From an uncultured Candidatus Saccharibacteria bacterium (lineage in GTDB: Bacteria > Patescibacteriota > Saccharimonadia > Saccharimonadales > UBA10212): a DNA stretch of 64,000 nt. The stretch spans positions 6,797 to 70,796 of the forward strand of contig CAYNSQ010000002.1 in NCBI GenBank assembly GCA_964400155.1, given 5' to 3'. A model generated the notes under the pieces. That model searched no databases, was not told the origin of the DNA, and saw nothing but the letters and a program-made list of their open reading frames with translations. Every line of letters begins with the position of its first letter. The first letter of the stretch is position 1. Positions 1-64,000 of the stretch are shown here, one piece after another. Made by a program: the position numbers and the translations under genes.

Positions 1-2
1 CA

Positions 3-903
<901 letters not shown>

Positions 904-910
904 GTAGGGA

Positions 911-1066
911 GCTTCGCGCAAACCGGGCTCTCGGTTGTAGATTTTTATCTATGATTGGGCGAAACAAATAATAAAAACGGTTTGCAAAAAGTTAGATCGC
1001 TCGGGCCCACGGGTGGGCTGCGCGAAGCCAACAAAAACGCTCTGCTATCAAAGCAGGGCTTTTTTG
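911..1066 (+). ncRNA. candidate small structured RNA, unclassified (independent sRNA or cis-leader)
   Basis: A perfect 10-bp GC-rich closing helix pairs GCTTCGCGCA (911-920) with TGCGCGAAGC (1019-1028). Internal hairpins lie at 921-936, 938-951 and 1005-1018, with an A-rich segment at 961-990. The unit ends in an intrinsic terminator and has its own upstream promoter. Confidence 0.45.
1039..1066 (+). terminator. intrinsic terminator
   Basis: GCTCTGCT (1039-1046) pairs with AGCAGGGC (1052-1059) as an 8-bp stem with one G-U and an ATCAA loop. It is followed by TTTTTTG. Confidence 0.7.
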
Positions 1067-1086
1067 TTTGTGTATATAATATAACT

Positions 1087-1539
1087 ATGCCAAACCCAGA
1101 CCTAACTAGACGAGTAAAAGATAATTTACTGTATATTATTGAAGCATCTATAGGTAGTAAGATGTTTCAGCATATTTATGTGGTAGACATAAATGGCAAG
1201 CAATTTGATGCAACTGATAGTGGTGACAAATCTTGCGCATATCACACATCAGGCGTTCTGGCTTTGGTTGACCTGATAGATAGGCCTCATGCCACTGTAG
1301 CTACCACACTTGAAAAGATGGGCGAGGCTGGCTGGGTAGAAAATAAGGATCTTACAGCTGGGTGTGTAGTCTTGTGGCCGGGGGACAACGGTACGCTGGA
1401 ACACACCGGTTTTTATTTGGGAGATGATAAGTACGTCAGTAATTCATCGTATGAAAAAGTCCCAGTATTGCACGGTAATGCATTAAAAGATGGTCGTAAG
1501 CCATCTAAGTACTTTACTCATCCACAATTGCTCAAATAA
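1087..1539 (+). CDS. hypothetical protein with an NlpC/P60-like (papain-fold Cys/His) signature
   Basis: The ATG at 1087 is chosen over the track start at 955, which lies inside the RNA/terminator. Candidate catalytic Cys is in DKSCAYHTSG and His in LEHTGFYLGDDKYVSNSS, resembling the HxGIYxG..fIHaS pattern of NlpC/P60. No signal peptide is seen. TATAAT at 1075-1080 sits 6 nt before the ATG. Confidence 0.5.
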   Translation: MPNPDLTRRVKDNLLYIIEASIGSKMFQHIYVVDINGKQFDATDSGDKSCAYHTSGVLALVDLIDRPHATVATTLEKMGEAGWVENKDLTAGCVVLWPGDNGTLEHTGFYLGDDKYVSNSSYEKVPVLHGNALKDGRKPSKYFTHPQLLK

Positions 1540-1573
1540 CCAATAAATGCTAAAATCGTATCTGTTATTTCGT

Positions 1574-1650
1574 GGGGCTATAGCTCAGTTGGCTAGAGCG
1601 CTTGCATGGCATGCAAGAAGTCAGGAGTTCGAGTCTCCTTAGCTCCACCA
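1574..1650 (+). tRNA. tRNA-Ala (anticodon GGC), CCA encoded
   Basis: Cloverleaf read by hand. Acceptor GGGGCTA/TAGCTCC carries the G3:U70 Ala identity pair. The anticodon arm is CTTGC-ATGGCAT-GCAAG and the T-arm is AGGAG-TTCGAGT-CTCCT, followed by ACCA. Confidence 0.9.
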
Positions 1651-1671
1651 AAATCTACAGATAGGAATTTA

Positions 1672-1899
1672 ATGAAAGAAACAGGCAATAATATATTCGC
1701 GGGCGATCCATACGGTGTTTCAAGGGTTGAACATGAGGAGTTACGTACTGACTTTGGCGTCCCTGAGACTGAGTTATCTGCTGCTGATCAACAATCAATA
1801 ATCGAAATGTATGCAGCTATAGCTAGACGAGAAGCCATCAGGACAAGCTCCGAAACTGATAGTGAAGTGTTTCGCAGAGAAAACAATCACGGTCGCTAA
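1672..1899 (+). CDS. small hypothetical protein (75 aa)
   Basis: This is the internal ATG of track ORF 1606-1899. The upstream part of that ORF overlaps the tRNA-Ala gene and is discarded. No recognisable motifs. Confidence 0.4.
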   Translation: MKETGNNIFAGDPYGVSRVEHEELRTDFGVPETELSAADQQSIIEMYAAIARREAIRTSSETDSEVFRRENNHGR

Positions 1900-1912
1900 T
1901 GGTGGCCAATAA

Positions 1913-2602
1913 ATGCGCCTTAATGTTTATATAGCGCGAGCAGGTCTAGCATCTCGGCGTGGGGCGGATGAGATGATTAAGGCTGGGCGAGTTACGGTGA
2001 ATGGTGCGGTGGGGCAGTTGAATTCGGAAGTCACCGAGTCTGATGATGTGCTACTGGACGGTAAAAAGGTAGTACTACAGGGTTATAAATATATTTTGCT
2101 CTACAAACCAGCGGGGTATGTTACTACTTTGATGGACCCGCAAGGGCGCAGTAAAGTTACTGACTTAGTCCACATCAAAGAACGAGTAGTACCCGTTGGC
2201 AGACTGGATTTGGACACAACTGGAGCATTGCTTTTAACCAATGATGGAGAACTGGCTAATGCTCTGATGCACCCAAGTGGTGAAGTGGATAAAATTTATG
2301 ATGTTGAATTAGACAGAGCACCTAATCAAAAAATACTTAACATGTTAAGTATCGGTGTAATAATTGATGGCAAGAAAACGGCACCGGCAAACGCTAAATT
2401 GATTAGGAACAGTAAAATAGAACTGATAATTCATGAAGGACGCAAACACCAGGTAAAGAAAATGTGCGCCGCGGTGGGGCTGAAGGTAATTAAGTTGCAC
2501 CGTAGCCAATATGCCGGACTTAGCTTAATTGGACTCAAACCTGGACAATGGCGGGATTTGAAGGAACAAGAAGTTAAAACTTTGTTCAAAATGGTAGAAT
2601 AA
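1913..2602 (+). CDS. pseudouridine synthase, RsuA/RluB family
   Basis: N-terminal S4 domain (RLNVYIARAGLASRRGADEMIKAGRVTVNG) and catalytic motif VGRLDLDTTGALLLTNDG. Confidence 0.85.
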   Translation: MRLNVYIARAGLASRRGADEMIKAGRVTVNGAVGQLNSEVTESDDVLLDGKKVVLQGYKYILLYKPAGYVTTLMDPQGRSKVTDLVHIKERVVPVGRLDLDTTGALLLTNDGELANALMHPSGEVDKIYDVELDRAPNQKILNMLSIGVIIDGKKTAPANAKLIRNSKIELIIHEGRKHQVKKMCAAVGLKVIKLHRSQYAGLSLIGLKPGQWRDLKEQEVKTLFKMVE

Positions 2603-2611
2603 ACCATAGCA

Positions 2612-3514
2612 ATGAGGGGTAAAGAAATCATCTTAAAATGGTGGAGAGAAATTCCAAAAAGATATCGTTGGTTTGGGTTTGTCTCAATACTTTTGTTAGT
2701 AATTATCCTAAGTGTAATTTACTGGTATTACGCCTGTTATCAGAGCACTACCAAAACTTTTTGGTCTACTGTTGAAAACAATTTAGCGACCAAAAGCGTA
2801 GTTAAAAGCAACACTCAAAATAACGGAAAAACATCAATTGCAACTTACGTTGGGCTGTATTTTAACGGAAGACCAACCATGCAGTCTTTAAGGCAGATTA
2901 CCGATGGGACCACAACACCTGCGTCCAAACTAAGCATTGAAACAATCGGCACTGAATTAGCTGATTATCAGCGATATTCAAACATAGAACGACCATCCTT
3001 GAGCAATCAACAATTAGACTATTCTGAGGTTTACAAAATTTGGCTGAAGACATCATCTGATTCTCGTCCACCCAATCAACTGGCCAATAATATATTTGGA
3101 CCAATGTTGTTTGGTAATTTTAACTACACACAACGCAATGAACTCCTTGAACTACTTAAAAAAGCCTACCAACCAACTTTCTCAGGACAATCTAAAATAG
3201 ACGGAAAGAGGGTATACAAATACAGTGTAAAAGTTGATATGCTTAAATATGCCGAGGCGGTAGAACGCTATATAAAATTAACTGGTTTGAGGGGTAGTAA
3301 TATCTCAAAGTCTTCCTTCCAGAATGATGCAAAGTTAGCATTAACGATGAAAATTGATGTTAACTCAAGACAAATTGTTAGCATCGACCCCGGAGAAGGT
3401 AAGGGAGTTGTAGAAGACTATTCATCATATGGACTTAGTAAAGAAATTAACAAACCAGCCAAAATTTATACAATTGCCGATTTACAAAAAGCCATCCAGT
3501 CCGCATCCCAATAG
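2612..3514 (+). CDS. membrane-anchored hypothetical protein
   Basis: Single N-terminal TM (FGFVSILLLVIILSVIYWYY) followed by an extracytoplasmic domain. The segment KRVYKYSVKVDMLKYAEAVERYIKLTG resembles TSVLVYKVEINQEKLSELNEKIANILG in the next gene. Confidence 0.6.
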   Translation: MRGKEIILKWWREIPKRYRWFGFVSILLLVIILSVIYWYYACYQSTTKTFWSTVENNLATKSVVKSNTQNNGKTSIATYVGLYFNGRPTMQSLRQITDGTTTPASKLSIETIGTELADYQRYSNIERPSLSNQQLDYSEVYKIWLKTSSDSRPPNQLANNIFGPMLFGNFNYTQRNELLELLKKAYQPTFSGQSKIDGKRVYKYSVKVDMLKYAEAVERYIKLTGLRGSNISKSSFQNDAKLALTMKIDVNSRQIVSIDPGEGKGVVEDYSSYGLSKEINKPAKIYTIADLQKAIQSASQ

Positions 3515-3656
3515 ATTTATAAATTTTTAGGATCTTCTACCCGCAACATTGGCATTCTTAATCTGTATACTAACGCTAGTCATCACCGGGCGAGTTAGAC
3601 ACTTTCGAGTTATCGGAGTATACTTTGATTCTAGTAAGCATAAGAAAAAATAAAAA

Positions 3657-5126
3657 ATGCCTCCAAACCAAGATCCCTCTGCTCCTGATAGAAATACCCC
3701 GTTCGATCCATCAACTATTCCTGTTGGTGCCCAAAACCACCCGCTCTTTAGAGACGCTATATCACCGTCAAGTAAGACGGTTGATGATTCTCAAATGCCA
3801 ACAGCTCCAGCTGTCTTTCCTGAATCTTTTCAAACACCTGGTCAAAGCATGCCCCAGTACCAGACGCAACAGCCTACTGGTAAGAAAAAAAAGTATGTGT
3901 TTTTGGCAATTGCCTCATTACTGTTGTTGGTGGGAGGTATATCTACAGCAAGTTATGTATACTTAACAAAAACCGACCCTGACAAACTTTATAACAACTT
4001 GATTAGTAACTCTCTCAAAGTTACATCCTATCATCAAATAACTACAGAAAAAGACACTGATGGTTCTTTATACTCAAAATCCGATATCAAGGTGGACTTA
4101 TCCGATATAAAAAACCCTAAGTCAAGCACTGTACATACTTTTGATGAAAAAAGTACCGAATTACCGTCAAAACTGGAGACCTACGGTGCAAAAAACACCT
4201 ATTTAAAGGTCAGCACAAAGGATGCCGCTAGTTTTGGGATAGTTCCCGAATATGTTGATAAATGGGTAAAAATTGAAAGCCAAGCTAGTGTTGAAGATGG
4301 GTCGCTGTCACAGTATTTTGAGGCACTTGCTGATGCCAAAACTAATTTATTCGGACACTTTGCTATAGGTAATTATTCTGACGCTGACAGACAAGAGCTG
4401 AGTTCTTTCATAATCAACAATAAAGTGTATGCCTATGATAAAACCCAAGTTACCAAAGAAGATCTCAATGGCACATCGGTTCTTGTCTATAAAGTCGAGA
4501 TTAATCAAGAAAAATTATCAGAACTAAATGAAAAGATCGCCAATATACTTGGTGTGGATAAGGAAAGTCTAGCTCTTTTTGAAATTCAGGGATTCAGCGA
4601 GATTAAAAAAGCGAAACTGTATGTTGATAGTAAGAGAGCAGTATTATTGAAGGTGACAGCAGATACAGACGTTGGCACAACTGAAAACGTCTATTCAGAG
4701 TACGGGACAACTGTAATTCCTGAAGAGCCAAAATCAGAGGCAAATTTTGAACAGGCCTTTAATTTGGATGATCTTTTGAATATTGAAGAAGGAACTCAGG
4801 GGAACGACATTGAGCGCAAGACTGATATTAATGTTCTGGCTTCACACCTTGAGGCTTTTAATGCACAAAATGGATACTACCCAACACTTGAAAATTTGAA
4901 CGATCCTGCGTTTCGTGCAGATAATATGCAAGGCCTGGAAGTTGATGCTCTTAAAGATCCTGATGGTAACGCTTCAGTTGTCTCAGCGTCTCCTTCAGTT
5001 CATGTCTATGCTTATACTGTCAATCCTGCTGAGTGTGATAACGGCGAAAACGGTGATTGTACAATGTATACTCTGACCGCAACACTTGATAGTGGCGGCA
5101 CGTATGTCAAACAAAGTCTAAACTAG
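3657..5126 (+). CDS. membrane-anchored protein with a Pro-rich N-terminus and a C-terminal type IV pilin-like globular domain
   Basis: The Pro/Gln-rich cytoplasmic head is followed by a KKKK motif and a TM (VFLAIASLLLLVGGISTASYVYL). The C-terminal NDIERKTDINVLASHLEAFNAQNGYYP matches the pilin/pseudopilin pattern (RDxxRKSDLxxIxxALExYxxDNGxYP), and there is a terminal Cys pair (AECDNGENGDC). Confidence 0.6.
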   Translation: MPPNQDPSAPDRNTPFDPSTIPVGAQNHPLFRDAISPSSKTVDDSQMPTAPAVFPESFQTPGQSMPQYQTQQPTGKKKKYVFLAIASLLLLVGGISTASYVYLTKTDPDKLYNNLISNSLKVTSYHQITTEKDTDGSLYSKSDIKVDLSDIKNPKSSTVHTFDEKSTELPSKLETYGAKNTYLKVSTKDAASFGIVPEYVDKWVKIESQASVEDGSLSQYFEALADAKTNLFGHFAIGNYSDADRQELSSFIINNKVYAYDKTQVTKEDLNGTSVLVYKVEINQEKLSELNEKIANILGVDKESLALFEIQGFSEIKKAKLYVDSKRAVLLKVTADTDVGTTENVYSEYGTTVIPEEPKSEANFEQAFNLDDLLNIEEGTQGNDIERKTDINVLASHLEAFNAQNGYYPTLENLNDPAFRADNMQGLEVDALKDPDGNASVVSASPSVHVYAYTVNPAECDNGENGDCTMYTLTATLDSGGTYVKQSLN

Positions 5127-5155
5127 CCTTTCAACTCTTGTATACTTATTAACAT

Positions 5156-6418
5156 ATGAAAAAGCTGGGCAAACAAACAATAACTGCCGTTTTGGGTTGG
5201 CAGACTAGACGGTTATACAAAAATAGAAATTTTAAGGTAGTAGCGGTTGCAGGTAGCGTGGGAAAAACCAGCACCAAATTGGCAATCGCAAGTACATTGT
5301 CTGCTAAATACAAAGTTCAATATCAAACAGGGAACTATAACGACCCTATAAGCGTGCCTTTAATATTTTTTGGCCACAAAATGCCACACATATTTAATTT
5401 AATTGCTTGGTTTGGTATTTTTATAAAAAACGAGAAAATGTTAAGGAGTGAATACCCATTCGATGTAGTAGTGGTGGAGCTAGGCACTGACATACCAGGA
5501 ACAATGATTCAGTTTAAAAAATCCCTAAAGGTAGATATAGGTGTTTTAAGCGCAATAGCACCGGAACATATGGAAAATTTTACTGACCTATATTCAGTTG
5601 CTGAAGAAGAGTTTACGATTAAAGAATACTCATCACTGCTTCTCGTAAATTCAGATATGTGTGATAAAAAATATTTAACAACTCTGGGTGATAAATTTAT
5701 TAGTTATGGTCGGTCAGGCGACTACAAAATTTCAGATATAAATTTTGATAGTGCAGGTGCAAATTTCATTGTTAGCAAAGACTCGCGACGCATTATAAAA
5801 GCGTCACACGAGTCATTTGCAGAACCACAGCTTCATTCGCTACTAGCTGCTGTAGCAGTATCTGACATGATGGGGCTGAGTAATAAGGATATAGAACTTG
5901 GACTTAAGAAAATTAGACCAGTTGCTGGAAGGATGCAACGGCTGAACGGTGTTAAAAATTCGACAATTATAGATGATAGCTACAATGCTAGTCCTCAAGC
6001 CGTTTTGGCAGCTCTAGATACTTTATATAGGTTGCCTGCAAAACATAAGATTGCGGTATTGGGAAATATGAATGAACTTGGTAAGTACTCAGTTGAAGAA
6101 CATACTAAAATTGGAAAATACTGTGATCCTCGGAAGTTAGATCTTGTAGTGACAATTGGTCCAGATGCCAATAAATACATTGCATCGGCAGCTAAGAAAA
6201 ATGGTTGTAAAGTTGAATCTTTTGATAATCCATACGCTGTCGGCGAATATGTGAAGTCGCGTCTTGAAAATGATACTCTGGTGTTGGTGAAAGGTTCACA
6301 AAATAAAGTATATGCAGAAGAGGCAGTAAAAATATTGTTAGCAAATCCGTCAGATACAGACAAATTAGTCCGACAGTCTAAAAATTGGATGAGAGTTAAA
6401 GCTAAAAACTTTTCATGA
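5156..6418 (+). CDS. murF: Mur ligase, MurF-type (UDP-MurNAc-tripeptide--D-Ala-D-Ala ligase), lacking the usual N-terminal domain
   Basis: The P-loop VAVAGSVGKTSTK already occurs at residues ~30-42. Other matches are GNYNDPISVPL and DDSYNASP (MurF DDxYNANP). The stop overlaps the ddl start. Confidence 0.75.
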   Translation: MKKLGKQTITAVLGWQTRRLYKNRNFKVVAVAGSVGKTSTKLAIASTLSAKYKVQYQTGNYNDPISVPLIFFGHKMPHIFNLIAWFGIFIKNEKMLRSEYPFDVVVVELGTDIPGTMIQFKKSLKVDIGVLSAIAPEHMENFTDLYSVAEEEFTIKEYSSLLLVNSDMCDKKYLTTLGDKFISYGRSGDYKISDINFDSAGANFIVSKDSRRIIKASHESFAEPQLHSLLAAVAVSDMMGLSNKDIELGLKKIRPVAGRMQRLNGVKNSTIIDDSYNASPQAVLAALDTLYRLPAKHKIAVLGNMNELGKYSVEEHTKIGKYCDPRKLDLVVTIGPDANKYIASAAKKNGCKVESFDNPYAVGEYVKSRLENDTLVLVKGSQNKVYAEEAVKILLANPSDTDKLVRQSKNWMRVKAKNFS

Positions 6419-7329
6419 GTCAAAAAGTCTTAGTCTTGGGAGGTGGAAATTCGCCAGAACGTGAAGTATCCCTGCGCTCAGCCAAATCGGTTGCTGAAGC
6501 CGCGAGGCAAGCAGACTATGATGTAACTGAAGCCGATCCCGCCGATGGACTTGATATTCTAGACCAATTTAACAAGGACACAGTAGTGTTACCGATTCTT
6601 CATGGAGCGGGCGGTGAGGACGGTGTTCTCCAAGCTGAACTGGAAAGTAGAAAATTACCATTTTTAGGCGCAAGTAGTGAATCATCGAAAAACTGCTTCG
6701 ACAAGTGGCTGACTAGGGAACTATTGGTTGCTAATGAAATTCCTATGGCACAGGCGGTTCGTACCAATAAGTTAGACTACTCTGGTCAGGAACTTGCCAA
6801 AAAACCACACGTACTGAAAGTACTGCATGGTGGTTCTAGTATTGGTACGCTAGTTGTACGTGACCCGACTAAAATTACCAATGAACAGTTAGACGAATTA
6901 TTTGGTTTGGAGAATGATGCGGTTCTTGAAGAACTAATTGAAGGAGTGGAGATTACAGTGCCAATTCTAGATGAATGCGCTCTAATGCCACTTGAAATAC
7001 AGCCACCAGATAGTGGCGAGTTTGATTATGAAAACAAATACAACGGCGCTACAAAAGAACTTTGTCCACCACCGTCCCTAAAGAATGATCAAATTGTTCT
7101 AGCTCAAAAGTTAGCAGAGAGAGTTCATTCTGTAACAAGATGCAGGCATCTTAGTAGGGTGGACATTATGATGGATAAAAATGGCGACATGTATGTTCTG
7201 GAGATCAATACAATTCCGGGCTTAACAGATCAAAGTTTATATCCAAAATCAGCCGCTCAAGCCGGCTATAGTATGCCACAGTTAGTGACGAAGTTTGTTG
7301 AAATGGTTAAGCGAGATTACGCTCTCTAG
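6415..7329 (+). CDS. ddl: D-alanine--D-alanine ligase
   Basis: ATP-grasp pattern: LHGxxGEDG (PILHGAGGEDGVLQ) and EINTIPGLT. It overlaps murF by 4 nt. Confidence 0.9.
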   Translation: MSQKVLVLGGGNSPEREVSLRSAKSVAEAARQADYDVTEADPADGLDILDQFNKDTVVLPILHGAGGEDGVLQAELESRKLPFLGASSESSKNCFDKWLTRELLVANEIPMAQAVRTNKLDYSGQELAKKPHVLKVLHGGSSIGTLVVRDPTKITNEQLDELFGLENDAVLEELIEGVEITVPILDECALMPLEIQPPDSGEFDYENKYNGATKELCPPPSLKNDQIVLAQKLAERVHSVTRCRHLSRVDIMMDKNGDMYVLEINTIPGLTDQSLYPKSAAQAGYSMPQLVTKFVEMVKRDYAL

Positions 7330-7357
7330 TTTCTTATCTGTTAAACTTTAAGTTGAA

Positions 7358-9796
7358 ATGCAAAGATACAATCCATCTGAAATAGAGCCGAAATGGCAAA
7401 AAATTTGGGACGATAACCAGATCTATAAGGCTGATCTGGATTCTGAAAAGACCAAGTACATTGCAATGAGTATGTTCAATTATCCTAGCGGTGCGGGTAT
7501 TCATATTGGTCACGCCATGAATTACACCATTTCAGATGTCATGGCTCGGTTCAAACGTCAACAAGGTTATGAAAGCTACCACCCCGTTGGCTGGGATGCA
7601 TTTGGACTGCCGGCAGAGAATTTTGCCATCAAATCAGGTGTTTCACCTCAAGCTTCGATGGCCAAAATAATTCCCGACTACCACAGACAGTACAAAGCTA
7701 TGGGATGGAGCAATGACTGGAGCAAGGAAATATCAACTCATAATCCTGAGTATTACAAATGGACGCAGTGGATATTTTCACAAATGTATAAAGCAGGTCT
7801 AGCCTACCAAGACTCAAGAATGCAGTGGTGGTGCACAAAGTGTCAAACTGTTCTAGCAGACGAACAAGTGATAGATGGCAAATGCTGGAGGCATGATAGT
7901 AAAGACGATTTAATTGTAGAGAAAAAGGAAGTCAAGCAGTGGTTTTTCAAAATTACAGATTACGCAGATGAATTGCTTGAAGCTACGGAAGACCTTGATT
8001 GGTCTGATGCCGTAAAAATCGCTCAAAAAAATTGGATAGGTAAATCCGTCGGTGCCGAGATTGACTTCAAAGTAGATGGTCAAGATGAAGAAATCAAGGT
8101 ATTTACCACTAGGCCGGATACTATTTTTGGAGCGACGTTTCTGGTGCTGGCACCAGAGCACAATTTAGTCAGCCAGCTGACAGTCGATAGCCAAAAGTCG
8201 ATAGTCGAAAGCTATGTTGAGAAAGTTTTACGCAAAACCGAGGTGGAGCGGCAGGCTGATAAGGAAAAATCAGGTGTCTTCACAGGAAGTTATGCTCTCA
8301 ACCCGGCCAATAATGAAAGAATTCCCATATGGATAGCTGAGTATGTACTAACTGGTTACGGCACCGGAGCTATTATGGCTGTGCCGGCACATGATGAACG
8401 TGATTTTGAATTTGCCAAAAAGTTCGAGATTCCGGTAGTTGAAGTCATAAAAAAGCCAAAAGACTCAGAAGAAATATTTACTGGTGAAGGAGAATTGATT
8501 AATTCTGGGGACTATAGCGGGTTGAACAGTGCTGATGCTCGCGAGAAAATTACTGCGAAATTTGGAACCGAAAAAGTTAACTACAAAATGCGCGACTGGA
8601 GTGTTAGTCGACAGCGCTATTGGGGTGCACCAATTCCAATTATCCACTGCGAAAAATGCGGGCTAGTTTTGGTTGAAGACAAAGACTTACCCGTAGTTTT
8701 GCCAGAACTAGAAGATTTTCAACCGAGCGGTGATGGCAGGAGTGCACTTGCAAGAGCGTTAGAGTGGTTGAACGTGACATGTTCAAAGTGTGGTGGACCG
8801 GCTCAGCGCGAAACAGATACACTGGACACCTATATATGCAGTAGCTGGTATTTCTTACGCTACTTTGATCCAAACAACTCTGATCAACCCTTCGACAAGC
8901 TCAGGGTAAACAAATGGATGCCCATAGACTTTTATAATGGTGGTGATCATGCCACGGCGCATATGTTGTATGCCAGGTTTGTGACTCGGTTTTTTCACAA
9001 ATTGGGGTTGGTGGAACATCCGGAGCCGTTTAAAAAATTCCTATATAACGGAAAGGTTACTGCTTCTGACGGTAGCAACTTCAGCAAAAGCAAAGGTAAT
9101 GGTGTAGACCCATTAGAAATTATCGAACAAGGATACGGAGCCGATGCCTTGCGAACATATTTAATGTTTGCCGCACCGTTAGACCTTTGGATTCGTTGGG
9201 ATCCTCAAGGAGTCCCCGGGGCTTATAGGTTTCTAAACAGAGTCTGGACACTATGCCAAGAATACTTGGCAGAAATTGAAAGTGAAAAGTCAAATGTAGA
9301 AAGTCACAACAACGATCTCTTAAAACTTGCGCACAAAACAATTAAAAAGGTGACTCACGACCTTGAACATCAAAAATACAATACGGCGATTGCCGCGATG
9401 ATGAAAATGACCAACGATTTGTACGAAGAAAAAGCAAAAAATGGATTTTCAAATTCTGATGACTGGAAATTTGCTCTAGAGAGTCTGACCCAACTTGTAG
9501 CGCCATTTGCGCCTCACATAGCCGATGAAATTTGGCAAAAGTTGGGCTACCAAGATTCAGTAAATAAAGACCACTGGCCTCAATGGGACGAATCAATGGT
9601 GGTCGAAGATACCTTAATAATAGCTGTTCAAATAAACGGTAAAGTGCGTGCTGAAATTGAAGTAAATGCAGACGTTTCTGAAGAAGAGGCAGTGAACTTA
9701 GCAAAGTCTAACGAAAAAGTCAGATCTCAGATCGCAGACAAGAAAATTAAAAAAGCAATTTACGTGCCTGGTCGATTGGTTAGCTTTGTGGTTTAG
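7358..9796 (+). CDS. leuS: leucine--tRNA ligase
   Basis: 812 aa. HIGH-type motif (PSGAGIHIGHAMNY), KMSKS-type motif (NFSKSKGN), CP1 editing region and Zn-binding Cys clusters. Confidence 0.95.
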   Translation: MQRYNPSEIEPKWQKIWDDNQIYKADLDSEKTKYIAMSMFNYPSGAGIHIGHAMNYTISDVMARFKRQQGYESYHPVGWDAFGLPAENFAIKSGVSPQASMAKIIPDYHRQYKAMGWSNDWSKEISTHNPEYYKWTQWIFSQMYKAGLAYQDSRMQWWCTKCQTVLADEQVIDGKCWRHDSKDDLIVEKKEVKQWFFKITDYADELLEATEDLDWSDAVKIAQKNWIGKSVGAEIDFKVDGQDEEIKVFTTRPDTIFGATFLVLAPEHNLVSQLTVDSQKSIVESYVEKVLRKTEVERQADKEKSGVFTGSYALNPANNERIPIWIAEYVLTGYGTGAIMAVPAHDERDFEFAKKFEIPVVEVIKKPKDSEEIFTGEGELINSGDYSGLNSADAREKITAKFGTEKVNYKMRDWSVSRQRYWGAPIPIIHCEKCGLVLVEDKDLPVVLPELEDFQPSGDGRSALARALEWLNVTCSKCGGPAQRETDTLDTYICSSWYFLRYFDPNNSDQPFDKLRVNKWMPIDFYNGGDHATAHMLYARFVTRFFHKLGLVEHPEPFKKFLYNGKVTASDGSNFSKSKGNGVDPLEIIEQGYGADALRTYLMFAAPLDLWIRWDPQGVPGAYRFLNRVWTLCQEYLAEIESEKSNVESHNNDLLKLAHKTIKKVTHDLEHQKYNTAIAAMMKMTNDLYEEKAKNGFSNSDDWKFALESLTQLVAPFAPHIADEIWQKLGYQDSVNKDHWPQWDESMVVEDTLIIAVQINGKVRAEIEVNADVSEEEAVNLAKSNEKVRSQIADKKIKKAIYVPGRLVSFVV

Positions 9797-10388
9797 AATC
9801 AGCAAAAAGCGGGATTGCGTAAGGAGCATCAACAATTACTGTTGGATTGATGGCGTCTGTGTCTCTGATGTCATTAAATGATATGTCATCATGGTTAGCC
9901 CAATAAATAACTACTTTTCTAGTTGCCTCTAGGCATCTAGCCCCTTCTCCGCTCTCACTAGTAACCCCTTCTGTATTTCTAAGCACTAAGTCGTCTATAC
10001 CCATGTTCAATCTCGCGTTGTCCCAGACCCAGTTATCACTAATGTAGCAACCATCTATTTGAGTAGAGGCAAAAGTGGGTGTCTGGTTTTCTGGTTTGAA
10101 CTTGTCGCCCAACCAAGTAAGGGCGGCTGTTGCTATTACAATGGCACCTACGAACTTAATGCCCTCAATAGATCTGCTTGCAACTAAAGAAAAAAGAAAG
10201 TTTGGGTCATCTGCTGGGGGATCCGCATCAATAACTATATCCGTAAATGTGCCCGGCTCATCCCAATTAACATCTCCCCATAATTCACCGTCAGCAGCTT
10301 GGTCATAAGGTCGAGTCATGTTATTGCACGATTTTAACATCATTTGTATTATATTCAAGTTTTGCGTTGTGTTAGATGTGCTCCACAA
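9780..10388 (-). CDS. hypothetical single-pass membrane protein
   Basis: One TM (IKFVGAIVIATAALTWLG) and an extracytoplasmic part with two Cys. The start is uncertain (alternative Met codons near 10343 and 10319). The 3' end overlaps leuS convergently by 17 nt. Confidence 0.45.
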   Translation of the reverse strand: MWSTSNTTQNLNIIQMMLKSCNNMTRPYDQAADGELWGDVNWDEPGTFTDIVIDADPPADDPNFLFSLVASRSIEGIKFVGAIVIATAALTWLGDKFKPENQTPTFASTQIDGCYISDNWVWDNARLNMGIDDLVLRNTEGVTSESGEGARCLEATRKVVIYWANHDDISFNDIRDTDAINPTVIVDAPYAIPLFADSKPQS

Positions 10389-10448
10389 GGTATAATACTC
10401 ATTAAGTCGTCCAAGTTAAGTTCGACAATAAAAACTAAGGAAGTAAGA

Positions 10449-10595
10449 ATGGGAAAGCCAAAAAAGAGGACTAGTCCGCGTAGGACAGGCCTGCGACGCA
10501 GTCATCTGGTGCTAAAACTCTCGCGACGAGTTAACGCAACCAGCCCTGTTAAAGTTGCAACTACCAAAAACGAAACCGGTAGTAAAAAAAGCTAA
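10449..10595 (+). CDS. rpmF: 50S ribosomal protein L32
   Basis: Internal ATG preceded by AAGGAAG. The N-terminus MGKPKKRTSPRRTGLRRSH matches the L32 pattern (MAVPKrRtSksrrdkRRsH). Confidence 0.75.
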   Translation: MGKPKKRTSPRRTGLRRSHLVLKLSRRVNATSPVKVATTKNETGSKKS

Positions 10596-10637
10596 TTATT
10601 TATAGTAAAAATACGAACGTTAAGGAATAAACACTAA

Positions 10638-11108
10638 ATGGCATCAAACCGTCACCTAGGTAGAATCGTCGCCTTGCAGACTCTTTATGAGCAAGACTTC
10701 CGGCATGAATGCCAAGACGAAAGTTTTGACCTACAACAGGTAATGGCTCGAAACATTGGACGTTATGCCGAGACGATAGACGACAAAGAGTTTATAGAAA
10801 ACTTAGTAAACGGTGTTGACAGCAAAAAAGCAGAGCTTGATGACGTTATAAGGCCGGTTGCACCGGAGTGGCCGATAGAACAAGTCGCCCGAATTGACCG
10901 AACAGTTCTGCGGATTGGCGTATGGGAATTGTTGTTCAACGCCCAAGTCCCGCCAAAAGTTGCCATCAACGAAGCCGTAGAACTGGCAAAAAGTTTTGGC
11001 GGTGACAACTCATCAAAATTTATAAATGGAGTTTTAGGTACAGTCCTTAGGAATATTGAAACCACGTCTGAAAAATCATCAAAGTCCAAGAAAGAATCAA
11101 AGAAGTAG
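10638..11108 (+). CDS. nusB: transcription antitermination factor NusB
   Basis: Matches include RIVALQTLYE, DRTVLRIGVWELLF, PPKVAINEAVELAK and FINGVLG. Confidence 0.85.
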   Translation: MASNRHLGRIVALQTLYEQDFRHECQDESFDLQQVMARNIGRYAETIDDKEFIENLVNGVDSKKAELDDVIRPVAPEWPIEQVARIDRTVLRIGVWELLFNAQVPPKVAINEAVELAKSFGGDNSSKFINGVLGTVLRNIETTSEKSSKSKKESKK

Positions 11109-11111
11109 AAT

Positions 11112-11615
11112 ATGAAACGACCGAAACCGATAGCAGGTATAAAGAAATTTGCTCACAAACATCGCCCGGCAATCAACGAGGTAGTCCGTGAACCTACAGC
11201 CGGGGGTATTGTTTATCGACCTGCAAAAAGTGGAAGTGGAATAGAAATATTACTTATCCGTGATTCTAAAAATCGCTGGACTATTCCAAAAGGTCATATA
11301 GAAGAAGGAGAAACAGCTCGTCAAACAGCTGAGCGTGAAATCCGAGAAGAAACTGGTTTGCAAGAAATGGACGTGCAAGACTGGTTGGGTAAGATTAATT
11401 TTCGTTATAGACGAGCGAACAGTCTGGTTTTAATGACCACTGAGATTTTTTTAGTCAGAGCCAAGGGAAACACTGACAAAGTTCAATCTGAAGAGTGGAT
11501 GAGTAGTCTTGGATGGATGAGTAGCAATGATGCGCTAGAGAAAATTGAATACGATGATATCGGAAAACTAATTTTGTTAGCGCTAAAAAAGATTAGAGGA
11601 GACGGAGCGAAATGA
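11112..11615 (+). CDS. NUDIX hydrolase
   Basis: Nudix box GHIEEGETARQTAEREIREETG. Confidence 0.8.
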   Translation: MKRPKPIAGIKKFAHKHRPAINEVVREPTAGGIVYRPAKSGSGIEILLIRDSKNRWTIPKGHIEEGETARQTAEREIREETGLQEMDVQDWLGKINFRYRRANSLVLMTTEIFLVRAKGNTDKVQSEEWMSSLGWMSSNDALEKIEYDDIGKLILLALKKIRGDGAK

Positions 11616-11620
11616 ATTCG

Positions 11621-11715
11621 CATTTACCATTTACCATTTACTGTTTACCATTAAGTTATTATTTTTCATTTAACAATTTTCGAAAATGCCAAATGCAAAA
11701 TGCCAAATCAATGCC
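11621..11715. repeat. two heptanucleotide tandem arrays flanking an AT-rich core
   Basis: CATTTAC x3, then TGTTTAC and CATT, at 11621-11652. AAATGCC/AAATGCA/AAATGCC/AAATCAA at 11684-11711. The right array is an imperfect inverted version of the left (shared CATTT/AAATG core). Confidence 0.8.
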
Positions 11716-11760
11716 ACCTGCTAAATGCAACCTGTTAAATGTCTCCGAGGGAGATCTATA

Positions 11761-12462
11761 GTGGACTTAATTAAATACCAATCATTCGCTAATGATAAGT
11801 TTGGCGGATTTAATGACATCAACTTACTTGTAACTGCATTTACTCACCGTTCATATTTAAATGAACATAAGAAAACAGCCGGTGAGCACAATGAAAGACT
11901 TGAATTTTTGGGTGATGCTGTTTTAGAACTTGTTGTAACCGAATATCTGTATTCAAATTATCCGGATCCAGAAGGTATACTAACCAATTGGCGAAGTGCA
12001 TTGGTACGAACTGAAAGCATTTCAATTGCAGCCGCAGAAAGTGGTTTTGAGTCACTTTTACGTCTTAGCCGAGGAGAGAAGAGGGGTTCTAGCCGCGCCC
12101 GCGAACAAATCTTAGCGAATTGTTTTGAAGCAGTTGTGGGGGCTTTATATTTAGACAAGAGCTATGATGCCGCCAAACAGTTTATCAGTACTTCCTTATT
12201 ACCTTCTTTTGACAAAATACTTCATTCCGGTTCTTGGGTAGACCCAAAGTCGAATTTGCAGGAAAAAGTTCAGAGTAGTGAAGGATTTACTCCTATTTAC
12301 AAAGTTCTCAGTGAAGACGGGCCTGACCACGACAAGACTTTTGTAGTAGGGGTATTTGTAAGCGATAAACAAATTGGTAAAGGTGAGGGTCCAAGCAAGC
12401 AAGCAGCACAAGTCGCAGCAGCTAACGATGCGCTAAAACAATACACCTCACACCCAGGTTGA
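11761..12462 (+). CDS. rnc: ribonuclease III
   Basis: RNase III signature ERLEFLGDAVLELVVTEYL and a C-terminal dsRBD (GPDHDKTFVVGV...GEGPSKQAAQVAAA). The GTG at 11761, preceded by GAGGGAG, is preferred. The track ATG at 11725 lies inside the repeat region. Confidence 0.85.
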   Translation: MDLIKYQSFANDKFGGFNDINLLVTAFTHRSYLNEHKKTAGEHNERLEFLGDAVLELVVTEYLYSNYPDPEGILTNWRSALVRTESISIAAAESGFESLLRLSRGEKRGSSRAREQILANCFEAVVGALYLDKSYDAAKQFISTSLLPSFDKILHSGSWVDPKSNLQEKVQSSEGFTPIYKVLSEDGPDHDKTFVVGVFVSDKQIGKGEGPSKQAAQVAAANDALKQYTSHPG

Positions 12463-12487
12463 CAACAGAGGTGAATGGCTGTAGAAT
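12459..12487 (+). promoter_or_regulatory. sigma70-like promoter TTGACA-17 nt-TAGAAT upstream of rpsP
   Basis: TTGACA at 12459-12464 overlaps the rnc stop. TAGAAT lies at 12482-12487. Confidence 0.55.
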
Positions 12488-12553
12488 GATTGCAAGATAG
12501 TCCAGGATTGTAATTTCTGGGATTTAAATAAGGAGACAGTAATAAATTAACCA

Positions 12554-13102
12554 ATGTTAGCTATACGTATGCAGCGTACAGGCCGCAAAGGACACGCTCA
12601 ATTTAGAATGATTGTTCAAGACAGTCGGTTCAACCCATCAAGCGGACGGGTTGTGGCTTTTTTGGGTAGTTACAATCCGCACGCCAAAACTGTTATTTTA
12701 GACAAAGAAAAAGCAAACAAGTATCTTGCCAACGGTGCTCAGCCAACAGATAGAGTAGTTAAAATTTTTAAATCAGAAGGTGTGAAATTACCTGACTGGG
12801 TCTCTGTATCTTCCCCTGGTAAAAGGACTGTAAAGAACCCAGAAAAACTTCGCCGCAACCGTCCTGCTTCTGCAGAAACACCAAAAGAAAGTACCGAAGA
12901 TATTGTAGCCGACAAGCCAGCAGAGGCAGTAGCTACTGAAGAAAAAGCAACCCCAAATGAATCAACAGAAGCAGTCGCATCAGATAATACTTCTGCAGAA
13001 ACTACAGATACAGAACCTAGCGAAAAAACAAAAGCTGAAGAGACACCAGCCAAAGAAACAGAAGAAGTAAAAGAGTCTGCTGAAGATCAACCAGCAGATT
13101 AA
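12554..13102 (+). CDS. rpsP: 30S ribosomal protein S16 with a ~95-aa acidic low-complexity C-terminal tail
   Basis: The N-terminus MLAIRMQRTGRKGHAQFRMIV is typical of S16. The tail from about 12812 is rich in E/T/A/K/S. Confidence 0.9.
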   Translation: MLAIRMQRTGRKGHAQFRMIVQDSRFNPSSGRVVAFLGSYNPHAKTVILDKEKANKYLANGAQPTDRVVKIFKSEGVKLPDWVSVSSPGKRTVKNPEKLRRNRPASAETPKESTEDIVADKPAEAVATEEKATPNESTEAVASDNTSAETTDTEPSEKTKAEETPAKETEEVKESAEDQPAD

Positions 13103-13180
13103 AACAAACACAACCCGCTTATACATTAAGCCGGTAGTGTATAATTCAAAATATAAATTACTAAGTAGCAGGAGAAGACC

Positions 13181-13633
13181 ATGTCAAGCAGTATTGACCA
13201 GCAATTCATTGAATATATAGTTAAGTCCTTAGTCGGAAATCCAGACAAAGTTAGCGTAGAGCGACGAATAGATGAGAAGGGTGTTCTACTAGAGCTGACA
13301 GTAGACCCTGAAGACCTTGGGCGGGTCATAGGTAAACGTGGTTCTACCGCTCAAAGTCTACGAACTTTACTGCGAGCGTTAGGAACAAAAAATGATGCTC
13401 GCTACAACCTTAAAATTGTTGACACCGGACCACCAAAAGAACGCTTTAACGGCACTGATTCTGATGCACAGTCTGTAAAAAGCGATAACAACGGGACTTC
13501 ACCGACTGCCACAACAACTGATGACGAGACACCGGTTGAAGAAAAAGTAGCAGCTAAAGAAGAAAGTTCGCATGCTGATGTTTTAAGTAGAACCCGTGCA
13601 GAACTGGCAGACCTTGACGACTTAGACGTTTAG
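13181..13633 (+). CDS. KH-domain RNA-binding protein (YlqC/UPF0109-like) with an acidic C-terminal tail
   Basis: KH motif VIGKRGSTAQSLRTLL. It occupies the position between rpsP and trmD. The tail starts at about 13427. Confidence 0.75.
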   Translation: MSSSIDQQFIEYIVKSLVGNPDKVSVERRIDEKGVLLELTVDPEDLGRVIGKRGSTAQSLRTLLRALGTKNDARYNLKIVDTGPPKERFNGTDSDAQSVKSDNNGTSPTATTTDDETPVEEKVAAKEESSHADVLSRTRAELADLDDLDV

Positions 13634-13665
13634 CTAAACAGCTGAAAGCCTAAAGCTTATAGCTC

Positions 13666-14334
13666 ATGAAAATACAAATAATTAGTCTATTTCCAGAGAT
13701 GTTTGAAGGTGTGCTGGGGACTAGTATGCTTTGGAAAGCACAAAAAAATGGGTTAGTTGAATATGAGTTAATTAATTTGCGAGATTTTGGTCTGGGCAAT
13801 CGAAAGGTTGTGGACGATACACCGTACGGCGGAGGTGACGGAATGTTACTGCAAATTGAACCACTGGTAGCCGCTATTGAATCGGCTAAGAAAAAAGCCA
13901 ATCATTCGACAGGCTCAGATCAAGCAAGCCAAAAGTCAAAGGTCATTCTTATGACACCAAGAGGTTCTACATATAGACAAGCAAAAGCGCAAGAGTTGTC
14001 AAAGTATGATGATTTAATTTTAGTTTGTGCAAGATATGAAGGTTATGATGAACGTGTGGTTGAATATGTTGATGAGCAGATTTCAATCGGGGACTATGTA
14101 CTGACCGGCGGTGAGCTACCAGCAATGGTGTTACTTGATTCTGTAGTGCGATTAATTCCCGGAGTCTTAGGGGGTGAGACAAGTGCACAAAAAGAAAGTT
14201 TTGCCGATGGCAAAACACGCGAACACCCTCAATATACCAGGCCAGAAAATTTTCGCGGGCAATCTGTACCTGATGTACTACTTAGTGGTAATCATGCAGA
14301 TATCGAAAAATGGCGCCATGAAAATAGCTTATAA
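13666..14334 (+). CDS. trmD: tRNA (guanine37-N1)-methyltransferase
   Basis: Matches include FPEMF, DDTPYGGGDGM, CARYEGYDERV, SIGDYVLTGGELPAMV and GNHADIEKWR. Confidence 0.9.
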   Translation: MKIQIISLFPEMFEGVLGTSMLWKAQKNGLVEYELINLRDFGLGNRKVVDDTPYGGGDGMLLQIEPLVAAIESAKKKANHSTGSDQASQKSKVILMTPRGSTYRQAKAQELSKYDDLILVCARYEGYDERVVEYVDEQISIGDYVLTGGELPAMVLLDSVVRLIPGVLGGETSAQKESFADGKTREHPQYTRPENFRGQSVPDVLLSGNHADIEKWRHENSL

Positions 14335-14378
14335 AACTTTTAACTAATATCTAATAACTAATAATAGGTTATAGGTTA

Positions 14379-14416
14379 CCCTCCTCCGCTAAAGCTTCGG
14401 CGGGCAGGCAGGTTTT
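14379..14416 (+). terminator. probable intrinsic terminator of the rpsP-KH-trmD unit
   Basis: A bulged GC-rich hairpin (CCGC at 14386-14389 pairs with GCGG at 14400-14403, with flanking CCT/AGG pairs) is followed by TTTT at 14413-14416. Confidence 0.5.
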
Positions 14417-14504
14417 AGGTTACTTTATTACATCATTTATTGCTTGCATGACTCGGGAACAAGTAATATAAATAAGTTATAATCTAATCAGGATTTACAC
14501 TTCT

Positions 14505-14993
14505 ATGGCCCAAAAAAAATCTAAATCTAAAAAAATTCCAACAGACCCACCAGCGCTATCCGATAAAGAATGGAATATACTTGGTCTGGCAGGACTAGCA
14601 CTTTTTTTGATGGCAGTTTTGCAACTGGCAAGTTTTTCTGATTTCAAAGATTGGATGGCACAAGTTAAAATGGCGCAACCGTCAGCCTGGGCCATTGGGC
14701 TAATAATTGCAGAACTTTGGGGGGCTGCCGGTATGTTCAAACTTGGACTAAGTCCATTGTTTAGGGCTGTAAGTTCTGGCCTTGCCTTGTTAGCTAGTGG
14801 ATTTTGGTTTGTCCAGAGTCTCAGACTATTCTCAAGCAGTAGTAGTGGAGACTTGAATAACAGCGGCTTTTTTGGAGGCTTTTTAACGCAAGCACCCGGC
14901 TGGATGCCAGTTTTGTTTTCAACCCTTTTGCTTGTCGTAGTTCTTTACAGTCTTGAGCTTTTTCGTGATTATTATAAGAAACACTCCAGCTAG
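14505..14993 (+). CDS. hypothetical multi-pass membrane protein
   Basis: About four hydrophobic segments and a Lys-rich N-terminus. No recognisable family motif. Confidence 0.5.
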   Translation: MAQKKSKSKKIPTDPPALSDKEWNILGLAGLALFLMAVLQLASFSDFKDWMAQVKMAQPSAWAIGLIIAELWGAAGMFKLGLSPLFRAVSSGLALLASGFWFVQSLRLFSSSSSGDLNNSGFFGGFLTQAPGWMPVLFSTLLLVVVLYSLELFRDYYKKHSS

Positions 14994-15080
14994 TATTTTA
15001 GTAAATAACTTTGATTGTTAGCTGCAACGCGACTTGGACGGTATAATTAAGTTAAATGTTAAATGATTGGGGAAAGTTGA

Positions 15081-15680
15081 ATGTTTGAATTACCAAAACT
15101 TGCTTATGGATATGCGGATTTAGAACCATATATTGACGCTAAGACAATGGAAATACATTACACAAAACACCATGCCACATACGTAGCTAAACTAAACGAG
15201 GCTGTTGATAAATATCCCAATCTTAAAACAAAAACAATAGAAGATTTACTGTCCGGCATTGACGATATACCACAAGATGTTCGTACTGCGGTGCAGAATC
15301 ATGGAGGAGGCCATTATAACCATAGTATGTTTTGGGAAATAATTGCTCCTGGTGGAGTAAAAACACCCGCTGGTGTACTAGAGGAAAAGATCAAATCTAA
15401 ATTTGGAAGTTTTGAAGAATTTAAAGCCAACTTCTCCGAGGTGGCTGCCGGAAGGTTTGGCAGTGGTTGGGCTTGGTTGGTTGATGGGGCTGAAGGTATA
15501 GAAGTATATTCTACAGCCAACCAAGACTGTCCGATTATGGAAGGTAAGGTTCCGCTACTTGGGTTGGATGTTTGGGAACATGCTTATTATTTAAAATACC
15601 AAAACCGACGACCGGAATACATTGAAGCTTTTTGGAATATTGTGAACTGGGATGTAGTTAGCTCAAAGCTCAAAGCCTAA
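15081..15680 (+). CDS. sodA: Fe/Mn superoxide dismutase
   Basis: Matches include LPKLAYGYADLEPYID, HYTKHH, GGGHYNHSMFW and DVWEHAYYLKYQNRR. Confidence 0.9.
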   Translation: MFELPKLAYGYADLEPYIDAKTMEIHYTKHHATYVAKLNEAVDKYPNLKTKTIEDLLSGIDDIPQDVRTAVQNHGGGHYNHSMFWEIIAPGGVKTPAGVLEEKIKSKFGSFEEFKANFSEVAAGRFGSGWAWLVDGAEGIEVYSTANQDCPIMEGKVPLLGLDVWEHAYYLKYQNRRPEYIEAFWNIVNWDVVSSKLKA

Positions 15681-15691
15681 AGCTCAAAGCT
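15660..15691. repeat. heptamer tandem repeat (AGCTCAA)x~4.5
   Basis: AGCTCAA AGCTCAA AGCCTAA AGCTCAA AGCT spans the last sodA codons, its stop codon and the stop of the convergent gene. Confidence 0.8.
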
Positions 15692-15920
15692 ATTTTTCTA
15701 TTTTAGGTTTGGATTTTTCCCATATTAGTTTGATTTTGGTTTTAACTATGTTTAGGTGTTTTTCAGCCCAATCAAATTCTAAGGAAAGTATAAATAAAGC
15801 AAGAAAACAAACCAACAGACCAGGACCTGGAAGTGGAATAAGCACTATGCCTACCGCTAGCAAAGGAAAACCAATTATGGCCACCAGTATTTTTCTAGTT
15901 GATTTCTTAAGTTTCTCCAT
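15690..15920 (-). CDS. small PGPGW-motif membrane protein
   Basis: 76 aa with two TMs and the LIPLPGPGLL motif typical of the 'PGPGW' putative transmembrane family. Confidence 0.6.
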   Translation of the reverse strand: MEKLKKSTRKILVAIIGFPLLAVGIVLIPLPGPGLLVCFLALFILSLEFDWAEKHLNIVKTKIKLIWEKSKPKIEK

Positions 15921-15988
15921 AAAGTGCTCTAATTTTACAGATATATATGATAAAGTTCAAACTAAAAACTTAACTTGTTAAGTATTTG

Positions 15989-16630
15989 TTATGCAAGGGT
16001 AGTTACTGCTCGGGCAGTAACTAAGACTACAGTTATTAGTGATATAAAGGCTTGCAAACCCATCAGAGCTTTGGTGCCGTGTGTTAATGGTGCTGTATCA
16101 GTGGGGCTAAACGCAGTTGAGTTTGTAACAGAAAGGTATAGATAATCAAGATAAGAAGGTTCCCATTTTTTTGCAGCATCAGTGTCTAAAACCATTTGCG
16201 GAAAAAAGAATTGTGGTTGTGCATCGTGCTTTCTAATTCCTGTAAGACCGGGGCTATCTATTTCCCAAAACCATATACTGAAGATGATGATATTGGTAAG
16301 ATAAATCGTTGCGGCAGAAAAAATTACTTCATGTCCACTGACTACGGTACCATTAATCAAACTATCGGCAACGAGTAACATAGATGCCGCATTAACAGTG
16401 GTAATTACGGCAATCAATACCAATGAAAAATCTCGTCTTATTCTTGTGGCTAAACTATGATTTAACGGTGTTGTAATTCCAATACCAAATACTAAAAGGA
16501 TTTCCATGCAGGCAATGAAATATTTTGGAGCGACTAGTAGTTCGTCGTTAAGAGTCAATTGAAGACCAATCGCAACCAATATAGCAGCCTGTGCATAACC
16601 AAGTTCAAATTTAGTAAGCAGTCTACGCAT
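15989..16630 (-). CDS. hypothetical multi-pass membrane protein (possibly DUF1345-like)
   Basis: Five or six hydrophobic segments. The family assignment comes only from general architecture and the C-terminal YLYLSVTNSTAFSPTD segment. Confidence 0.45.
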   Translation of the reverse strand: MRRLLTKFELGYAQAAILVAIGLQLTLNDELLVAPKYFIACMEILLVFGIGITTPLNHSLATRIRRDFSLVLIAVITTVNAASMLLVADSLINGTVVSGHEVIFSAATIYLTNIIIFSIWFWEIDSPGLTGIRKHDAQPQFFFPQMVLDTDAAKKWEPSYLDYLYLSVTNSTAFSPTDTAPLTHGTKALMGLQAFISLITVVLVTARAVTTLA

Positions 16631-16743
16631 TTTCTATTATCCTAAGTATAACGCTATTGCTTGTTCATTTGTTAAAAAAATATTCTAGTTTAAATCAACA
16701 TCTGGCAAAATAACACTTAAAGACCTATAATCTAACGAGTTAA

Positions 16744-16793
16744 TGGGGATTGGCCAAGCGGTAAGGCACTGGGTTCTGGTCCCAGGATCGGGG
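16744..16793 (+). pseudogene. truncated tRNA-Gln(CUG) copy 1 (acceptor 5' strand to T-stem 5' strand only)
   Basis: Identical to 17108-17157. It diverges after GATCGGGG and has no T-loop, acceptor 3' strand or CCA. Confidence 0.7.
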
Positions 16794-16925
16794 TGAAATC
16801 TGCCAGTGGCAGATTGCAAGGAAACCTTCTCTTGAAAACTTGTTTTCAAAGATGAAGTTTCGGGGTCGCCGAAGGTGACTCGAATCGGATTCGAACCCCG
16901 CATAGAGTATAATTTGTTAGGTTAA

Positions 16926-16975
16926 TGGGGATTGGCCAAGCGGTAAGGCACTGGGTTCTGGTCCCAGGATCGGGG
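16926..16975 (+). pseudogene. truncated tRNA-Gln(CUG) copy 2
   Basis: Same as copy 1. Confidence 0.7.
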
Positions 16976-17107
16976 TGAAATCTGCCAGTGGCAGATTGCA
17001 AGGAAACCTTCTCTTGAAAACTTGTTTTCAAAGATGAAGTTTCGGGGTCGCCGAAGGTGACTCGAATCGGATTCGAACCCCGCATAGAGTATAATTTGTT
17101 AGGTTAA

Positions 17108-17181
17108 TGGGGATTGGCCAAGCGGTAAGGCACTGGGTTCTGGTCCCAGGATCGGGGGTTCGAATCCCTCATCCCCAGCCA
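17108..17181 (+). tRNA. tRNA-Gln (anticodon CUG), CCA encoded
   Basis: Acceptor TGGGGAT/ATCCCCA has U1:A72 and discriminator G, as in bacterial tRNA-Gln. The anticodon arm is CTGGG-TTCTGGT-CCCAG and the T-arm is GGGGG-TTCGAAT-CCCTC. It is closely collinear with the E. coli tRNA-Gln2 sequence as I remember it. Confidence 0.9.
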
Positions 17182-17239
17182 ATCAATTTGCCTATAATAA
17201 CTATTCGAATGTAAAACATTGCTCTATGCTTAGTACTGG

Positions 17240-18196
17240 ATGACGCAAAAAACTATTTTAGGTCACAGCAAACTTGAAGTCAGACGGATTGGCCTTGGCT
17301 GTATGGGAATGTCAGAATTCTATGGAACCTTTGACGAAAAAGAATCCATAAATACATTGCACAAGGCTATTGACTTAGGGATTAATTTTTTCGACACTGC
17401 TGATATGTACGGTTGTGGAACAAATGAACAGCTATTGGGAAAAGCATTTAAAGGTCGTTGGAAAGACATTGTACTTGCAACCAAGTTTGGAGTTATGAGA
17501 GGGCCTAATGCAGAATTTCTAGGCCTCAACGGAAAAGCAGATTACATTAAAAAAGCATGCAACGCTAGCTTAAAACGCTTAGATGTAGAAGCTATTGATT
17601 TGTACTACATGCACCGGCAAGATCCAAAAGTTGAGATTGAGGAAATCATTGGCTCATTAGCAGACTTGATCAAGCAAGGTAAAGTGAAAAATATTGGACT
17701 TTGTGAAGTAAGTGCTGAAACTCTTCGCAGAGCACATGCTATTCATCCTATTTCAGCAGTTCAAACAGAATATTCTTTGTGGAGTCGCGAACCGGAGAAA
17801 GAACTTTTTAAAGTATGCAAAGAATTAGGCGTCTCTTTTGTTGCGTACAGTCCGCTTGGTAGAGGATTTCTGACAGGTACTATAAAAAGTCGCGCTGATT
17901 TGGAAACTGGTGATTTCCGTCTTTCCAATCCTCGATTTACTGACGAAGCCATGCAAAAAAATCTAAAATTTGTTGAGGTCGTTTCCCTAATCGCCCAAAA
18001 AAAAGGAGTTTCAAGCGCACAGATAGCTCTAGCTTGGATTTTGAGTCAAAACGATGAAATAATTGCTATCCCAGGCACCCGTAAAATCCATCGTCTTAAA
18101 GAAAACCTCAGCGCGTTAAACGTGGAGCTGAACGACGAGGATTTGTCTATCATTGAACAACACTTGCCTAAAGAAACAGTCGGTGCACGTTACTGA
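17240..18196 (+). CDS. aldo/keto reductase
   Basis: Matches include LGCMGMS, FFDTADMYG, LATKFG, LKRLDVEAIDLYYMHRQD, IGLCEVS, EYSLW, YSPLGRGFLTG and IPGTRK. Confidence 0.85.
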   Translation: MTQKTILGHSKLEVRRIGLGCMGMSEFYGTFDEKESINTLHKAIDLGINFFDTADMYGCGTNEQLLGKAFKGRWKDIVLATKFGVMRGPNAEFLGLNGKADYIKKACNASLKRLDVEAIDLYYMHRQDPKVEIEEIIGSLADLIKQGKVKNIGLCEVSAETLRRAHAIHPISAVQTEYSLWSREPEKELFKVCKELGVSFVAYSPLGRGFLTGTIKSRADLETGDFRLSNPRFTDEAMQKNLKFVEVVSLIAQKKGVSSAQIALAWILSQNDEIIAIPGTRKIHRLKENLSALNVELNDEDLSIIEQHLPKETVGARY

Positions 18197-18233
18197 ATCA
18201 ATTGCAAAGTATAACCTCTAATGTAATTCAGGT

Positions 18234-19508
18234 CTAAACCACTGTCATGAATGGATTTTCTAGACTTAAGCTTGGATCTGTTGATTCAATACGCATAAGT
18301 TCATTATGTTTGGCATTGCGTTCGCTTCTTGCAACAGCACCTGTCTTTATCTGTCCGGCTCCGCAACCAACGGCTAAATGAGCAATTGTTACATCCTCTG
18401 TCTCTCCACTGCGATGAGAAACTATTGTGCGCCAACCGCTACTTTTGGCTAGCTGGATTGTTTTTATTGTCTCGGTTAGTGTTCCTATTTGGTTTGGTTT
18501 TATTAAAATTGCATTACCAGCACTCAGACTGATTGCTTTTTGCAGTCTTTCTGAATTAGTAACCAACAAATCATCACCAACGATTTGAATATTATTGTTT
18601 TGCGCAGTTAATTTCTGCCAGTCAGACCATTCATCTTGGCTTAGACCATCTTCTACCGAAACAATCGGATAATCATTGCATAACCGAGTAATGTAATCTA
18701 TCATCTGGTGTGCATCTAGATTAGTGTTTTCAGTTTTTAATTCATACTTACTATCTTTAAAAAATTCTGAAGCCGCCACATCAATAGCAAAGACAACATC
18801 AATACCCGGTTTATAGCCGGCCTTTTGTGTTGCCAGAACAAGTTCATCTAGCATTGAACTGTTTTTGTGAACTTCAAAAGTAAACCCACCTTCATCACCA
18901 ACAGCAGTGGACAACCCTTTTTCGGCTAAATTCTTTTTTAGTACCTGGTATATTTCTACAGCAGTTTTTATAGCTTCAAAATATGTTTTTGCAGAAATTG
19001 GAACCACCATAAATTCTTGAAAATCGGATGAATTATTGGCGTGCTTACCGCCATTAAGAAAATTTAACATAGGCATTGGTAGCGACATGGTGGGGTTGTG
19101 TGCAATATCATTTATTTGTTTGTATAGTGGAATTTTTCGGTATTTAGCAGCAGCATGCGTGCATGCTAATGATGTGGCCAAGATAGCATTAGCACCCAGT
19201 CTTGATTTATCAATTGTGCCATCAAGTTCTATCAAGCTGCGGTCAATTAAAAACTGATCATCTGCTTCAAAATGCCTTAGTCTATTATTAATTTCTGTTT
19301 TTATATTATTTACAGCGTCAGCAACGCTTTTTCCGGCAAAATCATCTCCGCCGTCTCTAAGTTCTTTTGCCTCATGTTCACCCGTAGAAGCACCCGATGG
19401 TACCATAGCTCTACCAAACTCACCGTTTCTAAGCCAAACTTCTGCTTCAACAGTTGGTTCTCCTCTGGAGTCAATAATTTGACGAGCGTCAATCTTTTCA
19501 ATCTGCAT
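18234..19508 (-). CDS. eno: enolase
   Basis: Matches include ARQIIDSRGEPTVEAEV, PSGASTGEHEA, LKPNQIGTLTET and SHRSGETED. Confidence 0.95.
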   Translation of the reverse strand: MQIEKIDARQIIDSRGEPTVEAEVWLRNGEFGRAMVPSGASTGEHEAKELRDGGDDFAGKSVADAVNNIKTEINNRLRHFEADDQFLIDRSLIELDGTIDKSRLGANAILATSLACTHAAAKYRKIPLYKQINDIAHNPTMSLPMPMLNFLNGGKHANNSSDFQEFMVVPISAKTYFEAIKTAVEIYQVLKKNLAEKGLSTAVGDEGGFTFEVHKNSSMLDELVLATQKAGYKPGIDVVFAIDVAASEFFKDSKYELKTENTNLDAHQMIDYITRLCNDYPIVSVEDGLSQDEWSDWQKLTAQNNNIQIVGDDLLVTNSERLQKAISLSAGNAILIKPNQIGTLTETIKTIQLAKSSGWRTIVSHRSGETEDVTIAHLAVGCGAGQIKTGAVARSERNAKHNELMRIESTDPSLSLENPFMTVV

Positions 19509-19551
19509 ATTTATATTTTCTCATAATGCTTATGTATAATTAAACTTAATA

Positions 19552-21210
19552 ATGGCATTAATATATTTTTATGATGCGACCGAGCTGGACAAAGCTCAAA
19601 TTAACGATGTTTTAAATGAAACTGACCATAATTGGGAGTTTGTATCGTCCAAGATTGAAACATCAAATTGTAATCTGGAAACAGAAGTTATTTCGGTTTT
19701 TGTTACAAGTACCGTCACTAGAGAAATTCTTGAGTCGTTGCCAAAACTTAAATTGATAGCCTGCCGCTCAACCGGATTTAACAATATTGACTTAGTCGCT
19801 GCTGAAGAACGAGGTATTACGGTAGTTAATGTGCCGAGCTATGGTGAAAACACTGTTGCTGAGTATGCCTTTACACTCCTGCTAGCATTAACCAGAAAGA
19901 TGACGGCAGTACTTGAGACACAAGGTAAATCTTTCTCAACTGAGGATTTACGTGGGCATGACCTAGAAGGAAAAACAATTGGAATTATTGGCACCGGTCA
20001 TATTGGCCAAAAAGCTTTAAGAATTGCCAATGGATTTTCTATGCACTCAATCGCGTATGACCCATACCCTAAAGAAGAATTGCAGCAAAGTCTTAATTTT
20101 CGGTATGTGTCGCTAGACGAATTGTTAGCAGAGTCAGACATAATCTCTCTTCACACGCCGTATTTACCTTCAACTCATCACTTAATCAATGGTGAAAGAC
20201 TGAAAAAGATGAAGCGCGGTTCAATTCTTATTAACACCGCGCGAGGTGAACTAGTTGATACTAGAGCACTTACTGAACAACTTGATAACGGTTATTTAGG
20301 TGGTGCTGCAATTGATGTTATTGAAGGTGAAGCCTTGCTAAGCCATCACGAAGAAACAGCCATGCTACGTAGTGAAATGATTCCGGAATCTCTTTTGAGG
20401 CACAGTATGGAAATTTCATTGTTGGAAAAACTTCCTAATGTTATCATCAGCCCTCACAATGCCTTCAATACGGAAGAGGCTATAAAGAGGATAAATCTAA
20501 TTACCTCTCAAAACATCATCGATTTTTGGTATGGAACAATACCTAACAAAGTTGAAATACCAAAAAAGAATATGGGTAAATTGCTGGTAGCCAGGCACGC
20601 AGAATCGGAATGGAATGCCTCAGGTAGGTGGACTGGTAAAACTGATGTTCATCTAAGTCCTAAAGGATTTAAGGAATCAGTATTATTCGGCCAAGCACTA
20701 AAAAAATCCGAAATTAAAGTAGACCTTGCTTATTGTTCGGAACAAATTCGAACTCGAGAGACACTAGAAGGTATGTTAAATACTGCTCAACTACTTGATG
20801 TAGCCATAATTGTTAGTCCAAGCATTAACGAACGTGATTACGGTGAGTATACAGGTAAAAACAAGTGGGAAATGAAAGAACTAATTGGAGAAGAAGCCTT
20901 TAATAATTTACGGCGTGGCTGGGACGTACCAATTCCAAATGGAGAAAGTCTAAAAAATGTCTATGAAAGAGTAATACCTTTCTTTCAGGATACTATCTTG
21001 CCGCAACTAAAAGAAGGTAAAAACATTCTGTTAGTAGCTCACGGCAACAGTATAAGAGCTTTGATTAAGTATATAGAGTCGATATCTGATGAAGATGTAA
21101 GTCATTTGGAAATGATATTTGGACAAATTATAATTTACGAACTTGATGATGCCGGACATAAGTTAAATTCATCAACCTTAGATATCGATACAAGCCCGCC
21201 AAACGCTTAA
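19552..21210 (+). CDS. in-frame fusion: D-isomer-specific 2-hydroxyacid dehydrogenase (D-LDH-like, aa 1-340) plus 2,3-BPG-dependent phosphoglycerate mutase (aa 341-552)
   Basis: The N-terminal part has GIIGTGHIGQ (NAD fold), NTARGELVD and SPHNAF. The C-terminal part begins at the internal ATG at 20572 with MGKLLVARHAESEWN (RHGESxWN), ERDYG and AHGNSIRAL. No stop codon separates the halves. Confidence 0.8.
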   Translation: MALIYFYDATELDKAQINDVLNETDHNWEFVSSKIETSNCNLETEVISVFVTSTVTREILESLPKLKLIACRSTGFNNIDLVAAEERGITVVNVPSYGENTVAEYAFTLLLALTRKMTAVLETQGKSFSTEDLRGHDLEGKTIGIIGTGHIGQKALRIANGFSMHSIAYDPYPKEELQQSLNFRYVSLDELLAESDIISLHTPYLPSTHHLINGERLKKMKRGSILINTARGELVDTRALTEQLDNGYLGGAAIDVIEGEALLSHHEETAMLRSEMIPESLLRHSMEISLLEKLPNVIISPHNAFNTEEAIKRINLITSQNIIDFWYGTIPNKVEIPKKNMGKLLVARHAESEWNASGRWTGKTDVHLSPKGFKESVLFGQALKKSEIKVDLAYCSEQIRTRETLEGMLNTAQLLDVAIIVSPSINERDYGEYTGKNKWEMKELIGEEAFNNLRRGWDVPIPNGESLKNVYERVIPFFQDTILPQLKEGKNILLVAHGNSIRALIKYIESISDEDVSHLEMIFGQIIIYELDDAGHKLNSSTLDIDTSPPNA

Positions 21211-21213
21211 TTA

Positions 21214-21840
21214 TTACGCCGCAGTGGCTTTTTTATGTAAAGCTTCGATAATTTCTAACTCAACCTCTTCTTTGTTTTTGCTGTCATCAACCCTAATTAA
21301 TAATTCGTTTTTTTGATAAAAGTCTATAACCGGAAGAGTTTGTTCTTTAAATTTAGCAATACGATTTTGCAAAACAACTCTGCTGTCGTCTTCTCGTTCG
21401 CCTCTGTCATGGGTGGCTTGAGCTTTCTCAAATCTTTTATAGATTGTGTCCTCACTTAGCTCTAGCAGGACCACTGCTTTCAAGGGATGTCCAGAACGGG
21501 AAGCGGATTCCATAATAATCTGCTGTTCCCCCTGCATTCTACCAACAGAACTTAAAATCAAAGGCTTGTTGTTAAGTTCTGTTCTAGATAAATATGGCAA
21601 AACAATATCCATATAAAGTTCTGACGGTAATAAGTTACCATCAGCCATAATTTCTTCAATCTTAGTTTGGTCTGGGTAACTACGTAAAATCTCGCCTCCG
21701 GCAATTAGTACTCCTCCAAGCACATTAGCCAGCATTTCTCCCTGCGTGTCTTTACCCGAAAATGGCAACCCGAATAAGTTGATAGAACCACTGCCTAACC
21801 AAATTTTTATTTCATTAATTTTAGAATCTGAATTGTTCAT
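21214..21840 (-). CDS. adenylate kinase-family nucleoside monophosphate kinase with a divergent P-loop
   Basis: GLPFSGKDTQGEML compares with the AK consensus GxPGxGKGTQ. Other matches are IMADGNLLPSEL and a short lid with REDD...NRIAKFKEQTLPVIDFY. Confidence 0.55.
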   Translation of the reverse strand: MNNSDSKINEIKIWLGSGSINLFGLPFSGKDTQGEMLANVLGGVLIAGGEILRSYPDQTKIEEIMADGNLLPSELYMDIVLPYLSRTELNNKPLILSSVGRMQGEQQIIMESASRSGHPLKAVVLLELSEDTIYKRFEKAQATHDRGEREDDSRVVLQNRIAKFKEQTLPVIDFYQKNELLIRVDDSKNKEEVELEIIEALHKKATAA

Positions 21841-21934
21841 ATAACTAAGATTATAGCTTATTCCTTGTTTAGTGCTTATGCTGGTATAATACCCCTAGAA
21901 GAACGCAAATAATTAGAGAGGGTGATTATTAAAA

Positions 21935-24304
21935 GTGTACAAATACGTAAAATTTTTTGAAGAATTATCTATAAAAGACATCCCACAAGTAGGTGGAAAA
22001 AATGCATCACTTGGTGAAATGTATCACTACTTAGCACCAAAGGGAGTGAACCTACCAAACGGCTTTGCCACCACCAGTAATGCCTATAGGCACTTTTTAA
22101 GAGAAACAGGAATTTCGGATAAAATCGCTGCAATTCTTCAAGGACTTGATGTAGGAAATGTTAACGATTTAAAAAAACGCGGCGCAGAGATTCGTTCAAT
22201 CATCATTAACACTAAATTTCCAAAAGACCTAGAGGAGGAAATAGTAAAAGGCTATAAACAATTGAGTCAAATTTGTGGCGAAAAAAACATTGTAGTAGCT
22301 GTAAGATCATCAGCAACGGCTGAAGATTTGCCAAATGCCTCATTTGCCGGCCAACAAGAAACGTATTTAAACATCAAAGGTGAGAAAAAAGTACTTAAAG
22401 CTACAAAGAAATGCATTGCTTCATTATTTACTGACAGGGCTATTGTCTATCGAGTAGAGAACAAATTCGACCATATGAGTGTCGCACTTTCTGTTGGCAT
22501 ACAACAAATGGTTGCCGTCCGGTCCGAAGCGGCAGGGATTATGTTTACTATAGACACCGAGACCGGATTTAGAAACGCTGTGATTATAACTTCAATTTAC
22601 GGGTTAGGGGAAAACATTGTACAGGGTAGAGTGAGCCCGGATGAATTTACCGTCTTTAAACCAACTTTAGCTATTTTGAAAAAAAAGGTAGGTGCCAAAA
22701 AAGAAAGAATGATACCAATTATGGGCAGCCGGACCAAAAACGTTGCCGTTTCTAAAGCAGATCAAGAGAGATTTTCAATTACTGATGAACAGGTAATCAC
22801 TTTGGCAAAATGGGGGATGGCAATCGAAGAACATTATGGCCATCCAATGGATATGGAATGGGCTCTGGACGAAAATAATGGCAAGTTATACATAGTGCAA
22901 GCCAGAGCAGAAACAGTTGCCTCACGCTTTAATCACAATATTATTGAAGAATACAAAATGACTCAGTCTGGTACAGAAATTATCACTGGAACAAGTGTAG
23001 GTAACAAAATAGGTAAAGGTGTAGTTAAGAAAGTATTTAGTGTAAAAGACATAGATAAGTTCGAACCAGGTGCAATACTGGTAACTGAAATGACAGATCC
23101 GGATTGGGTTCCGGTTATGAAACAAGCCAGCGCTATTATTACTGATAAGGGTGGCAGAACTTGTCACGCTGCAATTGTTTCTAGAGAACTTGGTATTCCG
23201 TGCGTTGTTGGTACGGGTAATGCCAGTGATGTCATTGACGACAATATTGAAGTTACCGTTAACTGTTCTGAAGGCGACACGGGCTATGTTTATAAGGGGC
23301 TGCTTGATTTTGAAATCCTAAAAACAAATATTAAGAATCTTCCCCGTCCCAAGACTAAAATTATGATGAACATAGGCTCGCCCGAACATTCATTTTCATA
23401 TTCTATGATTCCAAATGACGGTGTCGGTTTGGCCAGAGAAGAATTCATAATTGATTCACATATAAAAATTCACCCGCTGGCACTTCTACATTTTGATCGT
23501 GTTAAAGACCCCCAAACAAGAAACACAATAAATACTTTGACTCATGGCTATCAAGATAAGTCGCAATACTTTGTTGATAAATTAGCCGAAGGTATAAGTA
23601 TAATCGGGGCAGCATTTTATCCAAAAGATGTAATAATTCGCTTCAGCGATTTTAAGAGTAACGAGTACGCTAATCTAATTGGCGGTACGCAATTCGAACC
23701 AATTGAAAACAATCCAATGATTGGCTGGAGAGGTGCTAGTCGGTACTACAGTGAAGATTATCGTCGTGCATTCGAGCTTGAATGCAAAGCACTAAAAAAA
23801 GTTCGCGATGAAATGGGTATTACAAACGTAAAAGCCATGGTACCTTTTTGTCGAGATTTAACCGAAGCTAAGAAAGTGCTAGACATTATGGCAAAGAATG
23901 GCTTGGTTCGCGGTAAAAACGGCTTTGAAGTATATGTGATGATTGAAATTCCTTCAAATGTAATTCTAGCCGAACAATTTGCCGAACTTTTTGATGGATT
24001 TTCTATTGGATCTAATGATTTAACTCAACTAACACTTGGCGTTGATAGGGACAACCATACAGTTGCTCATGTCTATGATGAAAACAATGAAGCTGTAAAA
24101 CAGCTAATTCGGTTAGTGATTAAAATTGCCAAAAAAAAGAAGGTAAAAATCGGCCTTTGTGGTCAAGCCCCATCTGATTATCCTCAGTTTGCTAAATTTT
24201 TAGTTGAACAGCGTATAGACAGTATTTCACTTGCTCCAGATACTATCATCAAAACTACAATTGAAACTAAAAAAACAGAAGATAAGCTTGGTATAAAAAA
24301 CTAA
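21935..24304 (+). CDS. ppsA: phosphoenolpyruvate synthase (pyruvate, water dikinase)
   Basis: 789 aa with a GTG start. ATP-grasp N-domain (VGGKNASLGEM, RSSATAEDLP), phospho-His swivel domain (GGRTCHAAIVSRELGIPCVVG) and PEP-utilising C-domain (IGSNDLTQLTLG). Confidence 0.9.
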   Translation: MYKYVKFFEELSIKDIPQVGGKNASLGEMYHYLAPKGVNLPNGFATTSNAYRHFLRETGISDKIAAILQGLDVGNVNDLKKRGAEIRSIIINTKFPKDLEEEIVKGYKQLSQICGEKNIVVAVRSSATAEDLPNASFAGQQETYLNIKGEKKVLKATKKCIASLFTDRAIVYRVENKFDHMSVALSVGIQQMVAVRSEAAGIMFTIDTETGFRNAVIITSIYGLGENIVQGRVSPDEFTVFKPTLAILKKKVGAKKERMIPIMGSRTKNVAVSKADQERFSITDEQVITLAKWGMAIEEHYGHPMDMEWALDENNGKLYIVQARAETVASRFNHNIIEEYKMTQSGTEIITGTSVGNKIGKGVVKKVFSVKDIDKFEPGAILVTEMTDPDWVPVMKQASAIITDKGGRTCHAAIVSRELGIPCVVGTGNASDVIDDNIEVTVNCSEGDTGYVYKGLLDFEILKTNIKNLPRPKTKIMMNIGSPEHSFSYSMIPNDGVGLAREEFIIDSHIKIHPLALLHFDRVKDPQTRNTINTLTHGYQDKSQYFVDKLAEGISIIGAAFYPKDVIIRFSDFKSNEYANLIGGTQFEPIENNPMIGWRGASRYYSEDYRRAFELECKALKKVRDEMGITNVKAMVPFCRDLTEAKKVLDIMAKNGLVRGKNGFEVYVMIEIPSNVILAEQFAELFDGFSIGSNDLTQLTLGVDRDNHTVAHVYDENNEAVKQLIRLVIKIAKKKKVKIGLCGQAPSDYPQFAKFLVEQRIDSISLAPDTIIKTTIETKKTEDKLGIKN

Positions 24305-24381
24305 TTAAGCTTTCTAAATACTAACTATGTTATGTACTGCAAGAAAATATTTAACTAGAACTTTAGAAAAAACGGTTTAAA

Positions 24382-25029
24382 CTAAAAATTTCTCGCTAGC
24401 ATAGAGCTAAGTGCCGGTAAGTCATTTACTAAAATATTTTTATGCCCGATAGTTATTAAACCAAGTTTTTGAAGTTTTTGAAGTTCTCTACTAATCGTTT
24501 CTCGTGTCAAACCAGCTCTTGTGGCAAGATCGTTTTCCGAAATATTCAATTGGACTCCACCTTTAAATGGCTTGCCAAATCGTTGGCAGGCAACTACTAG
24601 TTCAAATAAAACCCTAGCGTGAGCTGATCCTTTCATTAATAAAACTTTTTGCCTTAACATACCGTCTAGTCCTTTGTAGACTCTGCCCAGTAAGTCGTAC
24701 ATTACATCCGAGTTATCTTGGATAAATTTGATGGCAAGATCATCAGGACAGGTTCTAATACTTACGTTAGTCAAAGCCTCAAAGAAATACTCATTCGTAT
24801 TTTTATTAATAGCCCAAGACATTGGGAAAAAAGACGGCGGTTTAAAAACATTTACCGTAACTTCATCACCTGATCCGGTTATGTCATATTGACGAACTTC
24901 GCCACTCAAAAGATACATAACACCGGCCGGTTGGTCGCCGGCATGAACAATTATCTCTTTAGATTTATATGTTTTTAAAGGGAAACTATTAAAAAAGTCA
25001 GATATTTTATTTTGAGTATTATCGTTCAC
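24382..25029 (-). CDS. Crp/Fnr family transcriptional regulator
   Basis: cNMP-binding beta-barrel region followed by a C-terminal HTH (SENDLATRAGLTRETISRELQKLQKLGLI). Confidence 0.8.
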   Translation of the reverse strand: MNDNTQNKISDFFNSFPLKTYKSKEIIVHAGDQPAGVMYLLSGEVRQYDITGSGDEVTVNVFKPPSFFPMSWAINKNTNEYFFEALTNVSIRTCPDDLAIKFIQDNSDVMYDLLGRVYKGLDGMLRQKVLLMKGSAHARVLFELVVACQRFGKPFKGGVQLNISENDLATRAGLTRETISRELQKLQKLGLITIGHKNILVNDLPALSSMLARNF

Positions 25030-25073
25030 ACTATAATAATACTTCTATCTTTATATCGAAGCTAACAAATAGA

Positions 25074-25508
25074 TTATATTGTCGTTGTTTGAGCTTGCTC
25101 TGTCGGACGAAGTATGGCGTTAACTATTCTGTCTAGACCATCATCAGCTAAGTTGGCTTTCACTACATATCCGGATATATTCATATCTCTCAACCCAGCT
25201 GGAGCATCTGCTTCGTTAAGATTAGAAATAATAAATACTGGAATATTCTTGCCCCATTCACTGGCGCGCATTTTGGCAAGAATCTGATCACCGGCAATAT
25301 TAGGAACCATAAGGTCTAATAGTACAAGCTGTGGAAGTTCTGTCTGAATTGTATAAAGCGCAGCTATACCGTCATAGGCTGTAAATATTGTATATCCCAG
25401 CATCTCCAACCTAGTTTTATATATTTCGGCTAGATCTTTGTTATCTTCTACTATTACTATTTTTTGTGAGTTGTTTGTTGGTTGCATAACAACTTTATTG
25501 TACTCCAT
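25074..25508 (-). CDS. single-domain response regulator (CheY-like receiver)
   Basis: IVIVEDNKD, phospho-acceptor context LVLLDLMVP, and VFIISN...KA. There is no output domain and no histidine kinase nearby. Confidence 0.8.
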   Translation of the reverse strand: MEYNKVVMQPTNNSQKIVIVEDNKDLAEIYKTRLEMLGYTIFTAYDGIAALYTIQTELPQLVLLDLMVPNIAGDQILAKMRASEWGKNIPVFIISNLNEADAPAGLRDMNISGYVVKANLADDGLDRIVNAILRPTEQAQTTTI

Positions 25509-25538
25509 TAATTACATCTTTTCGAGTACAATAAACAT

Positions 25539-25901
25539 ATGCTTCTTCTGGAGTTCTTTATTTGGTGGTATGGTCCGGGTTGGAAACAAGCCTGGCGAAA
25601 TAGTTACAAGTGGGTTAATTCAGTCTTACTGGCATTTTCATTGGACGTGCTGTTAAAAACTCTTTTTTCACCTTGGAAGCGAATAGTCTCAACACCTGGA
25701 CGTGGTTTGGACGAAAAAATGCGAGCAATGGTTGACAACCTTGTTTCAAGAGTAATCGGCTTTATTGTAAGAACAATAGTATTGATTAGTGCAGTCGTGA
25801 TTTTAGTTGTAACGGCAGTTGTTGGTCTTACTATGGCAGTTATTTGGCCGTTACTACCATTTCTTGGTGTTGGTTTGTTAATTTGGGGGCTTGTTGGATG
25901 A
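25539..25901 (+). CDS. small membrane protein, translationally coupled to the AAA+ gene
   Basis: 120 aa with hydrophobic C-terminal helices. The stop TGA overlaps the downstream ATG (ATGA at 25898-25901). TACAAT at 25527-25532 lies 6 nt before the ATG. Confidence 0.5.
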   Translation: MLLLEFFIWWYGPGWKQAWRNSYKWVNSVLLAFSLDVLLKTLFSPWKRIVSTPGRGLDEKMRAMVDNLVSRVIGFIVRTIVLISAVVILVVTAVVGLTMAVIWPLLPFLGVGLLIWGLVG

Positions 25902-28258
25902 AATTCAATCCTTCTAGCCCCAGAAGTCGTAAAGCCAGAGCCGCTGCCCATATTAGCGATAAATTGTGGCAATTAATTTTACTAGTAATAACTGCTTTTG
26001 GACTTGGGTCCGCGATTCTAATGATAAATACATCGATTCGAAATTATGGCTATATCTGGATGGGTCTTGCTGTTCAGGCAGGCGTTATTGCTCTTTGGTA
26101 TCGGCGAGATCTTTGCCAACTTTCGCCAAAAGAGAACTCTGATAATTTAGACGACTTTTTAGAAAGCAAGTTATTAGCTAAATTATCCAAACTAAAGACC
26201 ATCACTCCAAAGTCAGCCTGGCAAACCGCTACTGCAACTTGGCAAGGCAGGTTTATAGAAAATCACCTACTGCTTTCTGACAACAGTATCCTTGAGCTGT
26301 TAAGCGGTAACGAAGCAGATATGTCAGCTGTTTGGCAAAAAGCAGCAGAGTTAAAAATACAAAATTCGTCGGTTGAACTGAATGGAGCGGCCTTGGTTGG
26401 AGCACTTTTAGTAACAATCCCCAACGCTAAAAAAGTTCTTGCCGGCTATAATTTGACAACTGATGAGGTTGTAAATGCTGTATCTTGGTGTGAACGATTA
26501 GTTAAATTTTCTAGTGAACCACGTCCACGTTTTGGCGGAATTGGCCGTGATTGGGCGGCAGGTTTTACGCCGACCCTTGATCGCTTTGGTACGAATATTA
26601 GTAGAGAAATCGAAGTCGGTAGAGGTCATTTTCACACATTAGCTCATAGCGACGTTCTAGATAGTGTTATTCATAGTTTGAGCGAAGCCAGCGGTACTGT
26701 GGCGATAGTTGGTGAGGCAGGTTCTGGAAAAACCGGACTTGCATATGCGCTTGCTCAGAGACTACTAAGTGGTAAAGATAGCTCACTTCGATATTACCAA
26801 ATGGTAAGTCTGGATGCTTCGGCAATAATGGCTGTTTCTAAAGATGAGTTAGAAAAAGTAATTTTACAGTTATTTGCAGAAGCAGTTCATGCTGGAAATA
26901 TAATTTTGTTTATGGATGAAGGACAGCTATTTTTCAAGAGTGGTACGGGTAGTTTTGATATTAGCAAAATTCTATTGCCTGTTATACAAAATAAATCAGT
27001 TAAAATAATTGCTGCTTTTACACCGCATGACTTCCAACAAATTAAAAATTCAAACGAATCATTAGTTGCTCAGTTAGGTTTAATTAATATCTCAGAACCA
27101 GACAAAGATTTAACGATGCGAATACTTGAGGACACAGCACTAACCCTAGAGGCAAAGAATTCGATTCTTATAAGTTACTCTGCTTTGAAAGAAGCATATA
27201 AACTTAGTGGACAGTATAACCAGGAGATAGCTTACCCGGGGCGGGCAATTGCCCTTCTGGAGCAGTCGCTACCTTATGTGACTAATAAATTACTTGATGA
27301 TAAGTCAGTCCAATCAGCCATTGAAAAAACAAAAGGTGTGAAAGTAAGTAAAGCGGGGGCTGCAGAAACTGATGTGCTTTTGCACCTCGAAGATAAAATT
27401 CACGAAAGAATGATAAACCAAGTCGAAGCAGTTAACGTTATAGCATCTGCGCTTCGCCGAGGGAGAGCAGGGGTTGCCAACCCCAAAAGACCCACCGGAA
27501 GTTTTCTCTTTCTGGGGCCAACCGGTGTTGGAAAAACAGAGTTAGCAAAATCACTGGCAGCTACTTATTTTGGTGATGAACAACAGATGATTAGATTAGA
27601 TATGAGTGAATTTCAACAGGCAAGCGATGTAGAAAGACTGCTTGATGCCGGCAATGACACAACTAAAAGTCTAATTCTTTCTATACGAGAGCAACCGTTT
27701 TCTGTGGTACTGCTTGATGAAGTTGAGAAGGCTCATCCTAACATTTTGAATCTTCTATTGCAGCTACTTGACGAAGGTCAGTTGAGTGATTCTTCAGGCA
27801 AACCAACATCATTTAAAAACGCCATCATCATATGTACTTCCAACGCCGGTGCGACCGATATTATTGCAAGAATAAACGCCGGTGAGAGTCTGGAAGAATT
27901 TGAACGACCACTTGTTGATAAGTTAATCAGTATTGGACAATTTAGACCAGAACTTATCAATCGGTTTGATGAAGTTGTTTTGTTTAGACCACTCAACCAA
28001 CAAGAATTGTTCCAAGTAGCTCAGTTGATGATTGCCAGTGTCAACAAGACGCTAATTGATCAAAATATTACAGTAAAATTAACAGATGCTGCTCTTACTC
28101 AAATAGTTCAGCAAGGTTATGATCCAGAATTTGGCGCCCGACCGATGCGCCGAGTTGTACAAAAAACGGTTGAGAACGCTGTGGCTAACAAAATTTTGGG
28201 CGGACAAGCTGAGGCCGGAACAGAAATTACTTTAGATGTAGCTGATTTATCAAAATAA
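25898..28258 (+). CDS. membrane-anchored double-AAA+ ATPase of the Clp/Hsp100 family
   Basis: The ATG at 25898 is preferred. Two N-terminal TMs (LWQLILLVITAFGLGSAILMI; YIWMGLAVQAGVIALWY). D1 has Walker A GEAGSGKTG and Walker B ILFMDEG. D2 has GPTGVGKTELAK, VVLLDEVEKAHP and FRPELINRFD. I see no long coiled-coil M-domain and no obvious IGF/IGL ClpP-docking loop. Confidence 0.8.
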   Translation: MKFNPSSPRSRKARAAAHISDKLWQLILLVITAFGLGSAILMINTSIRNYGYIWMGLAVQAGVIALWYRRDLCQLSPKENSDNLDDFLESKLLAKLSKLKTITPKSAWQTATATWQGRFIENHLLLSDNSILELLSGNEADMSAVWQKAAELKIQNSSVELNGAALVGALLVTIPNAKKVLAGYNLTTDEVVNAVSWCERLVKFSSEPRPRFGGIGRDWAAGFTPTLDRFGTNISREIEVGRGHFHTLAHSDVLDSVIHSLSEASGTVAIVGEAGSGKTGLAYALAQRLLSGKDSSLRYYQMVSLDASAIMAVSKDELEKVILQLFAEAVHAGNIILFMDEGQLFFKSGTGSFDISKILLPVIQNKSVKIIAAFTPHDFQQIKNSNESLVAQLGLINISEPDKDLTMRILEDTALTLEAKNSILISYSALKEAYKLSGQYNQEIAYPGRAIALLEQSLPYVTNKLLDDKSVQSAIEKTKGVKVSKAGAAETDVLLHLEDKIHERMINQVEAVNVIASALRRGRAGVANPKRPTGSFLFLGPTGVGKTELAKSLAATYFGDEQQMIRLDMSEFQQASDVERLLDAGNDTTKSLILSIREQPFSVVLLDEVEKAHPNILNLLLQLLDEGQLSDSSGKPTSFKNAIIICTSNAGATDIIARINAGESLEEFERPLVDKLISIGQFRPELINRFDEVVLFRPLNQQELFQVAQLMIASVNKTLIDQNITVKLTDAALTQIVQQGYDPEFGARPMRRVVQKTVENAVANKILGGQAEAGTEITLDVADLSK

Positions 28259-28301
28259 ATGTGCTTCCAAAGTATAATAAAGACTTAGGAGGTGATGAAT
28301 A

Positions 28302-28643
28302 ATGGATGACAAGAATAGTATTATTGTTGTGACCACTAACGATATTCCAGGTCATAAGGTTGTTGAAGTTTATGGTGAAGTGTTTGGGCTAATAGTTAGG
28401 TCGCGTAACCTATTTTCAAATATTGGTGCAAGTTTTAGAACAATCTTTGGTGGCGAAGTAAAAGGCTATACCACGATGCTGAGCGATAGTCGCGAACACG
28501 CACTTGCTCGACTACGAGAAGAAGCAACAAGCAAGGGAGCAAATGCCGTGTTGGCAATGCGCTTTGATAGTGGCGACATTGGTGGAATTATGAATGAAGT
28601 TGCAGCTTATGGTACAGCTGTAAAAGTGGTGAAGATCGACTAA
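28302..28643 (+). CDS. YbjQ/UPF0145 family protein
   Basis: 113 aa. VTTNDIPGHKVVEVYGEVFGLIVRSRN...GGEVKGYTTML...EHALARLREEA...GANAVLAMRFD is typical of the family. Confidence 0.8.
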   Translation: MDDKNSIIVVTTNDIPGHKVVEVYGEVFGLIVRSRNLFSNIGASFRTIFGGEVKGYTTMLSDSREHALARLREEATSKGANAVLAMRFDSGDIGGIMNEVAAYGTAVKVVKID

Positions 28644-29965
28644 TGTCAGAACAAAACCAACCACCGACCCTTCTTGCCGTAATTGGTATTACCGGCGACT
28701 TATCGCACAGATATCTTCTACCTGCTTTGGCTGAATTGCAGAAAACAGATAATTTACCAGAAAATTTTCAACTCTTGGGACTTTCTCGTCGCAATGTTAG
28801 TTTGGATGAGGTTTTGATAACTGATGAATTAAAATCCTCCGGTTTAACTGAAATCTTACAAGTTCATAAAATAGATTTTGAGAATCCTAATGATTACCCA
28901 CGCCTTAGAGAAATTATAAAAAATAATGGAGCAGAACATGTTTTGTTTTACTTTGCTGTTCCGCCCGATGCTGTTGAAGGAATAGTTAAAAACTTAGGCA
29001 AAGCTGGTTTAAACACACCAAACATTAAACTTTTACTTGAGAAACCATTTGGTAGAGATTTACGATCAGCAAAAGATGTTATCTTAAATATTCAAGAATT
29101 TTTCAGAGAAGAGCAAGTCTATAGAATTGATCATTACATAGCAAAGGAAATGGCACAAAACATATCGGTATTTTTGGGTGGCAATGCACTTTTTAGAAGA
29201 TCTTGGAATAAGGATTTTATAGAAAAAATAGAAATAATAGTATCACAGGATGCAGGCATTGAGGGTAGGGCAAAGTTCTATGAACAAACAGGGGCACTAC
29301 GCGACATTGTGCAGAGTCACGCCTTGCAATTGGTTGCAATGACTATTGCAAAACCATGTAGTTCTGTCTTTGAGTTTGCTCAACTACCAGAAAGAAGACT
29401 AGAGGCACTGCGTTCTCTGCGCCTGGCACATAATGAAAAAGGTGAGTTTGATGCACAAAGAGCACAGTATGATGATTATAGAAAAGAGGTTAACAACCCT
29501 AAATCAAATACCGAGACATTCGTGAGAGTAGGACTTTATTCCGAGCTTGAGCAATGGGAAGGTGTTCCTATAAGAATAGTCACTGGAAAAGCACTCAATC
29601 AACGTAAGACTGAAGTAGTAGTACAGTTTAGAAAAACTGAAGAATCTGAGGCAAATCGATTGGTTCTTCACATCCAACCCAATGAAGGAATAGAAATAGA
29701 CCTTTGGGTGAAGGAACCAGGCTACGACCGAAAATTGAAAAAAGTGGCGCTCGGTTTTGATTATGAAGGAAATTTTGACCGCATCCCAAACGCTTATGAA
29801 CAAGTTTTGGTTGAGGCCTTGCGTTCTTCAAAACACCTTTTTCCATCCAGTGAAGAAGTTCTAGCAAGCTGGGAACTACTTGAACCACTACAACATCAAT
29901 GGCTAAATACTGATTTGAACACAACCTATCCGTTTGGATCTGAACCCAGTAACATTGGTGTTTAA
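28643..29965 (+). CDS. zwf: glucose-6-phosphate 1-dehydrogenase
   Basis: GITGDLSHRYLLPAL, EKPFGRDL, active-site-like RIDHYIAKE, and LRDIVQSH. Confidence 0.9.
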   Translation: MSEQNQPPTLLAVIGITGDLSHRYLLPALAELQKTDNLPENFQLLGLSRRNVSLDEVLITDELKSSGLTEILQVHKIDFENPNDYPRLREIIKNNGAEHVLFYFAVPPDAVEGIVKNLGKAGLNTPNIKLLLEKPFGRDLRSAKDVILNIQEFFREEQVYRIDHYIAKEMAQNISVFLGGNALFRRSWNKDFIEKIEIIVSQDAGIEGRAKFYEQTGALRDIVQSHALQLVAMTIAKPCSSVFEFAQLPERRLEALRSLRLAHNEKGEFDAQRAQYDDYRKEVNNPKSNTETFVRVGLYSELEQWEGVPIRIVTGKALNQRKTEVVVQFRKTEESEANRLVLHIQPNEGIEIDLWVKEPGYDRKLKKVALGFDYEGNFDRIPNAYEQVLVEALRSSKHLFPSSEEVLASWELLEPLQHQWLNTDLNTTYPFGSEPSNIGV

Positions 29966-29978
29966 AAGTTTAAAAAGC

Positions 29979-30007
29979 TTGACTTATACTTGGTAAAGTA
30001 GTATAAT
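29979..30007 (+). promoter_or_regulatory. consensus sigma70-like promoter TTGACT-17 nt-TATAAT
   Basis: TTGACT at 29979-29984 and TATAAT at 30002-30007, directly upstream of the G+C-richer cassette. Confidence 0.6.
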
Positions 30008-30117
30008 ATTATCTGAACAGTGTTGGATGGGGGGAACTCTCCGTTACTGTTTGTACGACCTTTCTGGGGGTGGGGTGGGACCGACATTTCGTCCACACCA
30101 ACAGAGAGGAGAGATGA

Positions 30118-30582
30118 ATGACAGCCGTCAGACATCTCGTTTTGGCCGCTGTGATGGCGGTTGCATTACATCTTGGCGGATACACTGATACTGCTCAGGC
30201 CGCCAAGGATCGAAAAACCTGCAGTGTCTTCAAAGCAGTTAATGAAGACAAGTCGGCAGTGTTCAAGACTACACTTGTTCGACTACAAATGCAGGTGTCG
30301 TGGTGCCGAGACGGAAAGGTAGTCTCGGTCGGTGTAACGTGTAAGGTCGAGAAATTCGACCGAATCACTATCACCATCGACAGCTGTCAGGCACAAGGTA
30401 ACTTCGTACCCTGGCAGGGAAACCCGAAGGGTGCGTATTATGCCCAAGCAACAATCAACTACTCGAACTGTGTACTAAAGTTCGGGTGTTGGGCGAGCGC
30501 ACAAATGGATATCGTTCGGTGGCTGTATGCCGACGGTTCCATCTTGAAATCACCTCGAGAGGAGGTGCAGAGCGGTGTCTAA
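30118..30582 (+). CDS. secreted Cys-rich hypothetical protein, compositionally atypical
   Basis: SD GAGAGGAGAG precedes the ATG. Signal peptide MTAVRHLVLAAVMAVALHLGGYTDTAQA, then six Cys in the mature part. Codons favour C/G-ending (TTC, GAC, ATC, AAC, AAG), unlike neighbouring genes. Confidence 0.65.
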   Translation: MTAVRHLVLAAVMAVALHLGGYTDTAQAAKDRKTCSVFKAVNEDKSAVFKTTLVRLQMQVSWCRDGKVVSVGVTCKVEKFDRITITIDSCQAQGNFVPWQGNPKGAYYAQATINYSNCVLKFGCWASAQMDIVRWLYADGSILKSPREEVQSGV

Positions 30583-30676
30583 CGTCAAGGCGTTCTTCAT
30601 CGGTCTTGGCTTGATCGTGCTTATCGGCTTCGTGCTGAACATGATCGCAGCCATGCTGCAGTCTCTCGGGCTGTAA
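30575..30676 (+). CDS. 33-aa hydrophobic peptide, translationally coupled (not in the ORF track)
   Basis: The GTG at 30575 overlaps the upstream stop by 8 nt, and GGAGG lies at 30561-30565. Translation by hand gives (M)SNVKAFFIGLGLIVLIGFVLNMIAAMLQSLGL, a single TM helix. It has the same atypical composition as the upstream gene. Confidence 0.45.
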   Translation: MSNVKAFFIGLGLIVLIGFVLNMIAAMLQSLGL

Positions 30677-30688
30677 ACAGACAAACCC

Positions 30689-30712
30689 AGGGGCCCCGGA
30701 GACGGGGCCCCT
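30689..30712 (+). terminator. GC-rich perfect hairpin (10-bp stem) closing the cassette
   Basis: AGGGGCCCCG-GAGA-CGGGGCCCCT. The downstream T-tract is weak (TGAACTTT). Confidence 0.6.
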
Positions 30713-30735
30713 TGAACTTTGCTAGAATAGTTCTA

Positions 30736-31755
30736 ATGCCTAAAACAAAACATTTTGGTGTCAAACATTATAATTTTGCCATTACCGCTTCTGTTGCAAT
30801 AATTATCGGAACTGTTTTCTTTAGTGGTTTTGCTTCACTAATCCCGCTTATCGCCTTAGCACTTATAGAAATTGTCTTTAGTTTTGAAAATGCTGTTATC
30901 AATTCTCAAGTATTATCTACAATGCACCGCATTTGGAGGATTATATTTTTAACGGTTGGTATATTTGTTGCCGTATTTTTAGTGAGGGCATTGTTACCTT
31001 TGGTGTTAGTCGCTAACACCACTGATAATACAATTGCTGAAGTTTTTGATTTAGCTCTGCACCATCCCCAAGAGTACGCCCATCAACTTGAATCAGCTTA
31101 CCCGGTTATAGCGGCTTTTGGTGGAGTATTTTTATTGATGGTTGGTCTGCGGTTTTTTGGCGAGAAACGTAAAGTTAGGTGGCTTGATGGACTGGAAGCA
31201 CCACTAGGAGAATTTAATCAACCTTGGCGGGTATCAATTTTTGGTGCAATTGTTGCTGTAACAATCATATATACTTTTTTGGCACCGGGAGACAGCAAAG
31301 TAGCCATGGCTGGGGTTTTAGGAGCTATAACTTTTCTAATCATAAAACTTATAAGCAAACTACTTATTGGTCATGAAACTAAAAGAACTCATGGTAGTCA
31401 TTCCCACGGTTTTACCCAGTTAATCTATCTGGAACTTTTAGATGCAAGTTTTAGTTTTGACAGCGTTATTGCCGCCTTTGCAATAACAAAGAGTATTTTA
31501 CTTATAACTGCTGGGCTGGCTATTGGAGCTATATTCGTTAGGTCTATGACTTTGCATCTTTTAGATAATGGAACATTGCGACATTATCGTTACTTGGTAC
31601 ATGGGGCACACTACGCAATACTAGTACTTTCAGCAATGCTACTAGCTGGAATTCGTTTTCAAATTCCTGAATTTATAGCAGGAGTTGTTGGAATATTAAT
31701 CATAGTTTTATCACTGCATAGTTCTCGTCGATACAATGTTTTGTACGGCATTTGA
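30736..31755 (+). CDS. DUF475/TerC-like integral membrane protein
   Basis: Multi-pass membrane protein. YLELLDASFSFDSVIAAFAIT resembles the conserved DUF475 segment as I recall it. TAGAAT at 30723-30728 lies 7 nt before the ATG. Confidence 0.55.
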   Translation: MPKTKHFGVKHYNFAITASVAIIIGTVFFSGFASLIPLIALALIEIVFSFENAVINSQVLSTMHRIWRIIFLTVGIFVAVFLVRALLPLVLVANTTDNTIAEVFDLALHHPQEYAHQLESAYPVIAAFGGVFLLMVGLRFFGEKRKVRWLDGLEAPLGEFNQPWRVSIFGAIVAVTIIYTFLAPGDSKVAMAGVLGAITFLIIKLISKLLIGHETKRTHGSHSHGFTQLIYLELLDASFSFDSVIAAFAITKSILLITAGLAIGAIFVRSMTLHLLDNGTLRHYRYLVHGAHYAILVLSAMLLAGIRFQIPEFIAGVVGILIIVLSLHSSRRYNVLYGI

Positions 31756-31859
31756 ATGTAAATACATTGCAAATCCAACAACCTTTTGTCTAAAGGGTTG
31801 AATAGTTGAGTTGTCCACAGACAAAAAACTCTAGCAATTTATAAAATAAACTTAAGCAA

Positions 31860-31888
31860 TTGCCAAATTAATATGGACGGACTATAGT
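31860..31888 (+). promoter_or_regulatory. candidate promoter TTGCCA-17 nt-TATAGT
   Basis: TTGCCA at 31860-31865 and TATAGT at 31883-31888, in a 252-nt intergenic region. Confidence 0.4.
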
Positions 31889-31894
31889 TTTAGA

Positions 31895-31983
31895 CAGTTC
31901 ATCGTGAGGTGAATTAGCAAAGAAGCCCTTCGGGGCATCAATGCGAGCAAAGAAGAGCTCATTTTCGGATGAGTTCTTTTTTG
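31895..31983 (+). ncRNA. candidate ~90-nt sRNA (two AGCAAAGAAG-hairpin modules)
   Basis: AGCAAAGAAG plus GCCC-TTCG-GGGC (31916-31936), then AGCAAAGAAG plus a 10-12-bp terminator stem with a T-run. It may alternatively be the 3'UTR of the upstream gene. Confidence 0.3.
31951..31983. terminator. intrinsic terminator (possibly bidirectional, between convergent genes)
   Basis: AGAAGAGCTCAT-TTTCGG-ATGAGTTCTT followed by TTTTTG. The reverse strand is followed by the T-rich CTTCTTTGCT. Confidence 0.65.
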
Positions 31984-32007
31984 TTGATTATGCATCGTGG
32001 ATCTTTC

Positions 32008-32748
32008 CTAGATCATCAACTTGGAATCAAGTTGGTATATTGGGTCATACCATGACTGGTTGAGTATAAATGTCTGAGTGTCTTTATCTAGACCAGTGAT
32101 TACCAGAAGTCCAACAGCAATAAAGACCAGGCCGATAATTTTGCTAAATGTGCCGCCGGGTTTGTTGGCCCAACCTAGTCTGGACGTTATTCGCACCCCA
32201 AACGCAGCAATCAAAAGTAGCATCAGCGCAAGTCCAGCGGCATAAGCTATTAGGTAAATAAATCCTTCCAAGAAGGACTTAGGTAGAATAGCGGCTATTA
32301 TCAATGCATAAGTCGGACTACAACTGTTAAAAATTGGCCCGAGTGATGCACCAAGCAGGAAATCACCGGCCGTACCTTTCTTGAATATAAACTTAGAATT
32401 TAGACGGTTGGATCTTTCTTGCAAGCCTAGATGTAAATTCACTGATTCCCATAGGCTAGGTTTTAACATAATCACCCCGAAACCGATTACGATCAAACCA
32501 GAAATTATTTGCCAAACCGATGGAGGAATACCCAGGAGAGCAGTTGTTGCTTTTAGGAGTAAACTAAAGACAATCACCGATATAGCAAGTCCCAAGGCTA
32601 TAGTCAGTGGTCTCCTCCAGGAGAAATGTTTTTTATTTGAATCACCTCTTGTGAGAGTGCCGCCGACAATTACTGGTAAAAGGGGTAAAATACATGGTGC
32701 CAGCACAGTTAGCATTCCAGCTAGAAAACTAGCAAAAACAAGAGGCAT
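32008..32748 (-). CDS. ccdA: cytochrome c biogenesis/thiol-disulfide electron transporter CcdA (DsbD family)
   Basis: LAPCILPLLPV motif in TM1, a second conserved Cys in FNSCSPTY, and about six TMs. Confidence 0.85.
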   Translation of the reverse strand: MPLVFASFLAGMLTVLAPCILPLLPVIVGGTLTRGDSNKKHFSWRRPLTIALGLAISVIVFSLLLKATTALLGIPPSVWQIISGLIVIGFGVIMLKPSLWESVNLHLGLQERSNRLNSKFIFKKGTAGDFLLGASLGPIFNSCSPTYALIIAAILPKSFLEGFIYLIAYAAGLALMLLLIAAFGVRITSRLGWANKPGGTFSKIIGLVFIAVGLLVITGLDKDTQTFILNQSWYDPIYQLDSKLMI

Positions 32749-32750
32749 CG

Positions 32751-33230
32751 CTAGTCCAGAAGATTAGACTTTAGCGCTTCAAGAGTTGGGCTACTGTAGG
32801 CAATATATTTCTCTACGAGCTCACCGTTATCGTCAATTTTTACCAGAGTAGTTTGCAACGTAACACCGTATTGTTGTTTTAATTTGGTTGAGGTATCGTA
32901 ATCAACTTTGAATATGTTTACACCCGCTGGAATGGAACCAGAGATGATACTTTCTTCTAGGGCTCTACATTGAGGACACCATGGTGCATGGAAAAAAAGA
33001 ATTTTTTCTCCTGTTGTAGATGCGAGCGCAACTTCGGAATAATCTAGATATTGCCCGTTTGATGTGGGACTAGGGCTGGAAGGGATGTCTGCAGTGTTTT
33101 CAGAACTGGATTCTTCGACGTTAGAACTTACAGAGCTTGTGGTTTTGTCTTTCTGGCTGTACGCTAGAATTCCTACAAAGGCAGCTGCTACTACAGTAGC
33201 CACTAGAATGAACTGTTTTTGCCTTTGCAT
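32751..33230 (-). CDS. membrane-anchored thioredoxin-like protein
   Basis: N-terminal TM and the active site FFHAPWCPQC. Confidence 0.8.
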   Translation of the reverse strand: MQRQKQFILVATVVAAAFVGILAYSQKDKTTSSVSSNVEESSSENTADIPSSPSPTSNGQYLDYSEVALASTTGEKILFFHAPWCPQCRALEESIISGSIPAGVNIFKVDYDTSTKLKQQYGVTLQTTLVKIDDNGELVEKYIAYSSPTLEALKSNLLD

Positions 33231-34051
33231 TATCTTATAAAGTATACCACTTTGACCGAATAACTAAGTTCGTTCTCGCCCGGTTGAACAGCTATCGATG
33301 AAACTTTTGCATCGGCGGATTGCACAGCATTAGATCCGCTACATAGTCCGTAAGGTCCACAACCTCCATCTCCGCCAAAACCACCGGAATCTTCAACAGT
33401 TTTGACCTGTGCAATTTTAAAACCAAGGTTACTTGCTGATTTTTCAGCTTTAGCGCGGGCATCTTTGGTTGCTTCGTTGCGAGCTTGATCTTCGAGTTGT
33501 TTTTGTTTGGCTTTAGAGAAAGTCGAACTTGGCGTAACTGCACCTTCGGGTGTTGTAGTTACCAAATAGTCCTGAACTTTTTGAGCCAAATCTTTATCGT
33601 TTACGGTAGTTGTAATCGACAGAGTATAGACGTTTTTGTTGGTAGTAGTATCGTAGTAGTAGTTGTTGCTGTAGCCAGAGGCGTCGGACTTAATATTTTT
33701 ATCCTCCACCCCCAATTTTTTAAGTTGGCTGACAATTTCGTCGCTCTTTTTGGTCAGTTGGCTTATCAGTGCTTCTTTGTCGGTACCTTCAAACTGGTAT
33801 GTTGGGTAGAAAACAAATTCATCCGGTTCGGCTTTTACGGTAGCTTCACCCGTAACATCAATTGTACGGCTGTTAGCCGGAATGTTTGCTTGCCAGGGCT
33901 TCCATAAGGCTATCATCACCCCAATGGCCACAGCCATTAATGCAACAAGAAGCCAAGGTAAGAACCTAAACAATTTTCTTTTTGGTGGTGGAGTTACTGA
34001 CGGAGCGGAAAAAGTGTTTTGAAGTGAATTTACATCATTATCCATAAGCAA
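33230..34051 (-). CDS. SIMPL/DUF541 domain protein, membrane-anchored
   Basis: TIDVTGEATVKAEPDEF..., ARNEATKDARAKAEKSASNLGFKI and a C-terminal ELSYSVKVVYFI are typical of the SIMPL family. It overlaps the next gene's start by 1 nt. Confidence 0.75.
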   Translation of the reverse strand: MLMDNDVNSLQNTFSAPSVTPPPKRKLFRFLPWLLVALMAVAIGVMIALWKPWQANIPANSRTIDVTGEATVKAEPDEFVFYPTYQFEGTDKEALISQLTKKSDEIVSQLKKLGVEDKNIKSDASGYSNNYYYDTTTNKNVYTLSITTTVNDKDLAQKVQDYLVTTTPEGAVTPSSTFSKAKQKQLEDQARNEATKDARAKAEKSASNLGFKIAQVKTVEDSGGFGGDGGCGPYGLCSGSNAVQSADAKVSSIAVQPGENELSYSVKVVYFIR

Positions 34052-34151
34052 TATAATCCGCTATTTACACTAATGTGTAAATAGTTAAGTGTGATTAAAA
34101 TAATAGGGCCGATGGTACTTTATGCTTGCCGATGTTAGGATTGAAGTAATC

Positions 34152-36002
34152 ATGCAGCGACTTCTGAAAAATACAATATTAGCTATCTTTGCTATAGCTT
34201 GTTTGGTGCCTTTTATTAGTGCCACTAGCCAAGCACAGGGTACCCAAAATTTTAGATTTAGTTCATTTAGTGCTGATTATTACCTTAACAGAGACACTAA
34301 TAAGACCTCGACATTGAAAGTAGTAGAGACTCTTGTTGCTGAATTTCCCAACTATGACCAAAACCATGGCATATTGAGGGCTTTACCTCAAACTTATCAA
34401 AATCATACGCTTAGCCTGGAAGTAATTTCAGTTACCAATGACAATGGAAGCCCTTGGAACTATACAACTTACGAAGAAAACAATAATTTAGTTCTTAAAA
34501 TTGGTGACGCTAACCGCTATGTGCAAGGCAGTCAGACGTATGTCATTACTTACACAATGCGCAATGTTGTGCTGTTCCTTGATGATCATGATGAATTCTA
34601 CTGGGACGTGAATGGTGACCAATGGCCTCAACCCTTTGATAGTGTCAGTGCACGTATTCATATACCTAAAGAATTATCATCTTATTTACAGCAACGCCAA
34701 GTATGCTTTATTGGGTATCCATCTCAGTCAAACAGTAATATGTGTACTATACAAAGGACAAACGAGGGTGAGGGAGTCTTAGTTGAGGTACAAACAAAAG
34801 AAACAGTCTTAGCCGGCCAAACCATGACTTTCGGACTTGCTTTTGATAAAGATACGTTTGTGCTTGGTCCGGAAGTCGCCAGGGAGAAGTTATTTCGAAA
34901 AATAGGTATAGGTATAGCAATTATTGGAGCAATAATTCCACCGCTTGTAGCTTTTGGACTGATGTTTCGACGTTGGCGAGCCTTTGGCAATGACCCCAAA
35001 GGCAGGGGGGTAATTGTACCAGAATATGAACCGCCAAAAGGGCTTAATGTGGTCTCGAGTGATTTTGTTCTAAGACAAACAATTGGGGCTAAGACTTTCA
35101 GCTCTGCACTTTTAGAACTCGCGGTTAATAAATATATAAGAATTAATGAAATCAAAATAAATAAAAAACTTCGAAAAGACTCCATTGATTATGAACTGGA
35201 AATTACAAAACCCTTAGATCAAGTAGATAAAGAACTTTATGAAATTGCCAAAGCGGTAATGCCGGTTACAGAGGTTGGCACCAAAATGAAAATCAGTGAA
35301 ATTTCCAAGTCTATTACTACACGGACTGAAATAGCCAAAGCTATTACCAAGTTAAAAGATTCTCTAGCTACAAATCTTACAAAAGATAATTACTTTGTTA
35401 AAAATCCTAAAGCAGTGAAGTCATCTTATCGGCTATGGTCAACCGCTCCCACTATAGTCGGAGTATTAGTATTATTCTTTGTTAGTCAAATTTATACACC
35501 ATTTATCGGAATAGGTGTGGGCTTAATAGCAGTAGGTGTGGTCATGATATTTTTTGCTGCAATAATGCCAGCCAGAACAGTTAAGGGAGTTGAAACACAC
35601 GATGCGTTACTTGGTCTCAAAGACTATATAAATTTGGCAGAAAAAGACAGACTTAATTTTAATCAAAGTCCGGAAGGTGCAGAAAAAATAAGCAATGGTT
35701 CGTTTGACCCGAACGAGACTAAAATGCAGATCAAACTTTTTGAAAGCTTGTTGCCTTATGCAGTATTGTTTGGTCTAGAAAAAAAATGGGCAGAACAGTT
35801 CAAGGAAATTTACAAGTCACCACCTGATTGGTATGGGGGTAATTTGCATACTTTTAACTCTTTGTATTTAGTTAATTCAATACATTCTTTTTCTGAAGTA
35901 AGTAGTGTTTCTTTTTCTCCGCCTGCCAGTAGCTCTAGTGGCGGATTTTCTGGAGGAGGTGCCGGTGGCGGTGGCGGTGGCGGCGGCGGTGGTGGCTGGT
36001 AG
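34152..36002 (+). CDS. DUF2207 family membrane protein with a poly-Gly C-terminus
   Basis: Signal/TM followed by a large N-terminal ectodomain, central TMs, and the C-terminal SSSGGFSGGGAGGGGGGGGGGGW tail characteristic of DUF2207. Confidence 0.7.
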   Translation: MQRLLKNTILAIFAIACLVPFISATSQAQGTQNFRFSSFSADYYLNRDTNKTSTLKVVETLVAEFPNYDQNHGILRALPQTYQNHTLSLEVISVTNDNGSPWNYTTYEENNNLVLKIGDANRYVQGSQTYVITYTMRNVVLFLDDHDEFYWDVNGDQWPQPFDSVSARIHIPKELSSYLQQRQVCFIGYPSQSNSNMCTIQRTNEGEGVLVEVQTKETVLAGQTMTFGLAFDKDTFVLGPEVAREKLFRKIGIGIAIIGAIIPPLVAFGLMFRRWRAFGNDPKGRGVIVPEYEPPKGLNVVSSDFVLRQTIGAKTFSSALLELAVNKYIRINEIKINKKLRKDSIDYELEITKPLDQVDKELYEIAKAVMPVTEVGTKMKISEISKSITTRTEIAKAITKLKDSLATNLTKDNYFVKNPKAVKSSYRLWSTAPTIVGVLVLFFVSQIYTPFIGIGVGLIAVGVVMIFFAAIMPARTVKGVETHDALLGLKDYINLAEKDRLNFNQSPEGAEKISNGSFDPNETKMQIKLFESLLPYAVLFGLEKKWAEQFKEIYKSPPDWYGGNLHTFNSLYLVNSIHSFSEVSSVSFSPPASSSSGGFSGGGAGGGGGGGGGGGW

Positions 36003-36026
36003 GTCTTATTAAAGCAAATTAGAGAT

Positions 36027-37289
36027 TTATTTCGAACACACTTCGCATAGGTGTTCAGTTTCGGCATCAGCTATCCAGTGTTTGGAAGCTATATGCCATG
36101 ATTGTAAATCGTGATAACCAACCAAATCAGCTAACGACCTTAAAACCCAGCCGGTCTTGCCAAAAAAATCTCTTTTTCCCCAAGATACGGCCGCCCAAAA
36201 TGGACCAGCAGGTGTAATATAGATCGGCTTTTTTGCAATATACCGTTTAGGGCTTTTGCCACTTGTACGTAGCAACAGGTTTTTTGCTAAAAACTTGCCG
36301 TCGTAAAGTGCTGTCTGTGCCATTCCTGAATATTGAGTGCCGGCATTGTCACCTATTACAAAAATATCATCTCCGGCTTCAAGTAGTTCATCTACTTCTA
36401 CTTTGCCATGTTCATCAAAACTGAATTTGTTGTTAGATAGAAAAGGGTTTTGTGCTACTCCTGCAGTCCATATCACTGTATGTGAACTTAGTAATTCACC
36501 ACTCAACTTCAACTGGTCATGTGTCTCTGCAATAACTCTTTGATTGAGGTGAACTTTAACGCCTAGTTTACTTAATCGCTTCATTATTTTGGCTGAGTAT
36601 TTTTCGCTCATTCTTGGCATTAGTCTTGGCATAGCTTCAACTAAAACCACGCTTACTCTTCGGTCTTTTAACCCGTGACATTTCATAATGTGCTTTATGT
36701 ATCCTGGAAGCGATCCGGCTAGTTCTACTCCAGTTGGCCCACCGCCGACAACAATGTAGTTTACATCCGGCTTACCATCGTCTAGGAGAGACTCGTGTAA
36801 ATGATCTCTTAACTTTTTGGCTTCCAAAAGGGACTTTATTCCATACGAATTTTCTGCCAGACCTTTTATGCCAAAATAGTTTGTTACCGAACCTAGAGAA
36901 ACTACCAAAATATCATAGGGGTAGCTCTTTCCTGAAAGGCATTTTACTTTTTTGTTTTCTCTATCAAGAACAGCAGCGGTGTCAGTTACCAAATTGATAT
37001 CTTTGCCGGAAAATATTTCTGACAGGTCTATAGTTGAGGCTTTTTGATTACCGCCGGTAGCTGTTTTATACAACATTGGATAATAACGGAAATATGGTTG
37101 TTCACTTAAAAGAGTTACGTTATATTTACTGGCATTTTCAAGCCCCAGAGCTGTTTTTACCCCACCAAAGCCGGCTCCTAGTATAAGCACCCGTTCAATA
37201 GCCGGGTTGTTCATTGCCTCTACTGTTGATTCTGTAAGAGTTGCCACTAGCAATATAGTATAGATTGCCATTGTTAATATGCGCAACAA
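36027..37289 (-). CDS. ndh: type II NADH dehydrogenase (NDH-2, FAD-dependent pyridine nucleotide-disulfide oxidoreductase)
   Basis: Two Rossmann motifs, VLILGAGFGGV and YIVVGGGPTGVELAG, plus FVIGDNA. The start may be the internal Met at 37214. Confidence 0.8.
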   Translation of the reverse strand: MLRILTMAIYTILLVATLTESTVEAMNNPAIERVLILGAGFGGVKTALGLENASKYNVTLLSEQPYFRYYPMLYKTATGGNQKASTIDLSEIFSGKDINLVTDTAAVLDRENKKVKCLSGKSYPYDILVVSLGSVTNYFGIKGLAENSYGIKSLLEAKKLRDHLHESLLDDGKPDVNYIVVGGGPTGVELAGSLPGYIKHIMKCHGLKDRRVSVVLVEAMPRLMPRMSEKYSAKIMKRLSKLGVKVHLNQRVIAETHDQLKLSGELLSSHTVIWTAGVAQNPFLSNNKFSFDEHGKVEVDELLEAGDDIFVIGDNAGTQYSGMAQTALYDGKFLAKNLLLRTSGKSPKRYIAKKPIYITPAGPFWAAVSWGKRDFFGKTGWVLRSLADLVGYHDLQSWHIASKHWIADAETEHLCEVCSK

Positions 37290-37378
37290 TCGTATAATAA
37301 TAATTAAGCTAAATTATTGTGCGCAAGATCATAGACTAAAATTTTTTCATGTGATCACAAATTGTAAAAGGAGATAGT

Positions 37379-38824
37379 GTGGCCAAACAACTTTCAAAGC
37401 ATTCAGAAAATAAATGGGCGATTTTAGCATTATTAGCAGTAGCACAATTTATGGTTGTTCTAGATGTAGCAATTGTCAATGTAGCACTTCCTTCTATCGC
37501 AAAAGATCTAAATTTTGCACCTAACAACTTACAGTGGGTGGTTACGGCATACACCTTAACCTTTGGAGGATTCCTACTACTAGGTGGTAGGGCTGCAGAC
37601 ATATTTGGCCGTCGTAAAGTTTTTATATCAGCTGTAGCTTTTTTTGGATTGATGTCTTTTTTATGTGGGATGGCAGCAAACGAGTCCCAGCTAATCATAG
37701 CGAGAGCAGCTCAAGGTTTGGCGGCGGCATTTATGTCACCGGCTGCACTTTCTATTGTGCTCAGTGAATTCAAGGAAGGTAAAGAACGTAACACTGCCAT
37801 GGGTGTATGGGCTGCAGTAGCAGCCGGTGGCGCAGCTGTAGGCGTACTACTTGGTGGAATTTTGACACAATACCTTGATTGGCGCTGGAATTTTTTTGTA
37901 AATGTGCCTGTCTCAATCATAGTTGTCTTGACTGGGCTAAAACTGTTGCCTCACCATATTGGTGAAGAAAAGCATAAAGTAAAACTAGATTTGACCGGTG
38001 CGGTAACAGCAACAGCTGGGTTAATGGCCTTAGTTTATGGTTTGTCAAAAGCACCTGCAGCCGGCTGGGGTTCTGATACCGTTATTGGCTTTTTAATTGC
38101 CAGCGCTGTTCTATTAACAGCCTTTGTCTATAATGAAATGAAAGTTGACCAGCCATTATTACCGCTAAAGTTGTTTAGGATTCGCAATGTACTAGGTGGC
38201 AACCTTGCATTTCTAGCCATTGCTTGCACACTATTTTCAATGTTCTTTTTTCTAACGCTATATATTCAGCAAGTACTTGGATATTCACCGGTTAAGACAG
38301 GACTTTCTTTTCTACCAGTAACTTTCATAATTGGTATTACATCTGGGGTAGTCTCTAAATTAGTCGCTAAAATTGGTTACAAACCACCAATGCAGCTTGG
38401 TCCCATTGTCCTGGCTATTGGTCTTTATGTTCTAAGCATTACAATGGAAGTAGGCGGTGACTATTGGCATAATGTGTTTCCGGGCTTAGCACTATGTGCG
38501 TTTGGCATGGGTTTAACTTTTGTGGCAGGTACTTTGGCTGCAACTTCAGGAGTTCCAAAGCACTTTTCCGGAATTGCTTCGGGCATTTTGAATACTTCTC
38601 AACAGGTAGGTGGAGCCATAGGTCTGGCCATACTTTCTGCTGTTGCTTTTTCAACAGTAAGAACAGACGTAACAGCGGGCACATCTCCACTAGTAGCACA
38701 GGTTAATGGCTATGAGGCAGCCCTACAAGTAGGTATAGGCTTGGCCTTACTTGGTGCAGTGGCGGTTTTTGTATTTGTGAAGAATCATAAAGTTGATGCC
38801 AAAGAAGCGATGATGGCTGGCTAA
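37379..38824 (+). CDS. MFS transporter, DHA2 (EmrB/QacA-like, 14-TMS) type
   Basis: GTG start. LDVAIVNVALPSI, GGRAADIFGRRKVF and about 14 hydrophobic segments. Confidence 0.8.
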   Translation: MAKQLSKHSENKWAILALLAVAQFMVVLDVAIVNVALPSIAKDLNFAPNNLQWVVTAYTLTFGGFLLLGGRAADIFGRRKVFISAVAFFGLMSFLCGMAANESQLIIARAAQGLAAAFMSPAALSIVLSEFKEGKERNTAMGVWAAVAAGGAAVGVLLGGILTQYLDWRWNFFVNVPVSIIVVLTGLKLLPHHIGEEKHKVKLDLTGAVTATAGLMALVYGLSKAPAAGWGSDTVIGFLIASAVLLTAFVYNEMKVDQPLLPLKLFRIRNVLGGNLAFLAIACTLFSMFFFLTLYIQQVLGYSPVKTGLSFLPVTFIIGITSGVVSKLVAKIGYKPPMQLGPIVLAIGLYVLSITMEVGGDYWHNVFPGLALCAFGMGLTFVAGTLAATSGVPKHFSGIASGILNTSQQVGGAIGLAILSAVAFSTVRTDVTAGTSPLVAQVNGYEAALQVGIGLALLGAVAVFVFVKNHKVDAKEAMMAG

Positions 38825-38842
38825 TCCGCCTGTGGCGGATTA
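38822..38842 (+). terminator. perfect 9-bp hairpin overlapping the MFS stop codon
   Basis: TAATCCGCC-TGT-GGCGGATTA. There is no clean T-tract, so function as a terminator is uncertain. Confidence 0.45.
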
Positions 38843-38975
38843 GCAATGTTCAATTTTCAACGAGAACAACTAGATCAATGAGTTTTACAAAGATAGTTAA
38901 TGTTTTTAAGTCATTCAGCGGGTTCAACCTTAACACGATTGATCTGTTTGATAGCTTTGAGCATTCTTTTGTTTA

Positions 38976-39392
38976 TTACTGCGAGCAAACAGGGCAAAGG
39001 CCATATATTTCTAGACTATGACCACGGGGTGAGAAATTGTTTTTTTGAGCTACAGTATCAATCATTTTTTCTAGCATAACGTTTGCTGGTAAATCTATGA
39101 TTTTTCCGCATTTTTCACAGTGCATATGGTGGTGGTGGGCAGAAAATAAATCAGACAACTCTATTCTATACTTCCAGCCAATATTTAGTCGGTGTACAAT
39201 TCCTAATTTTTCAAAAAGCTCGATCGTTCGGTAAACGGTAGCTCTATCAACTTCCGGTGATGCACGTGATGCGAGTACTTGCATACTTTGCGGTTCTTGG
39301 TCTCTAAGTAAATCAAACACCAGTTGACGAGTACGGGTAAGACTTGAGCCGTTTTGTTTGAGGATGGTTTTAAGAGTTTGACGGTGTGTCAT
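38976..39392 (-). CDS. Fur family metalloregulator (likely Zur by context)
   Basis: Winged helix (DRATVYRTIELFEKLGIVHRL), a HHHHMHCEKCGKIIDL metal site and a C-terminal CPVC. It is divergent from a ZIP transporter gene. Confidence 0.8.
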   Translation of the reverse strand: MTHRQTLKTILKQNGSSLTRTRQLVFDLLRDQEPQSMQVLASRASPEVDRATVYRTIELFEKLGIVHRLNIGWKYRIELSDLFSAHHHHMHCEKCGKIIDLPANVMLEKMIDTVAQKNNFSPRGHSLEIYGLCPVCSQ

Positions 39393-39416
39393 ATGTATTA
39401 TTGTCTCAATTTTAAC

Positions 39417-39436
39417 GCAAATTGCGACAAATTTGC
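39417..39436. promoter_or_regulatory. 7-6-7 inverted repeat, candidate Fur/Zur operator
   Basis: GCAAATT-GCGACA-AATTTGC lies in the 76-nt divergent intergenic region. Confidence 0.4.
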
Positions 39437-39468
39437 AAAATAATAATTAAGCAAATATATTTAACAAC

Positions 39469-40197
39469 ATGATTGTGTTTCTTTTAACCATTGCAGCCTC
39501 CGTGGCAGCCTTAATTGGCGGTTATACAGCACTGCGAAACCGGAAAAACCTAGACCTGGCTATTGCTCTTAGTTCTGGGTTGGTTCTCGGACTTGTAACT
39601 TTCGATCTATTGCCGGAGATCTTTGAAATCGCTAGTTCGGAGGACATCAACACTACTGGTCTAATGGCTGCTTTAACGACTGGATTTTTGCTTTTTCATA
39701 TTTTTGAAAAGTTTGTTCCAGTTCATCAAACAAGTGAAGAAAAGTATGGACCGCACCAGCATCCTAGATTGGGTACAGCTAGAGCTTTGGCCTTGACCGG
39801 ACACAGTTTCTTGGATGGTCTTAGTATTGGGGTGGCTTTTCAGGTCAGTACAGCTGTTGGAGTCGTAGTGGCTATTGCCGTTATAGGTCACCGCTTTGCC
39901 GATGGTTTTGATACCACAACATTTATGCTGTTTAACAAGAATAAACTTACTCATATCAAGGGTTGGCTGGCGGTTGTTGTGGTGATGCCTATAATTGGCG
40001 GTCTAGCCAGTTTGGCAATTACCGTGTCTGAAAAGATGCTTGCATATTATCTTTCATTTTTTGCTGGCTTTATTCTTTATATTGCGGTTAGCAACATAAT
40101 CCCCCAAGCACACACGGAAAAATCTCCCAAAAAATCCATATTGATAACAATAATTGGAGCACTTTTTATACTAGTAGTGGTTCACTTCGCCGAATAA
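39469..40197 (+). CDS. ZIP family metal (zinc) transporter
   Basis: About eight TMs, His-containing helices (GHSFLDGLSIG; IGHRFADGF) and a His-rich loop (GPHQHP). Confidence 0.75.
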   Translation: MIVFLLTIAASVAALIGGYTALRNRKNLDLAIALSSGLVLGLVTFDLLPEIFEIASSEDINTTGLMAALTTGFLLFHIFEKFVPVHQTSEEKYGPHQHPRLGTARALALTGHSFLDGLSIGVAFQVSTAVGVVVAIAVIGHRFADGFDTTTFMLFNKNKLTHIKGWLAVVVVMPIIGGLASLAITVSEKMLAYYLSFFAGFILYIAVSNIIPQAHTEKSPKKSILITIIGALFILVVVHFAE

Positions 40198-40222
40198 TCC
40201 CAACTCGGGTACAATAGAAGGT

Positions 40223-41284
40223 ATGCTAGTGGCGGTAATTGTTTTGGGTGTTTTGGTTTTGTTGCTGGCCGGGCTTCTGACCTGGGTCTTTTTACGACCG
40301 CCAAAAAAAGATACTGAATCTTCTTTGATGTTAAAGTCTGACATAACTGAACTTACTAAAGGCATAGCCGAGCTTAAGGATGGTTTGCAAAAGCAGCTAA
40401 CTACCCAATTAGGAACCAGTAACAAACAAATGGCTGCTCAGTTTGAAGCCAGTGCCAAGATAATTAGAGAAGTCACTACAAAGCTAACTGAGCTGGATCG
40501 CACCAACAAAAGTGTGGGTGATGTAGCCAGTGAACTTAAGACGTTGCAAAACGTACTGCAAAACCCCAAACAGCGTGGTGTGCTTGGTGAGTATTATTTA
40601 GAGCAAATTTTAAAAAACACTTTGCCGCCAGGGTCGTTCGAACTTCAGTATAAACTAGCCGAGGGTATGGTAGTCGATGCGGTTGTTAAAATGGATGGCA
40701 AACTCTTGCCAATTGATAGTAAATTTAGTCTAGAAAATTATAACCGTATCTTAGAAGCCAAAGCAGAAGACAAACCAGCCCTGGAGAAATCTTTTAAAGA
40801 GGATCTTAAAAAAAGGATAGACGAAACCAGCAAGTATATAAGAACCAATAAAGGTACGCTAGACCAAGCACTTATGTTCATACCAAGTGAAGCTATTTAT
40901 TATGATTTGCTAGCAAATAAAGTTGGTCTTGCGGGTGTTAGTGGACGTAACTTGATGCAATATGCAGCAGTTGATAAGAAAGTAACAATTGTTGGCCCGA
41001 GTACTCTTTCTGCTATGCTTCAAATTATTGTTCAAGGTTTGCGATCGATCGAAATTCAAAAGGATACCGATACCATAAGAAAAAATATTGAACAGCTTAG
41101 CAAACACTTACTTGCCCATAATGGCTACATGCAAAAACTTGGTAGTAGTCTGGGCACGACAGTAGGACATTTTAATACCACCTACAAAGAGCTAGGTAAA
41201 ATAGATAAAGACGTAGTTAAAATTGCCAATACGGATCCTGTCGTCGAACCCAATCTTCTGGAAAAACCAATCCTAGACGACTGA
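40223..41284 (+). CDS. rmuC: DNA recombination protein RmuC
   Basis: N-terminal TM, a coiled-coil region, and the RmuC core (GVLGEYYLEQIL, VVDAVVKMDGKLLPIDSKFSLENY, MFIPSEAIYYDL). Confidence 0.8.
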   Translation: MLVAVIVLGVLVLLLAGLLTWVFLRPPKKDTESSLMLKSDITELTKGIAELKDGLQKQLTTQLGTSNKQMAAQFEASAKIIREVTTKLTELDRTNKSVGDVASELKTLQNVLQNPKQRGVLGEYYLEQILKNTLPPGSFELQYKLAEGMVVDAVVKMDGKLLPIDSKFSLENYNRILEAKAEDKPALEKSFKEDLKKRIDETSKYIRTNKGTLDQALMFIPSEAIYYDLLANKVGLAGVSGRNLMQYAAVDKKVTIVGPSTLSAMLQIIVQGLRSIEIQKDTDTIRKNIEQLSKHLLAHNGYMQKLGSSLGTTVGHFNTTYKELGKIDKDVVKIANTDPVVEPNLLEKPILDD

Positions 41285-41328
41285 CTTTAGTTGAAGTAGT
41301 TTTGACGGTATAATAAGTGGTAAGTTGT

Positions 41329-42339
41329 ATGGAATATAAAATAGAAGAAATTGCTGGTGTTGCCAAAGATTTAAGAAAGAAGTTCGACTCCCTTGAGGAT
41401 AAATCATCAATTAAACGAGCACCCGAACTTGGGGCTTTATACGCTCGTATTAAGGATCTTCCTCCCAATGACCGAGCAGCCTTTGGTGCCGAAATCAACC
41501 AACTTAAGCAGGAGCTGGATTCTTTAGTAATCGCCCATCGCTCATCAGTTGTAAAGCTTGATCCGATAGATGTGACTGCTCCTTTTGATGTTAATGCAAA
41601 ACAACCCAGTATCTTTACATCAAACCGAGGAGGCAGGCATCCTCTTATGAGCGAACTCGAAATCATCATAGATATTTTCAACCGGATGGGATTTACAGCT
41701 GTTGAATCCCGTCAGCTGGATGATGATTACCATATGTTTACAAGCCTTAACTTTCCAGCTGATCATCCGGCTCGGGATGACTATGACACTTTCATTACAG
41801 AAGAAGGTTTTATTGCTCCTGCTCATACCAGCATTATGCAAAACCGAGTACTAAGGTCTACCAAACCACCGATTCGCTATGTTATTCCTGGAAGGGTGTT
41901 TCGTAATGAAGATCTTGATGCTCGTCACGAGCATACTTTTTATCAGCTAGAAGGAGTTTGTGTAGACAAAGATATTAACGCCGGACACTTGATTGCCACA
42001 TTAAAAACCTTTCTAGAAACCTATTTTGGTACAGAGCTAGAGGTTAAGACTCAGCCTTTCTACTTTCCTTTCACAGAGCCAAGTTTTGAATTTACTATCT
42101 CATGCCCATTTTGTAAAAAAGCTGGCTGTCATATTTGTAGTCAAACAGGCTGGATAGAACTTCTAGGTTGTGGCATGATTCACCCTAATGTCCTTCGCGA
42201 GGGAAGTGTTGACCCAAATGAATACACTGGCTTTGCCTGGGGTATGGGTATTGACCGCCTAGTTATGATGAAATATGGGATTGAAGATGTTCGCCACTTC
42301 CACTCTGGTAACCTAAACTTCCTGAGGCAATTCGTATGA
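41329..42339 (+). CDS. pheS: phenylalanine--tRNA ligase alpha subunit
   Basis: Class II motifs: HPARDDYDTF, RVFRNEDLDARHEHTFYQLEG and GFAWGMGIDRLVM. Confidence 0.9.
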   Translation: MEYKIEEIAGVAKDLRKKFDSLEDKSSIKRAPELGALYARIKDLPPNDRAAFGAEINQLKQELDSLVIAHRSSVVKLDPIDVTAPFDVNAKQPSIFTSNRGGRHPLMSELEIIIDIFNRMGFTAVESRQLDDDYHMFTSLNFPADHPARDDYDTFITEEGFIAPAHTSIMQNRVLRSTKPPIRYVIPGRVFRNEDLDARHEHTFYQLEGVCVDKDINAGHLIATLKTFLETYFGTELEVKTQPFYFPFTEPSFEFTISCPFCKKAGCHICSQTGWIELLGCGMIHPNVLREGSVDPNEYTGFAWGMGIDRLVMMKYGIEDVRHFHSGNLNFLRQFV

Positions 42340-43010
42340 TTGTCATTACAGGAGCTAGCGACGGACTCGGGAGGGAAGTAGCAAAACTCTATTCTGCGGG
42401 CGGTGTTAGGGTTATCAATCTTTCTAGAACAGCAGGTAAAGATGGTATAGAACATCTTAAAACTGATCTAACCAATGAAACATCTATTAAAGAAGCTGTT
42501 CAAAAGATTATCGCTGACCCTGAGAAGCTAGAGGCACTGATTAATTGCGCTGGAGTTTTGAGTATTGAAAAGATCGATAAGTTATCAACAAGCGAAGTTG
42601 ATAAAGTATTAGATACCAACATTCGGTCACCGCTTCTACTAACCAGCGGTCTTATAGAAAAAATTAAGAATGATGGGGCAGATGTGGTTAACGTTGCTTC
42701 TTCCGTAGGCTTTAAAGCTTATCCGGATCAAGCTGCCTATGGTGTTTCCAAATGGGCAATGCGGGGATTTAGTGCAAATCTTCAAATTGAGCTAAAAGAC
42801 TATCCTTGTAGGGTTATTAGTTTTTGTCCGGGGGGTTTTAAGACAGAGTTATTTGAAAAAGCAACTGGTATAGATAACACCAGTGATGGCAGTGAATGGA
42901 TGTCAGTATCGGATGTTGCAAAATGCCTTAAACAATTACTTGATTTACCCAAAAATATGGAGGTATCAGAGATTATAGTAAACCGAAAAACACAGAGGCG
43001 AACGGAATGA
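42336..43010 (+). CDS. short-chain dehydrogenase/reductase (SDR) family oxidoreductase
   Basis: ITGASDGLGRE (TGxxxGxG), NCAG and YGVSKWA (YxxxK). ATGA overlaps occur at both ends with pheS and pheT. Confidence 0.8.
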   Translation: MIVITGASDGLGREVAKLYSAGGVRVINLSRTAGKDGIEHLKTDLTNETSIKEAVQKIIADPEKLEALINCAGVLSIEKIDKLSTSEVDKVLDTNIRSPLLLTSGLIEKIKNDGADVVNVASSVGFKAYPDQAAYGVSKWAMRGFSANLQIELKDYPCRVISFCPGGFKTELFEKATGIDNTSDGSEWMSVSDVAKCLKQLLDLPKNMEVSEIIVNRKTQRRTE

Positions 43011-45490
43011 AAGTTAGTCTTAATTGGGTTAGAGAATTTACCGATGTTGATTTATCAATTGGCGAATTAGTAGAAAAAATTGGTGCGCAGTTGGGGGCTG
43101 TAGATGGTGTTGAAAATCTTGAAGAAAAATACAAAGGTATTGTGGTTGTTGAAGTTTTGGAGTCTAACAAACATCCCAATGCTGACAAATTATCGGTATG
43201 TATCGTTGACGACGGTGGTCAAATAAAAGAAGTTGACCGCAATAGTTCTGGTCATGTGCAGATTGTTTGTGGTGCGCCAAACGTCAGAGCAGGAATGTTG
43301 GCAGTCTGGATACCACCGGGTACAGTTGTGCCGAGTACTGCCGGCAAAGATCCATTTATGATTGAGGCTAGAGAAATACGAGGAATTGTTAGCAATGGTA
43401 TGTTGGCTAGCGCCAAAGAACTCGGGCTCGGTGACAACCATGAAGGCATACTTGAAATTGATGAGAAATTAAAACTCGGTAAGTCTTTTGCAGAATCATA
43501 CAAACTCAACGATCATATCATTGATATTGAAAATAAAATGTTTACTCACCGACCTGACTGTTTTGGTATGTTGGGTGTTGCGAGAGAGCTTGCCGGAATA
43601 GAGATGCGGAGTTTTAAAAGCCCGGATTGGTACAAGCAAGGCGCCAAAGCACCATCAATAAAAGCAAGTCCTTTTAGATTGATTGTAAATAATGATATAC
43701 CCAAGCTGGTGCCACGATTTTGTCTACTACCCATTAGCGATGTTAAAGTTGAGCCGAGTCCGCTATGGCTACAAGCTAGGTTGCGAAGTGTTGGGGTTCG
43801 GCCAATCAATAATATTGTAGACATTACTAACTATTTTATGTTGGAGACCGCTCAACCACTGCATGCTTATGACTACGATAAATTGAATTCTGGTAGGCTT
43901 GATGTGAGGTTGAGCAAAGAAGGCGAAGAGTTGAAGTTGTTGGGTGGAAAAAAACTCAAACTTCTGCCAGATGTAATTGTAATAACCGATGGCCAGAAAT
44001 CAATTGGTCTGGGTGGAATTATGGGTGGTGCAGATACTGAAGTCGACGAGTCAACTAAGAACATAGTTTTGGAATGCGGGACATTTGATATGAATGCTAC
44101 ACGCCGAAGTGCTATGGCACATGGTTTATTCACTGATGCTGCAACTCGTTTTACAAAATCTCAAAGTCCGCTGCAGAATCGTGCGGTTATAACCAAAGCA
44201 GCTGAAGAAATTATTAAAATCGCTGGTGGGGGGATTGCCGGTGATCTGATAGATGAGCATCTTGCCTTGCCGAGCAGTAAAGTAGTAAACATTGATGCCG
44301 GTTTTATCAACAAACGGTTAGGGCTTAACCTAAAAGCTGAGCAAATTGAAAAAATTTTGACTAATGTTGAATTCAAAGTAGTTCGACAAAAAGATAACTT
44401 AACTATTACTTCTCCCTTTTGGCGAACTGACATAGAAATCCCTGAAGATATAGTAGAAGAAGTAGGTCGCCTTTTCGGCTATGATAAATTATTGCTCTCT
44501 TTACCTGGCCGTGATCTTACACCGGCTTCACAAGACAAGTCACTCGTTTTTAAACAAAAATTAAGCTCAATTATGAGCGCTGCTGGTGCAAACGAGATGC
44601 TTAGTTATAGTTTTGTCCATAGTTCCTTACTTGGCAAAGCTGGTCAAGATGCAAAAGATGCTTATAAAATTCGTAATGCGCTAAGTCCAGATTTGCAGTA
44701 TTACCGGCTCAGTCTGACTCCAAGTTTACTCGATAAGGTTCATGCTAACATCAAACAAGATAACGACATGTTTGTACTTTTTGAAATTGGTAAGACTCAC
44801 TCTAAACAACGTCCGACCGACGGATACGATAAAGTTCCCAAAGAAATAGATACACTTTGTGCCGTATATGCAGAAAAAGATACTAAAACAACAAATGATA
44901 GCGGAGCTGCTTACTATTACATTCGAGCATATTTGGATAACCTTGCCTCAAGACTTGGAGTTAGTTTTGTTTACACACCGCTAACTCATAAGTTAGAATC
45001 GTTAGTTTCTAGACCATACGATGATGCACGCTCAGCATCTATTTCAGTAAACAACTTAGGTGAGCAAATTGGAATAATCGGTGAGTTTAAAAGCGAAGTT
45101 GTTAGTGGGTTTAAATTACCAAGAAGATGTGCAGGTTTTGAAATAGATATAACCAAACTGATTGATAGTTTGGTAGAAGGGTCTAATTACCAGCCACTGC
45201 CAAAATATCCCAAAGTTCATCAAGAGATTACAATAAAAGTTCCGTCAAAAAAATTGTTTAGTGAAGTCTCTGCGTGCCTTGAAAACAGTCTTGCTGAAAA
45301 CCAACCGCCGCATTCAGTAGCAAAATTAACCCCAGTTAGTATTTATAAAAAAGAAGCTAAAACGACAAATTATAGTTTTAAACTTGATATTGCCAGCCAT
45401 CAGAGGACATTACAGGCAGAAGAAATCAACATATTATTAGATGATTTAGCGAAAACCGCGCATAAGTTACTAGGTGCCGAAAGAGTATAA
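43007..45490 (+). CDS. pheT: phenylalanine--tRNA ligase beta subunit
   Basis: 827 aa. MKVSLNWVREF start, tRNA-binding domain (HPNADKLSVC), then B3/4, B5 and FDX-ACB regions in the usual order. Confidence 0.9.
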   Translation: MKVSLNWVREFTDVDLSIGELVEKIGAQLGAVDGVENLEEKYKGIVVVEVLESNKHPNADKLSVCIVDDGGQIKEVDRNSSGHVQIVCGAPNVRAGMLAVWIPPGTVVPSTAGKDPFMIEAREIRGIVSNGMLASAKELGLGDNHEGILEIDEKLKLGKSFAESYKLNDHIIDIENKMFTHRPDCFGMLGVARELAGIEMRSFKSPDWYKQGAKAPSIKASPFRLIVNNDIPKLVPRFCLLPISDVKVEPSPLWLQARLRSVGVRPINNIVDITNYFMLETAQPLHAYDYDKLNSGRLDVRLSKEGEELKLLGGKKLKLLPDVIVITDGQKSIGLGGIMGGADTEVDESTKNIVLECGTFDMNATRRSAMAHGLFTDAATRFTKSQSPLQNRAVITKAAEEIIKIAGGGIAGDLIDEHLALPSSKVVNIDAGFINKRLGLNLKAEQIEKILTNVEFKVVRQKDNLTITSPFWRTDIEIPEDIVEEVGRLFGYDKLLLSLPGRDLTPASQDKSLVFKQKLSSIMSAAGANEMLSYSFVHSSLLGKAGQDAKDAYKIRNALSPDLQYYRLSLTPSLLDKVHANIKQDNDMFVLFEIGKTHSKQRPTDGYDKVPKEIDTLCAVYAEKDTKTTNDSGAAYYYIRAYLDNLASRLGVSFVYTPLTHKLESLVSRPYDDARSASISVNNLGEQIGIIGEFKSEVVSGFKLPRRCAGFEIDITKLIDSLVEGSNYQPLPKYPKVHQEITIKVPSKKLFSEVSACLENSLAENQPPHSVAKLTPVSIYKKEAKTTNYSFKLDIASHQRTLQAEEINILLDDLAKTAHKLLGAERV

Positions 45491-45542
45491 AATTGATACA
45501 AGGTTTGATAAATCTAGTGCAAATCAATAAACTAATAGATTA

Positions 45543-48398
45543 ATGGGATTTTTTAAGAATAGGTCAAAAAATACCAACAAACTTCCTATGGCTGCCAGGG
45601 TAAGCCTGTTTTTTTATGATCGTCCAAAGTCATCGGCTCTACTTTGGATAATAGTTCTGGCAGTTGGAATCGCTAGCTATACCACTTTCCTTAAAAGGGA
45701 AGGGTTCCCATCTATTGAAGCCCCATACGGCGTAGTGTCAGGTACATACTTGGTTAATGATGCGGAAGTTGTTGACCGTGATGTTGGAAAACCACTTTCC
45801 AATATAATTGGACAATCACCGGACGTTAAATTTTCTGATGTTAGTTCTTACAGTAATTTTTTCAATGCAATTATTCAGTTTGAAGAGGGCACAGATGCCA
45901 AGGTCGCCGTACCTCAGCTTCAACAAAAAATAGATAGCAGTGGAGCATTGCCGGCAGAGGCAAAATACCAAGTCAAACCATTGAGTTTTGGTGTCAATGA
46001 ACGCGGTGACGATATGTTGGTTGCATTTTATAGTGACGACAACAGTGTCTCCTTAGAAGAGCTGGTACAAAAAGCCAACCAAGCAGTACAACAACTTAAG
46101 AACGATAAGAATTTAACACAAGCAGATCGCATTGAAGTTATAGACCCATTCGCGAGAGGCAAAGACCCAGTTACCGGCACAATTACATCGACCCAAAAAA
46201 GTTTTGATAGATTTGGAAATAGGCAAAACAACCAGTCTAAGTCATATGTTTCAGTAAACATAGGCATTACGGGTGTTAAAGGCTTTGATGTTTTAGAATT
46301 GGACGACCAGGTCCAATCTGCCGTGGACTCAATTAATCAGAGCCAAGATTTTCAAGGTTTTAGTTCGAGTGTAGCCTACAGTATCGCACCCTCAATAAAC
46401 GACCAAATTAACGGTTTGCAAAAAGCTTTGGCAGAAGGGCTAATTGCCATTTTGGTTGTTAGTGCAATACTAATTGCCTTGCGAGCTTCCTTAATTACGG
46501 TGCTGGCTATGGTTGTAGTCATAATGGCAACTCTGGGTGTTCTGCTTGGCATTGGCTATAGCTTAAATACAATAACTTTGTTTTCATTAGTCCTTTGTCT
46601 GAGCCTGATAGTAGACGACACCATAATTATGGTTGAGGCTATTGATGCCCAGCGGCGAAAGCTGAAAAATGCTAGAGAAGTAATTGAAAAATCAGCTAAG
46701 AAGATAAGTCGAGTCATGGTAGCTGCTACTTTAACAGCGGCTATGGCGTTTGCTCCGCTTATATTCGTTGGTGGTGTTCTAGGCGAATTTATTAGAGCAA
46801 TTCCAGTTACTGTAATTACGAGTCTGTTAGTAAGTTTATTTGTGGCACTTACATTTATCCCATTTCTATCCAGGTTTGTTTTACTGCGCAGGTCACAACT
46901 TGGCAAGGGAGATGAAGGAAAAAAAGAATCAGTAGCTCATCATCTGGAAAGATTTATTGCCGGCAGTTTGGCCAGACCGCTTCTATGGACTAACCATCAT
47001 CGCAAAAGACAAGTTGGTCTAGGACTTGTGGCGCTTGGTATAGGTATTGGATTTATAGTCGCTGGAGGGATGCTATTTTCCAAGGTTGGATTTAATATTT
47101 TTGCACCTAGTAAAGATTCAAACCAAATTCAATTAGAAATTACATTTGAGCCAGGTAAAGATATAAACCAAACCCAAAAAATAGCTGACGAAGCAAATGA
47201 GATTATCAAAAGAGATATGGGTGCAAATTTGGAACAGTTTTCATATTTTGATAGTGGTAATACTGAAAAAGCATCAGTCTATATTAACCTGATTTCATTT
47301 AGAAGCCGTAGCGTTACGGCAATCCAACTTGCCGACAAACTAGATAAAAATCTAAACAACGAGGTGGATGGAGCCCTATTTCAGGCGGGACAACTAGACG
47401 TAGGTCCACCAGTCAGTGCCTTTGGCGTTAGAATACAATCGACAAATAAAGAAGGCTCACAGCAACTAGCAAAAGATGTAAGTAAATTCTTAGAAAACGT
47501 TCAGCTCGAACGTCCTGACGGTACGGTAGCATCAATGAAGAACGTTACTGCTTCTAACCCTGATTCTATCACGCGACGAGACGGTAACAGATATATAGTT
47601 GTTAAAGCTGAATTTGACGGTGATGATACTTCAACTCTGGTAATACTTGCTCAGGATGCCGTTAAAAAAGAATACACAAAAGAGAAACTCGCCACTTTTG
47701 GTCTTAAATCAGACGTAATAAAATTTGATATTGGGCAAGAAGAAGAAAATCAAGATTCCTTCAAAACACTTCTCATTGCCTTTCCGATACTTCTATTGGC
47801 AATATATTTGCTGTTAACTCTTCAATTCAAGTCACTTCTTCAACCTATACTTATTTTTACGGCACTTCCATTTAGCCTATTTGGAATAACTACCGGTCTT
47901 TGGCTGACCGACAATGCCTTCTCGTTCTTTACTATGCTCGGATTCTTTGCCTTAATTGGTCTAAGTATTAAAAACACTATTCTATTGACAGACTATGCTA
48001 ACCAATCGCGACGAGACGGTGAAACTGCAGTAGAAGCCGCAGCAAGTGCACTAAAGGAACGTTTTCGACCGCTTATCGCAACAAGCCTTACTGCCGTTGT
48101 CTCCTTGATCCCGCTTTACTACAGTGATCCTTTTTGGGAAGGACTTACGGTAACGCTAATGTTTGGGCTAATTTCATCAACGTTCTTGGTTGTAACTGTT
48201 TTTCCTTACTACTATCTCGGTGCAGAATATTTGCGTCTACGTATTCGTCGCCGGGTTTTTGCTATTTGGCTACTGCTTTGTGCTGTTCAAAGTTTTATTT
48301 TTGTTAAATTGGACCTTGTCTGGCTGGTGCCGATAGGAATTCTTGTGACTAGTTTTTGCCTGCCATATATATTAAGGTCGTTTGCTAAATCAAAGTAA
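45543..48398 (+). CDS. RND superfamily efflux permease (AcrB/AcrD/AcrF-like)
   Basis: 951 aa with a 12-TM/two-large-loop architecture. Conserved TM4-like segment SLVLCLSLIVDDTIIMVEAI and TM10-like GLSIKNTILLTDYA. Confidence 0.8.
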   Translation: MGFFKNRSKNTNKLPMAARVSLFFYDRPKSSALLWIIVLAVGIASYTTFLKREGFPSIEAPYGVVSGTYLVNDAEVVDRDVGKPLSNIIGQSPDVKFSDVSSYSNFFNAIIQFEEGTDAKVAVPQLQQKIDSSGALPAEAKYQVKPLSFGVNERGDDMLVAFYSDDNSVSLEELVQKANQAVQQLKNDKNLTQADRIEVIDPFARGKDPVTGTITSTQKSFDRFGNRQNNQSKSYVSVNIGITGVKGFDVLELDDQVQSAVDSINQSQDFQGFSSSVAYSIAPSINDQINGLQKALAEGLIAILVVSAILIALRASLITVLAMVVVIMATLGVLLGIGYSLNTITLFSLVLCLSLIVDDTIIMVEAIDAQRRKLKNAREVIEKSAKKISRVMVAATLTAAMAFAPLIFVGGVLGEFIRAIPVTVITSLLVSLFVALTFIPFLSRFVLLRRSQLGKGDEGKKESVAHHLERFIAGSLARPLLWTNHHRKRQVGLGLVALGIGIGFIVAGGMLFSKVGFNIFAPSKDSNQIQLEITFEPGKDINQTQKIADEANEIIKRDMGANLEQFSYFDSGNTEKASVYINLISFRSRSVTAIQLADKLDKNLNNEVDGALFQAGQLDVGPPVSAFGVRIQSTNKEGSQQLAKDVSKFLENVQLERPDGTVASMKNVTASNPDSITRRDGNRYIVVKAEFDGDDTSTLVILAQDAVKKEYTKEKLATFGLKSDVIKFDIGQEEENQDSFKTLLIAFPILLLAIYLLLTLQFKSLLQPILIFTALPFSLFGITTGLWLTDNAFSFFTMLGFFALIGLSIKNTILLTDYANQSRRDGETAVEAAASALKERFRPLIATSLTAVVSLIPLYYSDPFWEGLTVTLMFGLISSTFLVVTVFPYYYLGAEYLRLRIRRRVFAIWLLLCAVQSFIFVKLDLVWLVPIGILVTSFCLPYILRSFAKSK

Positions 48399-48422
48399 CA
48401 GTGTAAGGAGTATCATAGAATA

Positions 48423-49007
48423 ATGAGTGTAGGTTCTGTAGCAAAAAGAAGTGGATGGATTTTTTTGGCACTACTATTTGTAGTAACCGGTTTAGGAGTA
48501 GGAGTGTACGGTTTTTGGCAATACACACATCCACCTGAAGAAAATTTGCCTCCTCAAGCCAGTCAACAGGAGACTCAATCAAATCAAGAAGTAGTAGGTG
48601 AAAATACGTCCAATGATAGTAGTACAACTAATAAATCAGGAAAGTTAGAGGGAACTGTGTTAGAAGGTTTTACACCGCAAGCAAAAGTAGCAGCACTAAA
48701 AATAGAAGACACCAAAGTTGGCACTGGTGCTGAAGTTAAGGCTGGGGCAACAGTAACTGCGCATTATACGGGAGCAGTTGCTTCAACTGGAAAAATATTT
48801 CAAAGTTCACTTGATACGGGGCAACCATTTACTTCACCACTATCCAATTTAATCAAGGGCTGGCAGAAAGGTATTCCTGGCATGAAAGAAGGCGGAGTAA
48901 GGCGACTAATTATTCCAGCAGAACAAGCATACGGAGCCAACCCACCTCCAGGTATTCCAGCAAATGCTGATTTAGTATTTGATATAGTTCTAATCTCTAC
49001 AAAATAG
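48423..49007 (+). CDS. membrane-anchored FKBP-type peptidyl-prolyl isomerase
   Basis: N-terminal TM and an FKBP core (VTAHYTG...GKIFQSS...GWQKGIPGMKEGGVRRLIIPAEQAYG...LVFDIVL). Confidence 0.85.
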   Translation: MSVGSVAKRSGWIFLALLFVVTGLGVGVYGFWQYTHPPEENLPPQASQQETQSNQEVVGENTSNDSSTTNKSGKLEGTVLEGFTPQAKVAALKIEDTKVGTGAEVKAGATVTAHYTGAVASTGKIFQSSLDTGQPFTSPLSNLIKGWQKGIPGMKEGGVRRLIIPAEQAYGANPPPGIPANADLVFDIVLISTK

Positions 49008-49134
49008 TTACTTGATTTTAAAAGTATTTTTTCAATAACTAATATAACCAGACTTTGGATTTTTTGCCTAAAAAATCATAGATTAATCTTGTAACTAGTG
49101 TTATTCAAGTGGATAAAACACAACATATAGCGTA

Positions 49135-49163
49135 TTGACTCAAGTCTAAGCACTAGCTATAGT
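49135..49163 (+). promoter_or_regulatory. sigma70-like promoter TTGACT-17 nt-TATAGT upstream of the glutaredoxin-like/trxB pair
   Basis: TTGACT at 49135-49140 and TATAGT at 49158-49163. Confidence 0.55.
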
Positions 49164-49225
49164 AGACATAGCAATCAAAAGCGACAGTTCGATAAACAAA
49201 AAACATAATAGAGGGGACAGCCAAG

Positions 49226-49474
49226 ATGGTTAAAAACATCACTATATTCACAACTAATACCTGCACTTACTGCGGTATGGTTAAAAAGTACTTATCAACT
49301 AAAGGGTTGTCCTATGAAGAGGTGAACTTAGAATCACATCCAGACCGTCAAGCCGAAGCTCTACAAATGAGCGGAGCACTAACAGTGCCAATCACAATTG
49401 TCACAAAACAAGACGACTCACAAGAAGTTATTATTGGATACAATCTATCAAGACTAGCACCGGCTGTTGCTTAA
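49226..49474 (+). CDS. glutaredoxin-like protein (NrdH/Grx family)
   Basis: 82 aa with the CTYC active site in ITIFTTNTCTYCGMVKKYL, plus a conserved TVPIT. Confidence 0.75.
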   Translation: MVKNITIFTTNTCTYCGMVKKYLSTKGLSYEEVNLESHPDRQAEALQMSGALTVPITIVTKQDDSQEVIIGYNLSRLAPAVA

Positions 49475-50414
49475 AAGTTCGATGGCGGATGTAAAGGATT
49501 TAGTTATAGTCGGCGCCGGACCAGCGGCGTTAAGTGCAGCTATTTATACTGCCCGTGAAGACATTGATACGACTTTAATAGAAAAGGGAGCTATAGGCGG
49601 CCTGGCTGCTATTACTGATTGGGTAGATAACTACCCAGGCTTTGCTGACGGGCTAGAAGGACTAAAACTAGCCGATGCCATGCGTGCCCAAGCCGAGCGA
49701 TTTGGCGCCAAGATAGAACTCAACGAAGTAACGGGAATAACCCGAAATGGAGACAATCTGGTTGTCAAATTAATAGACGGCGAGATGTCAACCAAGACTG
49801 TCCTGATTGCCACTGGTAGTGACTACCGTAAAATTGGCGTTCCTGGAGAACTTGAATACTACGCCCGTGGTGTACATTACTGTGCCACGTGTGATGGCGC
49901 TTTTTACCGTGACAAAAAACTTGTTGTAGTAGGCGGAGGAAACTCAGCTGTCCAAGAATCCCTATTTTTAACGAGATTTGCTAACCACATTGATTTGCTT
50001 GTACGTAGCAAACTTCGGGCGAGCGATGTTCTTATTAAAGAACTTGAAAAACACAAAGATAAAATAACAGTACATCTGGCTACGACTACAGATGAAATTG
50101 TTGGCAAGGACGGCAAGGTAACAAAAGTAGTCGGTACCGCTACTAAAACCGGTAATAAGGTTGAGTTTGCTTGCGACGGTGTATTTATATTTGTAGGGCT
50201 TGATCCTAACACCGGCTTTTTAGATGGTTCTGAAATTGAGTTAGATGAACAACGATTTATTAAATCCAACCAAGATTTAATGACTAATGTGACTGGTGTC
50301 TTTGTGGCAGGTGATGTTCGTTCTGGTGCAACCATGCAGATTGCCAGTGCAACTGGTGAAGGAGCGACTGCAGCGCTTAAGATTCGAGAATATCTTGATC
50401 ACTTGGACGTATAA
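49467..50414 (+). CDS. trxB: thioredoxin-disulfide reductase
   Basis: GAGPAALSAAIY, redox-active CATCDG, GGGNSAVQE and AGDVRSG. The start may be the ATG at 49482. Confidence 0.9.
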   Translation: MLKSSMADVKDLVIVGAGPAALSAAIYTAREDIDTTLIEKGAIGGLAAITDWVDNYPGFADGLEGLKLADAMRAQAERFGAKIELNEVTGITRNGDNLVVKLIDGEMSTKTVLIATGSDYRKIGVPGELEYYARGVHYCATCDGAFYRDKKLVVVGGGNSAVQESLFLTRFANHIDLLVRSKLRASDVLIKELEKHKDKITVHLATTTDEIVGKDGKVTKVVGTATKTGNKVEFACDGVFIFVGLDPNTGFLDGSEIELDEQRFIKSNQDLMTNVTGVFVAGDVRSGATMQIASATGEGATAALKIREYLDHLDV

Positions 50415-51096
50415 ACTCTAGAGCTCTATCCGGGTAATCAGTACAGACAATAAGATCAGGGTAAAATTTAGAAAAATGCTTTAGAAGTAACCTATTGTTG
50501 ACAGTGTAAAGCACCAATTTAACATTATGACGCTTGCAATATAGATATATGAAAACGTTGAACCAAATAAAATGAAGGGCAAGGCCGTGTAACTGTCTTT
50601 TACGAACCAGTCGTAACGTCTCTTGCGGATGCAAAATAGTTGAGGCAAACAACTTAACGTCCGGAAGTTTTTTTGCCAGCTGAACCAGAACCTTATGGTT
50701 ATTTGAACTAACCCATATATCTCGGTGCTTATAATCACTAAGAACACTCAATGTGCCTTTACTTAAGTAAAAATCTTTAATTTCAAAAAAAACGGGTTTA
50801 CTGCCTAGCGCATCAAGCGCTTGTCGAGCGGTGATAATTTTATTGCCGTCATGTGTACGTATTTTTTTAATCTCGTCGTATGTTAAGTTAAATATTCTTT
50901 TGTTGACTCCGGCCATTCTTCTAAAATCGGCATCATGAAAGACCACAGGGATGCCGTCCTTAGAAGTCCAAACATCAAATTCAACTCTATTAGCACCAGA
51001 CCTAGCGCCTACTAACAACGCTTGCATTGTATTTTCCGTTGCCAGCCCAGCGGCACCACGGTGAGAAATAATCTTCATCTGAATTCTAGTGTACAA
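50377..51096 (-). CDS. glycerophosphodiester phosphodiesterase family protein
   Basis: ISHRGAAG...ENT and VEFDVWTSKDGIPVVFHD. The 3' end overlaps trxB convergently by 38 nt. Confidence 0.8.
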   Translation of the reverse strand: MYTRIQMKIISHRGAAGLATENTMQALLVGARSGANRVEFDVWTSKDGIPVVFHDADFRRMAGVNKRIFNLTYDEIKKIRTHDGNKIITARQALDALGSKPVFFEIKDFYLSKGTLSVLSDYKHRDIWVSSNNHKVLVQLAKKLPDVKLFASTILHPQETLRLVRKRQLHGLALHFIWFNVFIYLYCKRHNVKLVLYTVNNRLLLKHFSKFYPDLIVCTDYPDRALEFIRPSDQDILES

Positions 51097-51123
51097 TTAT
51101 AATAGTCAAACAAGGAGAAAAAA

Positions 51124-51687
51124 GTGAGCGACAACAACTGTATTTGTGATAATTGTAAAACAACACCGGTTGAACCCGGAACTCCAGATAAAGTTAATTT
51201 AATTGTAGAAATTCAGCGTGGCGGTGGTCAAAATAAGTATGAATTTGATAAGGATACCGGCCGATTGACCCTTGACCGTGTAAATGGAACAACATCACGT
51301 TATCCGGCAGATTATGGTTATGTCCCAGGTACCTTGTGTGAAGATGGTGATCCATTGGATGCCCTGCTTATCATTGACGAACCGGTTGTGCATGGTGCTG
51401 TAGTTCCCGCTCGGCCAATAGGCGTTTTGTATATGATAGACGAAGGTGAAGGCGATGAAAAACTTATTTGCGTACCCGCCAAGGATGTTAGCAAAGATCA
51501 CTTAAATGATCTTTCAGATTTTTCAGACCAAGCAGCTCATTTTAAAAAAGTTGTCGAACATTTCTATGCCCACTACAAAGATTGGAAAAACAATTGGCAA
51601 GGGACCAGTGTTGAATTTAAGGGATGGGGTGGTTCTTCAGAGGCCCAAAAAGTTGTAGCAGAAGCAATTGCACGTGCGCATAATTAG
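51124..51687 (+). CDS. ppa: inorganic pyrophosphatase (family I)
   Basis: GTG start. KYEFDKDTG, YPADYGYVPGT, DGDPLDALL and DEGEGDEKLI. Confidence 0.9.
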   Translation: MSDNNCICDNCKTTPVEPGTPDKVNLIVEIQRGGGQNKYEFDKDTGRLTLDRVNGTTSRYPADYGYVPGTLCEDGDPLDALLIIDEPVVHGAVVPARPIGVLYMIDEGEGDEKLICVPAKDVSKDHLNDLSDFSDQAAHFKKVVEHFYAHYKDWKNNWQGTSVEFKGWGGSSEAQKVVAEAIARAHN

Positions 51688-51779
51688 AACTGCTTATGAC
51701 ACTTGCCTTGATAAGGTGAAAAACGTACAATAAAGCTAAACATAAGCAAAAGCACAACAACAGGGGGTAGGCTGGCTAA

Positions 51780-53144
51780 ATGAAGACAAAAATTGCTATC
51801 AACGGGTTTGGACGGATTGGTAGAAATGCTTTTAAAGTAGCGCATGCACGTGATGATCTTGAAGTGGTTGCCGTCAACGACCTAACTGACACAAAGACAC
51901 TGGCTCATCTACTAAAACACGACAGTAGCTACGGTGCATATAGCGCTGAAGTTGATTTTGATGAACACAACATAATTGTTGACGGTCACAGCGTGCAAGT
52001 ACTGGCAGAAAAAGATCCTGCTAATTTGCCCTGGAAAGACCTTGAAGTAGATATAGTAATTGAGTCTACCGGACTTTTTGTAGATCCGGCAAAGGCAAAA
52101 GCACACATTGAAGCCGGAGCTAAAAAAGTCATAATAAGTGCACCAGCCAAAGGTGATGGAGCGGATACAATTGTAATAGGAGTCAATGAAGACAAACTAG
52201 AATCCGCCGGTGAAATAATAAGCAATGCAAGTTGTACGACTAACTGCATTACACCAGTTATGGCAATCTTAGAAGACAATTTTGGTGTTGAGAAAGCTAT
52301 GATGACCACCGTGCACAGCTATACTGCCAGCCAGGTTCTTCAAGATGGTCCTGCTAAAGACATGCGTGAAGCACGGAGTGCAGCGGTAAATATTGTGCCA
52401 ACCACAACTGGAGCTAGTATAGCTGCTGCAAAAGCATTGCCTGCACTGGAGGGAATATTTGGTGGTATGAGCGTACGTGTTCCAACACCGGTAGTTTCGT
52501 TAAGTGATTTTGCTGTGGTTACCAAAAGGGAAGTAAGTGTTGATGAAGTTAATGAAGCTTTTAAAAAAGCAGCAGCCGATCCTTATTATCAGGGTATTTT
52601 AGCTGTCACTGAAGAAGAACTGGTAAGCACGGATTATATTGGTAACTCTCATTCAGCAATTGTAGATCTAAAGCTCACAAATGTGGTTGGAGGAAATTTA
52701 CTAAAAGTAGTAGCCTGGTACGATAACGAATGGGGATATTCGAATAGATTGGTTGAACTTACCGCTGATACTGGTCGACTGCTCCAAGGAGACAACCCGA
52801 CAGATAAAGATAGCGATAATAAGGCAGAAGACGATAAGTGGGACGTTAAGAATGATGACAATCCACTTGATGAGAAAGAATCCAAAGAAGAAGACAGTAA
52901 AGCAGAACTTGGCTTTGAACTACCTGATTTTGGGACAGAACCCGAGGACAAACCGAATATTGAGCAAAAAGAACATGAATTTCCTGTTCTTGGCAAACAC
53001 CAAGAAGCAATGTTGGACGCTCCGGAGAAGGAAGATCTATTATCGGAGGGGCATAAAGAGGTTTCAATTGAAAAAGTTGAGCTTGGCAGTGAACAAAGCG
53101 GCACTGATGAGATGACAGCAAATCAAAAAGACAATGAATCTTAA
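51780..53144 (+). CDS. gap: glyceraldehyde-3-phosphate dehydrogenase with a ~118-aa acidic C-terminal extension
   Basis: INGFGRIGR, active site SNASCTTNC and WYDNEWGYSNR. The low-complexity D/E/K-rich tail starts at about 52790. Confidence 0.9.
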   Translation: MKTKIAINGFGRIGRNAFKVAHARDDLEVVAVNDLTDTKTLAHLLKHDSSYGAYSAEVDFDEHNIIVDGHSVQVLAEKDPANLPWKDLEVDIVIESTGLFVDPAKAKAHIEAGAKKVIISAPAKGDGADTIVIGVNEDKLESAGEIISNASCTTNCITPVMAILEDNFGVEKAMMTTVHSYTASQVLQDGPAKDMREARSAAVNIVPTTTGASIAAAKALPALEGIFGGMSVRVPTPVVSLSDFAVVTKREVSVDEVNEAFKKAAADPYYQGILAVTEEELVSTDYIGNSHSAIVDLKLTNVVGGNLLKVVAWYDNEWGYSNRLVELTADTGRLLQGDNPTDKDSDNKAEDDKWDVKNDDNPLDEKESKEEDSKAELGFELPDFGTEPEDKPNIEQKEHEFPVLGKHQEAMLDAPEKEDLLSEGHKEVSIEKVELGSEQSGTDEMTANQKDNES

Positions 53145-53206
53145 AAACCAACGGCTTCAAAAAAAATTGATAGTCTCGCTTGAGGCTACTTGGATTTTTA
53201 GTCTGA

Positions 53207-53701
53207 ATGAAAATTGCACTAGCGACTGACCACACCGGTTACCAACAGTTGCAAGAAATTAAAAAGTGGCTAGAGTCGCACGGACATGAATGCCAGAATT
53301 TTGGACCGACCCAGTTGGTCCAAGAGGATGATTATCCCGATTATATTTTTCCGGCAGCCAAAGCAGTGGCAAACGGGACTTTTGAAAGAGGTATAATCTT
53401 TGGGGGATCAGGGCAAGGCGAAGCTATGGCTGCCAATAGAGTAAATGGTGTTCGTTGTATGGTTTTTTATGGTCCAGCTGTTGCTCGAAAAGTAGTCGAT
53501 GCCGAAGGTCATGTCAATCACGACCCTTTTGTGCTTGTGCGACTTTCACGCCAGCACAACAATTCCAATATTCTATCAATTGCAGCTCGTTTTGTTAGCC
53601 TTGAAGACATGAAGCACGTAGTAAAAATATGGCTGGAAACTCCTTTTTTGGGTGAAGAACGCCATCAAAGACGCAACCAAAAATTGGACGAGGCTATCTG
53701 A
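53207..53701 (+). CDS. rpiB: ribose-5-phosphate isomerase B (RpiB/LacA/LacB family)
   Basis: MKIALATDHTGY, GIIFGGSGQGEAMAANR and a C-terminal ERHQRR. Confidence 0.85.
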   Translation: MKIALATDHTGYQQLQEIKKWLESHGHECQNFGPTQLVQEDDYPDYIFPAAKAVANGTFERGIIFGGSGQGEAMAANRVNGVRCMVFYGPAVARKVVDAEGHVNHDPFVLVRLSRQHNNSNILSIAARFVSLEDMKHVVKIWLETPFLGEERHQRRNQKLDEAI

Positions 53702-54348
53702 TGGCGGTCATCTGTCCAACTATTACTGCCTATTCAACCGATGAATACAAGATTCAGATGGACAAAATTTTACATTTAGCACACAGAATTCAGATTGATT
53801 TGACTGATGGCGAGTTTACCAAAGAAAAAACCCTAGAACCTAAAGATGCCTGGTGGCCGGTTGGTTTTACGGTAGATTTTCATTTGATGTATAAATTCCC
53901 AATTCCTGCTATACATGAAATTTTAAAACACAGACCAAACATGATTATTGTTCATGCCGAGTGTGAGGGTAACTTTAATGAATTTGTTGATGTGTGTAAA
54001 AAAGCAGGCGTAAAAGTCGGCGCTGCTTTACTACAAAACACTCCTACCCAAATGTTACATAGTGCCCTTAGTCAACTAGACCATGTACTAATCTTTTCTG
54101 GTAACTTAGGTTTTCAGGGAGGCAGTACAGCGGATTTAAGTTTACTCGACAAAATTAAAGATTTAAAATCCAAAAAACCAAATCTAGAAATTGGTTGGGA
54201 CGGTGGCGTTAGTGATCAAAATATTTCGGAGTTAATTATCGGTGGAGTTGATGTGTTAAATGTTGGCGGTTATATACAATCGGCCGCTGACCCAGCCAAA
54301 GCCTACCACACCCTTCAGTTAATAGCTGACGAAACCGGCACAACTTAA
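53701..54348 (+). CDS. divergent ribulose-phosphate 3-epimerase-like TIM-barrel protein
   Basis: Spacing resembles Rpe: ICPTI(ap-SIl), IQIDLTDGEF (hfDvMDg.F), VDFHLM (lDvHLM), IIVHAE, GFQGG (GFgGQ) and IGWDGGV (ievDGG). Identity is low. Confidence 0.5.
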   Translation: MAVICPTITAYSTDEYKIQMDKILHLAHRIQIDLTDGEFTKEKTLEPKDAWWPVGFTVDFHLMYKFPIPAIHEILKHRPNMIIVHAECEGNFNEFVDVCKKAGVKVGAALLQNTPTQMLHSALSQLDHVLIFSGNLGFQGGSTADLSLLDKIKDLKSKKPNLEIGWDGGVSDQNISELIIGGVDVLNVGGYIQSAADPAKAYHTLQLIADETGTT

Positions 54349-54447
54349 ATCATCAATATAAACATCCGTAAAATTTGTAGCTTAAGTTGCATTCTGAGTG
54401 GTTTAAACATGCTTTTAGGTTTTAGCTTTTAGCTGTAAGCTATCTGT

Positions 54448-55716
54448 ATGTTTGTTGATAGAGTTGAAGCCCGCTTAGAAGCGGGAAATGGCGGCAATGG
54501 TGCTATGAGTTTTCATCATGAAAAGTTTAAGGCCAAAGGCGGGCCAGACGGTGGTGATGGTGGTCATGGTGGTGATGTAGTGTTGGTGGCTAGCAATAAT
54601 GAAAACACCTTGGCTAAATTTCGTTATAAAAAACTTCTTAAAGCAGCTGACGGAGGCAATGGAAGTACGTCAAAGAAACATGGACGTAATGGAGAAGATC
54701 TTCTTGTCAAAGTACCGGTTGGCACGGTTGTTCACGTTAATAATGAAGAAGTAGCTGATTTGAGTGTGGTCGATCAAATGGTCGTTATAGCACGTGGTGG
54801 CAAGGGAGGATTTGGGAACGCCCACTTTGTAAGTTCTACTCGTCAAGCACCACGAGTCGCGGAAAAGGGCGAAAAAGGCCATCAGCTTGAAGTAACACTA
54901 GAGCTAAAGATGATAGCAGATGTAGGCATTATTGGACTTCCAAACGCCGGCAAATCAACTCTATTGTCAGTTATCAGTAATGCCAAACCGCAAATTGCAA
55001 ATTATCCATTTACCACAATTCATCCTAATTTAGGCGTGGTGGATGTAAATTCTAAAAACAGTCTTTTGTTTGCAGATATACCGGGACTAATTGAGGGAGC
55101 TTCAAAAGGCAAAGGTTTAGGCGATGAATTCTTGCGACATATCGAACGTACCGGCGTACTTTTACATCTTGTTGATGTATATGGCGAAGACATAGCTAAA
55201 GACATCAAAACAATCAACAAAGAGTTGCAAGACTACAAAATAGACTTATCCAAAAAACAACAAGTAATTGCATTAAACAAAATCGAAGGCCTGAGCGCAA
55301 AAGAAATTGACGCTAAATTAAAACAAGCCAAAAAAGCAGTTGGAAAAAGTACCCAGGTGGTTGCTTTATCCGCACTTAGTAAAGTAGGGGTGGATAAAAT
55401 GCTAAGTTGTGTACTGCAAATTGCTTTAAAACAACGTAGTCCGAAAACTAACCAAGCTAATCAGGTTACAAGAATAGGTCTGATGCCAGATGAGGATGCA
55501 TGGACTATTGAAAAAACCTACAAAGGCTACATTGTAAGAGGTATAAAAATTGAGAGATTTGCTAGTCGAACTCGATTTGATGACTATCACGGTCAAGAAC
55601 GCTTCAGGGACATTATGCGCAAAATGGGAATTACCAATGAATTGGAAAACCAAGGTATTGAACCAGGTCAGCTAGTACAAATAGGTCAACCGGAAGTCGC
55701 AAATCTGGAATTTTAA
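54448..55716 (+). CDS. obg: GTPase Obg
   Basis: Gly-rich Obg fold (GGNGGNG...GGPDGGDGGHGGDV), G1 GLPNAGKST, G3 DIPGLIEGA, G4 NKIE and a C-terminal OCT-like domain. Confidence 0.9.
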   Translation: MFVDRVEARLEAGNGGNGAMSFHHEKFKAKGGPDGGDGGHGGDVVLVASNNENTLAKFRYKKLLKAADGGNGSTSKKHGRNGEDLLVKVPVGTVVHVNNEEVADLSVVDQMVVIARGGKGGFGNAHFVSSTRQAPRVAEKGEKGHQLEVTLELKMIADVGIIGLPNAGKSTLLSVISNAKPQIANYPFTTIHPNLGVVDVNSKNSLLFADIPGLIEGASKGKGLGDEFLRHIERTGVLLHLVDVYGEDIAKDIKTINKELQDYKIDLSKKQQVIALNKIEGLSAKEIDAKLKQAKKAVGKSTQVVALSALSKVGVDKMLSCVLQIALKQRSPKTNQANQVTRIGLMPDEDAWTIEKTYKGYIVRGIKIERFASRTRFDDYHGQERFRDIMRKMGITNELENQGIEPGQLVQIGQPEVANLEF

Positions 55717-57147
55717 ATGTCTGCTACTTTTTATTTCTACGACTTAGAAACCAGTGGAATAAATGCTAGGACTGCTCGAATAATGCAGTTTGCTGGGCAG
55801 CGAACAGACCTAGACTTTAACCCAATTGGCGAACAAGACAATATACTTGTCAAACTTTCGGCTGACGTTTTACCAGAACCGGATGCTGTGTTGGTGCATG
55901 GCTTTACACCACAAAAAACGTTAGTTGAAGGCATCAGCGAAGCCGAACTTACAAAATACTTAACAAGTAAAGTATTTACACCTAATACTACAGTAGTCGG
56001 TTTTAACAATATTCGATTTGATGATGAATTTATCAGGTTTTTATTTTGGCGGAACTTCACTGATGCTTACGAATGGCAGTGGAAAGACGGTCGAAGCAAG
56101 TGGGATCTTCTAGATGTAGCTAGAATGACAAGGGCATTGCGACCAGAAGGAATTGAGTGGGCTTTTGCTGCCGACGGAAAACCCAGTAATCGACTAGAAC
56201 ATTTAACTTCTGTCAACAACTTGCAACATTCTACTGCCCATGACGCTGGAAGTGATGTTGAAGCGGTTATCCAGCTAGCAACTTTGTTAAAAAGCAAACA
56301 GCCCAAAATATTTGACTACCTCCTGAAAATAAAATCTAAAAATGAAGTTGCGGCGCTGGTAGGCAAAGGCGAGCCATTTTTATACACAAGCGGCAGGTAC
56401 AGCGCCGAATATGAAAAGACTACAGTAGTGGTTAGTCTAGGTATGGTGCCAGACCGAAGCTCGGCCCTCGTCTATGATTTACGGGTTGACCCGGTTGGCT
56501 ATACCAATTTGGGAGTGGAAGAACTGGTCCAGTTATGGGGTTTGAGAGGCAAGGATGTACCGTATTTTCCAATCAAAGAGATTAAATTCAATCGTTGTCC
56601 GGCAATTGCACCAATGAGTGTTTTGGACGCTAAGTCCGCTAATCGCCTGAGTATTGACTCAAAAACAATTGATGCAAACTTTGCAAAGCTTCAAAAGGCA
56701 GAAGACTTTGCTGACAAACTCATTCGAGCGCGTGAATTAATGCAGCCTAAAGACCAAGTTGGTGCCATGGTTGACCCACAAAAAGTCGATGCTCAGCTAT
56801 ATGATGGTTTTGTAAGTGGAACTGACAAAACAAAAATGTCAGTTGTTCGTGCGGCGGGAGTTGAACAGTTAGCTGGCCTACATATTGATTTTACAGATAC
56901 CAGACTCACTGCGCTCCTGCCTATATATAAAGCCCGAAATTTTCCAAAATGTTTAGATGAGCGGGAAACTATCGAGTGGAATCAATTTATCAAAACAAAA
57001 TTAACGAGTGGTGGTGTAGAGTCACTGGCCACTAAGTATTTTTCTCGATTAACAGAGTTGATGAAAGAAACAAAGGATACCAACAAGCAATACTTACTTG
57101 AAGAGTTGCAACTGTACGGAGAATCGGTTGTACCTTTTGAAGCGTAG
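55717..57147 (+). CDS. sbcB: exodeoxyribonuclease I
   Basis: 476 aa. DEDDh N-domain (FYDLETSGINARTARIMQFAG, GFNNIRFDDEF, HDAGSDVEA) followed by ExoI SH3-like and helical C-domains by length and collinearity. Confidence 0.8.
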   Translation: MSATFYFYDLETSGINARTARIMQFAGQRTDLDFNPIGEQDNILVKLSADVLPEPDAVLVHGFTPQKTLVEGISEAELTKYLTSKVFTPNTTVVGFNNIRFDDEFIRFLFWRNFTDAYEWQWKDGRSKWDLLDVARMTRALRPEGIEWAFAADGKPSNRLEHLTSVNNLQHSTAHDAGSDVEAVIQLATLLKSKQPKIFDYLLKIKSKNEVAALVGKGEPFLYTSGRYSAEYEKTTVVVSLGMVPDRSSALVYDLRVDPVGYTNLGVEELVQLWGLRGKDVPYFPIKEIKFNRCPAIAPMSVLDAKSANRLSIDSKTIDANFAKLQKAEDFADKLIRARELMQPKDQVGAMVDPQKVDAQLYDGFVSGTDKTKMSVVRAAGVEQLAGLHIDFTDTRLTALLPIYKARNFPKCLDERETIEWNQFIKTKLTSGGVESLATKYFSRLTELMKETKDTNKQYLLEELQLYGESVVPFEA

Positions 57148-57294
57148 AAACTTTGATGGGTTGTAAAACAGAGTCTTGTTTTTTCTAATTAGATAAATTT
57201 CTATTACTACCAATACTATAAAAGCCAGTTCATTGATGGATAATTGATGCTGGGTGCCAGGAATCTGTCCCAATACTAGAAATTGATTTAACAT
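57094..57294 (-). CDS. possible small single-TM protein (weak call)
   Basis: 66-aa ORF with one hydrophobic helix (LAFIVLVVIEIYLI). It has only a weak SD, and its last 18 codons overlap sbcB. It may be spurious. Confidence 0.2.
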   Translation of the reverse strand: MLNQFLVLGQIPGTQHQLSINELAFIVLVVIEIYLIRKNKTLFYNPSKFLRFKRYNRFSVQLQLFK

Positions 57295-57470
57295 ATTTTT
57301 GCCGCCTAAGTTTCTCTAATTTAAAGCGGATTATAGTCCTAATTTGTACTAACGTCAAATACTTTATATAGCTTATGCTATTAATTATTCTATTTTTGTT
57401 TTTTTGTTAGGGTTTTTTCGTTATTAGCACTAGAAAAAAAGGCGAAAAATTGATACAATCATTCGACTGC

Positions 57471-60284
57471 ATGAGTGATTTTATATCTGTTAAAGGCGCC
57501 AGAGAACACAATCTCAAGAATATTGATATTGATATTCCCAGGGGTCAACTTAGTGTAATTACCGGATTAAGCGGTTCTGGCAAATCCTCACTTGCCTTTG
57601 ATACTATTTACGCCGAAGGTCAACGACGTTATGTTGAAAGTCTGAGTGCCTATGCCAGGCAATTTTTAGGATTAATGGAAAAACCTGACGTTGATCAAAT
57701 AGACGGACTAAGCCCTGCCATCTCAATAGATCAAAAATCAACCAGTCGTAACCCTCGGAGTACAGTTGCCACAGTTACTGAAGTCTACGACTATTTACGA
57801 CTTTTATACGCCAGAGTAGGTATTCCTCACTGCCCGGTTTGTGGCAAATCTGTAACAAGACAAACCACACAGGCAGTAGTTGACCAAATCCACAAAGGTA
57901 TGCCTGGTGCAAAACTTATAATTTTGGCACCAATTGTTATGACTAAAAAAGGTGCTTTTGAACATATCCCAGAACAATATATGCGCGCTGGTTTTGCCAG
58001 AGCTAGGGTTGACGGCGTAATATATGCTCTTGATGAATTTCCATTGCTTGATAAAAATTACAAACACTCAATTGAAATAGTTGTAGATAGAATTGTTAAC
58101 AATAGTGAAAGTTTGGGGCGTCTAGCGCAAAGCGTAGAACAAGCTTTTGATATTGCTGATGGAAAAGTTGTCATCAACCAACCTGATGATAAAAAAGATA
58201 ATCTCTATAGCCTCAAATACGCTTGTATAGACCATCCTGATGTGTCTATACCAGAATTAGAACCACGTACTTTTAGTTTTAACTCACCCCAAGGTGCATG
58301 CCCGGTTTGTACCGGTCTAGGTAACCGACTTGAAGTCGACCCAGAATTAGTTATACCCAATGGCCGACTAACTATCGCTGAAGGTGCAATACGTCCGTAC
58401 AACCGGGTTAGTACTGATGCTTGGTACACAAAAAAACTTGAAGCAGTAGCTGCTGCTCACGGTTTTAGTATTCATGTTCCGACAGGCGATTTAAGCAAAA
58501 ATCAACTAGACATAATTTTATATGGCACTGGCACTCAAACATATTCGGTCAAATTAAGTGGTGGTCGGTCCTTCAATACTACTTACGAAGGAGTAATACC
58601 CAATTTAGAACGGCGTCATAAAGAGACAGATAGTGATTTTATGCGTCGAGATATAGAAAAGTTTATGCAAGAACGACCTTGCCATGCCTGCCAAGGTGCT
58701 AGGCTAAAACCCGAAGTACTCGCTATAACTGTTCACGGCAAATCAATAATGGAAGTATGTGGGTTAAGTATCGACAGAGCCTGTGAATATTTTGCTGGGC
58801 TTAAACTCACAGAATTTGAAAAGAAGATAGCCAAACAAATTCTAAAAGAAATTAACGCCCGACTTAAATTTTTGCAGGATGTCGGTCTAAATTATCTAAC
58901 TTTGGATAGAAGTGCGGTAAGTTTATCTGGTGGTGAGGCGCAGCGGATAAGGCTAGCTACTCAAATTGGTTCTGGTCTCCAGGGCGTGCTTTATGTCCTG
59001 GACGAACCAAGTATTGGTCTTCACCAACGCGACAATTCGCGCTTGCTCAAGACATTAATGCATCTTCGTGACCTAGGAAATAGTGTGATTGTTGTTGAAC
59101 ACGACGAAGAAACTATCCGTAGCGCTGATTATTTAGTTGATATTGGTCCTGGAGCTGGAATTCACGGCGGTGAAGTCGTAGCCAGCGGCTCGCCGGAAAA
59201 AGTTTCTAAAAATGTAGAGAGTATAACCGCAAAGTATCTACGTGGTGAACTCAAAATAGCTGTTCCCAAAATTCGCAGACCCGGCAATGGCAACAAACTC
59301 ACTATTAAAGGTGCTCGAGAAAACAACCTAAAAGATATTTCTGTTGATATTCCTCTAGGCAAATTAGTCGTGGTAAGCGGAGTTTCTGGTTCAGGTAAAT
59401 CCAGCCTAATAAATGATATTCTGGCTAAAGAATTATCGGCCAGACTGATGCGTTCACAGAGCGTACCTGGCAGGCATGATGAAATAATTGGTATGAAACA
59501 ACTCGATAAAGCGATAGTTATTGACCAATCGCCTATTGGTCGTACTCCTCGTAGCAATCCGGCAACTTACACGGGAGTATTTACACCCATAAGAGAATTG
59601 TTTGCTTCAACGCCAGAAGCAAAACTTCGCGGTTACCAACCAGGCCGGTTTAGTTTTAATGTAAAAGGCGGACGTTGTGAAAACTGTGCCGGAGACGGTG
59701 TAATAAAAATTGAAATGCATTTTTTGCCTGATGTATATGTTGACTGTGAAGTTTGTCATGGCAAACGTTACAACCGTGAAGCTCTGGAAATCCATTTCAA
59801 GGGCAAGACCATTTCAGACACACTAGACATGACTACAGAGCAAGCCTTAGAATTTTTTGAAAACATTCCGGCTATTTCACGTAAGCTTCAAACATTAGTT
59901 GATGTAGGTCTGGGTTATATTACTCTAGGCCAACCAGCCACGACTTTGTCAGGTGGAGAAGCCCAACGAATAAAACTGGCTAGCGAACTTTCGCGGCGCC
60001 CAACTGGACGGACTTTGTATATCTTGGACGAACCAACCACCGGTTTGCATATGGCTGATGTCGCCAAACTTCTAGATGTATTACACGCACTTGTAGATAC
60101 CGGCAATAGCATGATAGTGATTGAGCACAATCTAGATGTTATAAAATCGGCCGACCATATAATTGACATGGGTCCAGAAGGCGGTGAAGCAGGTGGACAT
60201 ATCACTGCAGAGGGTACGCCAGAGCATGTGGCTAAAATAAAAACCAGCTATACCGGCCAGTATTTATCCAAAATGCTGAAATAA
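57471..60284 (+). CDS. uvrA: excinuclease ABC subunit A
   Basis: The ATG at 57471 gives [18 protein letters not shown]. Two ABC modules ([14 protein letters not shown]; [13 protein letters not shown]), Zn modules ([25 protein letters not shown]...CEVCHG) and LSGGE signatures. Confidence 0.95.
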
Positions 60285-60295
60285 CGCTTAAGAAG

Positions 60296-60946
60296 TTATT
60301 TTTTTCGTTTAAAAAAGTGGTGGTATTCTTCTTTAATTGATTTTTTAATATGGTGTCTTCTTATAGGGTCTTTTAGGACATGGTAAATAATATAAAACAT
60401 AAAACCATGGGCTATTACTATGACGCCAACAAATAAGTAGTTATCAATATTAGGTGATGCACTGCCAATTAAATAACCAAGCATAATTACACCTACGCCC
60501 CACAAGGCTGCCCCAACTAAGTTGTAGGTTGCAAAATAATGCCATTTCATTTTGCCTACACCCGCTACAACCGGAGCAAAAGTTCTAATTACCGGGAAAA
60601 ATCTGGCAATTACAATAGTCATCCCACCATGTTTGTTATAGAAAGCCTGAGCTCTTGATATGTACTCCTGGCGAAAGAACAAGCCGTCTTTTCTGTTAAA
60701 AACTTTAGGTCCCAGTCGCCTTCCTGTTTGATAACCAACATTATCACCAAGAACAGCCGCAATAAAAACTAATGTTAGCAGTGGAATTAATGGAAGTTTA
60801 CCCTGCGCGGCAAAAAATCCGGCAGTTAAAAGTAATGAATCACCAGGAAATATAAAACCAAAAAGTAGTCCGCTCTCTGCAAATACAAAAAAAGTAATGA
60901 CTGCCAGCCCACCCCAAGTTATGATAGCCTCAACGTCAAAGAGCAT
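60296..60946 (-). CDS. DedA family (VTT/SNARE-associated domain) membrane protein
   Basis: FAESGLLFGFIFPGDSLLLTAGFFAA and YNKHGGMTIVIARFFPVIRTFAPVVAGVGKM. Confidence 0.85.
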   Translation of the reverse strand: MLFDVEAIITWGGLAVITFFVFAESGLLFGFIFPGDSLLLTAGFFAAQGKLPLIPLLTLVFIAAVLGDNVGYQTGRRLGPKVFNRKDGLFFRQEYISRAQAFYNKHGGMTIVIARFFPVIRTFAPVVAGVGKMKWHYFATYNLVGAALWGVGVIMLGYLIGSASPNIDNYLFVGVIVIAHGFMFYIIYHVLKDPIRRHHIKKSIKEEYHHFFKRKK

Positions 60947-61044
60947 GCCATTATTGTAACCCTTTGACAGTTACTAGCCAAAACATTTCTCATCTGTTAT
61001 AATTGATCTCAAAGAAAAGTAATTAAAGGTAAATTAGTTAATTT

Positions 61045-61719
61045 ATGGTCAATCTAGACAAAACTATTGAATTGGAAGAGCGAACAGTTGTGGGTAAAAG
61101 ACTGGCTTCTATTAGAAGTCAAGGTTTTGTGCCTGCTGTTATCCATAACCACGGCCAAGACTCAATTTATATCATGGCTAATTCAGTAGAAATGAATGCA
61201 ATATATAAAGAAGCAGGAAAGCACCATCCACTTAAAATAAAGGTTGGTGGAAAAGATTATCTGGCTCTTATAAAAGACGCACATTACAACCCGGTAAAAC
61301 GTACTTACGAGCACTATGTTTTCCAAGCTATTCGCCAAGACGTAAAGGTTGAAGCCGAAATCCCAATTCACTTAGTAGGTGAAATACCAGCCGAGAAAGT
61401 CGGTCTGCTTGTTCTGCGCCAACTAGACCACGTTGAAATCGAGGCTTTGCCAAAAGATTTACCTGAAGAATTTGTGGCTGATGCGACTGTTCTGGCTGAA
61501 CTTCACGATAAAATTACGGTTGCTGATTTGAAAGTCCCTGAAGGAGTAACTATCATAACTGAAGCCGACCACCCAATTGCCGTTGTAGTAGAACCACGAG
61601 CTCATGCCGCTGAAGAAGCTGAAGCAGAAACGACCGATGAAGATTCTGGCGACGAAGAAAATGAAGCTACCGCAGACAGCTCTGCAGCTGAAAAATCCGA
61701 TATCGACTCAAAAGAGTAA
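61045..61719 (+). CDS. rplY: 50S ribosomal protein L25/general stress protein Ctc, with an acidic tail
   Basis: KRLASIRSQGFVPAVIHNHGQDS, a Ctc-type second domain (VKVEAEIPIHLVGEIPA) and an acidic tail from about 61591. Confidence 0.85.
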   Translation: MVNLDKTIELEERTVVGKRLASIRSQGFVPAVIHNHGQDSIYIMANSVEMNAIYKEAGKHHPLKIKVGGKDYLALIKDAHYNPVKRTYEHYVFQAIRQDVKVEAEIPIHLVGEIPAEKVGLLVLRQLDHVEIEALPKDLPEEFVADATVLAELHDKITVADLKVPEGVTIITEADHPIAVVVEPRAHAAEEAEAETTDEDSGDEENEATADSSAAEKSDIDSKE

Positions 61720-61848
61720 ACACCAATTTATTTAAAATAAACTTATAGCCAACCTGCTGCTGGAGGTCTAGAGGTTTTTGTTGGGTTATTATTGCCAGCG
61801 AACTTCTACCATGCTGTTGCTTTTTCAGGGTATAATCATAAGCAAGTT

Positions 61849-62715
61849 ATGGCATCAGACCAAAAGCCGCTGACAATTGCAGCCCTAGAAAAGAAAGCTC
61901 AGGAAATAAGAGTTGAGATTATTAAAATGCTGGAAACAGCTGGTAGCGGTCATTCGGCTGGACCGCTGGGGTTGGCAGATATCTTTTCTGCTCTATATTT
62001 TAAGGTTTTAAAGCATAATCCTAAAGAGCCAAATTGGTCTGAGCGGGACATACTTCTGCTTTCCAACGGTCACTGCGTACCGGTGCAGTACGCAACTATG
62101 GCTATTGCCGGTTATTTTCCCAAAAAAGAACTCACAACACTAAGAAAATTTGAATCGCGTTTGCAAGGACACCCCGAAAGAACCAAGTTGCCGGGACTTG
62201 AAAATACATCCGGTCCGCTTGGCTGTGGGCTTTCACAGGCTTGCGGCATGGCTTTGGCTATGAGAATGGACAAAACACATCACCGCTGGGTATATGTGAT
62301 TACAGGCGATGGCGAACTGGACGAAGGTAATAATTGGGAAGCAATCATGTTGGCTGCTAAGTACAAGCTAAACAATATCATTGCCATAGTTGACCGTAAC
62401 AATATTCAAATAGACGGACCTACAGAAAAAGTAATGCCACTGGATGATTTGAAAGCTAAGTGGGAAGCCTTTGGTTGGCACGTCATAGAAATTGATGGCA
62501 ATGATATTGATGCTGTTGTTGATGCCTGCGAAATGGCTAAGGCTATTGTTGAAAAACCTGTCGTAATTATTGCACACACCATACCCGGTAAAGGTGTTGA
62601 TTTTATGGAATATGACTTTCATTGGCACGGTATGCCGCCCAATCACGAACAAGCCAAGCTAGCCCTTAAAGAACTTCGTACTTTGCAAGGAAGAATTCGG
62701 AGCGAACATGAATGA
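61849..62715 (+). CDS. transketolase, N-terminal (TPP-binding) subunit
   Basis: The ATG at 61849 is preferred. SGHSAGPLG, LSNGH, GSLGQ-like GPLGCGLS and GDGELDEGNNWEA. Confidence 0.85.
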   Translation: MASDQKPLTIAALEKKAQEIRVEIIKMLETAGSGHSAGPLGLADIFSALYFKVLKHNPKEPNWSERDILLLSNGHCVPVQYATMAIAGYFPKKELTTLRKFESRLQGHPERTKLPGLENTSGPLGCGLSQACGMALAMRMDKTHHRWVYVITGDGELDEGNNWEAIMLAAKYKLNNIIAIVDRNNIQIDGPTEKVMPLDDLKAKWEAFGWHVIEIDGNDIDAVVDACEMAKAIVEKPVVIIAHTIPGKGVDFMEYDFHWHGMPPNHEQAKLALKELRTLQGRIRSEHE

Positions 62716-63688
62716 GCTTCATTTAATCCGCGGACCGCTTGCCATGGAGCCAATTCGAAAAGGTTTTGGTAAGGGGCTGCTTGAGGCTGGCAAGCGCTGG
62801 GATAATGTAGTCGGGGTTTGTGCAGACTTGACCGAATCAACCCAAATGCATCTTTTTGCTGAAGAATTTCCGGATCGTTTTGTTGAAGTTGGCGTAGCCG
62901 AGCAGAATTTAGTGACCGTTGGGTCTGGTTTGGCTGCAATGGGCAAAAAGCCTTTCGTTAGTAGTTACGCCGCCTTTAGTCCTGGTCGCAACTGGGAACA
63001 AATTCGTACTACAATCTGTTTGAACAATGTACCTGTAAAAATAATTGGCTCACATGCCGGTCTTTACACCGGTGCAGACGGTGCAACGCACCAAATGCTT
63101 GAAGATCTTACGCTAATGAGGGTATTACCTAATATGGTAGTGTTGGCGCCTGGAGATAGTGCAGAAGCATTTAGAGCAACACTAGCAATGGCCCAAGACA
63201 ACCGCCCCAATTATATGAGAGTTACGCGTGAAGCAACGCCAATTATGACATCAGAATTAACGCCATTTGAAATAGGCAAAGCTTATGTTTACAGACCGGG
63301 GAAAGATGTAAGTATTATCACAACCGGTACAATGACTTATCAAGCAATGGCTGCAGCAGTAACACTTGCCAAAGACAACATTCATGCAGAAGTTGTTCAT
63401 GTACCAACACTTAAACCTTTGGATAATAAAACAGTTTTAACTAGTGCTGAAAAAACAGGACATGTCATAACTGCAGAAGAGGGACAAATAAACGGCGGGT
63501 TAGGTGGAGCAGTAGCAGAATTATTGAGCGAGAATCTACCAACGCCGATGCTACGCATGGGAATGCGAGATAAATTTGGCGAATCGGGCAAACCAGAACA
63601 GTTGCTTAAACACTTTGGTTTGACACATACACATATTGCTCTAACAGCACATCACATATTGCACGATCATTCTAAACACAAACACTAG
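62708..63688 (+). CDS. transketolase, C-terminal (pyrimidine-binding plus C-domain) subunit
   Basis: FPDRFVEVGVAEQNLV, GADGATHQMLEDL and KPLD. It overlaps the N-subunit gene by 8 nt. Confidence 0.85.
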   Translation: MNELHLIRGPLAMEPIRKGFGKGLLEAGKRWDNVVGVCADLTESTQMHLFAEEFPDRFVEVGVAEQNLVTVGSGLAAMGKKPFVSSYAAFSPGRNWEQIRTTICLNNVPVKIIGSHAGLYTGADGATHQMLEDLTLMRVLPNMVVLAPGDSAEAFRATLAMAQDNRPNYMRVTREATPIMTSELTPFEIGKAYVYRPGKDVSIITTGTMTYQAMAAAVTLAKDNIHAEVVHVPTLKPLDNKTVLTSAEKTGHVITAEEGQINGGLGGAVAELLSENLPTPMLRMGMRDKFGESGKPEQLLKHFGLTHTHIALTAHHILHDHSKHKH

Positions 63689-63697
63689 TTCTAAAAA

Positions 63698-64000
63698 ATG
63701 TCTTGGCAAGTTTTAATAATCCTTCAGACGATAATCATTGCAATAAGCACTGTTTCTATTCGTGCGATTACAAGACAAAAAAAACTTTCGAGATACATTT
63801 ATGCAATCAACGGGATACAATCGGTAATTTATTTCCTTGGCATACTAATATTGCTGCCACTTATCGGCACAATAGAATTCAGTAAGATCAATGAATACTT
63901 TGTACTTCTTGTGGGTGGCGGGTTACTTTTTGCCATAGGTAATGCATGTGGCTTTAAAGTATTAGCCCACTTAGACGCTGGATTTGGAAGTATTCTTGGT
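63698..64000 (+). CDS. integral membrane protein, partial (runs off the window; possibly DMT/EamA-like)
   Basis: Translated by hand from the ATG at 63698 as MSWQVLIILQTIIIAISTVSIRAITRQKK...LLVGGGLLFAIGNACGFKVLAHLDAGFGSILG, open to position 64000. This frame is not listed in the track, and track ORF 63703-63885 is in another frame. Confidence 0.4.
   Translation, partial: MSWQVLIILQTIIIAISTVSIRAITRQKKLSRYIYAINGIQSVIYFLGILILLPLIGTIEFSKINEYFVLLVGGGLLFAIGNACGFKVLAHLDAGFGSILG

Follow-up and report, generated by a model that had tools for sequence, protein, structure and literature searches.

A probably new structured-RNA element beside tRNA genes of Saccharibacteria, tandemly repeated at a tRNA-Gln locus

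Two identical units, each carrying an 89-nt structured module (M) within a truncated copy of tRNA-Gln, stand in front of the intact tRNA-Gln(CUG) gene of an uncultured Candidatus Saccharibacteria bacterium. This tRNA-associated element is real, probably new, and neither an assembly error nor a phage scar. The explanation we favor, with modest confidence, is a mobile-like cassette of structured RNA, so far undescribed and protein-less, which duplicates part of the tRNA that it targets and was recently amplified at this site by unequal recombination. The window analyzed was a stretch of 64,000 nucleotides, in which the array comprises the following features:

16702..16731, + strand: native promoter-like site, CTGGCA and TATAAT with an 18-nt spacer (consensus scan, 10/12 matches)
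16739..16743, + strand: GTTAA leader and left edge of the repeat (start of the Tandem Repeats Finder repeat; local alignment of fragment and intact gene begins at −5)
16744..16793, + strand: tRNA-Gln fragment 1 (nt 1 to 50: acceptor 5′ strand, D-arm, anticodon arm, variable loop, and 4 G of the T-stem), identical to 17108-17157; Rfam tRNA 18.2 bits, sub-threshold
16793..16881, + strand: module M copy 1, 89 nt, hairpins P1, P2, and P3; covariance model R1 103.4 bits, E=1e-19; structure supported by covariation
16880..16886, + strand: TCGAATC, T-loop 3′ half of the interrupted tRNA copy (tRNA nt 53 to 59), from junction mapping; shares 2 nt with the end of M
16887..16900, + strand: GGATTCGAACCCCG, antisense T-arm copy 1, with a 13-nt perfect complement of the intact T-arm
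16908..16913, + strand: internal TATAAT, 12 nt before the following tRNA begins, lacking a −35 partner (from sequence; absent from the promoter-scan output)
16926..16975, + strand: tRNA-Gln fragment 2 (nt 1 to 50), identical to fragment 1
16975..17063, + strand: module M copy 2; R1 103.4 bits
17069..17082, + strand: antisense T-arm copy 2, 73 nt 5′ of the T-arm it complements (complementarity check)
17090..17095, + strand: internal TATAAT ahead of the intact gene (from sequence)
17108..17181, + strand: intact tRNA-Gln(CUG) with encoded CCA (ARAGORN; Rfam tRNA 60.8 bits)

Tandem Repeats Finder reported 16739-17157 as a perfect tandem repeat with a period of 182, 2.3 copies, 100% matches, and 0 indels. 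Units 16744-16925 and 16926-17107 are identical and the intact gene terminates the array, in agreement with the first-pass annotation, which had placed the third repeat start at the intact tRNA-Gln. The same annotation correctly described each unit as keeping tRNA nt 1 to 50 before diverging; the last shared base is nt 50, the fourth G of the T-stem. The remaining 132 nt consist of M plus a 43-nt tail (T-loop 3′ half, antisense T-arm, and −10 box). The direct repeat spans tRNA nt −5 to +50, a 55-nt 5′ part whose copies lie 127 nt apart. Within a unit the order is tRNA nt 1 to 50, M, and tRNA nt 53 to 59, the interrupted copy has no acceptor 3′ strand, and 45 nt separate the second M from the intact gene. 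ARAGORN and Rfam made a sole tRNA-Gln(CTG) call, at 17108-17181 (60.8 bits), with both fragments sub-threshold at 18.2 bits.

A consensus scan found only one −35/−10 pair on the + strand upstream of the array, at 16702..16731, and the proximal part of this site is conserved in the relative L006. The GTTAA leader lies about 7 nt past the −10 box and is therefore plausibly the transcription start. The first-pass annotation had noted a TATAAT box at a fixed distance ahead of every copy; this was correct for all three boxes (16726-31, 16908-13, and 17090-95, each 12 nt 5′ of TGGGG), but a full promoter-like site is present at the first unit only. The block at 16908..16913 has a conserved counterpart in L011 and a remnant in L007. 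The consensus scan found no + strand terminator inside the array.

Two 100% identical units suggest a very recent unequal crossover or slippage, and this identity supports the earlier proposal of a recent segmental amplification. The same identity would also be seen if the array were a neutral recent junk duplication, or an assembly artefact that expanded one copy, a combined possibility that we consider very improbable. Short-read contigs of four independent runs end exactly 30 nt (k−1) into the repeat, at 16768 and 17128; they place the repeat boundary, though not the number of units, in four independent runs and show that a branching repeat is present in other samples. An artefact, one of the options raised at first pass, is unlikely because other samples share this graph branch and because an array of the same design, with two diverged units, occurs at a tRNA-Pro (L068). 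For the module itself, a neutral origin is largely refuted by conservation with compensatory changes across hundreds of loci.

Across 52 copies of M, 96.6% of pair cells were standard pairs, compared to about 40% when the partners were slid, and compensatory (double) changes occurred in 26 of 36 pairs, a level reached by 0 of 500 shuffles. A near-invariant G-U wobble was found in 48 of the 52 copies. Comparison of the window with the closely related contig L006 revealed 14 differing sites, made up of five compensated pairs (10 sites) and four unpaired positions, with no pairs broken. The fold is specific to one strand, scoring 103 bits with R1 versus 16 bits on the opposite strand, and both the fold and the joining nucleotides are under strong purifying selection. 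M is defined by P1-P2-P3 together with the conserved joiners GUGAGA and GCAAG and a GAA loop, all of which are present in both window copies. Family membership was taken as an R1 score above ~30 bits; the window copies were in the R1 training alignment, with independent support for their membership coming from the shared 19-mer, alignment to 16 genome loci, and the compensatory changes in L006.

Covariation in homologues also clarified which of the predicted helices exist. The two hairpins annotated at first pass in the 132-nt part, AATCTGCC/GGCAGATT and TCTTGAAAA/TTTTCAAAGA, correspond to P1 and the P2 tip and are real. P3, GGGGUCGCC-GAA-GGUGACUC, is a plain 8-bp hairpin supported by covariation, so its G-run is not free to form a three-way junction with ACCCCG, and the annotated junction closed by CGGGGT/ACCCCG conflicts with this conserved element. 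ACCCCG had been predicted to pair either locally or with the orphan T-stem; the G-run needed for the former is occupied by P3, whereas the latter is found in the minimum-free-energy fold of the whole unit, where ACCCCG is paired with CGGGGU, the T-stem strand left without its partner in the tRNA fragment. The annotated antisense of the canonical T-arm was confirmed as a 13-nt exact match, with GGATTCGAACCCC (17069-81) 100% complementary to GGGGTTCGAATCC (17155-67). Hammerhead, box C/D, K-turn, group II/III boundary, and HDV-like motifs (CUGAUGA, GUGA...UGA, GUGAG...AC) were considered by eye and rejected, the motifs being unconserved or inside covariation-supported helices.

M represents a large family in Saccharibacteria that, as far as the literature found goes, is undescribed. 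The 19-mer of P3 matched about 16 real loci or assemblies in a genome collection, most of them titled Saccharibacteria or Saccharimonadales, and a pattern from the 5′ half of M matched at least 120 metagenome stretches; these pattern scans favor copies with the chosen sequences and may under-represent those that lie apart from tRNAs or in other settings. A covariance model and a scan of relatives had been proposed at first pass, along with a comparison of the tRNA-Gln locus; R1 recovered 125 copies in 598 kb of fetched loci, and among relatives M carries compensatory changes in L006, is absent at the same tRNA-Gln in L009, and has left a decayed remnant in L007. M itself is missing from L007, L008, and L009. 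Near-identical modules are hosted by different tRNAs in different genomes, and single contigs can hold several: at least three copies lie on one contig (L037, L093), and three each were found in L070, L063, L013, L086, and L061. Nested copies occur, as do other tandem arrays, with periods of 189 (L068, two diverged units at tRNA-Pro) and 186 (L076). Some copies within one genome are old and diverged with the fold retained (L093, L063).

Searches for a known counterpart were negative. Rfam 15 at E≤10, applied to the window and to the consensus-like copy L022, returned nothing overlapping M, and a search of 32 loci at gathering score yielded nothing besides tRNA, tmRNA, and a single RAGATH-10 distant from M. 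Viral contigs contained no exact match to the hairpins of the module, to the tRNA fragment, or to either of two consensus patterns of the family; blastn against phage and plasmid records was likewise negative, and a full-text literature search found no published description of such a module. M is not tRNA-derived, but is an independent element that interrupts a tRNA copy at its T-loop. It is found with tmRNA as well, and with 15 or more further tRNA specificities. The first-pass proposal of a tRNA-derived structured RNA family is strongly supported as to the family, which has hundreds of homologues with compensatory changes, and fails for the derivation of the 89-nt module. That proposal was offered as an alternative to amplification or an artefact; RNA family and recent amplification are not mutually exclusive, since both hold.

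Placement beside tRNA and tmRNA genes was strongly patterned, with M lodged in a truncated copy of the intact cognate gene next to it. In 126 pattern copies, an intact tRNA was found downstream of 42 and upstream of 51, and the other 33, many at contig ends, had no tRNA in range. Orientation matched that of the nearest tRNA in 94 cases and opposed it in 2. Host genes represented at least 15 amino-acid specificities plus tmRNA, and units were either upstream of the intact gene with a 5′ fragment, as in the window, or downstream with a 3′ fragment, the downstream type lying 72-90 nt from the tRNA end. Junctions were mapped to T-loop 54/55, hinge nt 25-27, the D-loop, the anticodon loop, and the variable loop, most commonly between T54 and T55, and every mapped insertion point is single-stranded in the folded tRNA. 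Family-wide, junctions miss 1-2 tRNA nt; in the window, alignment to the tRNA picks up again at nt 53, 2 nt before P3 ends. Microhomology of 1-3 nt is present at junctions, with G on the 5′ side and (T)C on the 3′ side. The tRNA part of a unit invariably starts at about +1 (−5 to +1) or ends at the CCA or terminator, edges that would be explained by selection for a working gene, and also by an RNA intermediate or site-specific integration. Snap-back inverted copies were also seen at fragment ends. A split-tRNA or permuted-tRNA arrangement was rejected, as upstream and downstream units are usually single and sit with different tRNAs.

The antisense T-arm is one feature of the flanks that recurs. 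It also follows M in L011 (Gln) and L019 (Val), and near M it is enriched, at 40% of downstream-type units versus 2% of controls. A universal flank-flank helix was rejected: predicted helices between M flanks gave −18.0 kcal/mol for own-locus versus −17.2 kcal/mol for mismatched-locus pairs (p=0.11), shuffling gave z<−2 in only ~10% of loci, and the antisense T-arm enrichment alone survived. 

The conserved RNA fold means that some step depends on RNA structure, either propagation or a service to the host. In the latter case, M would be a host noncoding RNA, acting in cis or trans and repeatedly recruited to tRNA operons, where the tRNA promoter, terminator, and RNase P/Z would give it expression and ends, and the tRNA-derived flanks and antisense T-arm would form a helix for closing or processing, or would sense the cognate tRNA. 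Selection on the fold, joiners, and near-invariant G-U pair is consistent with such a role, as are the 94:2 co-orientation, the stereotyped downstream spacing of 72-90 nt, the old but still-folded copies within one genome (L093, L063), and the 40% versus 2% enrichment of the antisense T-arm. We consider it fairly unlikely all the same, given the patchy distribution among relatives (L009 empty at the same tRNA-Gln, L007 with a remnant), nested and identical tandem copies typical of selfish amplification, and the appearance of one module sequence with different tRNAs in different genomes; location inside a truncated tRNA copy would also be left unexplained.

Of particular relevance to a mobile cassette is whether any protein travels with it. 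When ORFs lying up to 4 kb from M at ~135 loci were compared all-against-all by BLAST, no conserved neighbor was found, with no family in more than 8 loci, and the top neighbor clusters were housekeeping by Pfam, except for large serine recombinases in 4 distinct loci. Those recombinase genes adjoin M-bearing tRNA-Gln or tRNA-Val (L011, L096/L064, L086, L060), and in L061, L055, and L032 cargo ORFs flanked by tRNA 3′-end repeats lie between units. In the window, Pfam identified no integrase within ~7 kb of the array, the 10 flanking genes being housekeeping enzymes only, and tblastn with serine recombinases from other loci found no large serine recombinase in the 64 kb. The first-pass view that an att scar fits poorly was upheld, and a classical att scar was rejected: no integrase was found among the flanking genes, the repeat is the 5′ rather than the 3′ tRNA part, and the gap is 127 nt compared to a kb-sized element.

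A related possibility is that units are miniature or decayed integrative elements of a tyrosine integrase or large serine recombinase that targets dyad-symmetric tRNA/tmRNA arms, with M as the attP-side end and the partial tRNA as the gene-restoring copy. Classical integrases reportedly favor tRNA/tmRNA targets (Williams 2002), the T-loop and anticodon loop among them, and M units use the same targets. The tRNA portions reach the exact gene end, like att identity blocks, and both the four recombinase-associated sites and the repeat-flanked cargo ORFs would fit, as would the tandem serine-recombinase islands known at tmRNA in Dehalococcoides (PMC3146451). Such an origin is nonetheless unlikely: only 4 of ~135 loci have a recombinase close to M and none was found in the window, the inter-repeat space is only ~130 nt in nearly all loci, and junctions drop 1-2 nt with no shared overlap retained. 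Duplex binding sites would show no compensatory, G-U-tolerant, strand-specific covariation, and a single module family at 15 or more tRNA specificities contrasts with single-site integrases.

Insertion could also be RNA-mediated: ligation, reverse splicing, or template switching by reverse transcriptase would place M RNA in an exposed loop of a tRNA transcript, and the chimera would be copied back into DNA at the tRNA gene. Insertion points that are all single-stranded (D-loop, nt 26, anticodon, variable, and T-loop), duplicated parts whose start coincides with a mature or primary 5′ terminus (−5 to +1) or whose finish is the CCA or terminator, 1-3 nt microhomology, strong orientation bias, and snap-back copies would all be consistent with an RNA step. 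We still regard it as quite unlikely, since ORF clustering and Pfam found no reverse transcriptase near any M locus, group II introns were undetected in 95 complete Patescibacteria genomes (PMC13011429), two cases have the opposite orientation, and the −10 box that precedes the tRNA-derived segment of the window unit would be missing from an RNA copy.

In the cassette mechanism that we favor, the native promoter at 16702-31 would drive co-transcription of fragment-M-fragment-M-tRNA, with no + strand terminator between, M would self-fold, closed by the T-stem or the antisense T-arm, and RNase P would release the upstream RNA by cutting at the 5′ end of the intact tRNA. Insertion would never destroy the essential tRNA gene because the unit is proposed to bring the displaced tRNA part along. 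The tRNA-derived direct repeats (55 nt here) would allow the ~185-nt unit to amplify, loop out, and re-insert by homologous recombination, and DNA uptake may assist its spread; Saccharibacteria are naturally competent, and a cassette was inserted in them via added homology arms (PMC10633639). Weighing against this mechanism, pure homologous recombination would have no need of a conserved RNA fold and leaves the first loop insertion, with its loss of 1-2 nt, unexplained. A bolder and only tentative version of this proposal is that M represents a new class of bacterial mobile element, a protein-less, structure-dependent RNA cassette, ribozyme-like or using host tRNA-handling enzymes, that enters exposed tRNA/tmRNA loops and becomes fixed in DNA with a partial target copy. 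In that version the antisense T-arm may be an internal guide or splint bringing the two halves of the target into register.

If the cassette reading is true, Patescibacteria and Saccharibacteria, whose noncoding RNA biology is almost unexplored, would gain a large and strongly supported structured-RNA family, and minimal genomes would be seen to withstand, or to make use of, recurrent remodelling at tRNA loci that are essential. An insert that brings the displaced gene piece and depends on no self-encoded protein would give selfish DNA a new way to live inside an essential single-copy gene, and RNA- or recombination-dependent mobility would become testable in bacteria without group II introns. 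M units also break short-read assemblies and yield pseudo-tRNA calls, and could serve as strain markers or, in Saccharibacteria amenable to genetics, as natural 'tRNA-scaffold' sites for expression.

Several known systems share features with M units. Integrative elements at tRNA/tmRNA genes (prophages, ICEs, tycheposons, and Dehalococcoides ssrA islands) likewise use loop-plus-stem sites, preserve the gene with a partial tRNA copy, leave the displaced fragment as a direct repeat, and can stack in tandem. Unlike these, M units are ~130-190 nt with no integrase, exist in 5′- and 3′-restoring forms, lose 1-2 nt at junctions, and use one module for many tRNA species, and their conserved part is a strand-specific folded RNA rather than a protein-binding duplex. 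Archaeal BHB tRNA introns, including the 'transposed' introns of Thermoproteales, are also small noncoding inserts at many tRNA positions, D and T regions among them, with related inserts in different tRNAs and sometimes several per tRNA. In contrast, M is found in bacteria, its host copy is truncated and non-functional, its removal leaves the tRNA 1-2 nt short, and an intact tRNA adjoins the unit in 93 of 126 pattern copies. A self-splicing or enzyme-spliced tRNA intron was rejected on these same grounds: an incomplete interrupted copy, 1-2 missing nt, and the adjacent intact copy in 93/126.

Group I introns interrupt tRNA genes of Patescibacteria (PMC13011429) and, like M, are structured, protein-less RNA inserts in the same phylum. 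Those introns exceed 200 nt, self-splice, match Rfam Intron_gpI, and occupy the anticodon loop of the only functional copy (PMC13011429), whereas M, at 89 nt, matches nothing in Rfam and interrupts a partial copy that is itself dead. A group I intron was rejected for M, with its three simple hairpins in 89 nt and no Rfam match (E≤10, window and L022).

MITEs and other small repeats (Correia, RPE, and palindrome-associated derivatives of IS200/IS605) are similarly ~100-200 nt, hairpin-rich, multi-copy, and ORF-less, and some of them (RPE) enter RNA genes and leave the gene alive. M has the copy number, presence/absence variation, nesting, and absence of ORFs of a MITE, but not inverted termini (GUGAG... 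and ...GUGAC are not inverted repeats) or a few-bp target-site duplication, in place of which 1-2 nt are lost and a 20-60-nt partial copy of the target is found. M also differs from MITEs in its strict association with tRNA/tmRNA and its RNA-like covariation. Eukaryotic tRNA-derived SINEs have, like M units, a 5′ tRNA-related part and an unrelated structured body; unlike SINEs, which spread genome-wide via LINE reverse transcriptase, M units stay at the cognate tRNA, and their tRNA part copies the neighboring gene.

Both window copies of the 89-nt three-hairpin module M (16793-16881 and 16975-17063) lie in an array reported as the sole one at 16739-17157 by Tandem Repeats Finder (period 182, 2.3 copies, 100% matches, no indels), and comparison of the 182-nt units 16744-16925 and 16926-17107 showed them to be identical. 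ARAGORN and Rfam called tRNA-Gln(CUG) at 17108-17181 only (60.8 bits), while the two upstream copies received 18.2 bits each from Rfam because they are truncated at tRNA nt 50, within the 5' strand of the T-stem. The tandem array before an intact tRNA-Gln(CUG) that the first-pass annotation had described is thus confirmed, as is its TATAAT box 12 nt ahead of every TGGGG, with a promoter consensus scan finding a −35-like partner for the first box only. The antisense T-arm noted there also holds, GGATTCGAACCCC complementing the T-arm of the intact tRNA-Gln perfectly over 13 nt. The site with both promoter elements is as follows.

16702-31, + strand, native promoter-like site ahead of tRNA fragment 1

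Judged from its −10 box, transcription from this site would start at about the left edge of the repeat, at −5 of the tRNA. A scan of the + strand within the array found no terminator-like sites, and because this strand lacks a terminator until past the tRNA, a single transcript would be expected to run through the array into tRNA-Gln. Its simplest form would be fragment-M-tail-fragment-M-tail-tRNA-Gln, from which RNase P would release the RNA upstream of tRNA-Gln. The first 7 nt after the acceptor (GCCAATC, 17178-17184), which overlap the encoded CCA, complement tRNA nt 5 to 11 (GATTGGC, 17112-17118), and another TATAAT, at 17194-17199, probably belongs to the aldo/keto reductase gene that lies at 17240. 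A covariance-model scan found no module or fragment beside tRNA-Ala(GGC) at 1574-1650, which is the one tRNA of the window apart from tRNA-Gln.

Exact-protein look-ups of both genes flanking the array led to contigs assembled from the short reads of four independent sequencing runs. They stop at 16768 or begin at 17128, exactly 30 nt (k−1) inside both repeat edges, as expected where a real repeat branches the de Bruijn graph. The repeat is thus not confined to this assembly, and the fragment-plus-module and the intact gene coexist in the samples of those four runs, copy number not being given by contig breaks. The two-unit array of the window is credible because an array in comparison locus L068, with two diverged upstream-type units of the same design before tRNA-Pro (period 189), cannot be an assembly artefact. 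The artefact suggested earlier is unlikely.

M is part of a very large family. Homologues of M were recovered with a 19-mer from the third hairpin (P3), which matched 22 stretches in a species-representative genome collection, about 16 of them real homologues, and with a degenerate 24-mer taken from P1, hairpin one, which matched at least 120 metagenome stretches; since every homologue was found by exact patterns from M itself, this census is biased. Most of the approximately 16 were Saccharibacteria or Saccharimonadales, organism names being taken from record titles. The consensus from 17 genome copies comprised three hairpins, with compensatory changes in 20 of 31 pairs. In a 52-sequence alignment, standard pairs filled 96.6% of 1,840 cells, compared to 28 to 41% when partners were slid by 1 to 3 columns, both sides had changed in 26 of 36 pairs, none of 500 shuffles reached any of five structure measures, and one P3 G-U wobble was retained in 48 sequences. 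The invariance of P3 in the first homologue set reflected nothing but its use as the search pattern, and P3 covaried in the set recovered through P1. P1, P2, and P3 are covariation-supported helices within every unit.

R1, the covariance model of M built here, gave both window copies 103.4 bits on the + strand versus 16 bits on the − strand, from a training alignment that included both copies and with E-values that are rough for a home-built model. It found 125 copies across 598 kb of fetched loci and no M in the 64-kb window beyond the two in the array. M is a strand-specific, selected fold, which bears out the structured RNA family proposed as one of the original alternatives and essentially excludes neutral junk or artefact as an account of the module. 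That M is a host noncoding RNA relying on tRNA operons for expression is a reading we consider unlikely. The three-way junction drawn earlier claims the G-run of P3 and is therefore at odds with the family structure. When the whole unit is folded to minimum free energy, M is instead enclosed by a pairing between ACCCCG and CGGGGU, the orphan T-stem strand of the fragment. A general flank-to-flank helix had no statistical support across the M family, and such closure is plausible for the window locus only.

The genomic setting of M follows a stereotyped plan. Among 126 pattern-defined copies of M, 42 were of the upstream type, in which M and a 5' fragment precede an intact tRNA (mostly 111 to 190 nt downstream, in a few cases up to 342 nt), and 51 were of the downstream type, in which M and a 3' fragment follow an intact tRNA whose end is mostly 72 to 90 nt upstream. 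M is confined to partial tRNA or tmRNA copies beside intact ones, with the remaining 33 copies having no tRNA in range, many of them at contig ends. Hosts covered at least 15 amino acid specificities, plus tmRNA. Orientation matched that of the nearest tRNA in 94 copies and was opposite in two, with the L118 module lying within a partial copy of the complementary strand of a tRNA-Phe gene:

L117, 4103, M opposite in orientation to the nearest tRNA
L118, 4159, M opposite in orientation to the nearest tRNA

Upstream-type units begin with a tRNA copy that starts at about the first nucleotide (−5 to +1) and reaches the insertion site, after which come M, 7 to 13 nt more of the tRNA, and a short spacer, often with a −10 box, before the intact gene. 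In downstream-type units, M lies about 40 nt past the terminator of the intact gene and is succeeded by the remainder of the tRNA, CCA included, in most cases with another terminator behind it. An antisense T-arm of the neighboring gene (at least 7 nt, exact) preceded M in 40% of downstream-type units, versus 2% in the sense-orientation control, and was found in 30% of upstream-type units, there within the spacer, versus 14%. The window copy, GGATTCGAACCCCG, is common to L011 (Gln) and L019 (Val).

Mapping of junctions against the adjacent intact gene placed the commonest insertion site at T54/T55 of the T-loop, as in the window, where tRNA nt 1 to 50 are followed by M and then by the tRNA from nt 53. 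Further sites were the hinge (nt 25 to 27), D-loop, anticodon loop, and variable loop, all single stranded in folded tRNA. Junctions were short of 1 or 2 tRNA nucleotides, and the 5' flank ends with G and the 3' flank starts with (T)C, which match the ends of M. Insertion at the RNA level followed by copying back into DNA, a route we consider quite improbable, is favored by the loop-only sites and by duplicated tRNA parts whose limits resemble those of transcripts. No reverse transcriptase lies nearby, however, and group II introns are reported absent from 95 complete Patescibacteria genomes (PMC13011429).

Several traits of M are those expected of mobile or amplifying elements. Near-identical modules occurred beside different tRNAs in different genomes, and several diverged copies shared one contig (L037 and L093 are both from one 334-kb contig). 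L070 had two modules within one pseudo-tRNA-Leu and a third after the intact gene, L076 had two downstream-type units with a period of 186, and some modules were nested in the P3 region of others. No protein family accompanying M was found near module loci; the units amplify in tandem and are multicopy without a dedicated protein. Large serine recombinases with Resolvase, Recombinase, and Zn_ribbon_recom domains were found in four distinct loci only, 0.1 to 1.8 kb from an M-bearing tRNA-Gln or tRNA-Val, and none was found in the window:

L011, 1841-3097, − strand, large serine recombinase, in the locus with the closest relative of the window unit
L096, about 430-1850, − strand, large serine recombinase, same as in L064
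L086, 3671-5305, + strand, large serine recombinase
L060, 3196-4479, + strand, large serine recombinase

Small cargo open reading frames lie between successive downstream-type units in L061 (11100-12800), L055 (about 700-1000), and L032 (around the module at 11111-11199). They include a GNAT acetyltransferase and a small protein that resembles a zinc ribbon by eye, with no significant Pfam match; each has the final 9 nt of a tRNA (GGCCCTCCA) and a terminator behind it, a layout that looks like a cassette array on pseudo-tRNA 3' ends. Miniature or decayed site-specific integrative elements would share the target range of these units and fit the cargo and the few recombinases, and we judge this origin improbable.

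The explanation we lean toward is a self-contained cassette spread by homologous recombination. Each unit would bring the gene piece that it displaces, so an essential tRNA could survive the insertion. The tRNA-derived direct repeats (55 nt here) would drive unequal crossover, loop-out, and reinsertion, and conserved tRNA sequence could double as portable homology arms in Saccharibacteria, which are naturally competent (PMC10633639). The identical window units, which agree with the recent amplification envisaged in the first-pass annotation, would be a very recent product of such recombination. This model leaves unexplained the conservation of the RNA fold and the first loop insertion with its loss of 1 to 2 nt.

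Relatives at the tRNA-Gln locus provide a closer comparison. L006, where the neighboring membrane protein is 91% identical, has the same promoter, tRNA fragment, and module as the window. Its 14 differences over the 89-nt core comprise 10 in five doubly compensated pairs and 4 at unpaired positions, with none disrupting a pair, so that selection on structure is already visible in this close relative. L007 to L009 are more distant, and R1 found no M in them. In L009, tRNA-Gln stands alone, and there is no space in which a module could fit. In L007 and L008, only a decayed unit tail is present, joined to 12 nt from a tRNA-Gln of foreign type:

L007, 2285-2335 (same in L008), unit-tail remnant GATTAGAACCCC...GGGTATAAT...TAATGGGGATTGGCC, 70 nt upstream of the locus's own tRNA-Gln

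That tRNA-Gln differs in its acceptor stem and points the other way with respect to the conserved neighboring gene, a hint of horizontal acquisition or of a rearrangement long ago.

The closest analogues of these units are tRNA-targeting integrative elements, archaeal noncanonical tRNA introns, group I tRNA introns of the same phylum, MITE-like repeats, and tRNA-derived SINEs, and at least one tested defining feature of each is lacking from M units. No overlapping family was found in Rfam 15, M was absent from viral contigs, phage records, and plasmid records, and no description of such a module was found in the literature. Conservatively, the element is placed among small, nonautonomous, tRNA gene-targeting elements; whether it is a categorically new, structure-dependent, protein-less mobile RNA element we regard as doubtful, if a serious possibility.

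Several variants were also observed. In L037, L087, and L090, a second M begins right after the P3 CGGGG, giving nested modules, and an extended class (L041, L049, L051, L058, L086, L088, L092, and L106) has CCGGAAG...GAGGCG in place of P2 and an extra AAATTT hairpin inside P3. In L149 (820-1000, − strand), an antisense tmRNA T-arm lies about 70 nt downstream of the tmRNA gene and terminator, and the unit after it has only P1 in common with M and ends in a duplicate of the tmRNA 3' end; tmRNA is thus also a host, and modules appear modular. The third unit after tRNA-Leu in L063 (reverse-complement coordinates about 590-720) has a downstream-type layout and a module without evident similarity to M, so other module families may use the same niche. 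In L096 (379-413), and also in L046 after its tRNA-Gln, a second tRNA-Gln 3' fragment (TTCGAATCC...CCAGCCA), in L096 with an acceptor strand of a different type, lies only 11 nt past the intact gene, whose acceptor stem is lengthened by a leader/trailer inverted repeat. On the M-bearing contig L117, a RAGATH-10 RNA (Rfam RF03147, 51.6 bits) lies at 8843-8928 on the − strand, 4.7 kb from the module.
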